From positions 224,001-288,000 of the forward strand of contig CAWJYV010000008.1 in the NCBI GenBank assembly GCA_963847185.1: a stretch of DNA of 64,000 nt, read 5' to 3'. The notes under the pieces are model-generated. The model ran no database searches. It was given only the letters and a program-made list of their open reading frames with translations, and was not told the origin of the DNA. This DNA comes from an uncultured Methanosarcinaceae archaeon. GTDB taxonomy: Archaea > Halobacteriota > Methanosarcinia > Methanosarcinales > Methanosarcinaceae. A program made the position numbers and the translations under genes. Below are positions 1-64,000 of this stretch, one piece after another. The first letter of the stretch is position 1, and every line of letters starts with the position of its first letter.

Positions 1-280
1 CTCTACGGAGCTGTGGATATTCGAGTGAGATAAATGCACTTACAAATAATGTCCATGTATTTGAGTTATCCTTGATTGTCGCAGTTAATCCTCAATTTTA
101 GGGCCATTCTCAAGTCTAAAAGTTATTTTTTGAATTTTAACTTTCTATCTTTTATAATGCTTTTAGAGAGGTTCGATAAGTATCGTTTTGTTTATTTAAG
201 GTTTTAAGTATAATTTAACGCTTAATAAAGCTTTTTTTGTTAATTCAATCTCTTTTGTCTCTTTATTTATGTAAGTATTT

Positions 281-330
281 TTATATTTAAGCCCGTTGAT
301 TTCAGAAATGTCAGCCGAAGATGGTTGGCA
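281..330 (+). promoter_or_regulatory. Putative TATA box and 5' leader hairpin of the Trp-rich gene
   Basis: TTTATATT at 281-288, then an 8-bp stem TGTCAGCC-gaagat-GGTTGGCA (309-330) with two G-U pairs favouring the + strand. Confidence 0.45.
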
Positions 331-336
331 AGGCAG

Positions 337-457
337 CAGGACTTATGCTGTTGAATTGAGAAAACAATGGCATAATGGCATGAGTCTTAAAGAAGCCAAA
401 TCAGATTATTTACGACATATCTGTTTGTGCTTTAGAGTTTCATCTGCATAAGTCCTG
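337..457. mobile_element. MITE (121 bp) with IS701-type terminal inverted repeats
   Basis: Left end CAGGACTTATGCTGTTGAA, right end (reverse complement) CAGGACTTATGCAGATGAA: 17/19 to each other, 16/19 and 15/19 to the left end of the IS at 57754 (TAGGACTTACGCGGTTGAA). No ORF, no clear TSD. Confidence 0.75.
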
Positions 458-523
458 CCTGAATAAAGTAAGCCACCTCTGTAAAATCTGAATTAAATTA
501 TACAAAAATAAGGAGTAGGATTT

Positions 524-865
524 ATGAGTAAACTAATATTTGACAGAATGAAAAAGATTCTGTGTATGTTTACACTGGTCTTTTTTGTCGTGTCATTGAC
601 AGCTGCGTCAGCAAGCGCAGGGTCAAGTGATGTTAAGAAATGGACTCAAGAAAAGGCAAAGTGGGATAAAGAGAAGACTAAGTGGGAAAAAGAGAAGAAA
701 AAATGGGAAGAGGAGAAGAAAACATGGGATAAGAAACAGAAAACAGGATCCGATTACAGGGCATGGTTGAAGAACTATCAGGCATGGCTGACCAAATATA
801 ACTCCTGGCATGTGAAATGCAAGCAGTTTGAAACAAAATACAATGAATGGAAAAACAGCCCTTGA
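524..865 (+). CDS. Small secreted Trp/Tyr-rich heptad-repeat protein (hypothetical)
   Basis: RBS AGGAG upstream; signal peptide KKILCMFTLVFFVVSLTAASASA; W every 7 residues x5, then a Y-xx-W-xxx pattern; alternative ATG at 548. Confidence 0.8.
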   Translation: MSKLIFDRMKKILCMFTLVFFVVSLTAASASAGSSDVKKWTQEKAKWDKEKTKWEKEKKKWEEEKKTWDKKQKTGSDYRAWLKNYQAWLTKYNSWHVKCKQFETKYNEWKNSP

Positions 866-887
866 GAGTTGAAACTGGAAAACACTG

Positions 888-925
888 AGGAACTAACCGT
901 AAAATAAGGAACTAACCGTAAAATA
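888..925 (+). repeat. 19-bp tandem duplication AGGAACTAACCGTAAAATA x2
   Basis: Exact copies at 888-906 and 907-925. Confidence 0.9.
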
Positions 926-938
926 AACTGTACCCCCT

Positions 939-1039
939 ATGGATTTACGCGCTTGAATAACAAAATAAAGCACTAGCTCTATTATAATATATTTGATGTC
1001 TTATGCTATTGTTTTATCGGTTCAAGCGCGTAAGTTCTC
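939..1039. mobile_element. MITE (about 101 bp) with IS701-type terminal inverted repeats
   Basis: Perfect 13-bp IR TTACGCGCTTGAA (945-957)/TTCAAGCGCGTAA (1021-1033); the 19-bp ends match the IS701 left end at 15/19 and 16/19; no clear TSD. Confidence 0.7.
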
Positions 1040-1753
1040 CTCCGTTTTTATTGCCTTCTCTCCTCATTTATTTTTTTTGATTAATTTTCTCCGTAGATTT
1101 CCCTGGGATAATTCAAATATTTCCCTGCGGGTCTCTACCTGTTGTACTTTTCGGAATAAACTTCTGTTTTATCCCTTTTTCTTGGCCCTCTCATATTTTC
1201 ATTAATTTTATATATTAGAACTTATAATAATAGGTTCATATTAAGATACGAGAGTAAAACCAAAATTCATCAATATTTTTGTCCGATCAAGATTGTAAAT
1301 TCTATGGCAACTTTGGAAAAGAAACCATAATAGTATGGCATAATCTCTGATCAGGACAAATCAGGACAAGACTCGGAAGAAAGTCACCTGCATAAAAATT
1401 AGGAACTGCTATAATTAATGGACAATCAAAATAGTTGAATTAAAAATTAATCAAGTATTATGATTAATTACAGAGAAGCATGTTTCTTGAGAGAAAACTC
1501 ATTCTTCATCGATAATTTTATAAAATACCTGTTTATATATTTAGGGCGCAATAGTTCTGTCTTCCGTTTTTGTAGATATGTCGCGTTTTGCATGTCTGGA
1601 AGCTGCAAGTTTTGGCCGGTGGCTCGTCGGCCTAGAGGTCAATTAAGAAAGAGGAATCCTATCTCTCAAATGAGATGTTTCATCAATCTGAACCATGCTA
1701 AAATTGAGAAATTTCTATCAAAAAGTTACCTATAAATACAGTGTATCCTTCTG

Positions 1754-1777
1754 CGTTATGTTGAAATCTACATACTA
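1754..1777. promoter_or_regulatory. ModE-type box 1 upstream of fmdE
   Basis: CGTTATGT-N8-ACATACTA, just downstream of TATA-like CTATAAATA (1730-1738). Confidence 0.6.
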
Positions 1778-1838
1778 TACTTCCTTCAAATAACCAGGTT
1801 ATCTGACATTTGTTCTACCTGGGCTTTCTAATCTCTAC

Positions 1839-1862
1839 CACTATACTCAAAAAAACATAACG
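1839..1862. promoter_or_regulatory. ModE-type box 2 upstream of fmdE
   Basis: CACTATAC-N8-ACATAACG; the right half is the exact reverse complement of the box 1 left half. Confidence 0.5.
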
Positions 1863-1919
1863 CTGAAACCCGTGGCGGTGTATACATTGCATAAAAACTC
1901 ACAATTAGAGAAAGAAAAT

Positions 1920-2489
1920 ATGGAAGCAATCATGAAGCAGATAAAAGATCCTGAATTGCTTTCACAGATTGAAAAGGTCGTTCCCTTTCACGGCTTTCTG
2001 ACCTCCGGAGCATTAATCGGTATCCAGATGCTTAATATTGCAAAAAAGGTGCTTGATGTCAAGGAAGGGGAGCGCATATATGTGACCTCCGAGACGCAAA
2101 GCTGCATGCCTGATCCATTCCAGATTCTTGCAGGCGCTACAATCGGAAACGGCGGGTTGAAGATCAAAAACCTTGGAAAGATGGCGGTCACTGTAAACAA
2201 ACAGGCACCTGAAGGAGTGCACAGCGTAAAAGGTGTCAGAATTATCCTTGACCCTGAGAAGACAAAGGACTATCCCAAACTCCACGCCTGGTATCTGAAT
2301 ACTGAAAAGCTTCCACATGAGGAAGTTGTACCCATCCTCCTGGATGCAGGGGAAAAGGTGTATTCCTGGAAGCTTGTAGACTTAGAAGTTCCGGTCCGGA
2401 AAAAAAAGCGAATACATTCCTGTAAAAATTGCGGTGAGATGTTCATTCAACATGATAATGAGCTGCTGTGCGGCGGATGCACAGAATAA
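1920..2489 (+). CDS. fmdE: Formylmethanofuran dehydrogenase subunit E
   Basis: FHGFLTSGALIG and CMPDPFQ motifs, C-terminal CxxC...CxxC Zn finger; first gene of the operon; ATG 1920 preferred over GTG 1872. Confidence 0.9.
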   Translation: MEAIMKQIKDPELLSQIEKVVPFHGFLTSGALIGIQMLNIAKKVLDVKEGERIYVTSETQSCMPDPFQILAGATIGNGGLKIKNLGKMAVTVNKQAPEGVHSVKGVRIILDPEKTKDYPKLHAWYLNTEKLPHEEVVPILLDAGEKVYSWKLVDLEVPVRKKKRIHSCKNCGEMFIQHDNELLCGGCTE

Positions 2490-2507
2490 AGTAAAGAGGT
2501 AAGCAAA

Positions 2508-3548
2508 ATGCAAGATGATATGCGATTGTCTGTCTTTGCAGAAAAAAAAGACAAGCAGCTGATCTATTTGCCTGAAAAATGCATTGGCTGCGGGACCTGC
2601 GTACAGGCATGCCCTAAAGGTAACCTGGCAGTGGGCGCTGTGGGAGCTATAGCAAGATGCCTCCTTGACGCTGATTTCCTGGAAATTAAAGAGAGTGAAA
2701 CCTGTCTTGTCTGTGGGATTTGTGCAAAAGTTTGTCCCACAGGAGCTCTTGAGTTAAAGCAGGAAGGAAAAACTCTTAATGATAATTCTTATCTTTTCAA
2801 GGCAATGAAACCAACTACAGTGAACGAAAATTGTGTTCATTGTGGGCTTTGTGAGGATATATGCCCCAGAGGATGCATCGAGGTAACAAGGGAAATTTCA
2901 GAAGATGGAAGTCTGAAGCTGGTCGGAAAGACAAATATTGATTCTGAATGCTGTGTCCACTGCGGCTGGTGTGCTGCAGTATGTCCGGTGAATGCAATTT
3001 CCGTAGAAAAACCCTTTGAAGGACGCTGGACCGTGGCCGAAGATGTTTGTCAGACCTGCCACACCTGTGTGGACGTCTGTCCTGCAAATGCTCTTTTCAA
3101 TAAAAAGGCTAAACCTGGAGAAAGAGTTGAAAAGATCACTCAGCGCCCTGATGCGTGCATTTACTGCGGAGCCTGTGCAGTTTCCTGTCCTGTAAATGCT
3201 ATTGATGTCAGAAAAACCGCAATTCTGCCGGAAGTGGAGAAAAAAGGCATTCTTGAGAAAAAGATCCTTGAAGCCCCTGTTCCTGAGGCTCTGCTTCGCA
3301 CCTGCCTGGAAACTGATGAAGACGCATGTCTGGGCTGTGGAAATTGTGTAATTGTCTGTCCTGTAAATGCCCTCTATAGCCGCGAACTTGCTGCGGGGTA
3401 CCTGAACGATATGGACGAAAAAGCTCTCCTTGAGGTTAAGAACGGAAAAATTTCTGTCGTAGACCAGGACTGCTGCGGAGCAGATGGAGCCTGCGCCATG
3501 ATCTGTCCTGTTAATGCGATCTGGCTCGTAAAAAGAGAGGTGAAATAA
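2508..3548 (+). CDS. fmdF: Formylmethanofuran dehydrogenase polyferredoxin subunit F
   Basis: Eight CxxCxxCxxxCP-type 4Fe-4S motifs (the last one variant); operon position. Confidence 0.93.
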   Translation: MQDDMRLSVFAEKKDKQLIYLPEKCIGCGTCVQACPKGNLAVGAVGAIARCLLDADFLEIKESETCLVCGICAKVCPTGALELKQEGKTLNDNSYLFKAMKPTTVNENCVHCGLCEDICPRGCIEVTREISEDGSLKLVGKTNIDSECCVHCGWCAAVCPVNAISVEKPFEGRWTVAEDVCQTCHTCVDVCPANALFNKKAKPGERVEKITQRPDACIYCGACAVSCPVNAIDVRKTAILPEVEKKGILEKKILEAPVPEALLRTCLETDEDACLGCGNCVIVCPVNALYSRELAAGYLNDMDEKALLEVKNGKISVVDQDCCGADGACAMICPVNAIWLVKREVK

Positions 3549-3549
3549 A

Positions 3550-5304
3550 ATGGCAGGAACAATTGCAGTCAAGAACGGATACGTCTTTGATCCCCTCAAT
3601 GAAATTAATGGGGAAATTATGGATATCTTCATCAGGGACGGAAAAGTTGTAAAAGAGCTTTCTGCGGCTGAACTTAAAAACTCAAAGGTTATTGATGCCT
3701 CTGGTATGACGGTTATGCCAGGAGGAGTTGACTCTCACTCTCACGTTGCAGGTGCAAAGGTCAATGCCGGCAGAATGATGCGCCCTGAAGACCACTATAA
3801 AGCAACTCTTCAGAAGACTTCACTCACTCATTCAGGTTCAGGCTATTCTGTCCCGTCTGTCTACAAACAGGGATACGATTATGCGGCAATGGGTTACACA
3901 ACAGTCTTTGAAGCCGCAGTTCCTCCTCTTGAAGCTCGCCACACCCACGAAGAGATGCGGGCAACTCCGCTTCTTGATATGGGCGGGTATCTGGTGCTTG
4001 GAAACAACTTCTTTTTGATGCGTTATTTAAGGGAAGGAGACATGGAGAAGGCTACTGCTTATGTGGCCTGGATGATGAAGACTCACAAGACATATGGGAT
4101 AAAATGTGTCAACCCTGCAGGAGTTGAAAACTGGGCATGGGGTAAAAATGTCAGTTCTCTTGATGAAGCTAACATCCATTTCGAAATTACCCCTAGAGAA
4201 GTCATTAAAGGACTTACCGAAATCAATGAACGGCTTGGAATGCCAATGCCTGTCCATCTTCACGCCAACAACCTGGGACACCCGGGATGCTATGCAATTA
4301 CAAAAGATTCCCTCAAAATCCCGGATGGGGTAAAGACCAGGCAAAACATGGATGTGGAATGGGCTGAAACCAAAATGGATCCTTCAAGGGACCGTTCCGT
4401 ATACCTCACTCACCTGATGTTCAACAGTTTCGCAGGTACCACCTGGGCAGACTGTGAGTCCGGAGTAAAAGACATTGCAGATTACATAAACAACAAAGAT
4501 CACGTAGTAATCGACAGTGGATGCACTCCTTTTGGTGAAGCAACAGTTATGACAGGCGACGGCCCTGCCATTCACGATCTTTACACACTTACAGGAAACA
4601 AGTGGTCGAACACTGATGTTGAAATGGAATGTGGCTCAGGTGTTATTCCATTTACCTATCTCAAATCCAACCCCGTACACAGCTTGCAGTGGGCAATGGG
4701 GCTTGAATGTCTCCTGCTTATCAACGACCCCTGGAAGACAATCATGACCACGGACAGTCCTAACGGTGGGCCTTTTACTAAATATCCTGAGGTTATGACC
4801 TGGCTTATGTCCGAAGCTTTCAGAAAGCAGACCTTCAGTGAGTGTCACAAATGGGCAAATGACAGAAGCGCACTCGGAGGCGTAAACAGGGAACTTTCTC
4901 TCTATGATCTTGCGATCCTTACAAGAGCCAATCCTGCTAAGACCATTGGAATGGTACACAGAAAAGGTTCTCTTGGTGTGGGCGCTGATGGAGACGTTAC
5001 TGTTTATAATATCAACCCGCAGCAGCTTGACGCAAACAACTACGAGGCTCTACTCCGTACTTTCAGGAAGGCAGAATACACCGTGAAAGACGGTGAAATA
5101 GTGGTTGTAAAAGGAGAGGTTGTGTCCCTGCCTGAAAAGCGGACTTACTATTCCGAAGTTCATGTAGAAAACGAGCGGGAAAAGGAAATGCTGGTCGATG
5201 TAAAGGATTGGTTCAGGTACTATACCCTGGGCTTTGCCAATTATCCGACTCCAGAAAAGTATCTGGAAAATCCGACTCCCATACAGGTTAATGGTGAGAG
5301 GTGA
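3550..5304 (+). CDS. fmdA: Formylmethanofuran dehydrogenase subunit A (amidohydrolase fold)
   Basis: PGGVDSHSH metal motif, HLHANNLG, TTDSPNGGPF. Confidence 0.97.
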   Translation: MAGTIAVKNGYVFDPLNEINGEIMDIFIRDGKVVKELSAAELKNSKVIDASGMTVMPGGVDSHSHVAGAKVNAGRMMRPEDHYKATLQKTSLTHSGSGYSVPSVYKQGYDYAAMGYTTVFEAAVPPLEARHTHEEMRATPLLDMGGYLVLGNNFFLMRYLREGDMEKATAYVAWMMKTHKTYGIKCVNPAGVENWAWGKNVSSLDEANIHFEITPREVIKGLTEINERLGMPMPVHLHANNLGHPGCYAITKDSLKIPDGVKTRQNMDVEWAETKMDPSRDRSVYLTHLMFNSFAGTTWADCESGVKDIADYINNKDHVVIDSGCTPFGEATVMTGDGPAIHDLYTLTGNKWSNTDVEMECGSGVIPFTYLKSNPVHSLQWAMGLECLLLINDPWKTIMTTDSPNGGPFTKYPEVMTWLMSEAFRKQTFSECHKWANDRSALGGVNRELSLYDLAILTRANPAKTIGMVHRKGSLGVGADGDVTVYNINPQQLDANNYEALLRTFRKAEYTVKDGEIVVVKGEVVSLPEKRTYYSEVHVENEREKEMLVDVKDWFRYYTLGFANYPTPEKYLENPTPIQVNGER

Positions 5305-5308
5305 GGTC

Positions 5309-6169
5309 ATGACAGATGGAGTTCTTATTAATAAAGGTAAGATCGAAAGTGCTGGAGAAATGGAAGAAGTAGTTCTTATTCCTAAAAAAGAGATTGACAT
5401 TAAACTGGAAGCAGATGTTATAACTCCTGACTTCTTTGCAGGCAAGACTGCAGAAGAAATAGGAAGCCTATCTGTCTGGCAGGGTCCAAAGACCTATCCT
5501 CTTTCCGAGTTTTTTGAAGTAATCGGCAATGGAGGGAGTTCTGCAGCTCAGACTCTGATCCGTATAAAAGGCGATGCAATGCGGATCAAAAGAATCGGAG
5601 AAGGCATGAATGCAGGGAAAATTGAAATTGAAGGTTCTGCAGGCATGCATGTAGGTACCGGGATGAAAGGAGGCGAAATCGTTGTTTACGGAAACGTTGA
5701 CTCCTGGGCTGGCATGGAAATGACAGGTGGACTTCTGCACATTAAAGGCAACGCCGGAGATCATGTAGGCTGTGCTTATAGAGGTAAATGGCACGGAATG
5801 AAAGGTGGCCGCATCGTGATCGAAGGCTCGGCACGGCACCAGCTCGGAGGAGGCATGGACGGCGGCGAAATTATGGTAGAAGGCAATGTCGAAGGTTTCT
5901 GTGGAATTCGCCAGAACGGCGGGCTTATCGTAGTAAAAGGCAGAGCTCTTCGTGGTGTGGGCGCTGAAATGGCAGGCGGAACTATAGTTATCGGAGGAAA
6001 AATAGAGCGCTTCTCTCCTGGTTTCGAATATGTGTCCATGGAAAATAGCGTCAAGTCTGGTGAAGTCGAGCTAATCGGCGAATTCAAGAAGTTCATAGGG
6101 GACTATGCGATCAGCAAGCGGGCAAAAGGAGCTCTCTACGTAGCTGCAGACGCAAACCCGGAACTCTGA
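5309..6169 (+). CDS. fmdC: Formylmethanofuran dehydrogenase subunit C
   Basis: GXGXG beta-helix repeats (GMxGGxIxIxG); RBS GAGGTGAGG before ATG 5309. Confidence 0.95.
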   Translation: MTDGVLINKGKIESAGEMEEVVLIPKKEIDIKLEADVITPDFFAGKTAEEIGSLSVWQGPKTYPLSEFFEVIGNGGSSAAQTLIRIKGDAMRIKRIGEGMNAGKIEIEGSAGMHVGTGMKGGEIVVYGNVDSWAGMEMTGGLLHIKGNAGDHVGCAYRGKWHGMKGGRIVIEGSARHQLGGGMDGGEIMVEGNVEGFCGIRQNGGLIVVKGRALRGVGAEMAGGTIVIGGKIERFSPGFEYVSMENSVKSGEVELIGEFKKFIGDYAISKRAKGALYVAADANPEL

Positions 6170-6179
6170 GGTGAGAGGC

Positions 6180-6569
6180 ATGGAAGTATTACTCATTACC
6201 GGAAGTACAATTGATGAAGGAAGACTTGCCAAAGGTGGGGATAAATTCACGAATGACTACACTATGGAGTGTGGGTGCTGCTGGATTTCTCCTAGCGATT
6301 TCGTGTCACTTTGTTCTCCTGATAAAGTAAAAGTAACAAGTGGGAATAGAAAACATTCGATTGCTGTTTACACAAAGTGCACTGATTCAGTCCGGCCAGG
6401 ACAGGTGTTCATGCCAAGAGCTATCTGGTCAAATGTTGTCACTGACCCCGATACTCTCTCAACCGGTTCCCCTCTCTATAAGGGTATTCCCGTAACAATT
6501 GAGCCCACAGATGAAGAGGTTCTCAGCGCCGAAGATGTAGTGTTGAAAGTTTATCTCGGAGGGCAGTAA
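6180..6569 (+). CDS. fmdD: Formylmethanofuran dehydrogenase subunit D
   Basis: LITGSTIDEG, VFMPRAIWSN, GSPLYKG; RBS GAGGTGA. Confidence 0.93.
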   Translation: MEVLLITGSTIDEGRLAKGGDKFTNDYTMECGCCWISPSDFVSLCSPDKVKVTSGNRKHSIAVYTKCTDSVRPGQVFMPRAIWSNVVTDPDTLSTGSPLYKGIPVTIEPTDEEVLSAEDVVLKVYLGGQ

Positions 6570-6571
6570 GT

Positions 6572-7873
6572 ATGATTTACAAAAACATAGTTTGTCCTGT
6601 TTGCGGGGCAGCCTGCGATGATATCCAGGTTGAATTCGGGGACGGGAAGATTGAAGCTAGAAATGCATGTAAAATGGGGAATGCAAAATTTCAGGAAGTC
6701 ATAAGTTCCCACAGGCTCAGGCAGCCCCTTGTAAAAGCTGAGGGAAAACTGACTCCTGCAGCCTGGGACGAAGCTCTTGAGAAAGCTGCTGATATCCTTG
6801 TTTCGGCAAAGCGTCCTTTGCTTTTCATGGGAAGTGAAACTTCCTGTGAAGCGCATGAAGTAGGGCTCAAGATAGGGGAATATCTGGGTGCGCTTGTTGA
6901 CTCCAATGCTACCATCTGCCACGGGCCAACAGCTATGGGAATCCAGGAATCCGGTAAAGTCGGTGCAACCGAAGGTCAGAAGAAAAACAGGGGAGATCTC
7001 ATAGTCTACTGGGGTACAAATCCTCTTGAATCCATGCCCAGGCAAATGTCCAGGTATGGAGTTTTCCCAAGAGGTTACTGGACCAAACGCGGACGTTTTG
7101 ACAGGACAGTTATCACTGTGGATCCAAGAAAAACTCCAACAACCGAAGCTTCAGACCTGCACGTGCAGCTTAAACCCAATTCAGATTATGAACTGATAAG
7201 TGCACTTCTTACCCTGCTCCACGGGAAAACTCCGCACCCCTCAGTAGAAGAGATCACAGGAGTCCCCATCTCTGTCATGGAAGAAATGCTCGATATGATG
7301 AAAAACTGCAACTTCGGAGCCATTTCAGTGGGTCTTGGCCTTTCCTCATCTATCGGAAAGCACAGGAACGCCGAAATTGCCATGAACCTCGTAAAGGAAC
7401 TGAACAATTATGCCAAGTTCACCCTTGGAGCTCTTCGCGGTCACTGTAACGTCGCAGGTTTCAATCAGGTCGCTTCTTACATGTACGGATATCCTTTCGG
7501 ACTTGACTTCATGCGCGGAGTCCCGCGTTACAACCCCGGAGAATTCACAACCGTGGATGTACTCCGAGAAAAGGACGTGGATGCAGCCTTTGTGATGTGT
7601 GCTGATCTTGTCTGCCATATTCCTGCTGACTGTGCAACTTACCTTGGAAAAATCCCTATGGTCTGCCTGGACATTGCTCCCTGCCCGACCACAGCTGCCT
7701 CAGACGTCGTGCTTCCTGGAGTTATTGACGCCATGGAATGTGACGGAACCTTCTACAGGCTCGATGACGTGGCAGTTCACTTTGAACCTTTCACGACTTC
7801 GCCCTTCGAGTATACAAAGAGCAATGAAGATACCTTAAAACAGCTCTTTGAGAAGATTAAGGCAAGGAAGTAA
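6572..7873 (+). CDS. fmdB: Formylmethanofuran dehydrogenase subunit B (molybdopterin catalytic subunit, Cys ligand)
   Basis: CPVCGAACDD Fe-S motif, TICHGP metal-ligand Cys, LRGHCNV. Confidence 0.97.
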   Translation: MIYKNIVCPVCGAACDDIQVEFGDGKIEARNACKMGNAKFQEVISSHRLRQPLVKAEGKLTPAAWDEALEKAADILVSAKRPLLFMGSETSCEAHEVGLKIGEYLGALVDSNATICHGPTAMGIQESGKVGATEGQKKNRGDLIVYWGTNPLESMPRQMSRYGVFPRGYWTKRGRFDRTVITVDPRKTPTTEASDLHVQLKPNSDYELISALLTLLHGKTPHPSVEEITGVPISVMEEMLDMMKNCNFGAISVGLGLSSSIGKHRNAEIAMNLVKELNNYAKFTLGALRGHCNVAGFNQVASYMYGYPFGLDFMRGVPRYNPGEFTTVDVLREKDVDAAFVMCADLVCHIPADCATYLGKIPMVCLDIAPCPTTAASDVVLPGVIDAMECDGTFYRLDDVAVHFEPFTTSPFEYTKSNEDTLKQLFEKIKARK

Positions 7874-7928
7874 GTTAAGTCTGTTTTACGGATTCTCATC
7901 CAAAGGATAGTGAAAACAAACAGATGAA

Positions 7929-7965
7929 GTGAGAGTGATTAAAGCTCTCACCTCTTTTCTCTTTT
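7929..7965 (+). terminator. Hairpin plus U-tract after the fmd operon
   Basis: GTGAGAG...CTCTCAC stem followed by CTCTTTTCTCTTTT. Confidence 0.6.
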
Positions 7966-7976
7966 CAGTTTCCTGT

Positions 7977-8118
7977 GGGCACAATGCCAAAATTTAGTGG
8001 CGAATGTAAAATTGAAAATCACTAGATTTTGGAAATGGTCACAATCCTTTGAATGTGACCTATTAGTTGACGCCGAAAATAAACTCCCCAAATTACGGCG
8101 AATTTTTCCATAGAGCCC
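7977..8118. mobile_element. MITE-like element (142 bp), IS5/IS903-like ends, three internal hairpins
   Basis: GGGCACAATGCCAAAATT vs right-end reverse complement GGGCTCTATGGAAAAATT (14/18); stems 7987-7999/8020-8032, 8037-8043/8054-8060, 8071-8075/8096-8100; no TSD seen. Confidence 0.55.
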
Positions 8119-8309
8119 TTTTTTCATCCTTCAACTCTTTTCTCTTTTCATTACTTTATGTATATTTTTTCTTCAATATCATGAGACTATCATAACTGCG
8201 ACCTTAATTGAAGTTTAAGCAATTCTTTAATATGTGCGGGTGCATCTATGACTTGCTAGAATTGGCTGAATCGCCAGTCAACAAAGATAAAAAGAGGAGT
8301 ATGTGAAAA

Positions 8310-9059
8310 ATGTCACAGGAAAATAAAAACGATAAATCTTATTACGTTATCATTGCGCTGTCAGTTGTTTTGGTGCTGATGTCAGCAACGATATACGCCA
8401 TTTCACAGAGTGGATCCGAAAAGGATACGGAAAATACTATTTCCATGAGTGGGTATGCTGAACAGAAAGTTGTCCCTGACACAGCAACATTGAACATAGG
8501 TGTTGTAGTTCAGTCTGAAACTGCAAAGGAAGCATCCGATGAAAATGCAGCCCTTATGAGCGCTGTAATGGCAGAACTCAAAGCACTGGGATTGCAGGAT
8601 AAGGAAATACAGACATCCTATGTTTCCGTGTCCCCGGTATACAACTATAGTACGGCACAAACAATCACAGGTTACTCTGCATCCAACAGCGTGCAGATCA
8701 CAACCACGAAGCTCGACAACCTGAGTGAAATCATTGACAGGTCCACAGCCGCCGGAGCCAATGATATTGGAAGCATTTCTTTTTCAGTATCTGATGACAA
8801 GCAAAAGCAGCTTAGTGAAGACCTGATGAATGAAGCAGTAGCTGATGCATCATCAAAAGCCGATACGCTTGCTAAGAGCCTTGGCGTTGAGATAACTGGT
8901 GTGCGGACCTCATCTATAAGTGAAAGCGAGCGATTCCAGAGTATATTACGAATAGATATGGCAACAACAGAGAAAGGTTCAGGGGCAGTTTCCACTCCTA
9001 TTCAGCCAGGCGAGTCTACCGTTTCAATGTCAGTACAGGTCACCTACTACATTGAGTAA
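8310..9059 (+). CDS. SIMPL (DUF541/BP26) domain protein, membrane-anchored
   Basis: N-terminal TM; ISMSGYAEQKVVPDTA; AAGANDIGSISF; PIQPGESTVSMSVQVTY. Confidence 0.88.
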   Translation: MSQENKNDKSYYVIIALSVVLVLMSATIYAISQSGSEKDTENTISMSGYAEQKVVPDTATLNIGVVVQSETAKEASDENAALMSAVMAELKALGLQDKEIQTSYVSVSPVYNYSTAQTITGYSASNSVQITTTKLDNLSEIIDRSTAAGANDIGSISFSVSDDKQKQLSEDLMNEAVADASSKADTLAKSLGVEITGVRTSSISESERFQSILRIDMATTEKGSGAVSTPIQPGESTVSMSVQVTYYIE

Positions 9060-9099
9060 GAAATTTGGACTAGGTAGTTTGAATGCTGAGATATACAGA

Positions 9100-9153
9100 T
9101 GATCAGGAGTTGCGGATGACGAATGTTGTTTGCAACTTCTCTGATCAATTTTT
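9100..9153 (+). terminator. Long (about 21-bp) G-U-rich hairpin plus T-run after the SIMPL gene
   Basis: TGATCAG-GAGTTGCGGATGAC-gaat-GTTGTTTGCAACTT-ct-CTGATCA then ATTTTT. Confidence 0.6.
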
Positions 9154-9427
9154 GACAGACTCATAGCCAAATTAGGCAGAAAAAAGTATTTTTAAAGCTT
9201 CTCTTTTTAAGCACGTAACTATCTAAATCTAAAAATTTAAAAGTATTTTCTGCTATGTTAATATATCATCTAAAAACTTGTGTAGTTGAGTTCTGGCGCC
9301 AGCAGCATAAAAACGCCCACCTATCTATTATGCTGTTTTGCAAAAATATGTAGAGGCTTCATTTTGAGATTGACTTAAAACAATAGTGGAGTTAGAATTC
9401 TAAAATAACCAATGTGGTCTGATTAAA

Positions 9428-10519
9428 ATGCTCAAAAGAAGGAATATTGGCAAATGGCTTATACTAATTATTTTTGTGTCAGTTTTATTTTCGATTTCTG
9501 CAAGTGCGGATGTTGGATCAAATGATTCTTCATACACGATACCTGAATATGGTCCTGAGTTTTTTAACGAACTCAAAAAGAATCCACACTTCATTACTAG
9601 TAGAGGATCATTTCCGGATCCAACAAATGATAATGGAAGTGGGGATTTCTTTTCAAATCCCGTATATAAGTGTTGGAGTAATGTAACAGAAAACGACCAG
9701 TTTATTGCAGAACTTGATGATCCTATCATTGGTTTTAGTTATGCAGGCGCAGGTTGCATAGTCGTAGAATTAGAGTCTGATTCTTCCGAGAAAGTAAATG
9801 AAACAACAATTGATGAAATTTATCAGAGAATAGATGGTTACTGTGAACAGGAGGATGTAAGTGAAGTGCCTGTTCTCTTCATGTGGTCACATATAGAGGA
9901 AGATCTCCCGTTACCGGATTATGGGCCTCAGATTTTCGAGGAAGTTAAAAATGAGCCCGACTTCATAGCTACTCGGGGAACAATGCCTGTAATTACAAAT
10001 GCCAGTGAAAAAGTGGAATGGGAAGAAACGGCAGGGAAGTGTATTCATAGTTTCAGAGATGAACTTGATTCTTATATGTTAGAAAATGGTGGTCCATTAA
10101 CCGGTTATGGTTATAACTACAGGGGTTATATATTTGTGGCCTTTGATCCAGAATCTCCAGAAAGTGTTAATGATACTATAATTGATGAAATTTATCTAAT
10201 AATCGAAGACCACTGTGAGCAAAAAGGTGTAAGTGAGGTACCAGTAGTTTTTGAGTGGATAGGAGTACCAATTGATGATTTAGCACCAGCTGATGAATCA
10301 GATGCGGATGAAGAAATGGTTACTATAACAGATAAAGATGGAAATTATATAGATGTAGATAAAGAAAATATATATATTGACAAAAATGGAAATTTTGCAA
10401 TTAAAGATAATGAAACAACACAGAAAACTAATGAGAAAGCTAATCAAGCACCTGGTTTTACTTCAATAATGGTCATTCTGGGGTTTTTATTGTTGCTAAT
10501 TATCAAGCGTTCAACATAA
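9428..10519 (+). CDS. Secreted cell-surface protein with two internal repeats and a PGF-CTERM-like sorting signal
   Basis: Signal peptide; duplicated ~130-aa domain (IPEYGPEFF...RGSFP / LPDYGPQIF...RGTMP); C-terminal APGF + TM + KR. Confidence 0.85.
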   Translation: MLKRRNIGKWLILIIFVSVLFSISASADVGSNDSSYTIPEYGPEFFNELKKNPHFITSRGSFPDPTNDNGSGDFFSNPVYKCWSNVTENDQFIAELDDPIIGFSYAGAGCIVVELESDSSEKVNETTIDEIYQRIDGYCEQEDVSEVPVLFMWSHIEEDLPLPDYGPQIFEEVKNEPDFIATRGTMPVITNASEKVEWEETAGKCIHSFRDELDSYMLENGGPLTGYGYNYRGYIFVAFDPESPESVNDTIIDEIYLIIEDHCEQKGVSEVPVVFEWIGVPIDDLAPADESDADEEMVTITDKDGNYIDVDKENIYIDKNGNFAIKDNETTQKTNEKANQAPGFTSIMVILGFLLLLIIKRST

Positions 10520-10654
10520 ATGCGCAATTTAATGTTAATCCCACACATTAATTCCTTTGGAATGTAAGAAAAGTAATTTTAGAACATGGATCAGATAAGT
10601 TCCGAAAAAAAGTGTAGCCTTTGTAAGGCTACCTGAATAAGTCTTTTTGCCGCG

Positions 10655-11995
10655 TTACTGTGAATCTGTGATGGGGGTTAGCTGACCTCCATCAGTCAGA
10701 GTATAGGTTTTGCCTTCAAGCCAGCTGTTTGTACTGGAATTTGAATCATAGTAGACAGTATAACCATTGTCTTTGATATTGGCCAGTGTGGAGTCTTCAT
10801 CTGTCAGGTTTGTAAGATAAGAAGTTCCTGTCACATTCCATGTACTTGTTGAATCCAGGGTCAAAGCTACCGAACCTCCGGCATTGTCCGAATTTATAGC
10901 TCCTGTAAGGGCAGTGCTATTCTTCAATATGACTGCAATTGAGCTGATATTATCACAGGTAATATTACCGGTAAGGGTCTCATTTTCTGCATTGAAGGTT
11001 ACATTACCACCGTTTGATCCGGTATTACCCCATCTATCGGCACTGGCTGTCAAAAGGGTACCGGATTTTACAGTTAAATCCGCGCCTTTTAGCTCGATTA
11101 TGGATTGAGTGTTTGTAATATAGAAGAGGGGACCTGCTTCTGCCTTAAGTGAGCCACCGTTCATCGTAAATCTGCTGGTACCTACTTCAGCATCGCCGGA
11201 GAAACTCTGGTAGAGCATAGCTCCGCATTTTTTCTCACCTGAAAGAGTGACATTCGTCAGAGATATGGGGTTCTTTCCTTCTATTACGGCTGCTTCTGAT
11301 CCTGTAGCTGTAATTATTGAATCAAATACTGTAATGTTGCCTGTGGAATAAATTCCTGGAGAGCCTTCTCCTGCTGTGTTCATGGTGCCTCCAGTAACAG
11401 TAATAGTTCCGCTTCCACGGTCTGTTGCAATGGCTGCACAGTGCTGGCCGGCGGTGGTGATATCTACATCAGTACAGGTTATAGTACCTGCCTGGGTTGC
11501 ATCCACACCACGGGAACCATCAGCAGAGGTTTCAATTTTAACATTAGTCAAATTAACTGAAGATCCTGAGCCTGTTGCAAATACTGCATTAGCACCATTG
11601 GCGTTTGTAGTTACTGTACAATTACTGAGTTCTATTACACTTCCTGATTCTGCAAGTACGCCAGCATTGAGGCCATAAAAATCACTGTTTTCATTTGAAG
11701 AAGTGTTCCCTGTCTTTGTCACTGTTGAATCATATAAAGTAAAAGTCCCGCTATTATTAACTTTAACAGCACTTTCGTCGGTATTGGTCGCAGTAAATGC
11801 CTGGCTTGAACTTGTTCCGGTTCCTCCGCTCTGTGTGTACGCTTCACTTTCCTTTGAGGTCTCATCTGCCGTATCGGCGGTCTCAATTTTGCTTGAGGTA
11901 TCCGATTTGGCTACACATCCACAACCTGCCAAAGTAATCAAACTGGCAATCAGCACCAACGTGAACATACCTCTAAATATCAGGTACTTTTTCAT
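10655..11995 (-). CDS. Ser/Thr/Gly-rich putative lipoprotein with beta-helix (adhesin/pectin-lyase-like) repeats
   Basis: Lipobox-like LAGC; repeated I-x-T-x-G-x-x-S-x-G units; 446-aa ORF. Confidence 0.75.
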   Translation of the reverse strand: MKKYLIFRGMFTLVLIASLITLAGCGCVAKSDTSSKIETADTADETSKESEAYTQSGGTGTSSSQAFTATNTDESAVKVNNSGTFTLYDSTVTKTGNTSSNENSDFYGLNAGVLAESGSVIELSNCTVTTNANGANAVFATGSGSSVNLTNVKIETSADGSRGVDATQAGTITCTDVDITTAGQHCAAIATDRGSGTITVTGGTMNTAGEGSPGIYSTGNITVFDSIITATGSEAAVIEGKNPISLTNVTLSGEKKCGAMLYQSFSGDAEVGTSRFTMNGGSLKAEAGPLFYITNTQSIIELKGADLTVKSGTLLTASADRWGNTGSNGGNVTFNAENETLTGNITCDNISSIAVILKNSTALTGAINSDNAGGSVALTLDSTSTWNVTGTSYLTNLTDEDSTLANIKDNGYTVYYDSNSSTNSWLEGKTYTLTDGGQLTPITDSQ

Positions 11996-12554
11996 TTTTC
12001 TCTTCCTCGTCTAGATTGATCGCTTCCTAACTCTCTTACTCTATAATATTTGTGGCTCAACTCAGTGTAATCTTCTCATATTTTATAGTGATTATGCTCA
12101 TCAGGTATACTCATAAGGGATTTAAGACTAACCTGAAAAATCAATATCATCAGGCTTTTTAATGTGGTTTTTTCCAGATCATCTTTATGTGACCCTTAAT
12201 CATCAGATAAATAGATAAAGATACTTGCAGGATGAGAGCTAAAAAGAGATTTATTCTGTTTTTTAAGGTTAATTAATCAACTTTTATTAAATTAAAGCTT
12301 CATTAAGTCTTTTTAAACTTTATATTTTTGTTTTAAAGTTTCATACTTCAAATCTACTCAAAAAATAATTGATTGTTCTTAGAAAATAAAAATCGTATTT
12401 TGAATTCCTCCAGCTTTGCTTCGGAATCACGGGAAATTGGAAATTTTCTGGGAGTTACGATGTAGCCACAACAGTAAGCAGTCTGTTTCTCTTAGCCCAA
12501 GCGGACCAATTTATATTAACTAAGTTTTGCTCAAGCAGATTTATCCTTGCTTCA

Positions 12555-13403
12555 TCAGTTTTTCCTAAAGGCTACTTTTTTTCCACAGTACTGGTGGAGT
12601 TTTTTCGTTCCTCCAGCCTCACTGACGACGGTAAGCATTGTCCAGGGGTCAAGAATCCGGGTACCCATTACTGCAGTAACTCCTCTCTCAAAGAAGGGTT
12701 TTGGGTAGAGCGGAGCGCTTGGGCCAAGTAGAATTACCTCTCTTGCTTCTCCTCGGAGAGAAAGAAGTTCATCAAATGTTTGATTAGCAAGGGTACTTGC
12801 ACTGAGGATAATTACGTCAGATTCAGGCAGAATTTCTCTCGCTTTTTCGGAGGGCAGGGTTCTGACTTTTGGGTTTTCGATTTCACGTTTCTCGAGGACT
12901 GTGAATTTACTGGTTATTTTCAGAATTTTTGGGACAAGGGGGCTGAAGTATCCAACCATTGCAACGCTATCTTCAGGTTCTATAAGGTCAAGGATGTCCA
13001 CTTCAGATGTAGGAAATTTTTCAGGTTCGAGATCCAATAGCATGTGAGAAAGAGCATTTGCTGTTGAAATTCCAATCGCTGTTTCGAGGGGGTTTTCCGA
13101 GAGGGCCAGTTCAAGAATCTTATCCGCAGTTTTTCCTTTCAATATGCCTGAAAAACCCAGGGACGGACAGCCGGAAAATTCGTAAAGAGGAGTGCAGGCT
13201 ACGCCTCCGTAATTCTCAGATAACATGACTCCTGTATAAGCTAGCCCTATTCTGATATCTTTAACCTCAATTTCTTCAAGGGCCGGGCCAAAATCATTTC
13301 TTATTTCTTTCACAAGAGCAGATAATATTCCATTTTCTGTCCCTTTTTCCTGATTCTCATTCTCAAATCTTTTTATTTTCGCACAGTTTCCAGTTTCTGG
13401 CAT
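12555..13403 (-). CDS. DUF364 (Rossmann-like, putative metal-chelating) family protein
   Basis: IRIGLAYTGV, AIGISTANAL, VAMVGYFSP, ILSASTLANQT, LLGPSAP motifs; RBS AGGTGG. Confidence 0.85.
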   Translation of the reverse strand: MPETGNCAKIKRFENENQEKGTENGILSALVKEIRNDFGPALEEIEVKDIRIGLAYTGVMLSENYGGVACTPLYEFSGCPSLGFSGILKGKTADKILELALSENPLETAIGISTANALSHMLLDLEPEKFPTSEVDILDLIEPEDSVAMVGYFSPLVPKILKITSKFTVLEKREIENPKVRTLPSEKAREILPESDVIILSASTLANQTFDELLSLRGEAREVILLGPSAPLYPKPFFERGVTAVMGTRILDPWTMLTVVSEAGGTKKLHQYCGKKVAFRKN

Positions 13404-13444
13404 TCAGCCACCTTTTTGAGTATGTAACCCACTGATACACGTAT

Positions 13445-13486
13445 TGATATGTTTGAAAACACATAACGATTAATAAAGTTTTTTCC
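13445..13486 (-). promoter_or_regulatory. BRE/TATA immediately followed by a ModE-type box for the DUF364 gene
   Basis: Minus strand reads GGAAAAAA-CTTTATTAAT-CGTTATGT-N8-ACATATCA (box at 13445-13468). Confidence 0.65.
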
Positions 13487-13500
13487 AAAAATTAGAATTG

Positions 13501-13615
13501 GGTCGTGTCCGTTAGTTATTGATCAATTCTGAAAAAGCGAGTACATCTTCAGCATCTTAGTAAAATGAAGAGAGGTTCTTATGCTTATGATTTTCAATAA
13601 CTCACACCCACTACC
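13501..13615. mobile_element. MITE (115 bp), IS1-family-like ends, 8-bp target-site duplication
   Basis: TIRs GGTCGTGTCCGTTAGTTATTGA and reverse complement GGTAGTGGGTGTGAGTTATTGA (17/22); TAGAATTG duplicated at 13493-13500 and 13616-13623. Confidence 0.85.
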
Positions 13616-13710
13616 TAGAATTGGGGATAAGGAGATTAGTTTTCAGGAGTTTAGGATCCGTTATGAGTTTTATTTTCTGAAAAAAAGGATTTTAAGATTT
13701 TTTACACTAA

Positions 13711-14352
13711 TCATATATCATACAATCTTTTTCTATATTTTTCCAGCTCTTCTGCTCCTCTTTCTCTGGACATACCGCTTACTTCGTATATTATGTGAGA
13801 AGGCAGTACTTTCATTCCCATAAATTCAAAAATACAGTGAGTTACAGATTCCAGGCGTTTATTAAGATCTCCATGCGCCCCGCTTTCGGAATACATTCCT
13901 TCAGGAGCTCCGGTGGTCGTAGCGAGCATTGCAGACTTGTCTTTGAAAAGTCCGGTTTCGTATGCACTGTTAGTAGCCGGATTAAACCCAAATCCAGGAG
14001 CTAAAACGCGGTCGATCCAGCCTTTCATTATGGCTGGCATGGACGTAAAGTATATTGGGAACTGGAAGATCAGGAGATCGGCCCACTTTACTTTTTCCAT
14101 CTCTTCTTTAATGTCGGGAACAAAAGCCCCTGTCTTTGAAGCATTTAAAGCTTCCAGGAAGGCATTAAAAATATCCGGTTTTTTCCTATCGGGAAAGTCC
14201 GAAGCTTTCAGGATGGGATCAAAATTCATTGCATACAGGTCAGAAAGTTTCACTTCATGCCCCTTTTCCTGCAGGGCAGATAACGCTTCATCTTTCAAAG
14301 CGCCGTTAAATGATTTCGGTTCCGGGTGTGCGTAAATGTAAAGGACTTTCAT
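13711..14352 (-). CDS. NAD(P)H dehydrogenase (quinone), flavodoxin-2 / NQO / KefF family
   Basis: IYAHPEPKSFN, SDLYAMNFDP, WADLLIFQFPIYF, MPAIMKGWIDRV. Confidence 0.92.
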   Translation of the reverse strand: MKVLYIYAHPEPKSFNGALKDEALSALQEKGHEVKLSDLYAMNFDPILKASDFPDRKKPDIFNAFLEALNASKTGAFVPDIKEEMEKVKWADLLIFQFPIYFTSMPAIMKGWIDRVLAPGFGFNPATNSAYETGLFKDKSAMLATTTGAPEGMYSESGAHGDLNKRLESVTHCIFEFMGMKVLPSHIIYEVSGMSRERGAEELEKYRKRLYDI

Positions 14353-14521
14353 TCCATTCCCCCAAATTCTATCTATAAGATTTATTTCCCTGAATAAAAA
14401 AGTAAGGTCACCTTTCTTTTTTGAGGTAAATATGCACGAAATTTGCTCATTGGACTTTTACTGAGTGAGCTTCTGCATTAGCATGCATCAAACAAAAACA
14501 TAAATTCGCTGTTTAGCTAAA

Positions 14522-15097
14522 TCATGCGTTGAGCTTCTTCAAAAGCCAGGCCATATTCCGGCCCAGAGTTTGCATTGTCCTGATGCCTTCCTCATCTTTT
14601 TCAACTTCACCTTCTGCAAGACCTATTCCCATATTCCAGTAACTGGATCCAGGAATTATCATCTCAGAAATGGTAAAGAAATGGTTGATGGAATCAAAGA
14701 CATGAATTGATCCTGCCCTTCTTACTGCAACAACAGCTGCCCCTACTTTGTGTTTGAACATGTCATTATTGGCTTTGGCAACAAAGCCAGCTCTGTCTAT
14801 TAGGGCTTTGAGCTCAGGAGTCAGGTCTGCAAAATAGGTAGGAGAGGCGAGGATAATGCCATCTGCTTCAAGCATCTTGTCGATACATTCGTTTACGATA
14901 TCTTTACTTCTAACACAATTCCTGTCTTTATTTTCAAAACATTTCCCACATGCAGTGCAGCCGTGGATACTTTTTCCTCCTACCTGCACAGTTTCAGTTC
15001 CTACCCCTTCCTTTTCAAGTTCAGCGAGGACATATTGGATCAGGATAGCCGTATTTCCATTCTTTCTCGGACTTCCGTTGAATGCAATAACTTTCAT
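14522..15097 (-). CDS. Iron-sulfur flavoprotein (Isf) / NADPH-dependent FMN reductase
   Basis: [16 protein letters not shown]...[13 protein letters not shown]. Confidence 0.9.
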
Positions 15098-15150
15098 TTC
15101 TTGATTCCCTCTAGAAAACTACTTTTCTATATTTTAATCAACTTTTTCTT

Positions 15151-15723
15151 TTACTCGTTCCCTTTCAGACTTTTTCCTATTTTCCAGGCGGCTCCGGCAT
15201 AGTCCCCTACGACCCAGTAATTGTTGTCTGGCATAGTAAGAAGAAGGGGGTCCATTTTCTTGATGTCCGGTTTACCCTGAGTAAGATATTGCTCTTCAGA
15301 ATAGGCATCAGTAATTTCTCCAACAAAAAAGTAGTGTGTTGGAAATTCCAGGATTTCGACCAGCCTGCACTCAAGGTTCAGAGTGCATTCTTTAATCATG
15401 GGAGCTGTTTCCAATTCTCCGTAAAATACTTCAAACATATTGGATTTATCTGTCTTTTCCCCGGAGAAAAGTCCACAGTAATCGGTTTCTTTAATCATTT
15501 CAGCACCTGGAAAATTGATGCTGAAGTTTTTGTTTTCCTTTATACCCCCTGGCGTGTAATGGGATTTGCGCACTCCTATTCCTATCATTGGAGGGTTTGC
15601 ATTCACACGAGTGACCCAGCCGAGAGCCATAAAATTGGCTTTCCCTTTAACGTTTACCCCAAGGAGGGTTACTGGCATAGGATATACGAATACGTTGTTA
15701 TTGATCTTGATTTTGTCTACCAT
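15151..15723 (-). CDS. Flavin reductase family protein (flavoredoxin-like)
   Basis: YPMPVTLLG, NFMALGW, APMIKECTLNLEC, HYFFVGEI. Confidence 0.9.
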   Translation of the reverse strand: MVDKIKINNNVFVYPMPVTLLGVNVKGKANFMALGWVTRVNANPPMIGIGVRKSHYTPGGIKENKNFSINFPGAEMIKETDYCGLFSGEKTDKSNMFEVFYGELETAPMIKECTLNLECRLVEILEFPTHYFFVGEITDAYSEEQYLTQGKPDIKKMDPLLLTMPDNNYWVVGDYAGAAWKIGKSLKGNE

Positions 15724-15845
15724 GATCGCCTTCCCCCAACGATTGTTAAGAGTTTTTTGCAGACAATATTTTAAAATACTCTATCCCCTGTTTTGTCATT
15801 TTTATCTGGAATAACACAGAGCCCTTATCCTGCCTGTTTTCGGCA

Positions 15846-16370
15846 TCATTTTTGCTTCTGGCCGTATCTGTTGTAATAAGCTTTTTCTTCCCTATACCTG
15901 TCCTGAGGTGTGGGTTCCTGAGCAGGATATCCTATAGGTATAAAAGCCAGAGGAATTACATGTTCAGGCAGCCCAAAAGCTTTCCGAAAACCCTCAATTC
16001 GGTCCTTCATGGGATAGATTCCTGTCCAGACTGCTCCAAGGCCGCAATCGTGAGCTGCAAGCAGGAGGTTCTGGGTGGCTGCAGAACAATCCTGTACCCA
16101 GAAGCCGGGAATTTTTTCCTGAGTCGTATCTCCGCAGATCAGGATTGCAAGGGATGCTTCTCTGCACATAGCAGCATAAGGGCTGAACGTAGGAATTTCT
16201 TCAAGAAGCTTTCTGTCATCGACAACAATGAAGATCCAGGGCTGGGAATTAACAGCCGACGGGGCGCTCATAGCAGCCCTGAGTAATTCTGTGACAAGCT
16301 CCCTTGGAACTTGCCTGTCTGTGTATTTTCTAATGCTTCTTCGAGTGTGAATTGCTTCAAGAGTGTCCAT
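15846..16370 (-). CDS. Nitroreductase family protein
   Basis: IHTRRSIRKY, APSAVNSQPW, QNLLLAAHDCGLGAVW. Confidence 0.93.
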   Translation of the reverse strand: MDTLEAIHTRRSIRKYTDRQVPRELVTELLRAAMSAPSAVNSQPWIFIVVDDRKLLEEIPTFSPYAAMCREASLAILICGDTTQEKIPGFWVQDCSAATQNLLLAAHDCGLGAVWTGIYPMKDRIEGFRKAFGLPEHVIPLAFIPIGYPAQEPTPQDRYREEKAYYNRYGQKQK

Positions 16371-16460
16371 ACTAATACTTCCTCCCCTTTTGTGAAAAAA
16401 TGAGCATGGAAGCCCCTTATGTATGGGCTTCCTGTTTTTCTGAGTTTTTAATTTTTTTCA

Positions 16461-17018
16461 TTATTTAAGCAGATTAAGGCCTGCATTCTTTGCTTTATTC
16501 ATGAATTCTGCGTTATTCTTAACTTCTCCTGGAGCCTGATATCCGGCTGCAACAAGGGTATCTTTTACATCCATGCCCAGGAAGTTGGAAATTTCCCCTG
16601 CAAACTCTTCATAAACTCCTTTATATGCAGCAGGATCAGGCACACCCTGAGCTCCCACAATCACCGCTTTTTTTCCGGCTGGCAGGCGGGAGGTATGATC
16701 AGGATTTACCAGAGAATAGCAGCGGTCCAGGAAGAGCCGCATCTGGCCTGTAAACTGGGCAAAATAGATGGGAGATCCGAATACCACTCCATCAGCAGCT
16801 GCCAATTCGTCTAACAGTTCTGCAAGGTCATCTTCAAGTTTGCACTTATCATGAGCTTTACAGTAGTTGCAGGCCTGGCAGCCTTTGTAGTTCATCTCAT
16901 TGAGAATAAAGTTCCTTGTTTCAGCTCCTGCTTCAGATGCTCCTTCAAGGACCTGCTGGACAACAGCGTTTGTGTTTCCGTTTTTGCGGGGACTTCCTAC
17001 GATACCTATTACTTTCAT
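16461..17018 (-). CDS. Iron-sulfur flavoprotein / flavodoxin family protein
   Basis: [34 protein letters not shown]; ATG 17018 after GAGGCGTGA. Confidence 0.9.
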   Translation of the reverse strand: MKVIGIVGSPRKNGNTNAVVQQVLEGASEAGAETRNFILNEMNYKGCQACNYCKAHDKCKLEDDLAELLDELAAADGVVFGSPIYFAQFTGQMRLFLDRCYSLVNPDHTSRLPAGKKAVIVGAQGVPDPAAYKGVYEEFAGEISNFLGMDVKDTLVAAGYQAPGEVKNNAEFMNKAKNAGLNLLK

Positions 17019-17032
17019 TCTACTCACGCCTC

Positions 17033-17151
17033 TTATTTTTAACTAAATATTCTCAAATCTGTTATTTTTAACTAAATATTCTCAAATCTGTTTTGAGTTA
17101 TATTTGTTGATTTTACATTTATTGAATTTATATTCATTGAGTTTATATTTG
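17033..17151. repeat. 29-bp perfect tandem duplication plus four degenerate ~15-bp repeats in the divergent promoter region
   Basis: TTATTTTTAACTAAATATTCTCAAATCTG at 17033-17061 and 17062-17090; then four TTGA-x-TT(T)AYATT-like units at 17093-17151. Confidence 0.85.
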
Positions 17152-17264
17152 TTATTTCTTTTGAAGCAACCTATGCTTGATGATATCTAATTTGCAGCAA
17201 CTATACTTATATACTATACATACTATCCGGGTACTAACTAACAAAATGGATACTATGAGAGCTT

Positions 17265-17612
17265 ATGGTAAGTGAGAGGAAAAATAACAGGCATTACCAT
17301 TGTCCAGTAGAAGCGACTCTTGAGGTAATCGGAGGCAAATGGAAGCCTATTATCCTATGGCAGTTGAGGGCAGAAAAGCTTCGTTTTTCAGGGCTTCAGC
17401 AAAGCATGCAGGGAATCTCTCCCAAAATGCTTACTAAACAGCTTCGAGAGCTTGAAGAAGACGGGTTGATCCTGAGGGAAATTTATCCTGAAATTCCTCC
17501 TAAAGTTGAATATTCTCTGACAGAATTCGGAAAAACAGTTCTTCCTGTTCTGGATGCCCTTTGTGAATGGGGAAATGAGTACCTTGGAAGAGAGTGTCTA
17601 CTAGATAAATAG
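17265..17612 (+). CDS. HxlR/DUF24-family winged-helix regulator with an N-terminal candidate redox Cys
   Basis: HCPVEATLEVIGGKWKPIILWQL, GISPKMLTKQLRELE, YPEIPPKVEYSLT. Confidence 0.93.
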   Translation: MVSERKNNRHYHCPVEATLEVIGGKWKPIILWQLRAEKLRFSGLQQSMQGISPKMLTKQLRELEEDGLILREIYPEIPPKVEYSLTEFGKTVLPVLDALCEWGNEYLGRECLLDK

Positions 17613-17951
17613 TAGAATTTTCAGTTTATTTCAGACGAACGCTTTTATCCCCTTATTCATGAGATGTTTATGATTAATTTCAGGAAAGCTATATCTCAAT
17701 ATTCACGCAACAAATAAAAATAAGTTTTCTCCCTCTAAGTTGATATCGGTATGGGGTTCAGCCTTTACTCTATTAAAATAGAATGAATCTATAATTCAAA
17801 TAACAATATTCTCTTAAAATATAAAAACAACGATATCCTCTGGGTAAAATACAAATAACAGTATTCTCAGATAAATTCAAAAATTTTTAAAGTCTAATTA
17901 CTAGCTATTGCTAATTATTAATAGGTTAGAAATTAACAGAAACTTTCAAAG

Positions 17952-20297
17952 ATGGAGAGATACCAGGTTAAACATATGATGCAGAAGAACGGATACATGC
18001 GGTATTTTACAAAACAAAGCTGCTACCCTAATCAGGCAGAGGCTATGGAGAAAATTAACTCGGCTCTCCTGCAGGAAAAAATTGTGCTTTTTGAAGGGGC
18101 ATGTGGGACAGGCAAGACTCTGAGTGCGCTTGCCCCCGCATTGAGTGTGGGGACGAAACTCAATAAACTGGTCATTATAGTTACTAACGTTCATCAACAA
18201 ATGGTTCAGTTCATAAACGAAGCAAGAGAAATCTCCCAAAATAACAGCATAAAAACTATTGTGTTTAAGGGTAAGACTTCTATGTGCCCTGAAAATCTCG
18301 ACTACGAGGAATGTAAACTAAATGGAGAAAACACCTATGACCTCCTCGAGTTTGAAAGGGAAGTTGCTTCAAAGGAAAAAGAGCTTAAGGACGCCTATGA
18401 AAAGTACAAAAAGACAAAGGACCCTTCTCTTTATGCCTTAAGGAACGAGCTAGAAAAAGAAGTTGAAGAAGCCCGAAAAAAGGCTCAGTCTCTAAGGAGC
18501 CATTCCTGTCCGAAGCTTTATGAGGTACTGAAGTTTGAAGGAAGTGAGTTCTCTTCCTGGCTTTTCTCGGACGTAAGAAGTCCTGAGGAAGTTATGGAAT
18601 ACGCAGAAGACCGGGGAATGTGCGGGTATGAACTACTTAAAAAAGAACTCAAAAATGCCGAGCTTCTGATCTGCAATTTCCACCATGTGCTCAGTGCCGA
18701 TATTTTTATGACCCTTCTTAAATGGCTTGAAAAAACTCCAGAAGATATTATCCTCATTTTTGACGAAGCGCATAATATTGAATCTGCTGCTCGTTCTCAT
18801 TCTTCTATAATGCTTTCAGAGCTAACCATTGAAAAAGCTCTTTCTGAAGTAGGAGAAGTTCCTGATTCCGATAGTTCTCCTGCATTTGGGGGGAGAACTG
18901 TCCTAGGAAACGGCATTCCTCTTGATCAGGACTATACGGTCCGTTTCTATGCAAAAAAACTTTTTTCCTGCCTGCTGGCTGTTCTCAAGGATACGTACGA
19001 CTCTAAGTTGAAGTTCGGAGAAAGAAACAGGCTTGGAAAAAACTGGCAGGATATTCAGATCAGTGATCCCTATGAACGCCTTGATATCCTTAAAGCTCGT
19101 TTTTTGCGGGATGCGAAGAAGGAAGGATTTGCAGATGAAGAGCAGGTGCTTACTCGGCTTCGGGAAATAGGAGAATTCGGAGGCAGGCTGGAAGAAATTT
19201 ACGCTGAAAATTATAAAAAGGGACTTCTTGCCGTCCCTAAACGCTCCCAGATCAGGTACGTTGCCGATTTTCTATCCTCTTATCTGGTACTTTCTGACAG
19301 GCAAAATTACTATCCTATCTTAAACATTAGAAAAGACTTTAAAAGTGACAGGGTTGTCGGCAGGATCGAACTCTTCACGTGCATCCCTAAAAATGTGACT
19401 CAGCCTCTACTTGATTCCGTTTATTCCGCAGTGCTCATGTCGGCTACGCTTCGCCCTTTCGAGATGGTTAAATCCACACTTGGGATTTCGAGGGAAGTTG
19501 AAGAAATTGTTTATGCAACTACATTTCCTCAGGAAAAAAGGTTAACTCTTGCGGTTTCAATTCCTCCCCTTTTTTCGAAAAATAGGGATAGCCACGAGAC
19601 TCTGGAAAGTTTAAAAGAAACTCTCCTTGCAGCTACCGTTGCCTCTCCCGGGAATGTGATAATTTATTTCCAGAGCTATGCCGAAGCCCTACGCTATACA
19701 AAGCTTCTTGAACCCGAACTCTCTATTCCAATTTTTCTTGACGAAGTGGGAGTTTCAGCCCAGGAAATAAGGGAAAAGTTTTTCAAAATAGGTGAAGAGG
19801 GAAGAAAAGCTGTTCTTGTGACCTATCTCTGGGGGACGTTGAGTGAAGGCGTTGATTTCAGAGACAATCGCGGAAGGACGGTTATCGTTGTTGGAGTTGG
19901 ATATCCAGCTCTAAACGACAGAACCAAGGCTGTCGAGTCTGCATATGATATGGTTTTCGGTTGCGGAGAAGGCTGGGAATATGCAGTTCAGGTTCCGACA
20001 ATCAGAAAAGTCAGGCAGGCGATGGGAAGGGTAGTTCGTTCTCCAAAGGATTTTGGAGTCAGAATTCTCCTCGATTCTCGTTATCAAGGTTCCCAGATGC
20101 GCAAACTGGGCAAATTCTCTGTCTTTCAATACTTCCCTCCGGAAGAAAGAAGAGAATTTATTGATGTAGCTCCCAGAGATGTGGGAAGCCTGGTGGAAGA
20201 ATTTTTTGCAAATATAAAAAATAGTCCGGAAAAAAAGGAACAGGAATCTCCGGCTTCAAGCCGGCTGGAGTTTGGGAGCCTTGCTGAAAAGCTCTGA
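17952..20297 (+). CDS. ATP-dependent DNA helicase, XPD/Rad3/DinG family
   Basis: Walker A GACGTGKT, DEAH, SATL, SEGVDF, QAMGRVVR; start may be 17976/17979. Confidence 0.92.
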   Translation: MERYQVKHMMQKNGYMRYFTKQSCYPNQAEAMEKINSALLQEKIVLFEGACGTGKTLSALAPALSVGTKLNKLVIIVTNVHQQMVQFINEAREISQNNSIKTIVFKGKTSMCPENLDYEECKLNGENTYDLLEFEREVASKEKELKDAYEKYKKTKDPSLYALRNELEKEVEEARKKAQSLRSHSCPKLYEVLKFEGSEFSSWLFSDVRSPEEVMEYAEDRGMCGYELLKKELKNAELLICNFHHVLSADIFMTLLKWLEKTPEDIILIFDEAHNIESAARSHSSIMLSELTIEKALSEVGEVPDSDSSPAFGGRTVLGNGIPLDQDYTVRFYAKKLFSCLLAVLKDTYDSKLKFGERNRLGKNWQDIQISDPYERLDILKARFLRDAKKEGFADEEQVLTRLREIGEFGGRLEEIYAENYKKGLLAVPKRSQIRYVADFLSSYLVLSDRQNYYPILNIRKDFKSDRVVGRIELFTCIPKNVTQPLLDSVYSAVLMSATLRPFEMVKSTLGISREVEEIVYATTFPQEKRLTLAVSIPPLFSKNRDSHETLESLKETLLAATVASPGNVIIYFQSYAEALRYTKLLEPELSIPIFLDEVGVSAQEIREKFFKIGEEGRKAVLVTYLWGTLSEGVDFRDNRGRTVIVVGVGYPALNDRTKAVESAYDMVFGCGEGWEYAVQVPTIRKVRQAMGRVVRSPKDFGVRILLDSRYQGSQMRKLGKFSVFQYFPPEERREFIDVAPRDVGSLVEEFFANIKNSPEKKEQESPASSRLEFGSLAEKL

Positions 20298-20447
20298 AAT
20301 GTTTGAGCTTTCAAAATTTGAAACTTAAAAGTGTCTCTTTTGAAATACTAATCTAGGAATTATTGCATCATTTACAATATTATATTCAGAAGTTTTTTCT
20401 GGGATTGGAGATCCCAGAAGTCTGCAATTTGTTTCTAATGATTCCAC

Positions 20448-22136
20448 TTATGTTATTTTTATATAACCAGCTCTTGTCTTCGTCCCTGTTCCTGCTGCAT
20501 TGCTTGCTGTAAGCGTAATAGAGTATGTTCCTGCTTTTGAGTAAATATGCCTTGGGTTCTTGAGTGTTGAATATGTTCCATCTCCAAAACTCCATTTCCA
20601 GCCGTTGTGTGTGACTTGTACTTGCATCTGTAAAACCAATAGTTATAGGTGCCTTTCCTGAGGTTCTCGATGCCCAGAAGCTTACAACCGGTTTTGTTAC
20701 AGCTGTTGTTGTCGCTTTTATATAATTCGTTTTTGTTGTTGCATTGCTGCTACTTGCTGTTGAATTACTTACTGTAAGCGTAACCGTATAATTTCCTGCT
20801 GTTGAGTACGTATGCGTTGGGTTCTTTGCTGTTGAATTTCCTGTCCCATCTCCAAAATTCCAGTTCCATGTTGTTGGGTTTCCTGTGCTTGTGTCAGTAA
20901 ATGCTATGTTCAAGGGTACATTTCCTGAAGTCGCATATGGTAAAACTGGCAACGTGGTTTTGGCTACTGTTGATGTGACTGTTATATAATTTGTTTTTGT
21001 TGTGGTATTGCTGCTACCTGTTGTTGAATTAATTACTGTAAGTGTTACTGTGTAATTTCCTGCTGTCGAATAGGTATGTGTTGGGTTCTTTGCTGTTGAG
21101 TTTACTGTCCCGTCTCCGAAGTTCCAGTTCCATGCGTGGGTGTTCCTGTACTTGTGTCGGTAAATGCTACGTTCAGGGGTACATTTCCTGAGGTAGCGTT
21201 GCTGGCAAAGCTTGCAACAGGAGGCTGTGGGTTAGGGGAAGCAGAAGTAATTACTAGAGGAAGCTTGTCTGAATTGGTACTTCCTGTTATACTTTCATAT
21301 GGTGAATCTGAAATTCCATCCCCATTCGCATCAACTGCAGTTTGTGAAAATCCTGTTCCGTCGGGTTTTCCCCAGAAATTTCCTCCTATATACGGTCCTC
21401 CGACAATGTTAGTACCTGCTGTTTTTGTGGTGCTGTAGGAGTTCCCTATTCCATTTCGAATAGTCATATTGATGTTATTGAAGTAGTTGTTGTAAACACT
21501 GTTTCCGTCGCTCAGTCCGCAAATAAAGATACCGTAAACACTGTTGCTTTGGACTTTGTTGGTTGAAAGTATATTATTGTCAGAGGTGCCAAAATAAACT
21601 CCTCTCTGATTTCCAGAAGCCGTATTTCCTGAAATAGTATTGCCTGTTGCACTTTGAAGTGCAATTCCGAATTCTCCACTACTGGCAACATTATTCTTTG
21701 AAACCGTAGTTCCACTGGTCCTCAGGAGAAAGATTCCACGAGCGTTGTTCACAAGTATGTTATTTTCAACTATACAGTTACTGCATGAAGACAGATTGAT
21801 TCCTGCGTAGGGAGATTTGTTTGACCCACTTATTTTGAATCCGCTGATTTTTATGTTGCTTCCCTGCAGAAGAAAAACATTTGAGCTTGCAATCTTGTAT
21901 TTTATTATCGTATTATCAGGATTTCCGGATTCCGACCTGATCGTGATAGCCTTGGTTACTTTGATATTTTCTGTATAAGTGCCGGGCTTTACAGTTATTG
22001 TGTCTCCTGGACTTGAACTGTTAACTGCAGCTTGTATTGAACCACCTGGTTGAACAAAAATCTCAGCCGCAGTTCCAATACCTGATATTAATATTAAAAT
22101 AAGAACAGCTAATAGTAACGTTGTTAACTTGCCTAT
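20448..22136 (-). pseudogene. Frameshifted NosD (beta-helix) + 3x PKD surface protein
   Basis: RBS GGAGGA + ATA start (22136), signal peptide, GGSIQAAVN, GGNFWGKPDG, WNFGDG/WSFGDG PKD motifs split over frames by indels near 21820, 21135, 20935-20955 and 20610. Confidence 0.85.
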
Positions 22137-22857
22137 TTTGATTCCTCCGTTATTAATTTTTCAAAAAAATGATGCTTATTTTTTATTATGTAATATTCTC
22201 TACTCTACTCCCACTCAGCCAAAAACCAATATCGCTCTATATTTCAAATGACTTATTATATAGTAAATTTCTTTGTACAAATTTCCTTAATTGGGCGAGA
22301 ATGAACATAACCTAATATAAACATTCTGATTTTAAACGATGGGTTTATATAAAAAACACTACATAAAAAAATTAGTAAATCAGTGATTTATTTCGAAAGG
22401 GGTAATATTACTTTATTTAAACTAACATAATACAACAAAGACGATGAAGGGGTAATTTCTCTTTCTACGATTTTTATCAAAGCATGAGATCTCTTTGCCT
22501 CTTACAGTAATTTCAGTATAATTTTCACAGTGAAAAATCTAGATAATTTTATTTTGTTTCCTTTCTTTTGCCTTATTTTACTTAATTTTATACAAAAAAA
22601 TTTCTCACTCTCAACAACTGAGTCCAAATTAAAATTTGATCCTTTAAATAAAAAAAGAATAATAACTATGTAAACAATCCATTTAACAAATATTTAGGGA
22701 GATTGTGCAAAATAAAATATAGGTCATTGGAATAATTGCTATAGGATTACTTAAATACAATCAAGTTAAAATTAAGCAAATATATTGAATATAAAAACAT
22801 AGAAAATCTTTATTATCCTATAAATGAAACCATATAGCAAAACAAGGGGATGAAACG

Positions 22858-23319
22858 ATGGGTGTAGAAGCAACTATCAAAGAGATTGCAAGTGAACTTG
22901 AAAGAATCGCGAATACAAAGACTGTTGTTGGAGAACCTATTACTGCTTCTGGGAAAACAATAATTCCCATTTCAAGAATTACAATGGGTTTTGGAGCCGG
23001 AGGCGGAGAGGGCAAGAAAGACACCGAGTCCGGATATGGAGGAGGTGGGGGCGCAGGTGCGAAAATTGAACCTGTAGCTTTTATTATGATTTCTGAGGAC
23101 GAAGCAAGAATCTTTCGGGTCTCGGAGAGAAACGATGTCGGGTCTGTTCTTGGTTCCATCCCGGATCTCGTGCCTGAGCTAATAGATAAGCTGAAAGGTA
23201 TAAAAGGCAAGCATAAAAAAGAAGAGAAACCTGAAGTGAAGACAGAAACAGAGTTTCAGGGAAAAGAAAAGGTAGAGTCTACTGAGGTTCCCGTTGGAAA
23301 AGGGGAATGTTTCCAGTAA
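22858..23319 (+). CDS. GerW/YtfJ family protein
   Basis: KTVVGEPI, IIPISRITMGFGAGGGEG, GGGGGAGAKIEPVAFI. Confidence 0.9.
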   Translation: MGVEATIKEIASELERIANTKTVVGEPITASGKTIIPISRITMGFGAGGGEGKKDTESGYGGGGGAGAKIEPVAFIMISEDEARIFRVSERNDVGSVLGSIPDLVPELIDKLKGIKGKHKKEEKPEVKTETEFQGKEKVESTEVPVGKGECFQ

Positions 23320-23423
23320 ATTCTTTCAAAATCGAATCTTAAGGGATTTTCCAGGAACTGATACTAAAAGGTTAGAGCTTTTGGGATAGTCAGAACTATC
23401 CTTTTTCTCTAAGTCTCTTTGAT

Positions 23424-24302
23424 ATGCTGTTCATAATTTATCTCCTCGTTCTGGCTCTTCTGCTGATATTATTCATACTTTTTACAGCAATAGGTCTCAC
23501 TTTCAAGCTTAAGATTTTAAGTTTTGGGGAGAAGAAAGAATTTGGAGGCATATTAACTGTAAAATGGCTGTTTTTTTCCCGTACTTTTTCAATAGAAGAG
23601 CCGAAGGAAAAAGAAATTCCTTTTGAAGAACCTGAAAAGTCAAATAACGAAATAGTATCAGGAGTAGATGCAGAAAGAAGAAGCGTAGGCTCAGAGAGTC
23701 TGCAACCTGAAAAGGGTCCAGGGCAGAATGAACCTAGAGCAGAAGACCTCCAAAAAACAGAATATGACATGCAAGTAGAAAAAAGCAGAGAAATTGAAGA
23801 AAAGGAAGGTAAAATAGAGTCTGAAGAAGGAATGACCACTAGAGAAATACTTCACTGGGGCCTGGAAGCATTTAAATCTCTTAAAAAACCTTTATTCCAT
23901 CTTTTTTCTGACCTTCTAAATGGGGTAAAAATCAGGCGCCTTGAATCTTACCTTACTTTTGGCCTTTCCAATCCAGCAGATACGGGCATTCTCTGTGGTT
24001 TTATCCATTCTATTGCGGGATTGGTCTACAGTCGTTGCAGTTACTGCAGTTTTTCTATTAATCCGGTGTTCATGTGCCCAGTGCTGGACTTCAGGGGAAA
24101 TGGAGAGGTCCGTGTAAAGATACATTCTTTGATTTTCCCATTCATTAAATTTATATTAAACGGGAAAACTTTATCTTTTACTTATTCGATTGCTAAGGAG
24201 ATACTTCAGCGGAAATGGAAATCTGAATGGAAATTTAAATTGAAATCTAAATTGAAATCTAAATGGAAATTTAAAAGGAAAGATAACTCCGAAGCTTTAT
24301 GA
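23424..24302 (+). CDS. DUF2953 (YtfI-like) membrane protein
   Basis: N-terminal TM; FGLSNPADTGILCG and INPVF motifs; usual partner of ytfJ. Confidence 0.8.
   Translation: MLFIIYLLVLALLLILFILFTAIGLTFKLKILSFGEKKEFGGILTVKWLFFSRTFSIEEPKEKEIPFEEPEKSNNEIVSGVDAERRSVGSESLQPEKGPGQNEPRAEDLQKTEYDMQVEKSREIEEKEGKIESEEGMTTREILHWGLEAFKSLKKPLFHLFSDLLNGVKIRRLESYLTFGLSNPADTGILCGFIHSIAGLVYSRCSYCSFSINPVFMCPVLDFRGNGEVRVKIHSLIFPFIKFILNGKTLSFTYSIAKEILQRKWKSEWKFKLKSKLKSKWKFKRKDNSEAL
24213..24284 (+). repeat. Coding 12-bp minisatellite x6 (KWKS/EWKF/KLKS...)
   Basis: AAATGGAAATCT-like units repeated six times. Confidence 0.85.
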
Positions 24303-24327
24303 ATAGGTAATGAGGATACAGATAAAC

Positions 24328-25293
24328 ATGATTAAAGTAGTGTCTCCATCCAGACTGCATCTTACCCTGATAGACCTCAATGCAGAGATTGGCAGGGTCG
24401 ATGGGGGAGCAGGAATCACCCTGGAATCTCCCGGCCTGGAACTTTCGGCAGCTGAAGCAGATTCTGTCGAAGTCTTCGGGGATTCTTTTCTCGCAAGCAA
24501 AATGCGAAAAGCCGCAGAAGCTCTGCTTCCTGCAGGAAAAGGAATCAAGCTCCATATTGAAGAATGTCTTCCCGATCACGTAGGACTCGGTTCAGGGACT
24601 CAGGCTGCACTTTCGGCAGCTGCAGCCGTAAATAACATTTACGGACTTGGGAAGAGTGTTCGGGAGCTTGCAGTTGCCGTGGGTAGAGGTGGGACTTCAG
24701 GTATAGGGGTTGCTGCCTTTGAAAGCGGCGGCTTCATTCTCGATGGGGGACACAAGTTTAAGGAAAAACGTGCTTTTTCTCCTTCTGCAGCCAGTCACGT
24801 ACCTCCTGGTCCTGTGCTTTTCAGAAGAGACTTTCCGGATTGGCCTATTGTCCTGGCAATCCCTAATGCAAAAGGAGCTTACGATGCAAAAGAGGTGGAT
24901 CTCTTTAAAAAGTTCTGTCCCATCCCTCTTTCCGAAGTTCAGGAGATCTCTCATGTAATCCTTATGCAGATGCTCCCTGCACTTGTAGAAGAAGACCTGG
25001 AAAGTTTCGGAAAGGCGATTAATCACTTCCAGACTGTTGGTTTTAAGAGACGAGAAGTGGAGCTTCAGACAAAGCCTGTTCTGGATATAATGAAGTACAT
25101 GCAGGATAACGGAGCAAGCGGCTCAGGAATCAGTTCTTTCGGTCCGGTAGTTTACGGGATAGTTGGCAGTATTGGAGAAGGCAAAAAACTTCAGCAAGAA
25201 ACTCAAAAGATGCTTGATGAGTCTCTTGGAGGAAGAGTATTGCTTACAAAGGCTAAAAACCGGGGTGCGGATATCTTCGGGGGTCCGGATTGA
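24328..25293 (+). CDS. mptG: Beta-ribofuranosylaminobenzene 5'-phosphate synthase (methanopterin pathway, GHMP fold)
   Basis: SPSRLHLTLIDL, HVGLGSGTQ, GRGGTSGIGV, SSFGP; alternative ATG 24310. Confidence 0.93.
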   Translation: MIKVVSPSRLHLTLIDLNAEIGRVDGGAGITLESPGLELSAAEADSVEVFGDSFLASKMRKAAEALLPAGKGIKLHIEECLPDHVGLGSGTQAALSAAAAVNNIYGLGKSVRELAVAVGRGGTSGIGVAAFESGGFILDGGHKFKEKRAFSPSAASHVPPGPVLFRRDFPDWPIVLAIPNAKGAYDAKEVDLFKKFCPIPLSEVQEISHVILMQMLPALVEEDLESFGKAINHFQTVGFKRREVELQTKPVLDIMKYMQDNGASGSGISSFGPVVYGIVGSIGEGKKLQQETQKMLDESLGGRVLLTKAKNRGADIFGGPD

Positions 25294-26294
25294 AAATCAA
25301 TACCTGGTTTGGAGTTCTCGAGATCAGCGGGACTGGAGAAATTCTGGAATCCGAGCTTTTTTCAAAAGATATTCGAGAACTTGCTATCCGTTCTCTTTCT
25401 TTAAGAGAAATAAGGCAGAACCTCCCGCCTGCAGGCTTTGACCTGAAAGCTGCAGCTCTTGAGTGTGGGTTTGCGGATTCTTCTGCCGAATACTACTCTC
25501 TTTTGCACGAAGTAACTCTGGATGCTGCAAAAATTCAGGTTTCAGGAGCTCTTACCCCTGACCAGCGGATCATTCAGGCAGTAGAAGCCCTCGATGATAT
25601 TAATGAAACTGCAAACTCCCTTTCTGAAAGGCTTTTTGAATGGTATGGAGGGTATTTTCCCGAAAGCGGGCTGAGCGGAGAATCCCTTGCCATTTTCGTC
25701 ACGAAATACGGTTCTCGTGAGAATATTGGCTCTGAAGACTCTCTTTATTCTAAAGCCAGGGATTCCATGGGTGCAAAACTCGAAGTTGAAGATGAGGCCC
25801 TTCTTAAAGGTTTTGCAGAAAACGTTTCTAGCCTTTATGAAAGGAAGAGGCAGATAGAAGTTTATATCGAGAACAGCATGGAGGCGGTTGCACCCAACTT
25901 GAATATTATTGCAGGCCCTACTCTTGGAGCAAGATTGATAAGCATTGCCGGAAGCCTTGAAAAGCTTGCTGCTTTTCCTTCCAGCACCATTCAGGTCATA
26001 GGGGCAAGTAAGGCTCTCTTCAAACACCTTCGGGCCAGGGCTCCCTCTCCCAAGCACGGAATTATTTATAGTCATCCTATTATAAATACTGCGCCTTGGT
26101 GGATAAGAGGAAAGATTGCAAGAGCCCTTGCAGCAAAGCTGTCTCTTGCTGCGAGGATTGACTTTTACTCAGGAAAGAAAGATCCTTCCCTTACAGGAAA
26201 ACTTGAAATGAAAGTCCAGCAGATAAGGACTTCTAACCCCAGACCTCCTCAAAAAAAGCAGGTAAGTGGGGTAAAGAAGAAGAGGAGGAAGTAA
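25290..26294 (+). CDS. nop5: Box C/D RNP protein Nop5 (Nop56/58)
   Basis: ERLFEWYG, APNL, GARLISIAGSL, PSSTIQVIGA, SPKHGIIY; adjacent to fibrillarin. Confidence 0.95.
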   Translation: MKINTWFGVLEISGTGEILESELFSKDIRELAIRSLSLREIRQNLPPAGFDLKAAALECGFADSSAEYYSLLHEVTLDAAKIQVSGALTPDQRIIQAVEALDDINETANSLSERLFEWYGGYFPESGLSGESLAIFVTKYGSRENIGSEDSLYSKARDSMGAKLEVEDEALLKGFAENVSSLYERKRQIEVYIENSMEAVAPNLNIIAGPTLGARLISIAGSLEKLAAFPSSTIQVIGASKALFKHLRARAPSPKHGIIYSHPIINTAPWWIRGKIARALAAKLSLAARIDFYSGKKDPSLTGKLEMKVQQIRTSNPRPPQKKQVSGVKKKRRK

Positions 26295-26975
26295 ATGCCT
26301 GAAGTCAGAACACTCTCTGATGGAATTTTCGAGGTTATAAAAGACAAAAAACAGCTTGCTACAAGGAACCTTGATATAGGCAAGGTAGTCTACGGAGAAA
26401 AGCTAATTACAGCTGAAGGGGTTGAATATAGGACCTGGGACCCCCGCCGGAGCAAGCTTGGAGCCATGGTTCTTAAGAAATTTAATATTTCTCTGAAGGA
26501 AAACTCAAAAGTTCTTTACCTTGGGGCGGCTTCAGGTACAACCGTCAGCCATGTTTCTGATATCCTCTCAGAAGGTGCAGTCTATGCTGTTGAGTTTGCC
26601 CCGCGTAGTATGAGAGATCTCATAGGACTTGCATCTAGAAGGAAAAATGTCTACCCTATTCTGGCTGATGCGGGAAGACCGGATAGTTACGCTCATATTG
26701 TTGAGCCTGTGGATCTTATTTTTCAGGACGTTGCCCAGCCTAACCAGGCAGAGATAGCTTCAAGGAATGCTGCTCGTTTTTTGAAAAAAAATGGGTTTTT
26801 ACTACTTTCTATCAAAGCTCGAAGCATTGACACTGTAGCAGATCCTAAAGAGGTATTTACGGACGAAGTAAAAAAACTGGAAAAGGCTTTTGAACCTAAA
26901 TTCGAAATCCTCAATGCAAAGGACCTTATGCCCTATCACGAAGATCACCTGGGAGTTCTGGCAAAGTTGAGATAA
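26295..26975 (+). CDS. flpA: Fibrillarin-like rRNA/tRNA 2'-O-methyltransferase
   Basis: EYRTWDPRRSKL, VLYLGAASGTTVSHVSD, QDVAQPNQ. Confidence 0.97.
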   Translation: MPEVRTLSDGIFEVIKDKKQLATRNLDIGKVVYGEKLITAEGVEYRTWDPRRSKLGAMVLKKFNISLKENSKVLYLGAASGTTVSHVSDILSEGAVYAVEFAPRSMRDLIGLASRRKNVYPILADAGRPDSYAHIVEPVDLIFQDVAQPNQAEIASRNAARFLKKNGFLLLSIKARSIDTVADPKEVFTDEVKKLEKAFEPKFEILNAKDLMPYHEDHLGVLAKLR

Positions 26976-27349
26976 AACACCTGTTTTTAAGTGTTTTCCA
27001 TATCTTTTAAGATATATATTTGATTTTTCAGGAGTATCCTCAGATCCTTTTAAGATTTCACATCAGGTACTACAATAACGAGATCATACAAAGCTCTCTA
27101 CAATGCATTACCTTGCTGTAGTGAATTGTATTTGTGCTTAGAGATTCAAATGCTGTCACTTACTTGATCCTGAAAAACGATAAAGTTATTGAAAACGTAT
27201 GCCTGAACAGATTGGGATATGCTTGAGGAAAGGATTTTTTGACATCTAATTTTTCAATGGCTTTCAAATTTTGTGCATAAAAATATTATTTGTTACAAAG
27301 CAACTTTTGGGGCAATTAATTTGAAATATTTTCTGATATATTGCTATAT

Positions 27350-27550
27350 TGTAGTTGGGAAGTGAGATTGGGGTATTCGCCAAGATAAGTAAATGAATCG
27401 CCTGGGGCTCTTAATTTACTCTGGTTATTATGCTTGGGGGAGCATAATCAGGAGTGACTGCATTGGGGGATGCAGTAACAGAACAATAGAGTCTCCAGGC
27501 TTCCTCTCTTAGTTTCTTTGTTCTTATCTTCTTTGTTTTTCTCTCTGTTT
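27350..27550 (+). ncRNA. Candidate sRNA with twin UGGGGG-loop hairpins
   Basis: ATTATGCT-TGGGGG-AGCATAAT (27427-27448) and ACTGCAT-TGGGGG-ATGCAGT (27457-27476) enclosed by stem 27400-27411/27488-27500; U-rich tail; boundaries approximate. Confidence 0.55.
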
Positions 27551-27593
27551 TCATCAGTTTCCCATTAATTCTCACTACTTATTTACTATTCCT

Positions 27594-27833
27594 TCACTGT
27601 AATTTTCTAGCCCTGGACCTTTTTCCTGTAACTTTAAAAGTAGTCACAAATGGGCGTTTAATTGGGAAAGTTATCCCTTCTTCCTCAATATAAAGTTCAA
27701 CGGCTTCTTTCAGGTTTGAAACAGCTTCTTCAATTGTTTCTCCCTGACTTGACACATCAAGTTCAAGGCAAAAGGATACGTATTGTTCACCTTCCTTATG
27801 CACAATTGCAGAAAATGTAAACGTCTCTTTCAT
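27594..27833 (-). CDS. hicB: HicB-family antitoxin (UPF0150), no adjacent hicA
   Basis: YVSFCLELDVSSQGETIEEAVSNLKEAVELY. Confidence 0.85.
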   Translation of the reverse strand: MKETFTFSAIVHKEGEQYVSFCLELDVSSQGETIEEAVSNLKEAVELYIEEEGITFPIKRPFVTTFKVTGKRSRARKLQ

Positions 27834-27944
27834 CCTTTTGCAATAATGCAGTCTTTATGTTAAATATTTCGTAAAATATTGTTTAGATTATCAATCCACG
27901 TAACCTTCAGGCAGAGTTTTACTTTCTTTGCTTGTTTATTCTAA

Positions 27945-28445
27945 AGAGATACGCAGGGAAGGATATGGAAAGGTATAATTCTTGAGCTCTATTATAACGG
28001 GAAAGCTCTTTCCCTTGACTATGTATCAGCGAGGTAATCAGTCGAAACCACATATTTATTGGGTAGACTACTCATGGACATTGTGAAGAAGATGTCCTTC
28101 TATGGGCTTATGGTCTGAACATTCTGCAGGACATATAGATAATACCGAAATTGTGGAATAAATTGCTAAAAAACTGGTTTTTGATTTTACAAAACCAGTT
28201 CGTGTCTATATGTCGAAGCAGGTGGTATTTTCTCAAGAGATAACGGAGACGGGCAGCTGGATGAAAACGAGTACTTGCTGGTATGGCAAATTTCTCTAAT
28301 CCTGTGCTGAGAATAGGAGAAATCTAACTGTCAGTGAGCAAAAACATTCTTCTCAAGGATGGAGTGACTCATGAACTTGAAGGAATAGTTGTCTATACTT
28401 CAGGAACTGATAAAGTCTATGTTCCTTCTGATGCTTGGTTAAGGC
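27945..28445 (+). pseudogene. Decayed 3' fragment of an alkaline phosphatase gene
   Basis: Across frames: EVISRNHIFIG*TTHGHCEEDVLLWAYG, GHIDNTEIVE*IAK, RDNGDGQLDENEYLL, HELEGIVVY; resembles the GWTTxGHxGEDVPLxAYG...IDNT motif of alkaline phosphatases. Confidence 0.7.
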
Positions 28446-28577
28446 TTTTGTATTCTCCTTATTTCGGGGAGATCCTTTTTTGGAATTATTCTTACAGACG
28501 CAGATGTTTTATACTTATGTATATATCACATTAGAAATATTACATTCTAAATTTATATCTAAAGGTTTTGTGGATAT

Positions 28578-29843
28578 ATGCCAGCAGAATTTTTTTCATC
28601 TTTTTTTTCATCTTTACCTGATCTCTCAGTGCTTATCCTGCTGGGAGTCTTTACATTCACCGCTCTCCGGCAAATAGGATCTTTAAAGCTTAAGATCTGG
28701 CAGATTATGGCTTTCGGAGCTTCATTGGTGCTACTATTCGGGGAGATTTCACCTGAAAAAGCTCTTGAGGCAATCAATATTGATGTTCTTCTCTTTCTCT
28801 TTGGGGCTTTTTGCGTCGGAGAGGCGTTGAACAGGAGCGGGTATCTGGCCTGGCTCGGAAGCAGGATAGTATCTAAGGCCAGAAATACGGATCAACTTGT
28901 TTTGCTTGTGCTTTTCTCAACAGGGCTTCTTTCTGCTATCCTTATGAACGACACTCTGGCTATCATGGGTACTCCCCTTGTTCTCCAGTTTTCCCGGAAA
29001 TACGGGGTTTCTCCAAAGCTTATGCTTTTTGCCCTGGCTTTCGGAGTAACGACGGGAAGTGTTATGAGTCCTATCGGAAACCCCCAGAACCTTCTTATAG
29101 CAATTGATGGAAATATGGAAGCTCCGTTTGTAACTTTTTTGCATTCGCTCGCTTTGCCAACTATTATATGCCTTATCGTTGCTTATGCTGTGCTCAAACT
29201 ATTCTTTCGACGAGATTTTGGGAAATCGACCCTGATTCACTCAGAGGAAGCCATCACCGATCCTGAGCTTGCAAGGCTTTCAAAAATGGCTCTTTCTCTT
29301 ATGTTAATTCTTATAGCCTGTAAGATCTTTCTTGTTGAGTTTCTGCCTGCCTGGAATTTCAGTCTGAGCTGGCTTGCCCTGATATCTGCATCTCCTGTGC
29401 TTCTCCTGAGCCGAAGGCGCATGGAAATTTTAAAAAATATCGATTGGACAACTCTTGTTTTTTTTGTTTCGATGTTTGTCCTGATGGAGAGCGTATGGAT
29501 TTCCGGAACATGTCAGGAACTTCTTGACAGGCTGTCCCCGCAATTAGGCTCAGTACCAATGATCCTGGCTCTTAGTATCGGGCTCAGTCAATTTATCTCA
29601 AATGTTCCTTTTGTTGCGCTCTACCTGCCGGCTATGGGAAGTGCAGTTTCTCAAGAGCAGTTGATGGCTCTCGCTGCGGGAAGCACAATTGCAGGGAATC
29701 TATTAATTCTGGGTGCTGCAAGCAATGTTATAATCATTCAGAATGCTGAAAAAGAGGGTGAAACTCTTTCATTTATTGAGTTTTCCAGAATTGGATTTTT
29801 AATAACACTTTTAGACGCTATTATTTATTTTGTTTTTCTTTAA
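28578..29843 (+). CDS. ArsB/NhaD/CitMHS (IT superfamily) anion transporter
   Basis: Polytopic membrane protein; SAILMNDT, GSVMSPIGNPQNLLIA, ISNVPFV, TIAGNLLILGAASNVII. Confidence 0.9.
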   Translation: MPAEFFSSFFSSLPDLSVLILLGVFTFTALRQIGSLKLKIWQIMAFGASLVLLFGEISPEKALEAINIDVLLFLFGAFCVGEALNRSGYLAWLGSRIVSKARNTDQLVLLVLFSTGLLSAILMNDTLAIMGTPLVLQFSRKYGVSPKLMLFALAFGVTTGSVMSPIGNPQNLLIAIDGNMEAPFVTFLHSLALPTIICLIVAYAVLKLFFRRDFGKSTLIHSEEAITDPELARLSKMALSLMLILIACKIFLVEFLPAWNFSLSWLALISASPVLLLSRRRMEILKNIDWTTLVFFVSMFVLMESVWISGTCQELLDRLSPQLGSVPMILALSIGLSQFISNVPFVALYLPAMGSAVSQEQLMALAAGSTIAGNLLILGAASNVIIIQNAEKEGETLSFIEFSRIGFLITLLDAIIYFVFL

Positions 29844-30033
29844 CTCTAAAAAGCAATAAATTGTCGTAGATAAAACTAAAAAAGGCTATCATCGCCTAAA
29901 ATCAGTTTTTAAACGTTTTTGTCTCTTCTATTCATTTATCCTTTTTGTCTAAGTGTATATAAAGGCTCCCCTACCCTCTGATAAACTTGATATACTGTTA
30001 GCACATACATTTTTTTCTGGAAGATATAAGATC

Positions 30034-32145
30034 ATGACCCAGAATAATACTGATTCAAATACCAGGCGCAAACGCGCTAAAGGTACCGTACAGAAGAACA
30101 CCCTCGGGCCTGTTGAGGACCTTGAAACTCATGTTCGGTCCGACTGGTGGCAGACTCTTTTTAACTCTCTTTATCTTAAGACCGATGCCGATCTTCTGGA
30201 TGATATGGAGGTTACCAAGAAAGAGGTCGATCTAATTGTCTCCATCTTGGGGCTTGCTCAGGAAGAAAAAGTCCTTGATCTCTGTTGCGGACAGGGTAGA
30301 CATGTACTTGAGCTTGCAAGACGGGGGTTTTTGAATATTGAGGGGTACGACAGGTCTCAGTACCTAATCAGAAAAGCCAGAACCAGAGCACAGAAAGAAA
30401 ACCTGCAGGTCAGGTTCAGAGAAGGAGATGCAAGAAAACTTCCCTATCCTCCTGATACCTTTGACGTGGTTACTATCATGGGCAACAGTTTTGGTTATTT
30501 TGATTCTTCCCTTCAAGATCGAAAAATTCTTGAAGAAATATTTAGAGTATTAAAGCCGGGGGGCAAAATTTTCATCGATGCTGTAGATGGGGATTATATG
30601 AAAAAGAATTTCCAGCCGAGATCATGGGAATGGCTGGACAGAAAATATTTTGTTTGTAGAGAAAGAGCTCTTTCCTCAGATGGGGAGAGACTAATTTGCA
30701 GGGAAGTTATAAACCGCATTGACAGGGGGATAATTGCAGATCAGTTCTATGCAGAAAGATTATACAACAAAGAAAGTCTTTTTGAACTCCTTACAGCTTC
30801 AGGATTTAGCAGTCCCACTTTTCATACAACCTTCAGCCCGGTATCTGCAGGTACTCAGGATGCAGGTATGATGGAACAGAGGATCTTACTTTCAGCTTCT
30901 GTTGAAAAAGCCTGGCCTTCTTCTCTTCTGGCAGCCGCGAGTAAAAAGCCTTTGAACATTGCAGTTGTGCTGGGGGACCCAAGGAAAGAAGACCTGGTTA
31001 AGCCTGCATGTGTTTTTGACGATGATGATTTCGATACTCTTGAAAGAATGAAAAAGGCGCTTGCAGAAATTTCCTGCCTGAAATTCACCTTCTTTGATAA
31101 GCATGAAACCTTGATTGATGATTTGAAGAAAAAGGCAGGAAAAATTGATCTTGTGCTAAACCTCTGTGATGAAGGTTTTTACAATGATCCCACTAAAGAG
31201 CTTCATGTTCCTGCTTTGCTTGAACAGCTCAACATTCCCTATACAGGAGCAGGCCCTCAATGTCTTGCCTTCTGTTATGATAAATCCATTGTAAGAGGAG
31301 TTGCCAGGGAAATGGCAATCCCTGTTGCAAATGGGACCCTTGTGCTGGAAGATACAGATCTCTCAAAACTCTCTCTTTCTTTTCCCTTGCTCGTAAAACC
31401 TAACTCTGGGGATTCGAGCTTTGGAATTACGCAGAAGAGTATTGCTCACAGCATGGAGGAACTTTTTGAAATTCTGAAGGAGACTCGCGAAAAAATAGGA
31501 TCAAATAAACCACTCCTGCTTGAAGAATTCCTTCCCGGAAAAGATATCAGTGTTGGTATTATTGGAAATCCGCCTGCATGCACTGTACTGCCTGTCACTG
31601 AAGAGGACTACTCGGCAGTTCCGGAGAATCTTCCAAAAATTTGCGGCTATGAGGCTAAATGGCTTCCGGATTCTCCTTACTGGAACATCAAATCCGTGCC
31701 TGTAGATCTTCCTGAAGAAACCAGAGTGGAAGTTGTAAAATGCTGCCTTGTTCTTTTCAGCAGGTTGGGCTGTAGAGATTATGCGCGTTTTGATTGGAGA
31801 TTTGATGCCGAAGGTAGGCCCAGGCTTCTTGAAGTAAATCCCAACCCTGGATGGTGCTGGGATGGTCACCTGGCAAAAATGGCAGCTTATGCTAATGTTT
31901 CTTATTCCGGAATGCTTGCAGCCATTATCGAAGCTGCAAAGGAAAGGTATGGGCTTGGGACTGTTGGAAAGATAGAAGCCTCCAGAAAAATGCCTGAACC
32001 CACTACCAGAAAAAGTCCGGCTGAATATGCTGCCGAGTTCGAAGAAGAAATTGAAGCCAATAGTTCAATGGACTCCGAAAATAACAGGAAAAGAGGTTCC
32101 TTCCCAAATACTTCTGAAACGGTCCAGATCTTTGAAGGCATATAA
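30034..32145 (+). CDS. Class I SAM methyltransferase fused to a D-Ala-D-Ala-ligase-like ATP-grasp domain
   Basis: VLDLCCGQGRH, GDARKLP, MGNSFGYF; NLCDEG, IPYTG, LVKPNSGDSSFGI, EEFLPG, RDYARFDWR, LEVNPNPG; ATG 30034 preferred over GTG 29953. Confidence 0.9.
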   Translation: MTQNNTDSNTRRKRAKGTVQKNTLGPVEDLETHVRSDWWQTLFNSLYLKTDADLLDDMEVTKKEVDLIVSILGLAQEEKVLDLCCGQGRHVLELARRGFLNIEGYDRSQYLIRKARTRAQKENLQVRFREGDARKLPYPPDTFDVVTIMGNSFGYFDSSLQDRKILEEIFRVLKPGGKIFIDAVDGDYMKKNFQPRSWEWLDRKYFVCRERALSSDGERLICREVINRIDRGIIADQFYAERLYNKESLFELLTASGFSSPTFHTTFSPVSAGTQDAGMMEQRILLSASVEKAWPSSLLAAASKKPLNIAVVLGDPRKEDLVKPACVFDDDDFDTLERMKKALAEISCLKFTFFDKHETLIDDLKKKAGKIDLVLNLCDEGFYNDPTKELHVPALLEQLNIPYTGAGPQCLAFCYDKSIVRGVAREMAIPVANGTLVLEDTDLSKLSLSFPLLVKPNSGDSSFGITQKSIAHSMEELFEILKETREKIGSNKPLLLEEFLPGKDISVGIIGNPPACTVLPVTEEDYSAVPENLPKICGYEAKWLPDSPYWNIKSVPVDLPEETRVEVVKCCLVLFSRLGCRDYARFDWRFDAEGRPRLLEVNPNPGWCWDGHLAKMAAYANVSYSGMLAAIIEAAKERYGLGTVGKIEASRKMPEPTTRKSPAEYAAEFEEEIEANSSMDSENNRKRGSFPNTSETVQIFEGI

Positions 32146-32198
32146 ATTAAAAAATCGGGATGTGAAAATTTACTCTCTTTCTCATCCTTATTTTTTCT

Positions 32199-33293
32199 TT
32201 ACTTTTGAATAATAACTGTAAGAATATCTTCATCCTGCATTCTGTGATCGAGACCTACTCGCTGCCCGGGATGTTTAGCTGATGTGCCCCATATCTGAGC
32301 ATAGCGGAATTTCCTGCGGAAATCTCTGTGCAGGCGGTCACAGATCTGGCCTATATTGGTCCCGCTCATAACTATGAGTGGCTCTTCCATGTCTGCAGGC
32401 TGGCCCTGGGGTTTTAAGTAGACCCGAATGAAGCCCAGCCGGTCATAGATAGCGTCTTTAAGAGTTTCTATATTTATGCCCTGATGAGCTGAAATGAAGA
32501 TTGCGTTTGGAAACAATTCCCTGCGTTCCTCAATTAGCTGCGGATAGGCAAGGTCAACCTTATTAATAACTGTAAGGGATCTGACATAACTCCTGTTTTC
32601 CAGGACAACGTCAATAAGTTGATCAACTGTGATGTTTTCCCTTATAAGTACGCTGGCATTGTGGATCTTGTATTCATCAAGCACAGCCTTGATGGTTTCC
32701 TCGTCCAGATCAAGCTCGACGGTCGAGTTGATATCTACTCCGCCCCTATCCTTTTTCTTAATCACTACATCAGGAGGCTCTTCATCAACGCGGATTCCGG
32801 CCTGGTAAAGCTCGTCCATGAGTACATCGTAATGCTTGGGCTGAAAGACATCAAGCAAAAGTATAACCATATCCGAGTTTCGGATAACTGATATGACTTC
32901 TTTTCCACGCCCACGTCCTGAAGACGCGCCTTTCACAAGTCCAGGGACGTCAAGGAACTGGATTGTTGCTCCTTTATGCTCCAGCACTCCTGGTACAACT
33001 GTAAGGGTTGTAAACTCATATGCTGCCACTGCAGACTTAGCGCCTGTGATTTTATTCAGAAGCGTGGATTTTCCTACTGATGGAAAACCCACAAGAGTTA
33101 TGGTTCCATCTCCTGATTTTCTGACCGAGTATCCTTCCCCTCCGCCTTTTGAGGAAGCTTTCTTTTCCACTTCATCTCGCAGGCGGGCTATTTTAGCTTT
33201 CAGCCTGCCTATGTGGTGGGAAGTTGCCTTGTTGTACTTGGTCTTTTGGATTTCGTCTTCGATTTCCTGTATTTGCTCCTGTATGCTGCTCAT
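32199..33293 (-). CDS. DRG/OBG-family GTP-binding protein with TGS domain
   Basis: NKATSHHIGRLKAK, GFPSVGKS, YEFTTL, DVPG, NKVD, C-terminal TGS. Confidence 0.95.
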   Translation of the reverse strand: MSSIQEQIQEIEDEIQKTKYNKATSHHIGRLKAKIARLRDEVEKKASSKGGGEGYSVRKSGDGTITLVGFPSVGKSTLLNKITGAKSAVAAYEFTTLTVVPGVLEHKGATIQFLDVPGLVKGASSGRGRGKEVISVIRNSDMVILLLDVFQPKHYDVLMDELYQAGIRVDEEPPDVVIKKKDRGGVDINSTVELDLDEETIKAVLDEYKIHNASVLIRENITVDQLIDVVLENRSYVRSLTVINKVDLAYPQLIEERRELFPNAIFISAHQGINIETLKDAIYDRLGFIRVYLKPQGQPADMEEPLIVMSGTNIGQICDRLHRDFRRKFRYAQIWGTSAKHPGQRVGLDHRMQDEDILTVIIQK

Positions 33294-33533
33294 CTGGAAC
33301 CTGCCGACTTCGGGACTGAAGAAATGATTTTCATATTATTTAGATAAAGAAACCGTATCAATACAGTCTCTACAAACCTTTTTTGATCCAAAACAGATCC
33401 GTCATCTGGATATTTTATCCTGAATAGTTGAATGAAATATATATACCTATGGAATGATTTGCTTGCTGGCCAAAAATAGTAACAACATTCTTGTCCATTT
33501 ATATTTCTTAATAAGTATAATAATATTTAAAGC

Positions 33534-35462
33534 TTATTCAAAAGGAGTTATTTCTCCTGTTCTTTCATAAACATGTATTCCCTGCGGAAGTTTTGAAGCA
33601 AATTCTCTTGAATTAAGAGTTATCATGAACCTCTTAATCTCAGGATTTTCAAGTAACTCTTTTCTTATCAGGAAATCATATTCCTCTTCTGCAAATTTCA
33701 TGAATTTAAGTTTGTTCTTTTCGGCGTAGTTTCTTTTGCCAACTCCTGCATCTGCCTTACCTGAGAGGACGGCTTCACAGATTGCGACCTCTGATTTTGC
33801 TCCAGAAGAGTATCCGGAGATAGAGGCGGTAAACTCTTTTTTGCTGACCCCCTTCTCGTCTGCAAGCTCTGCAATCTTAAGCTCAAGGAGAGCTCTTGTG
33901 CCTGAGCCCATGTTCCGGTTAATCAGGCGTTTTCCGGGCAGGTCCGAAAGGGCCGAGATAGTACTTTCCTGCCTGACAATGAGGCCTACATCCCTCCTGT
34001 ACCCTTTGACAAGTACAACATCAGAAAGTCCCATAGTCTTAATTGTAGGAATATTGTACAGGATTCCTGCTTGCTCTTTAGAAAATCTAAAGGGCATATT
34101 CACGCCTGCAATATCTGCTGTTTTTGCGGCAACTGCACTGAAACCTCCACTTGAGCCGGTATAAAGCGTCCTGATACGAAGCCTGCTCAGGTCTTCGAGA
34201 ACATCAATACCAGGGCAGAAGCCACCTGCAATTAAAAGATCTGGTTTTTCAACATCTCCGAAGAGGGTCACTTCTACTGCTGTTCCTGCCTCAATAAATT
34301 CTACCCTTGACGGAACCTCGATAAAACCATCTGCCCCGGAAAGGGACGTTATCGCACCTGATCCTCTGTCAGCAGGGTACACTTTTCCCCGTATCAGGCC
34401 GACTGGAATGAGTTGCTGTCTTCCTTCTGAACGGAGGTCAGTACCCATTATACCTGTTTCTACTTTTTTGAGCTCTATCTCGGCTCCAAGGGCTTTTCTG
34501 ACAAGTGGGGCTACGAACTCATTAAAAATCATTAACGCGGATGTTGGATTCCCAGGCAGCCCTATAATAGGGACACCTTTTATTATTCCAATTACTACAG
34601 GTTTTCCCGGTTTTATGCTGATTCCATGAGCAAGGGTTTCTCCGATCTCGTCTATGAGTCGGTACATAATATCCCCTGCTCCTGATGAAGTACTTCCTGA
34701 GGTAAGGATCAGAGCACATTCCGAAGCCGCAGTTTCAAGTACCTGTCTCATATCGGTTTCATTATCCTTTAAGATCCCGTAAAGTAGAGGGAAAGCTCCG
34801 CATTCCTTTACGCCTGCGTATAATGTGTATGAATTTGCATCATATACCTGTCCCCAACCCAGATTTTCTCCTGGACGTACAAGCTCGTCTCCCGTTGAGA
34901 TTATCCCTACCTGTAGCTTGAGGACTGAGACCTCTCTTTTTCCAACCGATGCGAGGACTCCGATTTCCCTGGTTCCGAGTTTCCTCCCTCTCCTGAGTAC
35001 ACGTTCTCCTTTAAGGATATCAGAGCCTGCTTTCATGATGTTTTCCCCAATAGTTACAGGTCTGTAGATAAGAACGGTACCTTCTTCTTCCGAGCTGTCT
35101 TCAACCATGACTACAGAATTAGCTCCTTCAGGTATTGGTGACCCGGTCGCTATTTCAACGGCTTCTCCCCCGGAAACCGTAATTCTTTTCTTCGAACCTG
35201 CCGGAATATTTCCCATTATTTTAAGCTTTACAGGTTCGGATTCATTACAGTCGTACGTGTCTTCTGCCCTTACTGCATACCCGTCCATTGTTGATCTTGG
35301 AAAGGGAGGGACGTTAATTTCGGTAACAAGGTCCTCTGCAAGAATTTTACCGTGGGCGTTCTCGAGAGCTGCCTCTTCTTTTACGGGAAGAACCTGCAGG
35401 CTGTTTATTATTTTTCGTGCCTCTTCTACAGAGATAAGTTGCCGAAATTCTTTGCGCTTCAT
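33534..35462 (-). CDS. moeA: Molybdopterin molybdotransferase MoeA with C-terminal PBP domain
   Basis: STMDGYAV, ISTGDEL, TSGSTSSG, IKPGKP, GLPGNP; C-terminal INRNMGSGTR. Confidence 0.93.
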   Translation of the reverse strand: MKRKEFRQLISVEEARKIINSLQVLPVKEEAALENAHGKILAEDLVTEINVPPFPRSTMDGYAVRAEDTYDCNESEPVKLKIMGNIPAGSKKRITVSGGEAVEIATGSPIPEGANSVVMVEDSSEEEGTVLIYRPVTIGENIMKAGSDILKGERVLRRGRKLGTREIGVLASVGKREVSVLKLQVGIISTGDELVRPGENLGWGQVYDANSYTLYAGVKECGAFPLLYGILKDNETDMRQVLETAASECALILTSGSTSSGAGDIMYRLIDEIGETLAHGISIKPGKPVVIGIIKGVPIIGLPGNPTSALMIFNEFVAPLVRKALGAEIELKKVETGIMGTDLRSEGRQQLIPVGLIRGKVYPADRGSGAITSLSGADGFIEVPSRVEFIEAGTAVEVTLFGDVEKPDLLIAGGFCPGIDVLEDLSRLRIRTLYTGSSGGFSAVAAKTADIAGVNMPFRFSKEQAGILYNIPTIKTMGLSDVVLVKGYRRDVGLIVRQESTISALSDLPGKRLINRNMGSGTRALLELKIAELADEKGVSKKEFTASISGYSSGAKSEVAICEAVLSGKADAGVGKRNYAEKNKLKFMKFAEEEYDFLIRKELLENPEIKRFMITLNSREFASKLPQGIHVYERTGEITPFE

Positions 35463-35733
35463 AGTATCGAGTCCAAATTTCGGTTTTCTGATGGATTTTT
35501 TACTTTAATAGCATTTCCCGTCCCGTTTTATACTTACTTTTCCTTTGCGGGAAAATAATAATAACAGTTTGGGTGAAAAAAGCCTCAGTTCAGAGAAGGG
35601 CCTGTATAAAGAGTTTGGATATATCTGCAGAAACAAAGCAAAACAGAATATATTTTTGCTTACGAGTGCAGGATAAACCCGGTAAAAAGATTGAAGCGGT
35701 TCTTTAAAGAAAGGTTCTTTCTTGAGATTGATC

Positions 35734-35763
35734 AAAAAAGAGTCAGGGCGGGAAATCCCGCTC
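35734..35763 (-). terminator. GC-rich hairpin plus U-tract after ilvE
   Basis: GAGCGGGA-tt-TCCCGCCC followed by TGACTCTTTTTT on the minus strand. Confidence 0.6.
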
Positions 35764-35794
35764 GAATTTGTTTTTATTCTTCAGGATTGCCCTT

Positions 35795-36673
35795 TTACTT
35801 GTAAATGGGAGTGCCTGTGCTCTGAGTTATTCTCTCAAAGGCTTCAACCATTTTCATTGTCAGGGGCCCGGGTTTGCCTGTACCTATGATTCTTCCGTCA
35901 AGTCTGGTCACGGGAGCAGATTCGGCTGCGGTACCTGTAACAAAGATTTCATCTGCCGTGTAAAGGTCAAAAAGGCCGAGATTTCCCTCGATGGTCTTAT
36001 ACCCCATTTCATCCAGAAGTTCGATGGCAGTAGCTCTGGTAATTCCTTTTAAGTTGCTTATTGTATAGGGGGTCAGGACATGATTGTTCTTGACTATGAA
36101 TATATTATCTCCGGAACCCTCACAGACGAAACCGTTTTGATCCAGGAAGATGGCTTCATCTCCTCCTTTTTCATTGGCTTCGATCTTTGCCAGAATATTG
36201 TTAAGATAGTTTAGAGATTTGATATTTGGGGATAGGGCGTCAGGTGCATTTCTCCGGATACAGACGCTGACTCCCGTGAGCCCTACTTCATAGAGGTTGC
36301 CGTACATGGCTCCCCAGCCCTGGGCTATAACAATAACGCTTGGCTTCTCACACTTGCGAGGGTCAAGCCCGAGATCTCCGACTCCTCTTGATACAATTGG
36401 GCGAATATAAGCGTCTTTAAGATTGTTTTTCCTGAGGGTTTCAAGGATTATCTCAGTCAGCTCTTCTTTTGTAACAGGGATATCCATTGCAATTGCCTTT
36501 GCTGAGTCGTAGAGCCTGTCAACATGCTCTTTTAACTTAAAGACACGCCCATTGTATGCCCTTATACCTTCAAACACACCATCGCCGTAGAGGAAACCAT
36601 GGTCATAGACCGAAACCTTGGCTTCGTCTTTGGGAACAAATTTCCCATCTAAGTAAATCAGTAACTCACTCAT
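35795..36673 (-). CDS. ilvE: Branched-chain amino acid aminotransferase
   Basis: [24 protein letters not shown] (PLP Lys), EGSGDN, GITR, TGTAAE. Confidence 0.96.
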
Positions 36674-37020
36674 TTGCGAACAATCCTCTGAAATCTTCTA
36701 TCTTGTACAATTCTCTGTCTTATATTTTCAATTCTAATACATCTTTAATGTACAAGTCTTAATGGACCATTTACTTTTTTTCATTCATTGACAGTATGTA
36801 AGCTCTTTGCAGGGTTCTTAAAGGAACTCAAAGCTTCAGGGACGTTTTTATACTGGCAAATTTTTGTGTACAAAGCTGATATGGGGGAAGATACTGAATA
36901 TATATTACAATTCCGCTTCTAAATAAATATTTTTATATTTATCTATCCAATTTACTATCCATGCAAAAAGCTTTTATCTTAGAAGGCTCATTTCGTATTC
37001 CGCAGTATGAAAGGCAAATT

Positions 37021-37095
37021 GGGCTCGTGGCTTAGCCAGGATATAGCGCTGGGCTTCTAACCCAGACGTCGGGGGTTCAAATCCCTTCGAGCCCG
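37021..37095 (+). tRNA. tRNA-Arg (anticodon TCT)
   Basis: Acceptor GGGCTCG/CGAGCCC, anticodon stem CTGGG/CCCAG with loop CTTCTAA, T-loop GTTCAAATC; no intron, CCA not encoded. Confidence 0.97.
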
Positions 37096-37366
37096 CTCAA
37101 TTCCTTTCGCATTTTTAATTAGCTTCGAATGAAACTTTTCGTCCTTTTCTGGAATTTTCACCTTATGTAGTTTCTATAGGATTTCAAAAAAGAGTAAAGA
37201 TAGCTTTTAGGAAAAACATCTGAGATAAATTTTTGATCCTAATGTAATCCCCTGATTAATCTTTCAGTGATTAAGAAAAGATATAAGCCAGTTAAAGGCA
37301 AAGTTAAGCTTTTAGCTGACTTTGATAAGTCTTCTAATTTACTTCTTTTCATGCATACTCAAGAGC

Positions 37367-38089
37367 TTACTTCCGGACATTACTGCTACGGGTGACGGAC
37401 ATCATTTCAGCACTTTCTTCTGAGGGCATAATTACGGCCAGGATGATATATATTACCAGTCCAATCCCGTTGAAGAGAGCAAGAATAATAAAAGCGAGCC
37501 TCACAAGAGTCGGGTCAATTCCAAAATACTCTGCCAACCCGCCGCAGACTCCAAATATCTTGCGTTCAGTCTTGCTCCTGGTAAGACGTTTCTGCATGGT
37601 GTAAATAGTACTTTTTTCTTCTCTGGTTTCTTCCTTTGCCTTTTTTCCGGTTTCCTCTTTTGTTTCTGTTTTGAACTCTCCACTAGACTTTTTTTCTTCT
37701 ATGTCTTTCTCAGGTTTTGTCCATGATTTCTCTGTATAGCCAGTCTCAAGTTCTCCAGTTGCCTTGAATTCGCATTCTGGTACTTCTTTTCTTTGGGATG
37801 GGATGCCTCTGATAGATTCTTTTTCTTCCATATCTCTTTCAGGCTTTGCCCATGATTCCTGTGTATAGCCAGTTTCAGCCCCTGAAGATTTAAAATCACT
37901 CTCTTTCGGTTCCTTTCTTTCCAGGGAGGCATCCTCAGTTTTAAATTCCCCCCCGGTTTCTTTTTGCTTCATGTTTTTCTCAGGTTTTGTTCCTGATTCC
38001 CCTGTAAGACTTTCTTTAGCCACTCCCGGAACTTCAAATAAAACTTTTTTAGTTTCCTTTTTTTCCTGAGATTCGGTATTTTCCTGCAT
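37367..38089 (-). CDS. PspC-domain protein with a long repetitive acidic N-terminus
   Basis: C-terminal RLTRSKTERKIFGVCGGLAEYFGIDPTLVRL + TM; N-terminal ETGYTxxSWxKPExD repeats. Confidence 0.88.
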   Translation of the reverse strand: MQENTESQEKKETKKVLFEVPGVAKESLTGESGTKPEKNMKQKETGGEFKTEDASLERKEPKESDFKSSGAETGYTQESWAKPERDMEEKESIRGIPSQRKEVPECEFKATGELETGYTEKSWTKPEKDIEEKKSSGEFKTETKEETGKKAKEETREEKSTIYTMQKRLTRSKTERKIFGVCGGLAEYFGIDPTLVRLAFIILALFNGIGLVIYIILAVIMPSEESAEMMSVTRSSNVRK

Positions 38090-38182
38090 ACTGATTATTC
38101 TATTTATGGGGATTTATATTATTATGGTACTCCTTCGATCTTCCTTAGCGTCATTTCTTACCATTCTTCTTTAACTTCCAAT

Positions 38183-38547
38183 TTAGTGGCGGTCGGAGCA
38201 ATTACATTCTTTTTCCCTGTAGAAGATTCCATAAAGCATCAGAGGGAGGAATAAGGCTGCCAGTCCACTCTCAGGTTTTGGGAAGCATTTTTTTGCTGTC
38301 CTTATACTTGCAGTTGCGCTTATTCCAAGTTTCAGGTAGACCCAGTCCAGCAGGAATCCTGCTCCCAGAGCGCAGAGATAAATCACACCTGCATAAAGAA
38401 CTGCGGAGCGCTTTCCCGGAAAACGGGCAACCATTGTTAGGGTTGCTGCATTGGTTGCAGGACCTGCAAGAAGAAAAACGAAGGCTGTTCCCGGACTCAT
38501 CTCCTTGGCTACCAAACTTGCGGCAAGAGGAGTCGAGGCTGTAGTTC
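38183..38547 (-). pseudogene. 3' remnant of a DUF318-type (ArsP-like) metal permease
   Basis: TASTPLAASLVAK.MSPGTAFVFLLAGPATN; N-terminal part missing; altered C-terminus. Confidence 0.75.
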
Positions 38548-38863
38548 CAGGCACATCTCAATCAGTATGATGATATGTTCATCAGCAATATAATAAACCG
38601 TAAACTTTCCCTCTCGTCTGACCCGTACTAAGTCAAGCTGCCGAATAGTTCGAAGACTATGAGATATGACTGCGTAACATCCAGGGCCTTCAAGTTCGCA
38701 GACACATATCCCTTTCTGTCTTATCAAAAAAGAATTTTCAGGCGAATATCTTACCGAAGCGCCTGAAAAACTGCAGGTATCTTTGTGATTCTCTCGATAT
38801 CAGGGACCTTTTTTAACGTGTCCCCTAGCTACTTTATATCCACTCTTTCACATTTATCTTATA
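38548..38863 (-). pseudogene. ArsR/SmtB-family regulator pseudogene
   Basis: DKCERVD..KVPD..VFQALR*DIRLKILF / RQKGICVCELE / SHSLRTIRQLDLVRVRREGKFTVYY with stops and indels. Confidence 0.8.
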
Positions 38864-38868
38864 TGGAC

Positions 38869-38888
38869 GTGTGAACAGCTGTTCATAT
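38869..38888. promoter_or_regulatory. ArsR/SmtB-type operator palindrome
   Basis: Perfect TGAACAGCTGTTCA (38872-38885) directly upstream of the arsR pseudogene. Confidence 0.7.
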
Positions 38889-38966
38889 TGATTTCTTTTT
38901 AAATACTGATGTAATTGCTGATCTTTCAGTCCCGGGTTATATCTAAAATCTGTCCATGCTCGGTTT

Positions 38967-39740
38967 TCAGAGACTCAGGACAAAAATAAAAATTATTGTC
39001 AGGATCAAAAAAGCTATCCAATCCCTTTTCTGCACTGAAAGTTCATATATTGAGGTCCGGCATTTTCCCTGATAAGCTCTGCTTTCCATTGCAAGTGCCA
39101 GTTCTCCTGCATCCCTGATAATTCCCCTTAACAGCGGGATTGTAAGGGCAGGAATCGAATGAAATGGATTTTTAGTAAAATCCATCCCTCTTGCAACCTG
39201 GGCGGATTTTGTCCTATCAATTCTTTCAAAAAGAAGGGGAAGAAAAGCTATTGAAATATTCATCATTGTAGCAAGCTCAAAGGAGCTGATTCCCAGCCAG
39301 CGGAGTGGCAAAGGTCGAAGCATTTTTTCTACTCCACAGGTAATTGCAGAAGGGTCGGTAGTGGCTGTAAGGAGGGATGCAAACAGAAGGAGAAGTACGA
39401 ATCGGGCAGCAAGCTGAAGTCCTTTCTCAAACCCTTCCAAACTCGGCTTCAGGATCCAGAGGGAATCAATAGCTCTTCCTTCTGTGAAAAATAGCTGTGT
39501 AAGAAATATAAATAATATGAAAAGTAGCATGGGCCTGACTGTTCCGAAAAGTAATCTCATCGGCAGTCTTGAGAGCAAGGCGAGAGCAAAGAAAAGCACG
39601 AAGAGAGCTACTATCTCTTCAAAGCTCTCAATCCTGAGCACCAGAATACCAAGTAGCATTACTGCTGCAATTTTTGTCCTGGGGTCAAGCTTGTGGAGGA
39701 CTGAAACTCCAGGCACGTAACTGAAGACCGGCTCTTGCAT
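38967..39740 (-). CDS. ECF transporter transmembrane T component
   Basis: LHKLDPRTK, AQVARG and AMESRAY motifs. Confidence 0.93.
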   Translation of the reverse strand: MQEPVFSYVPGVSVLHKLDPRTKIAAVMLLGILVLRIESFEEIVALFVLFFALALLSRLPMRLLFGTVRPMLLFILFIFLTQLFFTEGRAIDSLWILKPSLEGFEKGLQLAARFVLLLLFASLLTATTDPSAITCGVEKMLRPLPLRWLGISSFELATMMNISIAFLPLLFERIDRTKSAQVARGMDFTKNPFHSIPALTIPLLRGIIRDAGELALAMESRAYQGKCRTSIYELSVQKRDWIAFLILTIIFIFVLSL

Positions 39741-39746
39741 TTTCTC

Positions 39747-40589
39747 TCACCCTTTATTTTCAATATTTTCTTTCTCAGTCACTGCTTTTACTTTCAATAT
39801 CTCTTCAAGAGCGCCTTCAACCGTAAATACTGCAGGGTTAACAGGCAAGCCTCTTGCTTTAAGTTCTTTCATCAAGGAGGCTATCGGAGGAAGAGGAGTG
39901 CACCCAGCCTTAAGATAATCTTCTCTGCTTCCCTGAAATGCTATTCTGCCTTCCCTGATGAGAACTATTCTCTCCAGTAGTGGGAAAAACCCTTTAAGGT
40001 TGTGAGTTACTGCTATAACTGCAGTCCCTCTATCCCTTACTTTTTTAAAAGCATCGAGAATTTCCTTTTTCCCACCCGGGTCAAGCCCTGTTATGGGTTC
40101 GTCCAGTATCAGATAATCCGGCCTCAGGGCAAGAGCACTTGCAAGGGCAACCCTTTGCATCTCTCCTCCGCTCAGGCTGAAGGGGTCTCGAGAAAGCATG
40201 GAGTGGTCAAGAGAAACAGCTTCAATAGCCTCAACCACTCTTTCTTTTGTCTCTTCTTTTGAGTAACCGAAATTTAAAGGTCCGAAGGCTATCTCGTCAT
40301 AGACAGTCCTGCAAAAAAGCTGGTCTGAAGCCTGTTGAAAAACCATTCCTATCCTGCGTTTTACCTCTCTTGAGGACGGATCAAGCCCGTCCACGCGAAC
40401 AGTTCCAGTCTCAGGGTGTAGTAGCCCATTAAAAAGCTTTAAAAGAGTTGATTTGCCTGCACCCTTTTCTCCCAGTATTCCCACAAATTCTCCTTTCCCT
40501 ATCTGAAGGTTAATGTTTCTCAAAGCGCAAGTTTCGAGAGGAGTGTTTCTGGAGTATGAGAAACTTACGTTTTCAAGAATAATTGGCAT
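39747..40589 (-). CDS. ECF transporter ATPase (A2)
   Basis: GEKGAGKS, LSGGEMQR, LILDEP. Confidence 0.93.
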   Translation of the reverse strand: MPIILENVSFSYSRNTPLETCALRNINLQIGKGEFVGILGEKGAGKSTLLKLFNGLLHPETGTVRVDGLDPSSREVKRRIGMVFQQASDQLFCRTVYDEIAFGPLNFGYSKEETKERVVEAIEAVSLDHSMLSRDPFSLSGGEMQRVALASALALRPDYLILDEPITGLDPGGKKEILDAFKKVRDRGTAVIAVTHNLKGFFPLLERIVLIREGRIAFQGSREDYLKAGCTPLPPIASLMKELKARGLPVNPAVFTVEGALEEILKVKAVTEKENIENKG

Positions 40590-41389
40590 ATCTCCTCCGC
40601 AAAGCTTTCAGGGGAAGAAGCTTTTTCCCAGGGAATTGTGATCCCGTGAGCCTTCAAATTTGCTGCCAGCTCAAAAAGGGAAGGCAGGGGAAGTCTCAGG
40701 CTTTGGAGGGAAGAGTCCGAAAAAACGCTCTCAGGATCTCCTTCAAGTATTATCCTTCCTTTTTCTATGACAATGATCCTGTCTGCAGCATGAAGTTCTT
40801 CGAGGTTATGGGTTATATATACAATGGTTTTTCCTTTTTCATGCAGTTTTTTTATGCGTTCGAGCACAGCTTTACTTGAATCAGGGTCAAGCATGGAAGT
40901 TACTTCATCAAAAACGAGACACTCGGATTTCATAGCAAGAACTCCAGCCAGGGCCACACATTGCCTCTGCCCCCCACTCAGGGTTTTTGGAGAATGATAT
41001 TTATATTTTTCAAGCCCTGTTTCGGCAAGAATCATATCCACATATTTTCGGATTTCTGCCGGAGGAAAACAGAGATTTTCGGGGCCGAAAGCCAGATCTT
41101 CTTCGACTGTTCTTCCAACAAACTGAGTTTCAGGGTTCTGGAATACAATACCTATAAATTTCCTTATACTTTGAAGATTTTCAGGGTCACGGGTATCCAT
41201 GCCTCTTATCACTACCCTGCCTGTCTGGGGTCTCAGGATCCCGTTTAGGTGAAGGGCAAGTGTGGACTTGCCACTTCCGTTTTTACCAATTATCCCTAAG
41301 AACTCTCCTTTTTTTATTGCCAAATTTATGTTCTCAAGAGCAGAAGCCCCATTAGGATAACTGTAACTAACTTTTTCGAGCCTGATCAT
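40565..41389 (-). CDS. ECF transporter ATPase (A1)
   Basis: GKNGSGKS, FQNPETQF, LSGGQRQ, FDEVTSMLDP. Confidence 0.93.
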   Translation of the reverse strand: MIRLEKVSYSYPNGASALENINLAIKKGEFLGIIGKNGSGKSTLALHLNGILRPQTGRVVIRGMDTRDPENLQSIRKFIGIVFQNPETQFVGRTVEEDLAFGPENLCFPPAEIRKYVDMILAETGLEKYKYHSPKTLSGGQRQCVALAGVLAMKSECLVFDEVTSMLDPDSSKAVLERIKKLHEKGKTIVYITHNLEELHAADRIIVIEKGRIILEGDPESVFSDSSLQSLRLPLPSLFELAANLKAHGITIPWEKASSPESFAEEICQLFLKT

Positions 41390-41468
41390 ACTTACTCAAA
41401 TTTTCATTTCTAGCTTTTTATTCTCCGAAATATCCCAGTCTTCGAAATAAAAACTGCGATTAAGGAGT

Positions 41469-42032
41469 TTAGAGTTCATGAGTTGAAGCAATGTATGCAG
41501 CAACTGCGGTTTTAACTATTTCTCCCGGCAAAAAAGGTATAGCTCCGAGGGTAAGAGCTGTTGCTGGTCCAATATCAGCAACCATCATAAGCTGAAAAAC
41601 TCCACATACATAAATAACCAGGACTCCTATACTCATGTTAAACGCATTAATGAGAAGTCTGGATCCGGTAGTATTCTCAGTTCTTTCTGAAAGCTTTCCT
41701 ATAATATAAGCAGCCAGAATGAAACCGACTATATAACCTCCTGTGGGTCCAAGAAGCACACCCAATCCCGAGCTTCCTCCTGAAAATACTGGAAGGCCTG
41801 CAATTCCCAGAAGGGTATAAACTATCATACTCAAGCTTCCCCATTTGCTTTTCAACATACTGCCCGCAAGCAAAACAAAGAAAACCTGCAGTGTAATAGG
41901 GACAGGTGAGAATGGAATCGGAATCTGTATGTAAGCGCCTGCAGCAGTCAATGATGCAAAAAGAGACGCAAAAACCATCATCCGGATTTCTGGCGTATGG
42001 GATGAGTAGGTATGGCTGTTTTTTATATTCAT
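41469..42032 (-). CDS. bioY: Biotin transporter BioY (ECF S component)
   Basis: PVPITLQVF, GLPVFSGG, GPTGGYIVGF. Confidence 0.95.
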   Translation of the reverse strand: MNIKNSHTYSSHTPEIRMMVFASLFASLTAAGAYIQIPIPFSPVPITLQVFFVLLAGSMLKSKWGSLSMIVYTLLGIAGLPVFSGGSSGLGVLLGPTGGYIVGFILAAYIIGKLSERTENTTGSRLLINAFNMSIGVLVIYVCGVFQLMMVADIGPATALTLGAIPFLPGEIVKTAVAAYIASTHEL

Positions 42033-42269
42033 ACTTTTTTCCCCTTCTTTTTTTATTTTTTACCTTTTTATTCTCTTTTTTCGCTTTTTAATCCTTTAAA
42101 TCTCTTGTAGACTCAAAAATAGGCTGACTAATGATCCTTTAATAGTAGCAAAGAATGTAATGAGAAACTGAAACTGATACGCAGCAAATTCATCAGTCTC
42201 ATAGCGGTAAACCTATTATTGTTAACCTGCCCCATGTGGGATAAATGACTAATGAAGATGTACCCTTAT

Positions 42270-42299
42270 TGTTAACCAATGTATTGGCAATGGTTTACA
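42270..42299. promoter_or_regulatory. BirA operator upstream of bioY
   Basis: TGTTAACC-N14-GGTTTACA; a second copy of TTATTGTTAACC 50 bp away (42216-42227). Confidence 0.75.
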
Positions 42300-42463
42300 T
42301 TAGATTTAAAACTTTCTAGAAAAATAGTCCTCATTTTTCAGGCCTACTTTTTCTTTCTGTGGAGCGATAATTAAATATATATCTTATGCCGCTATTATGG
42401 ATACCTCACCTGAAATGTAGATTCAGCAGACTGTTGCATCGTGCATTTCTCTGAAAATCTCAT

Positions 42464-42538
42464 GGGCGCGTGGCCTAGCCCGGATATGGCGGCAGCCTCC
42501 TAAGCTGTAAATCGGGGGTTCAAATCCCTTCGCGCCCG
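42464..42538 (+). tRNA. tRNA-Arg (anticodon CCT)
   Basis: Acceptor GGGCGCG/CGCGCCC, anticodon stem GCAGC/GCTGT with loop CTCCTAA, T-loop GTTCAAATC. Confidence 0.97.
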
Positions 42539-42792
42539 CTAATTTCTTTCTATTTGGTTTACTTATTTTTTCCGGATACGAATTCTTTTTACGCTTTGAA
42601 TCTCTGAAAAATTCTTCAGAAGTCTTAGAAGAATCAGGTTTTTCTCTAATTATGGATATATATTTCTAAACATGGGAAAATTTCTTATTAAGAAAGAGGA
42701 TAATCTCTTAGCTGAACTTATTAAAGTTTATAAAATATATCCCTGAACGATACAGTCTATTAGAAAATGTACTACCTCAGAGGAAATAGAAA

Positions 42793-43248
42793 TTGATCAG
42801 GAAAGCCAGGGTAAATGATGTTGTTGTAATGAAGCAGATTATAAGTAATTATTCCAAGGATGAGCTCATGCTTGCCCGTTCCCTGAGTGAGATGTATGAG
42901 AACATCAGGGATTACTACGTCTGCGAGATTGATGGAGAGATTGTGGGTTGCTGTGCTTTGCATATTGTCTGGGAGGACCTTGCAGAGATACTTGCTCTTG
43001 CTGTTAAACATGACTGCTCAAGAAAAGGAGTAGGTACAAAGCTTGTCTCTGCCTGTCTTGAGGAAGCTGAAGACCTCGGCATGAAGGATGTCTTTGCTCT
43101 TACTTATGTGCCTGATTTTTTCAAAACTCTAGGCTTTAACATCGTGGACAAAAACACCCTGCCCAGGAAAATCTGGTCTGGCTGCGTGAGATGCCCCAAG
43201 TTTCCGGACTGCAATGAAATTGCTGTCGTAAAATCGATTAATTCCTGA
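42793..43248 (+). CDS. GNAT N-acetyltransferase, short ArgA (N-acetylglutamate synthase)-like
   Basis: LARSLSEMYENIRDY, GCCALHIVWEDLAEILALAV, LPRKIWSGCVRCPKFPDCNE; TTG start after GAGG. Confidence 0.88.
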   Translation: MIRKARVNDVVVMKQIISNYSKDELMLARSLSEMYENIRDYYVCEIDGEIVGCCALHIVWEDLAEILALAVKHDCSRKGVGTKLVSACLEEAEDLGMKDVFALTYVPDFFKTLGFNIVDKNTLPRKIWSGCVRCPKFPDCNEIAVVKSINS

Positions 43249-43333
43249 GTTGCTACAGGATTTTTCTTTTCTATTTTTCCTTATCCTCATAAGATAAAAA
43301 ACCAAAAAATATTTATTCAGGCAGTTATGTTTT

Positions 43334-43347
43334 TTAGGTTGTCCTAA
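43334..43347. promoter_or_regulatory. DtxR/IdeR-type operator of the dtxR-feoB operon
   Basis: TTAGGTTGTCCTAA (cf. TTAGGTTAGCCTAA) about 20 bp downstream of TATA-like TTTATTCA. Confidence 0.7.
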
Positions 43348-43389
43348 TTCTTTGGTCTGAATTGGAGCCTGTGTTGGCGGGAGTTGTTA

Positions 43390-44067
43390 ATGCATACGGA
43401 TCGATTTGAAGAGTATCTTGAAACTATTCTTTACCTTATCAGGAAGAACCAGGGCCCTGCAAAAACAAAACAGATATCAGAAGAACTTAATGTCTCTCCT
43501 CCGAGTGTGACTGAAATGGTAAAAAAATTAAATTCTTCTGGACTTGTGGAGTATACCCCTTACCAGGGTGTTGAATTGACAGAAAAGGGGACTGAGCAAG
43601 CTATCAAGATCAAAAGAAAACACCAGGTGCTTGAAACTTTTCTGGTTGATATCCTTGATTTTGATAGAAAGGAAGCTCACAAAGAAGCTTGCGAACTTGA
43701 ACATGCAGTATCTGATGCTGTACTTGAAAAAATTTATGAATTTTTGGGATGCCCCGAATATTGCCCTGACGGGCACCCTATTAACATAGATAAAAGCAAC
43801 ATTAAGCGGGAGGAAGGATTTCTTCCTCTTGATGAAATGGAAGAGGGAGCTTCTGGCAAAATTGCCAGAGTAACTCTTCCCAGAGAAACGAAAGAGCGTT
43901 TGAATTCTCTTGGTATTCTTACAGGAGAAGATATTGAAATCAAACGCAAGCAAAAGCAAGGATGTATCTCGGTTATGGCCATGGGGTCTGAAATTGCTCT
44001 CGGAAGGGATATTGCGAAGAAAATTTTTATAATTCCCAAAAACAAAAGAGTGCAGAATCAGGACTGA
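43390..44067 (+). CDS. DtxR/MntR-family metal-dependent regulator with C-terminal FeoA domain
   Basis: EEYLETI, VSPPSVTEM, RKHQVLETFL, EACELEH, CPDGHPI, FeoA-like tail. Confidence 0.93.
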   Translation: MHTDRFEEYLETILYLIRKNQGPAKTKQISEELNVSPPSVTEMVKKLNSSGLVEYTPYQGVELTEKGTEQAIKIKRKHQVLETFLVDILDFDRKEAHKEACELEHAVSDAVLEKIYEFLGCPEYCPDGHPINIDKSNIKREEGFLPLDEMEEGASGKIARVTLPRETKERLNSLGILTGEDIEIKRKQKQGCISVMAMGSEIALGRDIAKKIFIIPKNKRVQNQD

Positions 44068-44103
44068 AGTAATTAACCGGTGTGAAGCAAGATTATTGGA
44101 GAA

Positions 44104-46083
44104 GTGATAGGAATTTCCAGCTCATGCTGTACTTCTGACAATGAAAGTAAAGATAAAACTCCTTATAATTTGACAATTGCCTTCATAGGCAACCCAAGTG
44201 TTGGTAAAAGTGTTTTTTTCAGTAGGCTTACAGGAGTAGGGGTCGAAGTTTCAAATTACCCTGGCACGACAGTTGCACTTAAAAGAGGAACTGTAAAGGC
44301 CCGGGGTAAAACTATTGAGATAGTTGACCTGCCTGGAATTTATTCTCTTGGGATTACAAACGAAGATGAGAGGGTAACAAAGAAATTTCTCATAGAGGAT
44401 AAACCGGATATTATAGTCAATGTCCTGGACGCCAGCAGGCTTGAGAGAAATCTCTATCTTACCTTGCAGCTTCTTGAACTTGATATTCCTATGGTTATTG
44501 CCCTAAACCAGGTAGATCTGGCTGCAGATCTTGGAATTCTAGTTGATTCTAATACTCTCTCGGAACTTCTTGGCTTGCCTGTTGTGCCAACTGTTGCAAC
44601 CTGGGGAATAGGACTCGATGAAGTCATGCTCGTAGCTCTCGAAGAGCAGGGAAAAGTTCAGAAACATCATAGAGTAGGGTACAGTAACTGGATCCGACAG
44701 GCTCTGTCTACACTTGATTATTCCTTCCCTCACATTTCTCCAAGCGTAAAGATTGCAGCACTTCTTAATGATGCCGAATTTGTGGAACTCTGCTGTATGC
44801 CTCCTGAAGCTAATTCTCTTCTGGCTTCTGCAAGGCGGTTGAGGCAGAACCTTGAGATGGAACATGGAATTTCGGTGCCGGATACGGTTGCAAGAGATCT
44901 GTATGGAGAAGCTGGATATATAGTTGACAGTGTGGTTTCAAGGTTCGAACCCAAAAAAAGCATAAAAACAAAGATCGATTCAATACTTACCTCTCCCAAT
45001 TTCGGGATTCTTGTGCTTATATCTGCTCTACTCCTTACTTTTCTTCTTGTCTTCAGGGTAGGAGGTTTCCTTGAGACCTGGATCGTAAATGAGATTTTTG
45101 AACCCTATGTGATTCTTCCTGTGGATAGTATGCTTTCTAACGCGTCGCCTATCCTGAGAAACCTCATTCTATACACTCTGAGGGGTATAGAAGCCGGATT
45201 TGCAATTGCAATTCCTTATATCGCAGTCTTTTACGCTATTCTTTCTATATTCGAAGATTCCGGATATCTAACAAGGGCGGCATTTCTTCTGGACAATTTC
45301 ACTCATAAACTAGGGCTGCACGGGAGAGCTGTGATTCCGCTTGTTCTGGGTTTTGGCTGTAATGTCCCTGCAATCATGGCAGTTCATTCTCTTGGCACGC
45401 GGCGGGAAAAGAGGATAGCTTCTGTCCTGATCTCTCTAATTCCCTGTTCTGCAAGAACAGTTATTATTCTGGGGCTTGTTGGAACCTTTGTAGGCTTCTG
45501 GCCTGCGGTTTCAATATATGTTATGGAAGTTATCATCATCGTTGCCCTTGGATGGATTCTAGGGAAAACCCTGCCGGGACAAAGAAGCGGCTTCATAATG
45601 GAAATGACTCCTCTCCGAAAACCGGAACTGAAATCTACTCTCAGAAAAACCTGGATGAAGAGCCGGGAGTTTCTCTTTATCGCTTTTCCGCTGCTGCTCC
45701 TTGGAAGCGCGTTTCTTGGAGTTGCTGATGCTCTCGGCCTTCTTTCACTTTTCCAGAACTTTGTAGAACCTATATCTGTAGGTCTGCTGGGGCTTCCTGC
45801 ATTTGCTGCGACAGCTCTTGTATTCGGGATCCTTAGAAAAGAAATGGCTCTCCAGATCCTGGCCGTACTTGCAGGTACAGCTAACTTTGCAGCTGTAATG
45901 ACGCCCGTTCAGATGTACCAGTTTGCTGTCATCACGACGATTTATATCCCGTGTGTCGCAACTATTGCAGTACTTAAACATGAGCTTGGCCTAAAAGATA
46001 CGGTCTCTATAGCCCTTTTCACTATATTTCTGGCTCTTGGAGCAGGTATTCTGATTAGGATTTTCGGGCCCTCTTTTCTGTAA
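44104..46083 (+). CDS. feoB: Ferrous iron transporter B
   Basis: GNPSVGKS, NYPGTTV, DLPG, NQVD; FEDSGY, GFGCNVPA, IPCSAR. Confidence 0.96.
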   Translation: MIGISSSCCTSDNESKDKTPYNLTIAFIGNPSVGKSVFFSRLTGVGVEVSNYPGTTVALKRGTVKARGKTIEIVDLPGIYSLGITNEDERVTKKFLIEDKPDIIVNVLDASRLERNLYLTLQLLELDIPMVIALNQVDLAADLGILVDSNTLSELLGLPVVPTVATWGIGLDEVMLVALEEQGKVQKHHRVGYSNWIRQALSTLDYSFPHISPSVKIAALLNDAEFVELCCMPPEANSLLASARRLRQNLEMEHGISVPDTVARDLYGEAGYIVDSVVSRFEPKKSIKTKIDSILTSPNFGILVLISALLLTFLLVFRVGGFLETWIVNEIFEPYVILPVDSMLSNASPILRNLILYTLRGIEAGFAIAIPYIAVFYAILSIFEDSGYLTRAAFLLDNFTHKLGLHGRAVIPLVLGFGCNVPAIMAVHSLGTRREKRIASVLISLIPCSARTVIILGLVGTFVGFWPAVSIYVMEVIIIVALGWILGKTLPGQRSGFIMEMTPLRKPELKSTLRKTWMKSREFLFIAFPLLLLGSAFLGVADALGLLSLFQNFVEPISVGLLGLPAFAATALVFGILRKEMALQILAVLAGTANFAAVMTPVQMYQFAVITTIYIPCVATIAVLKHELGLKDTVSIALFTIFLALGAGILIRIFGPSFL

Positions 46084-46239
46084 CCTTCTTTTTGTATCTT
46101 AAAAAACCTTTTTTTAATTTATTGAGAAGTGTTTTTAGTATTGGAAAATAGCTTTTTTCTTATTGACGTTTCATTTTTCATTATGGGAGACAAGATCATA
46201 TAGGCCTAGCACAATATTTATATATTAACAATGTTGTTC

Positions 46240-46570
46240 ACATCTTTCTGAATTGTTTTTCTGATGCCGCAAATTATTAATACTTGGCATATCGTGTTTA
46301 TCTCCGATGACCCGAATTACCAATCACGTACACAAAAACGTGTTGAGTGTTATCATGGATATTTTCGAAATGGATCATTTCCGCGAGCCTGAGATTGAAG
46401 AGGTTCAATTTTTCCTTGAAAACGCTGGAACTCATGGTTCCATTGTTAATGAAACCGCTGTGGAAATGGATTGTACACCCTCCAAAATCCAATCTCGGGA
46501 GACTGTATTAGTCGATTTCGATGAGTCCCTCTCATCCATAAAGTAACACTTCCCCCTGACAATTTGGCTC
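46240..46570 (+). ncRNA. Candidate structured ncRNA (alternative: 79-aa ORF 46307-46546)
   Basis: TATA-like TTTATATA at 46217; four nested long-range stems plus local hairpins; boundaries approximate. Confidence 0.4.
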
Positions 46571-46712
46571 CCTTGCTGAAATCCAACTCTTTAACTAATT
46601 CTATTTTCAAGTTATATTGGGTTTCATTCCCTTATTTTGAATTACAAAGTTTTTATTCTTATCTGTTTTGTAATAAACGTATTACTGCATCCCCGAATAG
46701 AATGAATCTGAT

Positions 46713-46761
46713 CCTTCTACTCTATTAAATATTATTTGACCCTTCTACTCTATTAAATATT
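46713..46761 (+). repeat. 21-bp direct repeat CCTTCTACTCTATTAAATATT x2 (28-bp period)
   Basis: Copies at 46713-46733 and 46741-46761. Confidence 0.85.
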
Positions 46762-47294
46762 TTACCTATTTTGCATAAAATATATAAAATTTTTATATCA
46801 GATATTTTTTTCTTCTCTAAAATTCTCTTTTTCCTCAGTTTGTCCTTTAATTTTGGGGGCGGATACAGTCATTTTAGAGTAAATATTTTCTTTTCAACCA
46901 GGTTAATCCTCTACGTAAATTTTTCTGAATTTCAGCTTGCCTTATTCAAGATCTTTTGAGCCCGTTGAATTTCTTTTTCCGTTTTTCGACTCTTTAGCAA
47001 CCTTGCTTTAATAAATTTCACGACATAGGCTTCTTTCTGTCCTGAGGCTGTAAAAATAGCTTTCTCAGGAAGGTTTATAATGTGCTTCTTATTATAATTT
47101 AATTAAAAGTTATTGAAGTAAGGAAAAATACTATCGATTACCATATATATATAAAGTAAGATTACATCTACTTTGTACATATTATTTAAAATTGTCTTAA
47201 TAAGCCAATTTAATTACAATTGTTCTGATGTGCCTTACTGCTAGAGAAGCTGTAAGAGATCAGAAAATCGGGACCCAATTTATAGAGGTATTAT

Positions 47295-48290
47295 ATGAGA
47301 ACTGGACAGAGAGACGTGCACAATACGCCGCTTAAAAGGCGCCTATCAATAAGCTACGAGGAGCTCGAGACTCTCAAGAAATCGATTAAAGTTTCGGTTC
47401 TCAATGAACTGCGGGCCGAAATGGAAAACGTTTCTGACGATGAATCCTTAAAGGACACCATTCTTTCTGAAATCAAGGCTGAGCTGCCGGAAATTCCTGA
47501 TCCTGCTTCACTCAAAGCTTCAATTCTTAACGAATTGAAAGTGGAATTGAACACTTCCAGAGAAAATGAGTCTGGAGGGGCTGATAGGCGGCTTAAGGAA
47601 CTTGCCGGGGTTCAGGATGGGCTCGTCCGGGAATTACTTGATCAAAAAACTCTTATTAAAAAACTGGAAACGGAGCTTACAAATCTCACTAAAAAACTGG
47701 AAGATATCAAAAGCCCTCTTCCTGCCTCTTCTCCTTCCATTCATTTCACTCTCCCTGAAGACCCTCTGGACCTTCCTCCTCTTTCCAGAAAGCCGAATTA
47801 TAAGTCTGAACTCAGAAACGAAAATTCTTCAGGACACAGACTGACTGAATTCAGGGAAGCTCCTGCTCCCCTCCCAGGCACCAATGCAAAAGTTCAATTG
47901 AGAATTAAAGAAATTGAGCCTAAAGAGCTTGATAAAGAAGAGAAAGTTGAAACCAAATGTGAGTATATTATTGCCGAGAGTGGAGATCACAGACGGTTCA
48001 AAGGCAATATGAGGCAGCAGTCATCTATGAAAGCTGAGCCTGTAAAACAACCGCCTCTAAGACAATCTGCTCCTTTGAGACCGCCGTCTTTCAAGCAGAC
48101 TCCTCCTTTGAGAAAGTCTGCTCCTGTAGAGGCAGATTGTACAAGAGTCCCACCTGCAGATGATTATAAGTGTGAGTATATAATCGCTGAAAAGACTCAT
48201 AAAAAAAATATAATTGAAGAGTCCGTGGTTGTGCGGGATACTGATGATGCGGAAATAATTACCTGCAGCCGGAAAATTCTCGGGGCGTAA
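47295..48290 (+). CDS. Hypothetical coiled-coil protein directly upstream of smc
   Basis: RBS GAGGT; three (L)KxSILxE(L/I)KxE repeats, a coiled coil, Pro-rich linker, KCEYIIAE x2; 53 bp before smc. Confidence 0.85.
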   Translation: MRTGQRDVHNTPLKRRLSISYEELETLKKSIKVSVLNELRAEMENVSDDESLKDTILSEIKAELPEIPDPASLKASILNELKVELNTSRENESGGADRRLKELAGVQDGLVRELLDQKTLIKKLETELTNLTKKLEDIKSPLPASSPSIHFTLPEDPLDLPPLSRKPNYKSELRNENSSGHRLTEFREAPAPLPGTNAKVQLRIKEIEPKELDKEEKVETKCEYIIAESGDHRRFKGNMRQQSSMKAEPVKQPPLRQSAPLRPPSFKQTPPLRKSAPVEADCTRVPPADDYKCEYIIAEKTHKKNIIEESVVVRDTDDAEIITCSRKILGA

Positions 48291-48343
48291 GAGGCTTAAA
48301 AAACAGAAAAACCCTCAAAAACGCGAAATTACAGAGGCATTCT

Positions 48344-51300
48344 GTGTACATAAAAGAGATTGAGTTCGTTAATTTCAAATCCTTCGGAAAAAAAGTGAAG
48401 ATCCCCTTTTATAACGACTTTACCACTATTTCCGGCCCTAATGGGAGTGGAAAGTCAAACATCATAGACGGGATTCTCTTTGCGCTCGGGCTTACAGGCT
48501 CCAGGACTCTTCGGGCTGAGAAACTTACAGACCTGATTTACAACGGTGATGAGGCAAAAAAGCCCGATTTTGCCCAGGTTACTATTCGTTTCGACAATTC
48601 CGATCGCAAGTTACCTCTTGAGCTTGATGAAGTCGAGGTTTCAAGAAAGATCAGGCGGACAAAAAGCGGGTACTACAGCTATTTTTACTTTAACGGGAAA
48701 TCCGTAAATCTCGGAGAAATACATTCCCAGCTCTCAAAAGCCGGAGTGACGCCTGAAGGTTACAATGTGGTAATGCAGGGAGACGTTACTCAGATAATCT
48801 CCATGACTCCCGTGGAAAGGCGAAAGATTATTGACGAAATCGCAGGGGTTGCAGAATTTGACGAGCGCAAGCAAAAGGCTCTCGGAGAACTCGAGATCGT
48901 CAGACAGCAAATCGAGCGCGTGGATATAATCCTTGAAGAGGTAAGGCTCCAGCTTGAAAAACTTTCAGGAGAACGCGACCAGGCCCTGAAATATCAGGCA
49001 CTTAAAGCTGAAAAAATCAAATTTGAAGGCTATGTCCTGCTTTCTAAACTCAAAGACGCAAAGGCAGAGCTGCAGAATGTTGATAAGGAGCTCGTTGGAA
49101 AAGAAGAGCATCTTGAGAAAGTTCAGGTTCTTCTGGACGAAAGGATGCAGGAGCTTCAGGTCCTTGAAGACACGCTGGAAAAGCTTTCTCTTGAAATCCG
49201 GAAAAAAGGAGAAGACGAACAGCTCCAGGTCAAGAGAGAAATCGAAGAGACTAAGGGAGAGATCTCTCGCTGTGTGGATAGTATCGAGCTTTCGGAATCC
49301 GAACTTGAAGAGGCTGATTCGCGGCGCAGGAAAGCCTTTTTAGAAATTGATTCCACAAAGGGTAAAATAAGGGACCTTGAGGAAAAAATAGATTCAGAGA
49401 ACCTGAGAAAGGACAGTTTATCTTCAGAGCTTTCCGAGCGCAAAACAGAACGAATGTTGCTCCAGAGCAGGATTGCAGATGTAGATGCTAAATTTGCAGC
49501 GACAAGAGATGAGCTCATGGCTGCCAAAAAGAGACTTGAGGATATCAAGGACGAGAAAAACGAGCTCATCCGAACAGAAAATAGGCTTCTCGATACTCTC
49601 AGGAGAAAGTCTTCCGAACTCAGGGACATCGAAAACCAGATAAAGGATGCACAGGCGGCAGTTGCTAGCTCTGATAGCGATACTCTTTCCGTCCAGTATG
49701 AGATTGAAAAACTTTCCGAAAACATGGAATCCCTTATTCGGGACCGGGACGATATTGAAAGCAGTCATTTCAGGATCAAGGAAGATGTCAAGAAACTTGA
49801 AAGCAAGCTCCTTAAGCTCCAGCAGGAGTATGCAATCGCTGAAGCCAGAGTCAGGGCCTCTGAGCATGGAGGAAGCTATTCCAAAGCAGTGGATATGGTG
49901 ATCGGGGCTGCGCGGCAGGAAGACCTCTTCGGAATTCACGGGACTATTGCCCAGCTTGGAAAAGTGGACCAACAATATTCAACGGCTCTGGAAATTGCTG
50001 CAGGAAATCGAATGCAGGCAGTTGTTGTAGATACTGACGCCGATGCTGCCGAAGCTATCGAATATCTGAAGCGTAGAAAAGGCGGGAGAGCAACATTTCT
50101 TCCCCTCAACAAAATGAAGGACTCAAGGCGGCTTGACAATCTAAGTTATGAGAATGGAGTAATAGGATACGCAATTGATCTTATAGAATTTGATCCTGAC
50201 TTCGAGCCTGCTTTCTGGTATGTCTTTCAGGATACTCTTGTAATGGAAAACCTTGCAAGTGCCCGCCGTCTTATGGGAAAAGCAAGGATGGTAACTCTTG
50301 AAGGTGAGCTCCTGGAAAAAAGCGGGGCAATGGTAGGAGGGTCCGTCTCTTCCAAATCCGGAATTTCTTTTACGGCTTCGGAAAAGGATAAACTCATCGA
50401 GCTCGCTGACGAAATAAAGTCTTTAGATGCAAGCCGGAATGCGGTTATAACTAAACAGGACAGCATTGAAAGCCACGTTTTCGAATTGAGCCGGAAAATT
50501 CGGGATTGTGAAGCCACAATTTCACGGAAGGAACATCAGCTTGAGGAGATTGCTGGCAGGGAAGCTAAACTTGCAGAACTTCTTGAAGCTAAGCAGGCAG
50601 ACTTCAAAGCTATTGAAGATTCAAGGACTGAACTCAGAGCTGAGATGGATAGAGTTCTTGTGGTAAAAGCTGAAAAAGAAAAAGCTGTGGCTGAACTTGA
50701 GGGCCAGGTTTCAGAACTTGAAGCAAAACTTGTCGATTCTCCGCTGCCTGAGTTCAATAAAAAGGTAGAGTTTGTTGATGAAGAAATCAGGAGACTCGAC
50801 AGCAGAATCAGGGATACTGAAGCCAGCCTGAATGCTCTGCAGCTTGAAAAAGAGTATGCAGAACAGAAAATTGCCGAGGCAAAGGAACTCATCAGGGACC
50901 TGGATGAAAAGAAAGCCTCAAGGCTGGAAAAAGTTAACTCTCTTAAGTCAAAAATCAGGGAACTTGAGGAAAATCTGGAGCAAAAGAAAAGCCGGGAACT
51001 TGAACTCTCCGATGAGCTTCTAGGTCTCCAGAAAGAAAGAGAGAGCGTTCAGGCTGAACACGGAGCTGTCAAGCGCAGGGTCAGCATTGCGACAACTACG
51101 CTTGAAAAAGCAAAACAACAGGTCCTTATGCTTATAGCGACAAAAAATGCGCTTCTTGAACAGGAAAAACAGTTCCGGGAAGAAGTCCGGAAAAGAGGTA
51201 TTGAGGAGACTGACGAGGTTCCGAATTACGAAACGGTCTATATGAGAATTCAGGCAATCGATGAAGCCCTCAGAAAGCTCGAGCCCGTTAATATGAGAGC

Positions 51301-51871
51301 AATTGACGAGTACAACGAGGTTGAACTCAGGTTTTCGGACCTGCAGAGAAAGCGTGATACTCTATTTACCGAAAGGGAACAACTCCTTGAACGCATCGGC
51401 CAGTATGAACAGCTGAAGAGAGATGCCTTTATGGAAGCTTATATACATATAAATGCTAATTTCAAGGATATTTTCCATGAGCTTTCTGACGGCATGGGTG
51501 AGCTTTTACTTGACAACCCTGAAGATCCCTTTGCAGGAGGAATGACTCTTCGGGCTCAGCCCAAAGAAAAGACTCTCCAGAGAATAGAAGCTATGTCAGG
51601 AGGGGAAAAAAGTCTCACAGCTCTAGCTTTCATTTTTGCTATCCAGCAGTACCGCCCTGCTCCCTTCTATGCCTTTGATGAGATTGACATGTTCCTGGAC
51701 GGCTGGAATGTTGAAAGGGTTTCAAGAAGGGTAAAATTCTCAGGGTCAAAAGTTCAGTTTATAGTTGTTTCCTTAAGAAAACCCATGATTCAGGCTGCAA
51801 GCAGGACAATAGGGGTTACAATGCAGGAAAATAACATAACTAGCATCACCGGGGTGAGGCTTAATGGCTGA
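48344..51871 (+). CDS. smc: Chromosome segregation ATPase SMC
   Basis: GPNGSGKSN, hinge GGRATFLPL, MSGGEKS, FDEID; 1175 aa. Confidence 0.98.
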   Translation: MYIKEIEFVNFKSFGKKVKIPFYNDFTTISGPNGSGKSNIIDGILFALGLTGSRTLRAEKLTDLIYNGDEAKKPDFAQVTIRFDNSDRKLPLELDEVEVSRKIRRTKSGYYSYFYFNGKSVNLGEIHSQLSKAGVTPEGYNVVMQGDVTQIISMTPVERRKIIDEIAGVAEFDERKQKALGELEIVRQQIERVDIILEEVRLQLEKLSGERDQALKYQALKAEKIKFEGYVLLSKLKDAKAELQNVDKELVGKEEHLEKVQVLLDERMQELQVLEDTLEKLSLEIRKKGEDEQLQVKREIEETKGEISRCVDSIELSESELEEADSRRRKAFLEIDSTKGKIRDLEEKIDSENLRKDSLSSELSERKTERMLLQSRIADVDAKFAATRDELMAAKKRLEDIKDEKNELIRTENRLLDTLRRKSSELRDIENQIKDAQAAVASSDSDTLSVQYEIEKLSENMESLIRDRDDIESSHFRIKEDVKKLESKLLKLQQEYAIAEARVRASEHGGSYSKAVDMVIGAARQEDLFGIHGTIAQLGKVDQQYSTALEIAAGNRMQAVVVDTDADAAEAIEYLKRRKGGRATFLPLNKMKDSRRLDNLSYENGVIGYAIDLIEFDPDFEPAFWYVFQDTLVMENLASARRLMGKARMVTLEGELLEKSGAMVGGSVSSKSGISFTASEKDKLIELADEIKSLDASRNAVITKQDSIESHVFELSRKIRDCEATISRKEHQLEEIAGREAKLAELLEAKQADFKAIEDSRTELRAEMDRVLVVKAEKEKAVAELEGQVSELEAKLVDSPLPEFNKKVEFVDEEIRRLDSRIRDTEASLNALQLEKEYAEQKIAEAKELIRDLDEKKASRLEKVNSLKSKIRELEENLEQKKSRELELSDELLGLQKERESVQAEHGAVKRRVSIATTTLEKAKQQVLMLIATKNALLEQEKQFREEVRKRGIEETDEVPNYETVYMRIQAIDEALRKLEPVNMRAIDEYNEVELRFSDLQRKRDTLFTEREQLLERIGQYEQLKRDAFMEAYIHINANFKDIFHELSDGMGELLLDNPEDPFAGGMTLRAQPKEKTLQRIEAMSGGEKSLTALAFIFAIQQYRPAPFYAFDEIDMFLDGWNVERVSRRVKFSGSKVQFIVVSLRKPMIQAASRTIGVTMQENNITSITGVRLNG

Positions 51872-52907
51872 ACTTATGGATAACACAGGAATGGCTCTGG
51901 AAGTTCCCAGGCTCTCAGTTCATAATGTTCAGGAATCAGAAGAAAATAACTCTCTTTTTTCAGATCCTGAGACCTTCGGACTCCCAAAAACTCTTTCATG
52001 CCTTGGAATTGACTGGAATCAGCTTGATATTTCTGAGTTTGATACCTATGAACCCCTTGGTATACTGGTTGAGCTTTCCCAGAGTGGAAAGATCGATCCC
52101 TGGGATATCGATATTCTACAGCTCACTGACAGTTTCCTGGGGAGAATAGAAGAACTCCAGAAAATGGATCTCAGAATCTCTTCTAGAACGCTCCTTTATT
52201 CTGCTATTCTCCTTCGCATGAAATCATCGGTAATCCTTGAGGTAGAAGAGGAAGAAACCGATTCTCATGATTCCGATTTTCTCGATGAACTCAATCTTCC
52301 TGAACCTGATGAGTTTCCTATCCCTAAGCTTCCGGTACGCCGTGTCTCTACAAGGCCTGTCACTCTCAATGAGTTAATTCTTGAGCTTAAAAAAGCCGAA
52401 AAAATCCTCTCCAGAAAAAATGAAAAAAAGGTTCTTCAGGCTGCAGAAGAGCGTCATCTCTTTGAGAGCCCTCAGCTCACTACAGGCGATATTCTTGGTA
52501 TTGCGCACGATGAAGCTATCGGCTCCCGGCTGACACTTATGTGGGAAAGGCTTTCTGAACTGTTTATGACAGATAATGTAGTTGTTTTTTCCAGCTTCCT
52601 GGAAACAAGCGACGACAGGATTATGGACTATCTCTCCCTGCTGTTTCTGGCTTCAAACAGGAAGGTCTGGCTCTTCCAGAATGAACTTTTCGGAGAGCTG
52701 CATATATATCCGGGAGAGGGCTCCGGATTTTCCACCGAAAATAATCCTCCTGTCTTTCATGAGATGAAGTGGGAGTCAGAAAGTGAAGTTCCAGAGCTTC
52801 AAATTATGAGTTCTCCAGAACCATGTTTTGCTTGTGAAACCTCTCTGGATGAGGGGTCAGACGAAGAGTATGAAGAGACAATACTTGAGACAATATCTTT
52901 TAATTGA
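51864..52907 (+). CDS. scpA: Kleisin ScpA
   Basis: IDPWDIDI, LLYSAILLRMKS, RPVTLNELI, YLSLLFL, QNELFGEL; overlaps the smc stop. Confidence 0.93.
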   Translation: MAELMDNTGMALEVPRLSVHNVQESEENNSLFSDPETFGLPKTLSCLGIDWNQLDISEFDTYEPLGILVELSQSGKIDPWDIDILQLTDSFLGRIEELQKMDLRISSRTLLYSAILLRMKSSVILEVEEEETDSHDSDFLDELNLPEPDEFPIPKLPVRRVSTRPVTLNELILELKKAEKILSRKNEKKVLQAAEERHLFESPQLTTGDILGIAHDEAIGSRLTLMWERLSELFMTDNVVVFSSFLETSDDRIMDYLSLLFLASNRKVWLFQNELFGELHIYPGEGSGFSTENNPPVFHEMKWESESEVPELQIMSSPEPCFACETSLDEGSDEEYEETILETISFN

Positions 52908-53000
52908 AGCCTGCAGTCCAAATTTACCTTATTTAATTCACCTGATTAACAATAGTCTCATTAAATAGTAATTTTTGTTCTTTTTTTGGATGTGAAAACA

Positions 53001-54116
53001 ATGAGTGAGCTTGAAGTCATCGAAGCGGCTCTTTTTGCTGCTGGCAGGGCAGTAAGTCTCGAGAAGCTTGCAAAAATAACCGGAAAACCTAAAAAAACCG
53101 TCCTTTCGGCAGTACAGGAACTGATGGAGGCTTACTCTTCACGAAAGTCGGGCATGGAGATTCTTGACCTTGGAGAGCGTTATGTCATGCAGGTCAAGCC
53201 CGAATATTCCGAACTCATGAGAGAGGTAGCCCCAAAAGAACTCTCTGCTCCAAAACTCCGTACTCTTTCCATGATTGCCTATCACCAGCCCCTCCTGCAG
53301 TCAGACCTTATTGATATGAGGGGCAGTGGAGCTTATGATCATATAAAGGAACTTATAGAGCGGGGTTTTGTAGAGTCCATACCGTGTGGAAGAAGCAGAC
53401 AGCTCTCCACAACTTCTCTCTTTGCGGATTACTTCGGGCTTCAGAAAAACGATCCTAAGGCCATAAAGGAAAAAATCCTCGAACTTCTGAGATCTCAGGG
53501 AGGGCAAAGTGAAATCAACCTGTGGATTGGAAAGAAGACAATTGCTGTAACACCCATGTACGAATCTCTTATGGGCATGTGCGGGATTAAGGATTACTTT
53601 GTAGCTAATGCCTACTCACCTTCAAAGGAAGAGATCTCCCTTTTACTTGAGGCGGACGTGCTGGTGGTTTCGGCAGGATATTCAGACACCGTAAGGCAAT
53701 ACTGTGATGGGGAAATCCTTGAAGTTCATTCAACAACTTTTGAGGACTTGATAGAGGCGGTCTCTTTACTCGCCGAAGAACTTCCCCATGATATTAACTC
53801 TAAAATAATTGAAGACACTATTCAGAAGATTCGAGAGACCAGAGAAAAGTATGTTTCTTCCTCTGTTCTGATTAAGACCAGGGTAAAACCTGCAACTGAG
53901 ATGGTTTCAAAAATCGTACAAGATCTTTCCCTTGGGATTTCGGCAGATGGTATTCTTGTTGCTCCGGATTATGGAAATTTAAAGAGCGGAATTAAAATAG
54001 GGAACGGGGCTGAAATCCTGATCCCCACTCACCGCAGTATAGAAGGGGATCTTCTGGATAGAGTCTGTAAAAAATACGAGTCTCTTCTTGAAGGTCTGAA
54101 AAAATTTGAAGATTGA
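53001..54116 (+). CDS. scpB: ScpB with an extra ~190-aa C-terminal domain
   Basis: IEAALFAAG, TLSMIAYHQP, TTSLFADYFGL, then an additional domain starting IAVTPMY; ATG 53001. Confidence 0.9.
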   Translation: MSELEVIEAALFAAGRAVSLEKLAKITGKPKKTVLSAVQELMEAYSSRKSGMEILDLGERYVMQVKPEYSELMREVAPKELSAPKLRTLSMIAYHQPLLQSDLIDMRGSGAYDHIKELIERGFVESIPCGRSRQLSTTSLFADYFGLQKNDPKAIKEKILELLRSQGGQSEINLWIGKKTIAVTPMYESLMGMCGIKDYFVANAYSPSKEEISLLLEADVLVVSAGYSDTVRQYCDGEILEVHSTTFEDLIEAVSLLAEELPHDINSKIIEDTIQKIRETREKYVSSSVLIKTRVKPATEMVSKIVQDLSLGISADGILVAPDYGNLKSGIKIGNGAEILIPTHRSIEGDLLDRVCKKYESLLEGLKKFED

Positions 54117-54309
54117 GGCATCTGAAATCCCAACCGGCTGCCTTATCCTCCTTAATTTTTTTTGAACCACTGGCGCCTTAAATTTAAGTTTTTCTGTCTC
54201 GTTTATATTCGCTATATAAAGCATTTATATAGTATGCGGAGTATTTAACTATACCTTTATATACCGGTTAGAGGATATTACTTTTGCTTTATATACTGAG
54301 GGTTGACTA

Positions 54310-54861
54310 ATGAGCGAATCTAGCATCAAGATCGAAAACGTGGTCGCATCCACCAAGCTCGCTGAAGAGTTCGACTTAACTGTCATCGAATCCGAGTTCG
54401 AAGGAGCTGAATACAACAAGCAGAAGTTTCCTGGACTCGTTTATAGGGTTTCGGACCCTAAAGCTGCATTCCTTGTCTTTACTTCCGGAAAGGTTGTCTG
54501 TACAGGTGCAAAAAATGTTAACGACGTGCATACAGTTATAGGCAACATGGCAAAAAAATTGAACAGTATAGGAATCAAGACTTTAGAAGATCCTGTGATT
54601 ACTGTCCAGAATATTGTTGCTTCAGCAGACCTTCATACTATCCTGAACCTCAATGCAATTGCAATCGGACTTGGACTTGAAAATATCGAATATGAGCCCG
54701 AACAGTTTCCGGGCCTTGTATACAGGATAGACGAACCAAAAGTAGTGGTTCTTATTTTCAGTTCCGGAAAACTGGTAGTTACAGGAGGCAAATCTCCCGA
54801 AGATTGCGAGAGAGGTGTCGAAGTCGTCCGCCAGCAGCTTGACAATATGGGGCTATTATAA
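54310..54861 (+). CDS. tbp: TATA-box-binding protein
   Basis: Two repeats: [23 protein letters not shown] and [28 protein letters not shown]. Confidence 0.98.
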
Positions 54862-54999
54862 GACCTCGTCGTGTACATTTGTACATTAATACATGCCTTT
54901 TAAGGTTCTATTCTTACGGAACAGAAGACTAAAGAAATATTGTTATAAAACGGATTCTGCGATACGCGTAGAGGTTCCGATAAAGGATATGTGTGAAAC

Positions 55000-55905
55000 G
55001 TGAACAGCGCAGAAGTTTGCATTCTTATTCCCACTCTAAACGAAGCTTCAACAATAGGGCAGCTTATCAAAGATTTCAGGGAAGAAGGCTTTTTTAATAT
55101 TCTTGTGATTGATGGTAACAGCAGGGATGGCACAGGAAAAATTGCGGAAGCCGAAGGCGCAAAAGTTGTTATGCAGATAGGAAGGGGTAAAGGACAGGCA
55201 ATGATCCAGGCCTTCGGACTCATAGAAAGCCCTTATGTAATAATGGTTGATGGGGATGGAACATATCTTGCCAGAGATGCTCCTTCTCTTCTCGAACCTA
55301 TTCTGGAAGGCAGAGCCGATCATGTTATAGGTAATCGACTTCAGAAATATTCTAAAGGAGCTTTTACAAAGCTTAACCTTGTGGGTAATCGTTTAATAAA
55401 CATGCTTTTTGACATTGCTTATGGGGTACATTTGAAAGATATTCTCTCGGGTTATAGGGCTTTTACTCTGCAGAGCATAAAAGAGTTAGAACTAAACAAG
55501 ACAGGTTTCGAAATCGAGACTGAGATCTCTGTGGAATGTATCCTGAAAGAACAGAGAGTTGAAGAAGTTCCTATTACCTATCTCCCAAGGAGTGAAAAAG
55601 GCGCAACCAAGCTAAACCCGGTAAAAGACGGATTAAGAATCGGATCTACTATTTACATGCTTGCAAAAGTTCATAACCCAATGTTCTATTTCGGAATAAT
55701 AGGTTCCATTTTTGTCCTGTCAGGTCTGATTACCGGAACTTATGTTGTCATTGAGTGGTTTAGGGAAATTACACATATTCCACTTTCTATTCTTACAACC
55801 CTGTTAATCATTTTCGGTTTGCAGATGTTTATCTTCGGGATGCTCAGCGACCTTATAGTAACTCTGCATAAGCAAACAATTAGATTAATTCAGGAAAAAA
55901 AATAA
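55000..55905 (+). CDS. aglJ: GT2 dolichol-phosphate glycosyltransferase AglJ
   Basis: LIPTLNEA, IDGNSRDGT, DGDGTY, DILSGYRAF, GFEIETE, two C-terminal TMs. Confidence 0.85.
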   Translation: MNSAEVCILIPTLNEASTIGQLIKDFREEGFFNILVIDGNSRDGTGKIAEAEGAKVVMQIGRGKGQAMIQAFGLIESPYVIMVDGDGTYLARDAPSLLEPILEGRADHVIGNRLQKYSKGAFTKLNLVGNRLINMLFDIAYGVHLKDILSGYRAFTLQSIKELELNKTGFEIETEISVECILKEQRVEEVPITYLPRSEKGATKLNPVKDGLRIGSTIYMLAKVHNPMFYFGIIGSIFVLSGLITGTYVVIEWFREITHIPLSILTTLLIIFGLQMFIFGMLSDLIVTLHKQTIRLIQEKK

Positions 55906-56344
55906 TTCGGAAAAACAAAGAAAAGTCTACATTATACAGTTTTCCTTAAGCTGGAAAATCTCTACTTATTTCTAGGCTAATATTTTTCAAGTTTTCAGTC
56001 CCATTCTACACTTTTCCGTTTTTTATTTGATTTTTATTAGGTTTTGACTATTTTTCCTCTTTGCTTATTTTTATTCTATATTTTTGGTATAACACAACTT
56101 TACTTGTTTCGAACTCCATTCAATAGTTAATTCCTTTATAAAAAATTTATTTTAATCTTGGCTCTTATAATTTTCGGCATTCTTTGACATCTAAGTAAAG
56201 TAAAATTGATTTAGGTTAAAGTTAATTTTTTAATAAGTATTATATATAATTAAAAGCCTTTATGTTCTAACTCACATTTACTTTACTTACATACTACTCT
56301 CACAAGAGAATTTTACAAACAAATGAAAGCTTGAGGTACTAAAG

Positions 56345-57631
56345 ATGACAATTGTGGAAGATGCCCAAAAAGGAATAATCACTGAAGAGATGAAGATTGT
56401 TGCAAAGGATGAAGGACTCGACCCTGAATTTGTCCGCCGTGGTATTGCAGCCGGCAGAATCGTTATCCCAACCTCTCCTTACAGGCAGGTAAAGCTCTGT
56501 GGTATCGGAGAAGGACTCAGGACCAAAGTCAACGCATCCATCGGTGTATCCTCAGATATCGTTGATTCAGATATGGAGGTCAAAAAGGCAATTGCGGCCG
56601 AAAAAGCAGGCGCAGACACTCTTATGGAACTCGGAACCGGTGGAGATTTCCTTGCAATCAGGAAAAAAGTCATTGACAGTATCTCCCTCTCTGTAGGTTC
56701 AGTGCCTCTTTACCAGGCTTTTATTGAAGCTGCAAGGAAGTACGGTTCAATTGTGCACATGACTGAAGAAGAGCTCTTCAAGGCAACCGAAGACCAGGCA
56801 AAGCTCGGAACCAACTTCATGGCAATCCACACAGGAATCAACAATATAACCATGGACAGACTCAAAGCCCATGGCAGGTATGGCGGTCTCTGTTCCCGTG
56901 GTGGTGCCTTCATGACTTCCTGGATGCTCCACAACGAAAAAGAAAATCCACTCTATGCCAACTTTGATTACCTTGTTGAAATTCTCAAGGAACACGAAGT
57001 TGTACTTTCTACAGGAAATGGAATGCGTGCAGGTGCAGTTCACGACGCAACTGACCGTGCCCAGATCCAGGAACTCATCATCAACGCCGAACTGGCCGAC
57101 AAAGCACACAAGCAGGGCTTACAGGTTATTGTCGAAGGTCCAGGTCACGTTCCACTCGACCAGATTGCAACCAACGTGAAACTCATGAAGGAAATGAGCG
57201 GCCACAAACCTTTCTACATGCTCGGCCCGCTTGTAACTGACATCGCACCCGGCTATGACCACATTGTAACCGCAATCGGAGCATCCGTATCTGCATCATA
57301 CGGCTGTGACTTCCTCTGCTACGTGACCCCTGCAGAACACCTTGCCCTTCCAAACCTCGAAGATGTCATTACTGGGGTCAAGACCTCCAGGATTGCAGCT
57401 CACGTAGGTGATATGGTAAAGTACCCTGACAGAGCAAGAGAACAGGACCTCGCGATGGGCAGGGCAAGAAGAGAACTTGACTGGGAAAAGATGTACTCCC
57501 TTGCAATCGACCCACAGCATGCAAGAGAAGTCAGGGCCAGCAGGGCACCTGAAGACACCGATGCCTGTACAATGTGCGGTAACTACTGCGCTCTGAAGAT
57601 TGTCAACCAGAACTATAACCTTGCAAAATAA
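56345..57631 (+). CDS. thiC: ThiC-family radical SAM enzyme (phosphomethylpyrimidine synthase or Bza-like paralogue)
   Basis: TKVNASIG, SRGGA, EGPGH, YVTPAEHL, C-terminal CTMCGNYC. Confidence 0.85.
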   Translation: MTIVEDAQKGIITEEMKIVAKDEGLDPEFVRRGIAAGRIVIPTSPYRQVKLCGIGEGLRTKVNASIGVSSDIVDSDMEVKKAIAAEKAGADTLMELGTGGDFLAIRKKVIDSISLSVGSVPLYQAFIEAARKYGSIVHMTEEELFKATEDQAKLGTNFMAIHTGINNITMDRLKAHGRYGGLCSRGGAFMTSWMLHNEKENPLYANFDYLVEILKEHEVVLSTGNGMRAGAVHDATDRAQIQELIINAELADKAHKQGLQVIVEGPGHVPLDQIATNVKLMKEMSGHKPFYMLGPLVTDIAPGYDHIVTAIGASVSASYGCDFLCYVTPAEHLALPNLEDVITGVKTSRIAAHVGDMVKYPDRAREQDLAMGRARRELDWEKMYSLAIDPQHAREVRASRAPEDTDACTMCGNYCALKIVNQNYNLAK

Positions 57632-57651
57632 GCAGGTGAATAAACTAACAG

Positions 57652-57690
57652 AGTAAGGTCTTCGGGCTTTACTTATTTCACCCTTTTTTA
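57652..57690 (+). terminator. C(UUCG)G hairpin plus U-rich tract after thiC
   Basis: AGTAAGGTC-TTCG-GGCTTTACT then T-rich sequence. Confidence 0.65.
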
Positions 57691-57753
57691 GCTACTTTAT
57701 TTTGTTATTGCTTTTTCACTAAGGGATTGTTTATTTTCACTTTCTTTTACTCA

Positions 57754-58894
57754 TAGGACTTACGCGGTTGAAGCACTTTTGTAAATCATATTAAAATACA
57801 TCTTTTAATATAATATATGCAATATAATCAAAAAAAATCTTTGAGTTGAATTAAATAAATCCTGCTAAATGCACTGAACTTGATTATATCAACTTTCTCA
57901 TTGCTTCTTCTCGCGTCTTCAGCTGTACTGAAGCTTCTAAGTGCAGTTTTATAGACTCTAATAGTCCATCTCATGACTCTTTTTCTCGTCTTCTTCTAAG
58001 GCAGCCTCCGGAAACGGAGGCTTTATGGGACGAAGTCAAGACTTTTGTCATTCCTGAAACTGGCTTTCTTATTATCGATGATACTGTTCTCGATAAACCT
58101 TATTCCAAACACATCGATCTTGTTTACAGGCAATGGAGTGGTAAACATCATCAGATTGTAAATGGAATCAATCTTGAAACCGTTGTCTGGACATATAATG
58201 ATGCTATAATTCCTGTTGACTTTAGAATTTACGATATAGATACTGACGGAAAAACAAAAAATGATCACTTCCTTGACATGCTAAATAAGGCAGAAGAACG
58301 TGGTTTTAGACCAGAATTTGTTCTTTTTGATACATGGTATTCAAGCATAAAGAATCTCAAAGACATCAGGAAAAAAGGATGGCACTGGTTAACAAGGTTG
58401 AAGAAAAACCGGTTAGTTAACCCTGATAAGACTGGTAATGTAGCAATTGAATTGTTAACTATTCCACCAGAAGGAATGACAGTTCATCTGAAAGAATATG
58501 GCTTTATTAAGGTATTTTGGATAGTTTCCAAGGACGGAGACGCGCAATACTGGGCTACAGATGTACTGGATATGAAAGAAGAAAAAAGGAAAGAGTTAGG
58601 GAAAAAAGCCTGGAAAATTGAAGAGTATCATAGGGGAATAAAACAGTTTTGTGGAGTAGAACGCTGTCAGGCAAGAAGAAACAATGTGCAGAGAGCACAT
58701 ATTATGATGGCAATAAGAGCATTTCTAAGATTTGAAATTCAAAGGATAAAAACAGGAGTTACATGGTTTGAAACAAAGTGGAACATTACAAGAAATGCTG
58801 TTAGTCAATTTTTAAAAAAGCCAATCTATACCTTAACCTAAATATCGAAAAAATTAAAAAGTTGCCTGCAAAGCAGGCAAATGCGTAAGTCCTA
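57754..58894 (+). mobile_element. IS701-family insertion sequence (1141 bp)
   Basis: Perfect 12-bp TIR TAGGACTTACGC/GCGTAAGTCCTA; 5-bp direct repeat ACTCA at 57749-57753 and 58895-58899. Confidence 0.92.
57855..58841 (+). CDS. IS701-family DDE transposase (328 aa, ATA start)
   Basis: Frame open from ATA 57855 (NPAKCTELDYINFL..SHDSFSR..IIDDTVLDKPY..FDTWYS..WKIEEYHRGIKQ); in-frame TAA immediately upstream; the ORF track started it at 58278. Confidence 0.88.
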   Translation: MNPAKCTELDYINFLIASSRVFSCTEASKCSFIDSNSPSHDSFSRLLLRQPPETEALWDEVKTFVIPETGFLIIDDTVLDKPYSKHIDLVYRQWSGKHHQIVNGINLETVVWTYNDAIIPVDFRIYDIDTDGKTKNDHFLDMLNKAEERGFRPEFVLFDTWYSSIKNLKDIRKKGWHWLTRLKKNRLVNPDKTGNVAIELLTIPPEGMTVHLKEYGFIKVFWIVSKDGDAQYWATDVLDMKEEKRKELGKKAWKIEEYHRGIKQFCGVERCQARRNNVQRAHIMMAIRAFLRFEIQRIKTGVTWFETKWNITRNAVSQFLKKPIYTLT

Positions 58895-59123
58895 ACTCAA
58901 ATACTTTTTATTTTATCTTTTTCTTCTTTCCATTTTGTCTAAGGCACTTTTTGTATTTTCCTGCGGTTTCACTTATCCTTTTTTGACAGTTTAAAATCGA
59001 TAGATTTTTACATCATTGTATTAAAAATATCAAAAGTTATTTTCCTATGATTTTTTGAAGCGTTGGGAAGTTTCATGCCAAATCTAGATGGATACTTGAA
59101 ATTCTTGGAAGGGTAGAGGTTTT

Positions 59124-61196
59124 ATGAGACGAAAATCAGTTAAAGGGTTAATTACTCTCGGAATAGTAAAAGGGCTCATTACTATCGGAATATTACTGTT
59201 CCTTGCAGTTTTTTCTGAATGCAATGCTTCTGCAGAAGTAGCGAATCCTTCTGAATTTATAAATGAAGGATGCACGTTTGAAGAACTTAATCCCGATAAC
59301 GTTACGACTGAATGGAAAGATTCATACCTCTTCAGCAGTAGGGAAGATGCCTTAGAAGAACTGGAGGAATTAGAAAACAGATCCGAAGAAATGAACAAAA
59401 CTTTCCGTCCGAAATTTGAAAACTTGTCTGGACCGGTTTTACTGGATTTCCTGGAAAATGAAGAGGAGTTTTCAAAATCTATTACAGTTCTGTATATTTA
59501 TGCTTATACTCAGCTCAGTAAAAATGTGAATGATCAATTCTTTGCGTCTCTTCTTACAGATTCTCAGGATCTTTTTACCGCATATTCGAAAGCTAATTCA
59601 TTTACAACCATAAAGTTGACCTCGCTCAGTAAAGAGGAATGGGATAGACTCTTTTCTGAAGAACCCAAGCTTGAGGCATATAGACCTTATCTTGAAGCCA
59701 GGTATATGAGATTTGCAGAACACAGGGCAATAAATGAATCCCAGGCTGCATATCTTGCTGATCTCGAAAATCAGCGCATGAAGCTGGAGACTGAAGCGTT
59801 TTCAGAAATTACTAATAATGTTACAATGGCAGGAAATATAACGCTTGAGAACGGAGAGGAATACACGGTCAATTCCCAGTCCTATTTTATTCTACTTTCA
59901 AAAGATCCTAATCGGGAAAACAGAAAAAAATGTTATGAGAAAAGGTTTTACCACCTGAAAAACGAGTCCGATTCCATGGCATCTCTCTATTCCAGAAAAG
60001 CCCAGATTGATGATCTTGTTGCCACGCAGCTAAATTATACGGACTTCTATGATTGCACATTATATGGTCTCTATCTTAACCGTACTCAGATTGATGAGAT
60101 GAATATGGTTTTCAAAGAAAGAAAAGGTGTGTTTGAAGACTATAACGATTTCAGGAGAAACAAACTCGGAGTTGAAACGCTCAGGCCATACGACCTGATG
60201 TTGCAGTCGACAGATCAACCTGGTAAAAACTTTACTTATTTAGAATCTTTGCAGGAGATCCAGAAATCTTATTCCAGAATGGACCCCATTTTCAATGAAA
60301 TCTTTTTAAAGACAGTAACCGGTAATTTCATAGATGTATATCCTGACCCCGAGCACGGAAAACAACCAGGTGGTTATTGTTATGAACTTTGTGCCTTAAA
60401 GGCTCCAGCTCTGATCTTTATCAATTACAATGGTCTTATCAAGGATCAGAAAGCCCTCACTCACGAAATTGGGCACGGAAATCATTTCTACCTAATGGGC
60501 AACTCTGTGGATTACCTCTACTGCACAGGTCAAATCTATGAAGCTGAGGTTCCTTCCACTTTCAATGAAGAACTCTTTGTTGATCATGTGGTCGAAAATT
60601 CTGATAGAGACACCGCAATTATGGTACTCTCTGACCAAATAGCAGATTATCAGAATTACTTTACCAGGCAGCCTATGATTACGGAATTCGAATATAAAGC
60701 TCACCAGCTATGTGCTGAAAATGGAACAGTCAGTGGAGATGATCTCAATGCAATCTGGACAAACTTATCTAAAGAATACAGGAGTGATTCGGTTGAATAT
60801 TACATTGAAGATTCCACTAAAGATTCAGCGGAATGGGCATATATTAATCATATTTACTTAACTAACAACTACTACACTTTTAATTATGCAGTTTCAAAGG
60901 CAATAACCCTTGCTCTCTTCAAACAGTATAAGGAGGATCCGGAAACCTTCAATAAAAACTATATTGCCTATCTTTCGGCAGGTTCAACAATGCCGCCTGA
61001 AGAAAAACTCAAGAAATATTTCGGAATCGAAATAAACAGGCAGCTATTTGAAGACGCCATGGATGTCGTGGAATTAAGGATTCAGGAACTAAATGAACTG
61101 GATAGAGAAACAAATGGACCAAAGCTTAAGTCTACCGCAGAAGTCCTGAATATTTGCCCTGCTGGTTCCTGGGACAGTGTACACAAAAGCCAGTGA
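59124..61196 (+). CDS. Secreted M3B oligoendopeptidase F-like peptidase
   Basis: Signal peptide; LRPYDL, GKQPGGY, HEIGH Zn motif, AEVPSTFNE, YYTFNYA. Confidence 0.9.
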   Translation: MRRKSVKGLITLGIVKGLITIGILLFLAVFSECNASAEVANPSEFINEGCTFEELNPDNVTTEWKDSYLFSSREDALEELEELENRSEEMNKTFRPKFENLSGPVLLDFLENEEEFSKSITVLYIYAYTQLSKNVNDQFFASLLTDSQDLFTAYSKANSFTTIKLTSLSKEEWDRLFSEEPKLEAYRPYLEARYMRFAEHRAINESQAAYLADLENQRMKLETEAFSEITNNVTMAGNITLENGEEYTVNSQSYFILLSKDPNRENRKKCYEKRFYHLKNESDSMASLYSRKAQIDDLVATQLNYTDFYDCTLYGLYLNRTQIDEMNMVFKERKGVFEDYNDFRRNKLGVETLRPYDLMLQSTDQPGKNFTYLESLQEIQKSYSRMDPIFNEIFLKTVTGNFIDVYPDPEHGKQPGGYCYELCALKAPALIFINYNGLIKDQKALTHEIGHGNHFYLMGNSVDYLYCTGQIYEAEVPSTFNEELFVDHVVENSDRDTAIMVLSDQIADYQNYFTRQPMITEFEYKAHQLCAENGTVSGDDLNAIWTNLSKEYRSDSVEYYIEDSTKDSAEWAYINHIYLTNNYYTFNYAVSKAITLALFKQYKEDPETFNKNYIAYLSAGSTMPPEEKLKKYFGIEINRQLFEDAMDVVELRIQELNELDRETNGPKLKSTAEVLNICPAGSWDSVHKSQ

Positions 61197-61400
61197 ATTG
61201 AATATTTGGGTAAAATATTCGTAAGGGTATGGGGCTGCTTAAACGACCTCAACCCTAATTTCTTTTTAACTTTCTCTTTTTTAACTTTCAGTCAGATCAA
61301 TACTCTGCGCTCCTCTACCAAATAAGAGTTACTATCATAAACGATACAGCTATTTGCTAAACGACACAATTATTTGCAACTGCTAAAGGAGACAAACAAA

Positions 61401-61874
61401 ATGTATTACCATATAATCGACTCCCCAATCTGCCCCATTCTTCTGGCAGGAGATGAAGAAGGGCTAAAAAACGTCCTCTTCTTAAAGGGTGAGAAAAAAA
61501 TAGATATTCCTGCTGATTGGGTAGAAAACAAAGAATTTTTCATAGAAATTGCCAGGCAACTTGAAGCTTATTTTTCCGGGAAGCTCAAGTCTTTTAAAAT
61601 TAAGATATCTCCTGAAGGAACAGAATTCCAGAAATCTGTCTGGAAAGCTTTGTGCGAAATACCTTACGGAGAGACCCGGACTTACAAAGATATAGCTCTA
61701 TCTATCGGGAACCCTAAAGCATACAGGGCTGTTGGACTTGCAAATAATCGGAACCCAATTGCGATAATCGTTCCCTGCCACAGGGTCATAGGATCAAATG
61801 GGAAACTTACAGGTTATGCTTGTGGGTTGGACGTGAAAGAATTTTTATTAAAACTTGAAGAAAATACTACGTAA
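61401..61874 (+). CDS. ogt: Methylated-DNA-protein-cysteine methyltransferase
   Basis: GTEFQKSVW, IPYGETRTY, RAVGLAN, active-site PCHRV. Confidence 0.95.
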   Translation: MYYHIIDSPICPILLAGDEEGLKNVLFLKGEKKIDIPADWVENKEFFIEIARQLEAYFSGKLKSFKIKISPEGTEFQKSVWKALCEIPYGETRTYKDIALSIGNPKAYRAVGLANNRNPIAIIVPCHRVIGSNGKLTGYACGLDVKEFLLKLEENTT

Positions 61875-62090
61875 GAAGGATGAAGGCAAACTCTACTCTT
61901 CCTCTGAGTATTGTCAATTTTTCTTTAATTTATAAATCATTTTCAAAAACAGCAATGTAACTATAAGATAGAATATACCTTAAGAGTAGCCATTATTTCA
62001 GTAGTCCCTATCATCATAAGCCTTCATCTTATTACAGATTTAACTCTATTTAACACATTTCAAAAATATAAATTCTCAGGAGAACTCATT

Positions 62091-62837
62091 ATGGAGCTCA
62101 AAAATAAGATTGAGAGCATTATCAGAGCTGTCTCTTCAAATCCTGATACTGAGACACGATTCCGTGAAACACTTGTCGGTTTTGCTTCGGCTGACGATCC
62201 TATCTTCAATGATATGAAAGTAATTATTGGCCCGCATCAGATGCACCCTAAGGAGATCTTTCTCGGAGTAAAAACCGTTGTTTCCTTCTTCCTGCCTTTC
62301 GAAAAAGAACTTGTTAAACTGAACTGGAAATCTCCTGATCCGGTAAAGGAATGGATTCAGGCTAAGGGTGAAACAGATCGCTTGATAGAAACTATCAATG
62401 AAAAACTCAAAGTTGAGCTGGCAAAAGCCGGAGTTTCGGCAGTTGTGCCCGAAATTATTTTTGATTATAAGAATAAGGGCTTTGATGTTGCCTGGTCTCA
62501 TAAGAGCGCGGCTTATGCTGCCGGGCTTGGTACTTTTGGTGTGCACCATATGTTAATTACTAAGGCAGGGTGTGCAGGCCGTTTTGGAACGCTCCTTATT
62601 TCTGCCGAAATCCTGCCTACTCTACGTCCAAGCGAGGAATTCTGCCGTTACAAAAAAGGAGAGAAATGCCTTGTCTGTGTGGACAGGTGTCCTGCTAGGG
62701 CTCTTAGTGCAAAAGGGCTTGATAAGGAAAAGTGCTTCACGTTGCTTCAGAAGAATGCAAAATCCTTTTCTGATCTCAATAATCAATATGCGTGTGGGAA
62801 ATGTGCTACCGGACCCTGTGCTCTCATATCTCGCTGA
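62091..62837 (+). CDS. QueG (epoxyqueuosine reductase)-like 4Fe-4S protein
   Basis: VGFASADDP, WSHKSAAYAAGLGTFG, GCAGRFG, CLVCVDRCP, CGKC. Confidence 0.8.
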   Translation: MELKNKIESIIRAVSSNPDTETRFRETLVGFASADDPIFNDMKVIIGPHQMHPKEIFLGVKTVVSFFLPFEKELVKLNWKSPDPVKEWIQAKGETDRLIETINEKLKVELAKAGVSAVVPEIIFDYKNKGFDVAWSHKSAAYAAGLGTFGVHHMLITKAGCAGRFGTLLISAEILPTLRPSEEFCRYKKGEKCLVCVDRCPARALSAKGLDKEKCFTLLQKNAKSFSDLNNQYACGKCATGPCALISR

Positions 62838-62951
62838 AGAGGAGGAAGCTTTTCCTTTTTTACAGGAATATTTCGCTAGAAGTCTCTCTTTCGCCACTTA
62901 TTTATTATCTTTTTTCTGCTAGCATTCTATTAAACAAGTTTTTCATGTTTG

Positions 62952-63857
62952 TTACTTCGCCTCCGAGATATTTTCAGATACATTTATCCAGAGACGGAGA
63001 TCCCTGTATGGTATATCTCTATCTGTTTCTTTGAAGAGCAGGAACTCAAGATTCATATTAGTTCCTTCAAAGGGAGGGGTGATCGTGACTGGCTTTTCCC
63101 AGGTCTCATTATGAGCAAGTGTTACTTGTTTTAAGTTTTCTGGCAGGGAAGCATTTTCAATTTTTATTTCCAGCGTGTAATTTACGGGCCTATACTCATG
63201 ATTTACAATCCCCACTACTACGGTTCCGTTTTGTCCAATTATGTATTCTGTTGGGTAGTTGTCGGCTTTACCTTCAGGTCCGAGAATATAGAATTCGGTA
63301 AAGGGATCTAAAGACTCTGCAATTTTCAGCATTTCGGTTTTTTCAAGAGATCCTCTCAGAGTTATTTCAACTCCTTCAAGTTCCAACTGCAGTGCCTTCA
63401 GATCTCCTTGTGCATCCAGGTATTTTCCATCCCTACCATTGATACTTATCTTTTCGGCCGATTCCATGAGATTATTCTCTTCAGGCTCGCTTGGGTAGAT
63501 CGTTATTTCAGCTCTCCCAAATCCCCATTTACTTTCATAAACTGTTTCCTTTATCCGTAAGCTTTCGTTCCCTTTTTGATAATTAAGGATAACTATTCTA
63601 GCATCCTGGCCTTCAGGGGTCACATCGTTGTTATCGTATACAATCGAATAATTGAAAGCGTATCCTTCAGGCAGGTACTCTGGAGTTATAATTTCAAAGC
63701 CGGCTTCCTTTCTGGCTTCTTCAAGGCTAAGTTTTTCAGGGAGTTTGGAATCCTCTTTAGGGTTTAGAGTTTCTGGACTCAGTCCTTCTTCGCATCCCGA
63801 TACAAAAACAGCCAGGCTTATCAAAACTAATATGAATCCCACTGTAACATATTTCAT
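62952..63857 (-). CDS. Putative lipoprotein, DUF4367-like plus DUF1616-like domains
   Basis: Lipobox VSGC; PEYLPEGYAF, EMLKIAESL; FTEFYILGPEGKADNYP...PYRDLRLWINV. Confidence 0.8.
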   Translation of the reverse strand: MKYVTVGFILVLISLAVFVSGCEEGLSPETLNPKEDSKLPEKLSLEEARKEAGFEIITPEYLPEGYAFNYSIVYDNNDVTPEGQDARIVILNYQKGNESLRIKETVYESKWGFGRAEITIYPSEPEENNLMESAEKISINGRDGKYLDAQGDLKALQLELEGVEITLRGSLEKTEMLKIAESLDPFTEFYILGPEGKADNYPTEYIIGQNGTVVVGIVNHEYRPVNYTLEIKIENASLPENLKQVTLAHNETWEKPVTITPPFEGTNMNLEFLLFKETDRDIPYRDLRLWINVSENISEAK

Positions 63858-64000
63858 TTTCTATCAGCGGTCTTTTCTCTTTCATTAATTTACAATGTTT
63901 GGATATACTTTCTCACATCTTAATATACTTTTTCAAATGTGCATAATCTGAAATACGAAAAAAACCGAGTGATACTTATGCCCTTAATTTCTCTGACCAC

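Follow-up and report, generated by a model that had tools for sequence, protein, structure and literature searches.

A divergent relative of Pfam DUF7518 encoded directly upstream of smc in Methanosarcinaceae: a candidate partner of archaeal Smc

In an uncultured Methanosarcinaceae archaeon, the smc cluster opens with a gene for a divergent and enlarged relative of the Pfam family DUF7518 (PF24362), and the protein's membership of this homologous family is near certain. The linkage of the family to smc is strongly supported because the two genes are adjacent, locus after locus, across Methanosarcinales, Methanoculleus-type and haloarchaeal genomes. Judged from sequence, a functional tie of the protein to Smc is likely and a role as an accessory factor of archaeal Smc-ScpA is about an even bet, while its mode of binding and its effect on Smc are guesses.

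The window, that is, the whole stretch of 64,000 nucleotides that was analysed, contains the smc cluster. The gene in question (gene X, encoding protein X) starts with ATG, and 53 nt after its stop codon smc begins, with GTG and in the same orientation; the open reading frame and the distance given in the preliminary description are both borne out by the sequence. The locus is organized as follows:

47284..47289, plus strand: Shine-Dalgarno-like AGAGGT, 5 nt ahead of the gene X ATG; an AGAGG box also precedes the smc GTG
47295..48290, plus strand: gene X, 331 aa, coiled coil and disordered tail, divergent DUF7518 relative
48291..48343, plus strand: X-smc gap of 53 nt; no run of at least 5 T occurs, the TTAAAAAA box is A-rich, the 3' half is conserved and AGAGGC precedes the GTG
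48344..51871, plus strand: smc, 1175 aa (Pfam SMC_N 1.8e-69, SMC_hinge 2.3e-36)
51864..52907, plus strand: scpA (kleisin), overlapping smc by 8 nt (Pfam SMC_ScpA 1.6e-15)
52986..54116, plus strand: scpB, 376 aa, with the ScpB domain in residues 11-155 only (Pfam SMC_ScpB 4.3e-40)

Orthologues of gene X are present in 12/12 other genomes of the window genus. Among 171 database homologues of the protein, those named by their source are mostly called 'hypothetical protein', and two are labelled 'uncharacterized coiled-coil protein SlyX'. No DNA-binding domain is recognizable in protein X, and solved structures searched by sequence with two profiles (A4 and A1) returned generic coiled coils only, at E values of at least 0.01. 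No fusion of the family to other domains was seen among proteins of 581-2000 aa, which is weak evidence, and Rfam gave no match in window positions 46000-48400.

Protein X combines a helical rod with a long disordered tail. Three helical repeats, a coiled coil, a Pro-rich spacer, two copies of KCEYIIAE and a terminal AEIITC had been described at the outset, and all of them can be located in the translation:

47295..47429, plus strand: conserved N-terminal segment, residues 1-45 (RDxxxxxLxRRL...EELETLKK), mean identity 0.93 over 121 genus-level sequences
47382..47570, plus strand: three 21-residue helical repeats, residues 30-50, 51-71 and 72-92, read from the sequence and helical in AlphaFold2
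47580..47714, plus strand: coiled-coil core, residues 96-140, signature G109-L-V-R-E113-L-L-D-Q-K118, pLDDT 92-98
47715..47954, plus strand: Pro-rich disordered linker 1, residues 141-220, pLDDT mostly <50 from residue 144
47955..47978, plus strand: strand motif 1, KCEYIIAE, residues 221-228; Y224, I225 and A227 invariant in 26 Methanosarcinales proteins
47979..48167, plus strand: Pro/Arg/Gln-rich disordered linker 2, residues 229-291, mean identity 0.39, variable length, pLDDT <50
48168..48191, plus strand: strand motif 2, KCEYIIAE, residues 292-299, aligned with the family-wide terminal I-I-V-A
48210..48281, plus strand: predicted C-terminal beta-hairpin, residues 306-329, including AEIITC (319-324); AlphaFold2 strands 306-316/319-329, pLDDT 57-73

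Two elements are conserved throughout the family: a stripe along the coil (G-L-x-x-E-L-L-D-x-K) and the acidic I-I-V-A strand motifs within the disordered tail. In the rod, the AlphaFold2 model, built on an alignment of 26 rows, is confidently helical at residues 21-63 and 70-139, and the coiled-coil stretch RRLKELAGVQDGLVRELLDQKTLIKKLETEL occupies residues 98-128. Residues E113-K118 (ELLDQK) are invariant in 26 Methanosarcinales sequences; the G, E, L, D and K of the signature are retained in an alignment of 28 family sequences and G-L-T-x-E-L in the haloarchaeal homologues. In our reading of the heptads, the conserved residues G109, E113, L115, D116 and K118 would lie outside the a/d core, so that the stripe looks like a binding surface and not just a dimer seam. 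In distant members, RDIIIERLEQKL and KDAKIRFLERELxEREKE are the aligned counterparts of the N-terminal segment. Repeats 2 and 3 are an insertion found in the Methanosarcina, genus g7 and Methanoperedens-type proteins, and they are missing from the alignment in the other Methanosarcinaceae genera.

The same model leaves residues 140-300 disordered, with Pro-rich stretches at 141-215 and 250-290, and the short motifs singled out in the preliminary description prove to be conserved islands inside this variable tail when the AlphaFold2 model is set beside the 121 genus-level sequences. Mean identity to the window residue reaches 0.96 at residues 220-227 and 0.99 at 291-298 (ranges that each cover seven of the eight motif residues and one flanking residue) versus 0.39 in the linker. 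Two [YF]I[IV]A motifs are present in 119/121 of these sequences. Furthermore, the pattern [DE]Y[IL][IV]A[DES] occurs only four times in the genome (ORFs of at least 100 aa, 1.5 million residues), and two of these occurrences are in protein X. Given this conservation, the two-motif count and the genome-wide rarity, we judge that these features are not due to chance. Linker 1 holds two further islands at genus level, EDPLDLPPLS (155-164) and FREAPAxLPGTxAKVQL (186-203).

Both strand motifs have counterparts in more distant proteins. In the alignment, Methanoculleus-type members have an EYIVAS-type motif opposite the first, and distant members have DLIYAEEED, DIIVA and EIIVVD opposite the second. 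At the C-terminus, 113 of the 121 genus sequences have a 'DAEIIT'-like end, and D[DE]IIVA forms the C-terminus of every one of the 30 haloarchaeal homologues, which makes real the coiled-coil gene with an acidic 'IIxA'-like end that had been put forward earlier. In each of five genomes searched, a coding pattern for terminal D[DE]IIVA turned up a single time. Homologues from family f15 have an LxFF end in place of the I-I-V-A tail.

DUF7518 is described in Pfam as a 'family of unknown function' of about 100-250 aa in Halobacteria and Methanomicrobiales; the preliminary description was unaware that the family was already catalogued, and the literature searched yielded no mention of it. PF24362 does not match the window protein even at E values up to 1, and a six-frame search came up empty in the window's genome and matched just 1/12 other genomes of the genus. 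Protein X is missed by the Pfam profile (cut-off 27 bits) and is therefore called a divergent relative here, not a member by Pfam's operational rule. The relationship is visible through intermediates: the Methanosarcinales profile A1 matches, at E values of 1e-8 to 1e-12, proteins that also pass PF24362, three examples scoring 79 (L134), 36 (L138) and 33.5 bits (L112) on the Pfam profile. Alignment of A1 with a profile of 20 haloarchaeal proteins by hhalign gave 76.7% and an E value of 2.1e-5 over 40 coil columns, the coil core being the sole stretch aligned. In addition, language-model features place protein X near DUF7518 clusters (0.90 and 0.87). A sub-threshold PF24362 match in a 772-aa frame (L206) matched neither the family profile nor smc and was dropped as unrelated.

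Protein X and DUF7518 have in common the coil signature G-[LIV]-x-x-E-[LIM]-[LV]-[DE]-x-K (G109 to K118 in protein X), a disordered and acidic tail in which an I-I-[VI]-A-type strand motif lies and, as our own criterion, a gene that stands directly before smc in the same orientation. In contrast to DUF7518, protein X is three times as long, with an extra N-terminal segment, three helical repeats and an extra C-terminal hairpin, and it carries two internal copies of the motif instead of one terminal copy.

The neighbourhood of smc was approached from several directions. Within the Methanosarcinales, all order-level loci (30/30) have smc directly after gene X in the same orientation. Among loci drawn from phylum-wide profile matches, 38/40 show the same order; these 40 were picked by us from the listed matches, not at random. 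Both exceptions (L147 and L148) are second copies away from smc, in genomes whose first copy adjoins smc; L147 is truncated ahead of the strand motif and is flanked by histidine-kinase genes, and we treat the two as paralogues or remnants, not as counter-examples. The 30 best PF24362 matches, all haloarchaeal, are each followed directly by smc, with gaps of 6-130 nt, and so are nine of nine further real matches. The linkage to smc claimed earlier turns out to be phylum-wide and stronger than had been proposed. In the reverse approach, from smc in families that the profiles match rarely or not at all, an X-like gene lay upstream in 9/24 loci; in three further loci the tail of X is altered, and another holds a possible remnant. 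In families f17 and f10 the upstream ORFs are alike in position and architecture and fall below profile significance, and they were counted as X-like, not as demonstrated homologues. Some upstream ORFs give weak, sub-threshold Pfam matches to ZapB-like coils, which indicate a generic coil only.

The spacing between the two genes is often minimal. Stop-start overlaps or gaps of a few nucleotides (0-5) are common; the distance is -1 to +18 nt in 11/13 non-Methanosarcina loci, the other two, both from genus g8, having 39-40 nt. In families f17, f9 and f22 it ranges from -4 to +15 nt. In the window genus it is 44-66 nt, and in genus g7 it has widened to 117-136 nt. The smc gene may have its own promoter in the gap, since the gap of the window genus holds a TATA-like A-rich box and that of g7 a T-run together with a TATA-like box. 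RNA-library contigs from two studies bridge the gap (47399-48445 and 48256-48472), which in the window has no T-run; such contigs may contain DNA and cannot prove one transcript. No contig from four RNA runs covers 46800-47268, which is not readable as a transcript start.

The ORF might also act mainly in cis, its translation setting the level of Smc by translational coupling and its protein having little function. Stop-start overlaps and gaps of 1-5 nt in many lineages agree with this, but purifying selection on the protein is position-specific, with ELLDQK, Y-I-x-A and terminal D[DE]IIVA invariant and the motifs at 96-99% identity against 39% in the linker, and in the window genus smc stands 44-66 nt away with a ribosome-binding box of its own. 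We give this explanation hardly any credence.

The association also survives rearrangement of the cluster. The X-smc pair is kept in three loci without scpA after smc, and in Methanoperedens-type loci gene X stays beside smc where scpA is not adjacent. No second conserved neighbour of gene X was seen at the loci examined. As for occurrence, family f16 is the one family without SMC, and it is also without X (0/54 matches to the SMC hinge, 0/54 to X), which counts as one event. On the other hand, SMC-bearing family f7 gave 0/12 X matches by both profiles and no X upstream of smc in 5/5 loci, and none of six loci from families f19, f21, f13 and f23 has X upstream of smc. As these lineages bear SMC with no X detected, protein X is not an obligatory subunit. 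The earlier designation 'fourth component' is doubtful as a general label: haloarchaea and Methanoculleus-type genomes carry X, the four non-Methanosarcinales loci that retain scpA showed no scpB downstream, and X was not found in several lineages with smc.

Gene order is the whole basis for the tie between X and Smc, and co-regulation alone could also keep gene order. Protein X could be co-regulated with smc and act independently, as a cell-cycle, division or nucleoid-scaffold protein whose motifs dock on another machine and whose gene would keep its place next to smc because the cell requires the two simultaneously. Division systems commonly use small coiled-coil proteins with disordered tails as adaptors, several lineages retain smc without X, and the possible separate promoter of smc fits this picture too. 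However, adjacency across very distant lineages at translational-coupling distances (-4 to +18 nt), its persistence where scpA has moved away, the lack of X in the sole SMC-less family and the lack of a second conserved neighbour all count against an independent role, and we consider it unlikely, while still giving it real weight.

Comparison with known accessory factors helps to place the protein. The kite subunits ScpB and MukE, of Smc-ScpAB and MukBEF, are thought to act as dimers, and like protein X they are small accessory proteins encoded in the smc/kleisin cluster. In contrast to them, protein X has no tandem winged-helix domains (there is no ScpB or winged-helix family match, and AlphaFold2 predicts rods and disordered tails), and its gene lies upstream of smc, not after scpA, and coexists with scpB in Methanosarcinaceae. 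ParB, XerD and MatP are non-catalytic recruiters or unloaders of bacterial SMC complexes that bind specific DNA sites with known DNA-binding folds; a likeness of role may be proposed, whereas protein X has no recognizable DNA-binding fold. In the acidic C-terminal tip of bacterial SSB and in SUMO-interacting motifs, a short hydrophobic strand docks onto partners; here an acidic disordered linker with a strand suggests a likeness of mechanism only, without sequence relation. As far as the available text of PMC10869688 goes, the RdfA family provides another comparison: its small proteins adjoin an SMC-like Sph gene (HVO_2174 with sph3 in Haloferax volcanii), 42/54 RdfA-family genes are next to an Sph-type gene, and rdfA and sph3 are both required for one phenotype, cell shape. 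By description, RdfA and X are both small proteins of unknown biochemistry encoded beside a long coiled-coil SMC-type ATPase; the partner of RdfA is the SMC-like Sph instead of canonical Smc, and its phenotype is cell shape.

The archaeal complex itself appears to have room for such a factor. In the available text of PMC7055376, binding of archaeal ScpA to ScpB was not seen in vitro, and Halobacteria and most Methanomicrobiales have no scpB, which together leave an open place for another partner. Protein X might fill it in the literal sense and replace the kite subunit, its dimer binding the central region of ScpA instead of ScpB as the actual third subunit of archaeal Smc-ScpA. In the alignment, ScpA has a conserved central segment that is basic and extended (Pro-rich KLPVRRxSTRPVTL in the window) and could pair with the acidic, strand-like motif of protein X, a pairing that is our own suggestion; in addition, X occurs in Halobacteria and in Methanomicrobiales. 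We find this improbable: the modelled rod and disordered tail contain no winged-helix fold, scpB lies beside scpA in 13/13 Methanosarcinaceae loci that have gene X as well, and the Methanoperedens-type X is beside smc with scpA not adjacent.

The preferred reading is an accessory factor of Smc-ScpA. Like the dimeric adaptor proposed at the outset, which would bind Smc, ScpA or ScpB and load, unload or anchor SMC, this reading is conjectural in its mechanism. Protein X would oligomerize through the rod, and the stripe and the strand motifs would provide two docking elements on Smc-ScpA. The target is more likely Smc or ScpA than ScpB, because haloarchaeal members retain the motif without scpB. 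Protein X may then be a non-catalytic factor that tunes where or when Smc engages the chromosome, through recruitment, release or control of the ATPase, and in Methanosarcina the valency would be raised by the multiplication of the motifs. Extended to the family, DUF7518 would be a lineage-wide partner of Smc-ScpA in Halobacteriota, a coiled-coil dimer whose I-I-V-A motif docks on Smc or on the kleisin, controls where the complex loads or stalls and fills the gap of a kite subunit that these archaea lack or that fails to bind, the Methanosarcina version being multivalent. This full proposal is tentative, and we place it somewhat below an even chance.

Two computational searches for the docking site are reported for completeness. 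A complex prediction of full-length X with the Smc head (N part 1-215, C part 965-1175) and ScpA (55-295), each with its alignment, scored 0.00 and carries no weight either way. Conservation in lineages with and without X was compared for Smc (29 sequences versus 9) and for ScpA (26 versus 8). The differences, K17R and A214 among them, were only scattered and conservative, Smc showed no indel pattern, and no docking patch emerged from this crude, phylogeny-confounded comparison.

These findings bear on the recruitment and regulation of archaeal Smc. Protein X is a concrete candidate for a missing Smc partner in archaea, and a cheap one to pursue, because its gene precedes smc in methanogens and in haloarchaea, often at coupling distances, and because its terminal peptide is invariant. 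The haloarchaeal protein has only about 100 residues and is present in Haloferax volcanii, where the PF24362 search finds a match; this species is genetically tractable and the idea is directly testable there. Even if protein X were unrelated to Smc, divergent 'hypothetical proteins' of Methanosarcinaceae and of the Methanoperedens type are now assigned to DUF7518, a family whose features are defined: the coil stripe, the I-I-V-A motif and the position before smc.

Across much of the phylum, the smc cluster begins with gene X. In the window, the cluster is arranged as follows.

Gene X and its neighbours in the window
47295..48290, + strand: X, a single ORF of 331 aa with an ATG start and an AGAGGT box in front
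48344..51871, + strand: smc, GTG start, 53 nt after the X stop; Pfam recognises Smc
After smc with an 8-nt overlap, + strand: scpA; Pfam recognises ScpA
52986-54116, after scpA: scpB, 376 aa; the Pfam ScpB domain covers residues 11-155 only

The preliminary description had reported an ORF before smc whose product carries repeats, a coiled coil, a Pro-rich spacer and short motifs. The ORF coordinates and the translation confirm this observation as a whole, and all the listed features are found. A search of the window protein returned no Pfam or NCBIfam family. Upstream of X, an AT-rich stretch of ~1.2 kb (46084-47294) follows a long ORF (44104..46083) and holds short ORFs only (62-79 aa); Rfam gave no match in 46000-48400. 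The C-terminal extra part of ScpB spans ~220 residues, and a total length of 364-377 aa is kept in 13/13 Methanosarcinaceae loci.

The earlier claim that X is linked to smc was borne out and extended. Within the order, a six-frame search matched X in 65 of 151 genomes, and smc lies directly downstream on the same strand in 30/30 loci returned. The X-smc gap is 44-66 nt long within the genus of the window, 39-40 nt in g8 and -1 to +18 nt for the Methanoperedens-type proteins (~220 aa). Across the phylum, the family profile A1, built from 26 Methanosarcinales sequences, matches 140 of 401 sampled genomes, among them all 52 Methanosarcinaceae. Forty places in nine coded families were chosen by hand among the A1 matches listed; smc is directly downstream in 38, and in the other two the match is a second copy, the first copy of that genome being the one that adjoins smc. 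Furthermore, each of the best 30 matches (30/30) to PF24362, the Pfam model of DUF7518, is followed on its own strand by smc after 6-130 nt.

Second DUF7518-like copies away from smc (two genomes, one genus)
L147, 2409-2897
L148, 2394-2978

The L147 copy ends before the strand motif and is flanked by histidine-kinase genes.

Of 20 longer loci, which overlap with the other locus sets, 17 have scpA after smc, and 13, all from Methanosarcinaceae, also have scpB behind it; the three loci without scpA after smc keep the X-smc pair. In L164, L165 and L166 (Methanoperedens-type genomes and one of family f2), neither scpA nor scpB was found in ~4 kb downstream of smc, and X is kept. PMC7055376 reports scpB as not found in Halobacteria and present in only 3/28 Methanomicrobiales, and ScpA-ScpB binding as undetected for archaeal pairs. 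Lineages that carry X without scpB favour a rival reading in which the X product replaces the kite subunit, and loci where both genes occur speak against it. ScpB itself is unlikely to be the universal target of X, since the motif persists in haloarchaea, which lack scpB.

X is a real gene under selection. A word-index search with the window protein found 171 homologues; those with names are Methanosarcina proteins, most of them annotated 'hypothetical protein' and two as 'uncharacterized coiled-coil protein SlyX'. When cluster representatives were searched exhaustively, only 20 were found, and the family therefore looks narrow by such single-sequence searching. Over 121 aligned genus-level sequences, mean identity to the window residue is 0.96 at residues 220-227 and 0.99 at residues 291-298, each range comprising seven of the eight residues of a KCEYIIAE copy and one flanking residue. 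The linker between the copies varies in length and has a mean identity of 0.39; both copies are present in 119 of the 121 sequences. Of the four instances of [DE]Y[IL][IV]A[DES] among the 1.5 million ORF residues of the whole genome, two are in the window protein. This pattern marks the copies as short linear motifs embedded in a disordered tail. The conservation of the motifs speaks against a rival reading of X as a purely cis-acting upstream ORF.

Intermediates link X to DUF7518. Distant members found by A1 pass PF24362: against its cut-off of 27 bits, the haloarchaeal-type protein reaches 79 bits and those of Methanoculleus type 29-36 bits. In the source annotation, members from Methanoculleus and from a Methanomicrobiales archaeon bear the name 'DUF7518 family protein'. 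In a six-frame search, PF24362 matched 173 of 401 genomes, 124 over the cut-off; the window's genome had no match, and 1 of 12 other genomes of the genus was matched. Among 14 named control genomes, Haloferax volcanii alone matched. The best 30 PF24362 proteins all end in D[DE]IIVA (30/30), nine further matches behave like them, and in 5/5 haloarchaeal genomes the DDIIVA-plus-stop coding pattern occurs once per genome, at the X homologue. Alignment by hhalign of the Methanosarcinales profile with 20 haloarchaeal proteins gave 76.7% (E 2.1e-5) over the coil, and language-model features of X point to DUF7518 clusters. From the intermediates, hhalign and these features, the X product is therefore a homologue of DUF7518, and the window protein a divergent, enlarged relative beyond reach of the Pfam model.

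We also inspected the region upstream of smc at 24 loci in families with few or no profile matches.

ORFs upstream of smc at 24 loci
9 loci (f9, three; f17, three; f10, two; f22, one): X-like ORF, -4 to +145 nt from smc, with a coil, an acidic tail and an I-I-V-type motif at the end
3 loci (f15; L211 1066-1482, L229 4948-5418 on the - strand, L230): homologous rod with 'LxFF' end
1 locus (f12, L227): 52-aa ORF with 'GLTTELLDV', ending 40 nt before smc
11 loci (f7, five; f21, two; f19, two; f13, one; f23, one): nothing alike

With the family profile, two f9 ORFs out of three and those of f11, f15 and f22 reach a proteome-level E of 5e-5 or better, which supports their homology; the third f9 ORF (L214), f17 and f10 gain no such support. 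PF24362 supports f11 only, plus f22 weakly. The f15 gene before smc retains both the rod and the N-terminal segment (profile E 4e-5), and an ALRFFHxxRN end takes the place of the I-I-V-A tail. The f12 ORF, which resembles the coil signature, may be a decayed remnant of X. A hinge search detected SMC in 327 of 401 genomes and in 0/54 sampled from family f16, those listed being 92-99% complete; in one f16 genome the N-terminal domain of Smc was likewise not matched, and neither A1 nor PF24362 matched X in this family. The whole of f16 thus seems to be without canonical SMC. From the upstream survey and this joint absence, X tracks smc closely yet is not universal among SMC-bearing lineages.

The 53-nt window gap contains no run of T, and its 3′ half, with the AGAGGC box and the smc start codon GTG, hardly varies within the genus. 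RNA-library contigs from two studies bridge the gap (1046 nt at 47399-48445; 216 nt at 48256-48472); such contigs are no proof of a single transcript and may include DNA. The gap also holds an A-rich TATA-like box. In the sister genus g7 (L014-L017), gaps of 117-136 nt show a run of six T and then a TATA-like AT-rich box ~45 nt before the smc start, which looks like a terminator and a separate smc promoter. Given these elements, smc may have its own promoter both in the sister genus and in the window. In lineages with an overlap or a 1-5 nt gap, co-transcription of the two genes would be hard to avoid. A separate smc promoter would favour another rival reading, that X is co-regulated with smc and independent of it in function; the very short gaps speak against it.

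The X product combines a rod with a disordered tail in which strand motifs are conserved. AlphaFold2, run on the window protein with an alignment of 26 rows, predicts confident helices at 21-63 and 70-139, disorder at 140-300 and, with weak support, a hairpin near the C-terminus (306-329). The AlphaFold2 model of a Methanoculleus-type member follows the same plan: the rod is confident, LIMQxDGTLK forms a small hairpin, and the motifs sit in a disordered tail. In a 28-sequence alignment, two elements are conserved family-wide: a signature in the coil, G-[LIV]-x-x-E-[LIM]-L-D-x-K, and, close to the C-terminus, a strand motif in which x-I-[IVY]-A precedes acidic residues; methanogen members have an additional strand-motif copy further upstream (EYIVAS or EYIIAE). 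Our own heptad assignment from the alignments places L110, L114 and Q117 in the a/d core and the invariant G109, E113, L115, D116 and K118 at b, c, e and g positions, which suggests an exposed binding stripe.

Within the literature searched, subscription journals being outside its scope, a link between DUF7518 and SMC is absent from print. Full-text searches found no paper on DUF7518 and no mention of HVO_0688; for a gene upstream of archaeal smc, nothing relevant appeared in full text or in the titles and abstract starts of broader searches. In the literature searched, HVO_0689 is named only as SMC within a synteny method. According to PMC10869688, haloarchaeal RdfA-family genes adjoin SMC-like sph genes, a pairing analogous to that of X and smc.

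DUF7518 is thus a catalogued but uncharacterised family, of which the window gene is a new enlarged variant. The biochemical part of the preliminary interpretation, a putative fourth component of SMC-ScpAB, is an inference. The X product would oligomerise, could dock on Smc or ScpA through the coil stripe and the strand motifs, and may thereby modulate the recruitment, release or ATPase activity of Smc.
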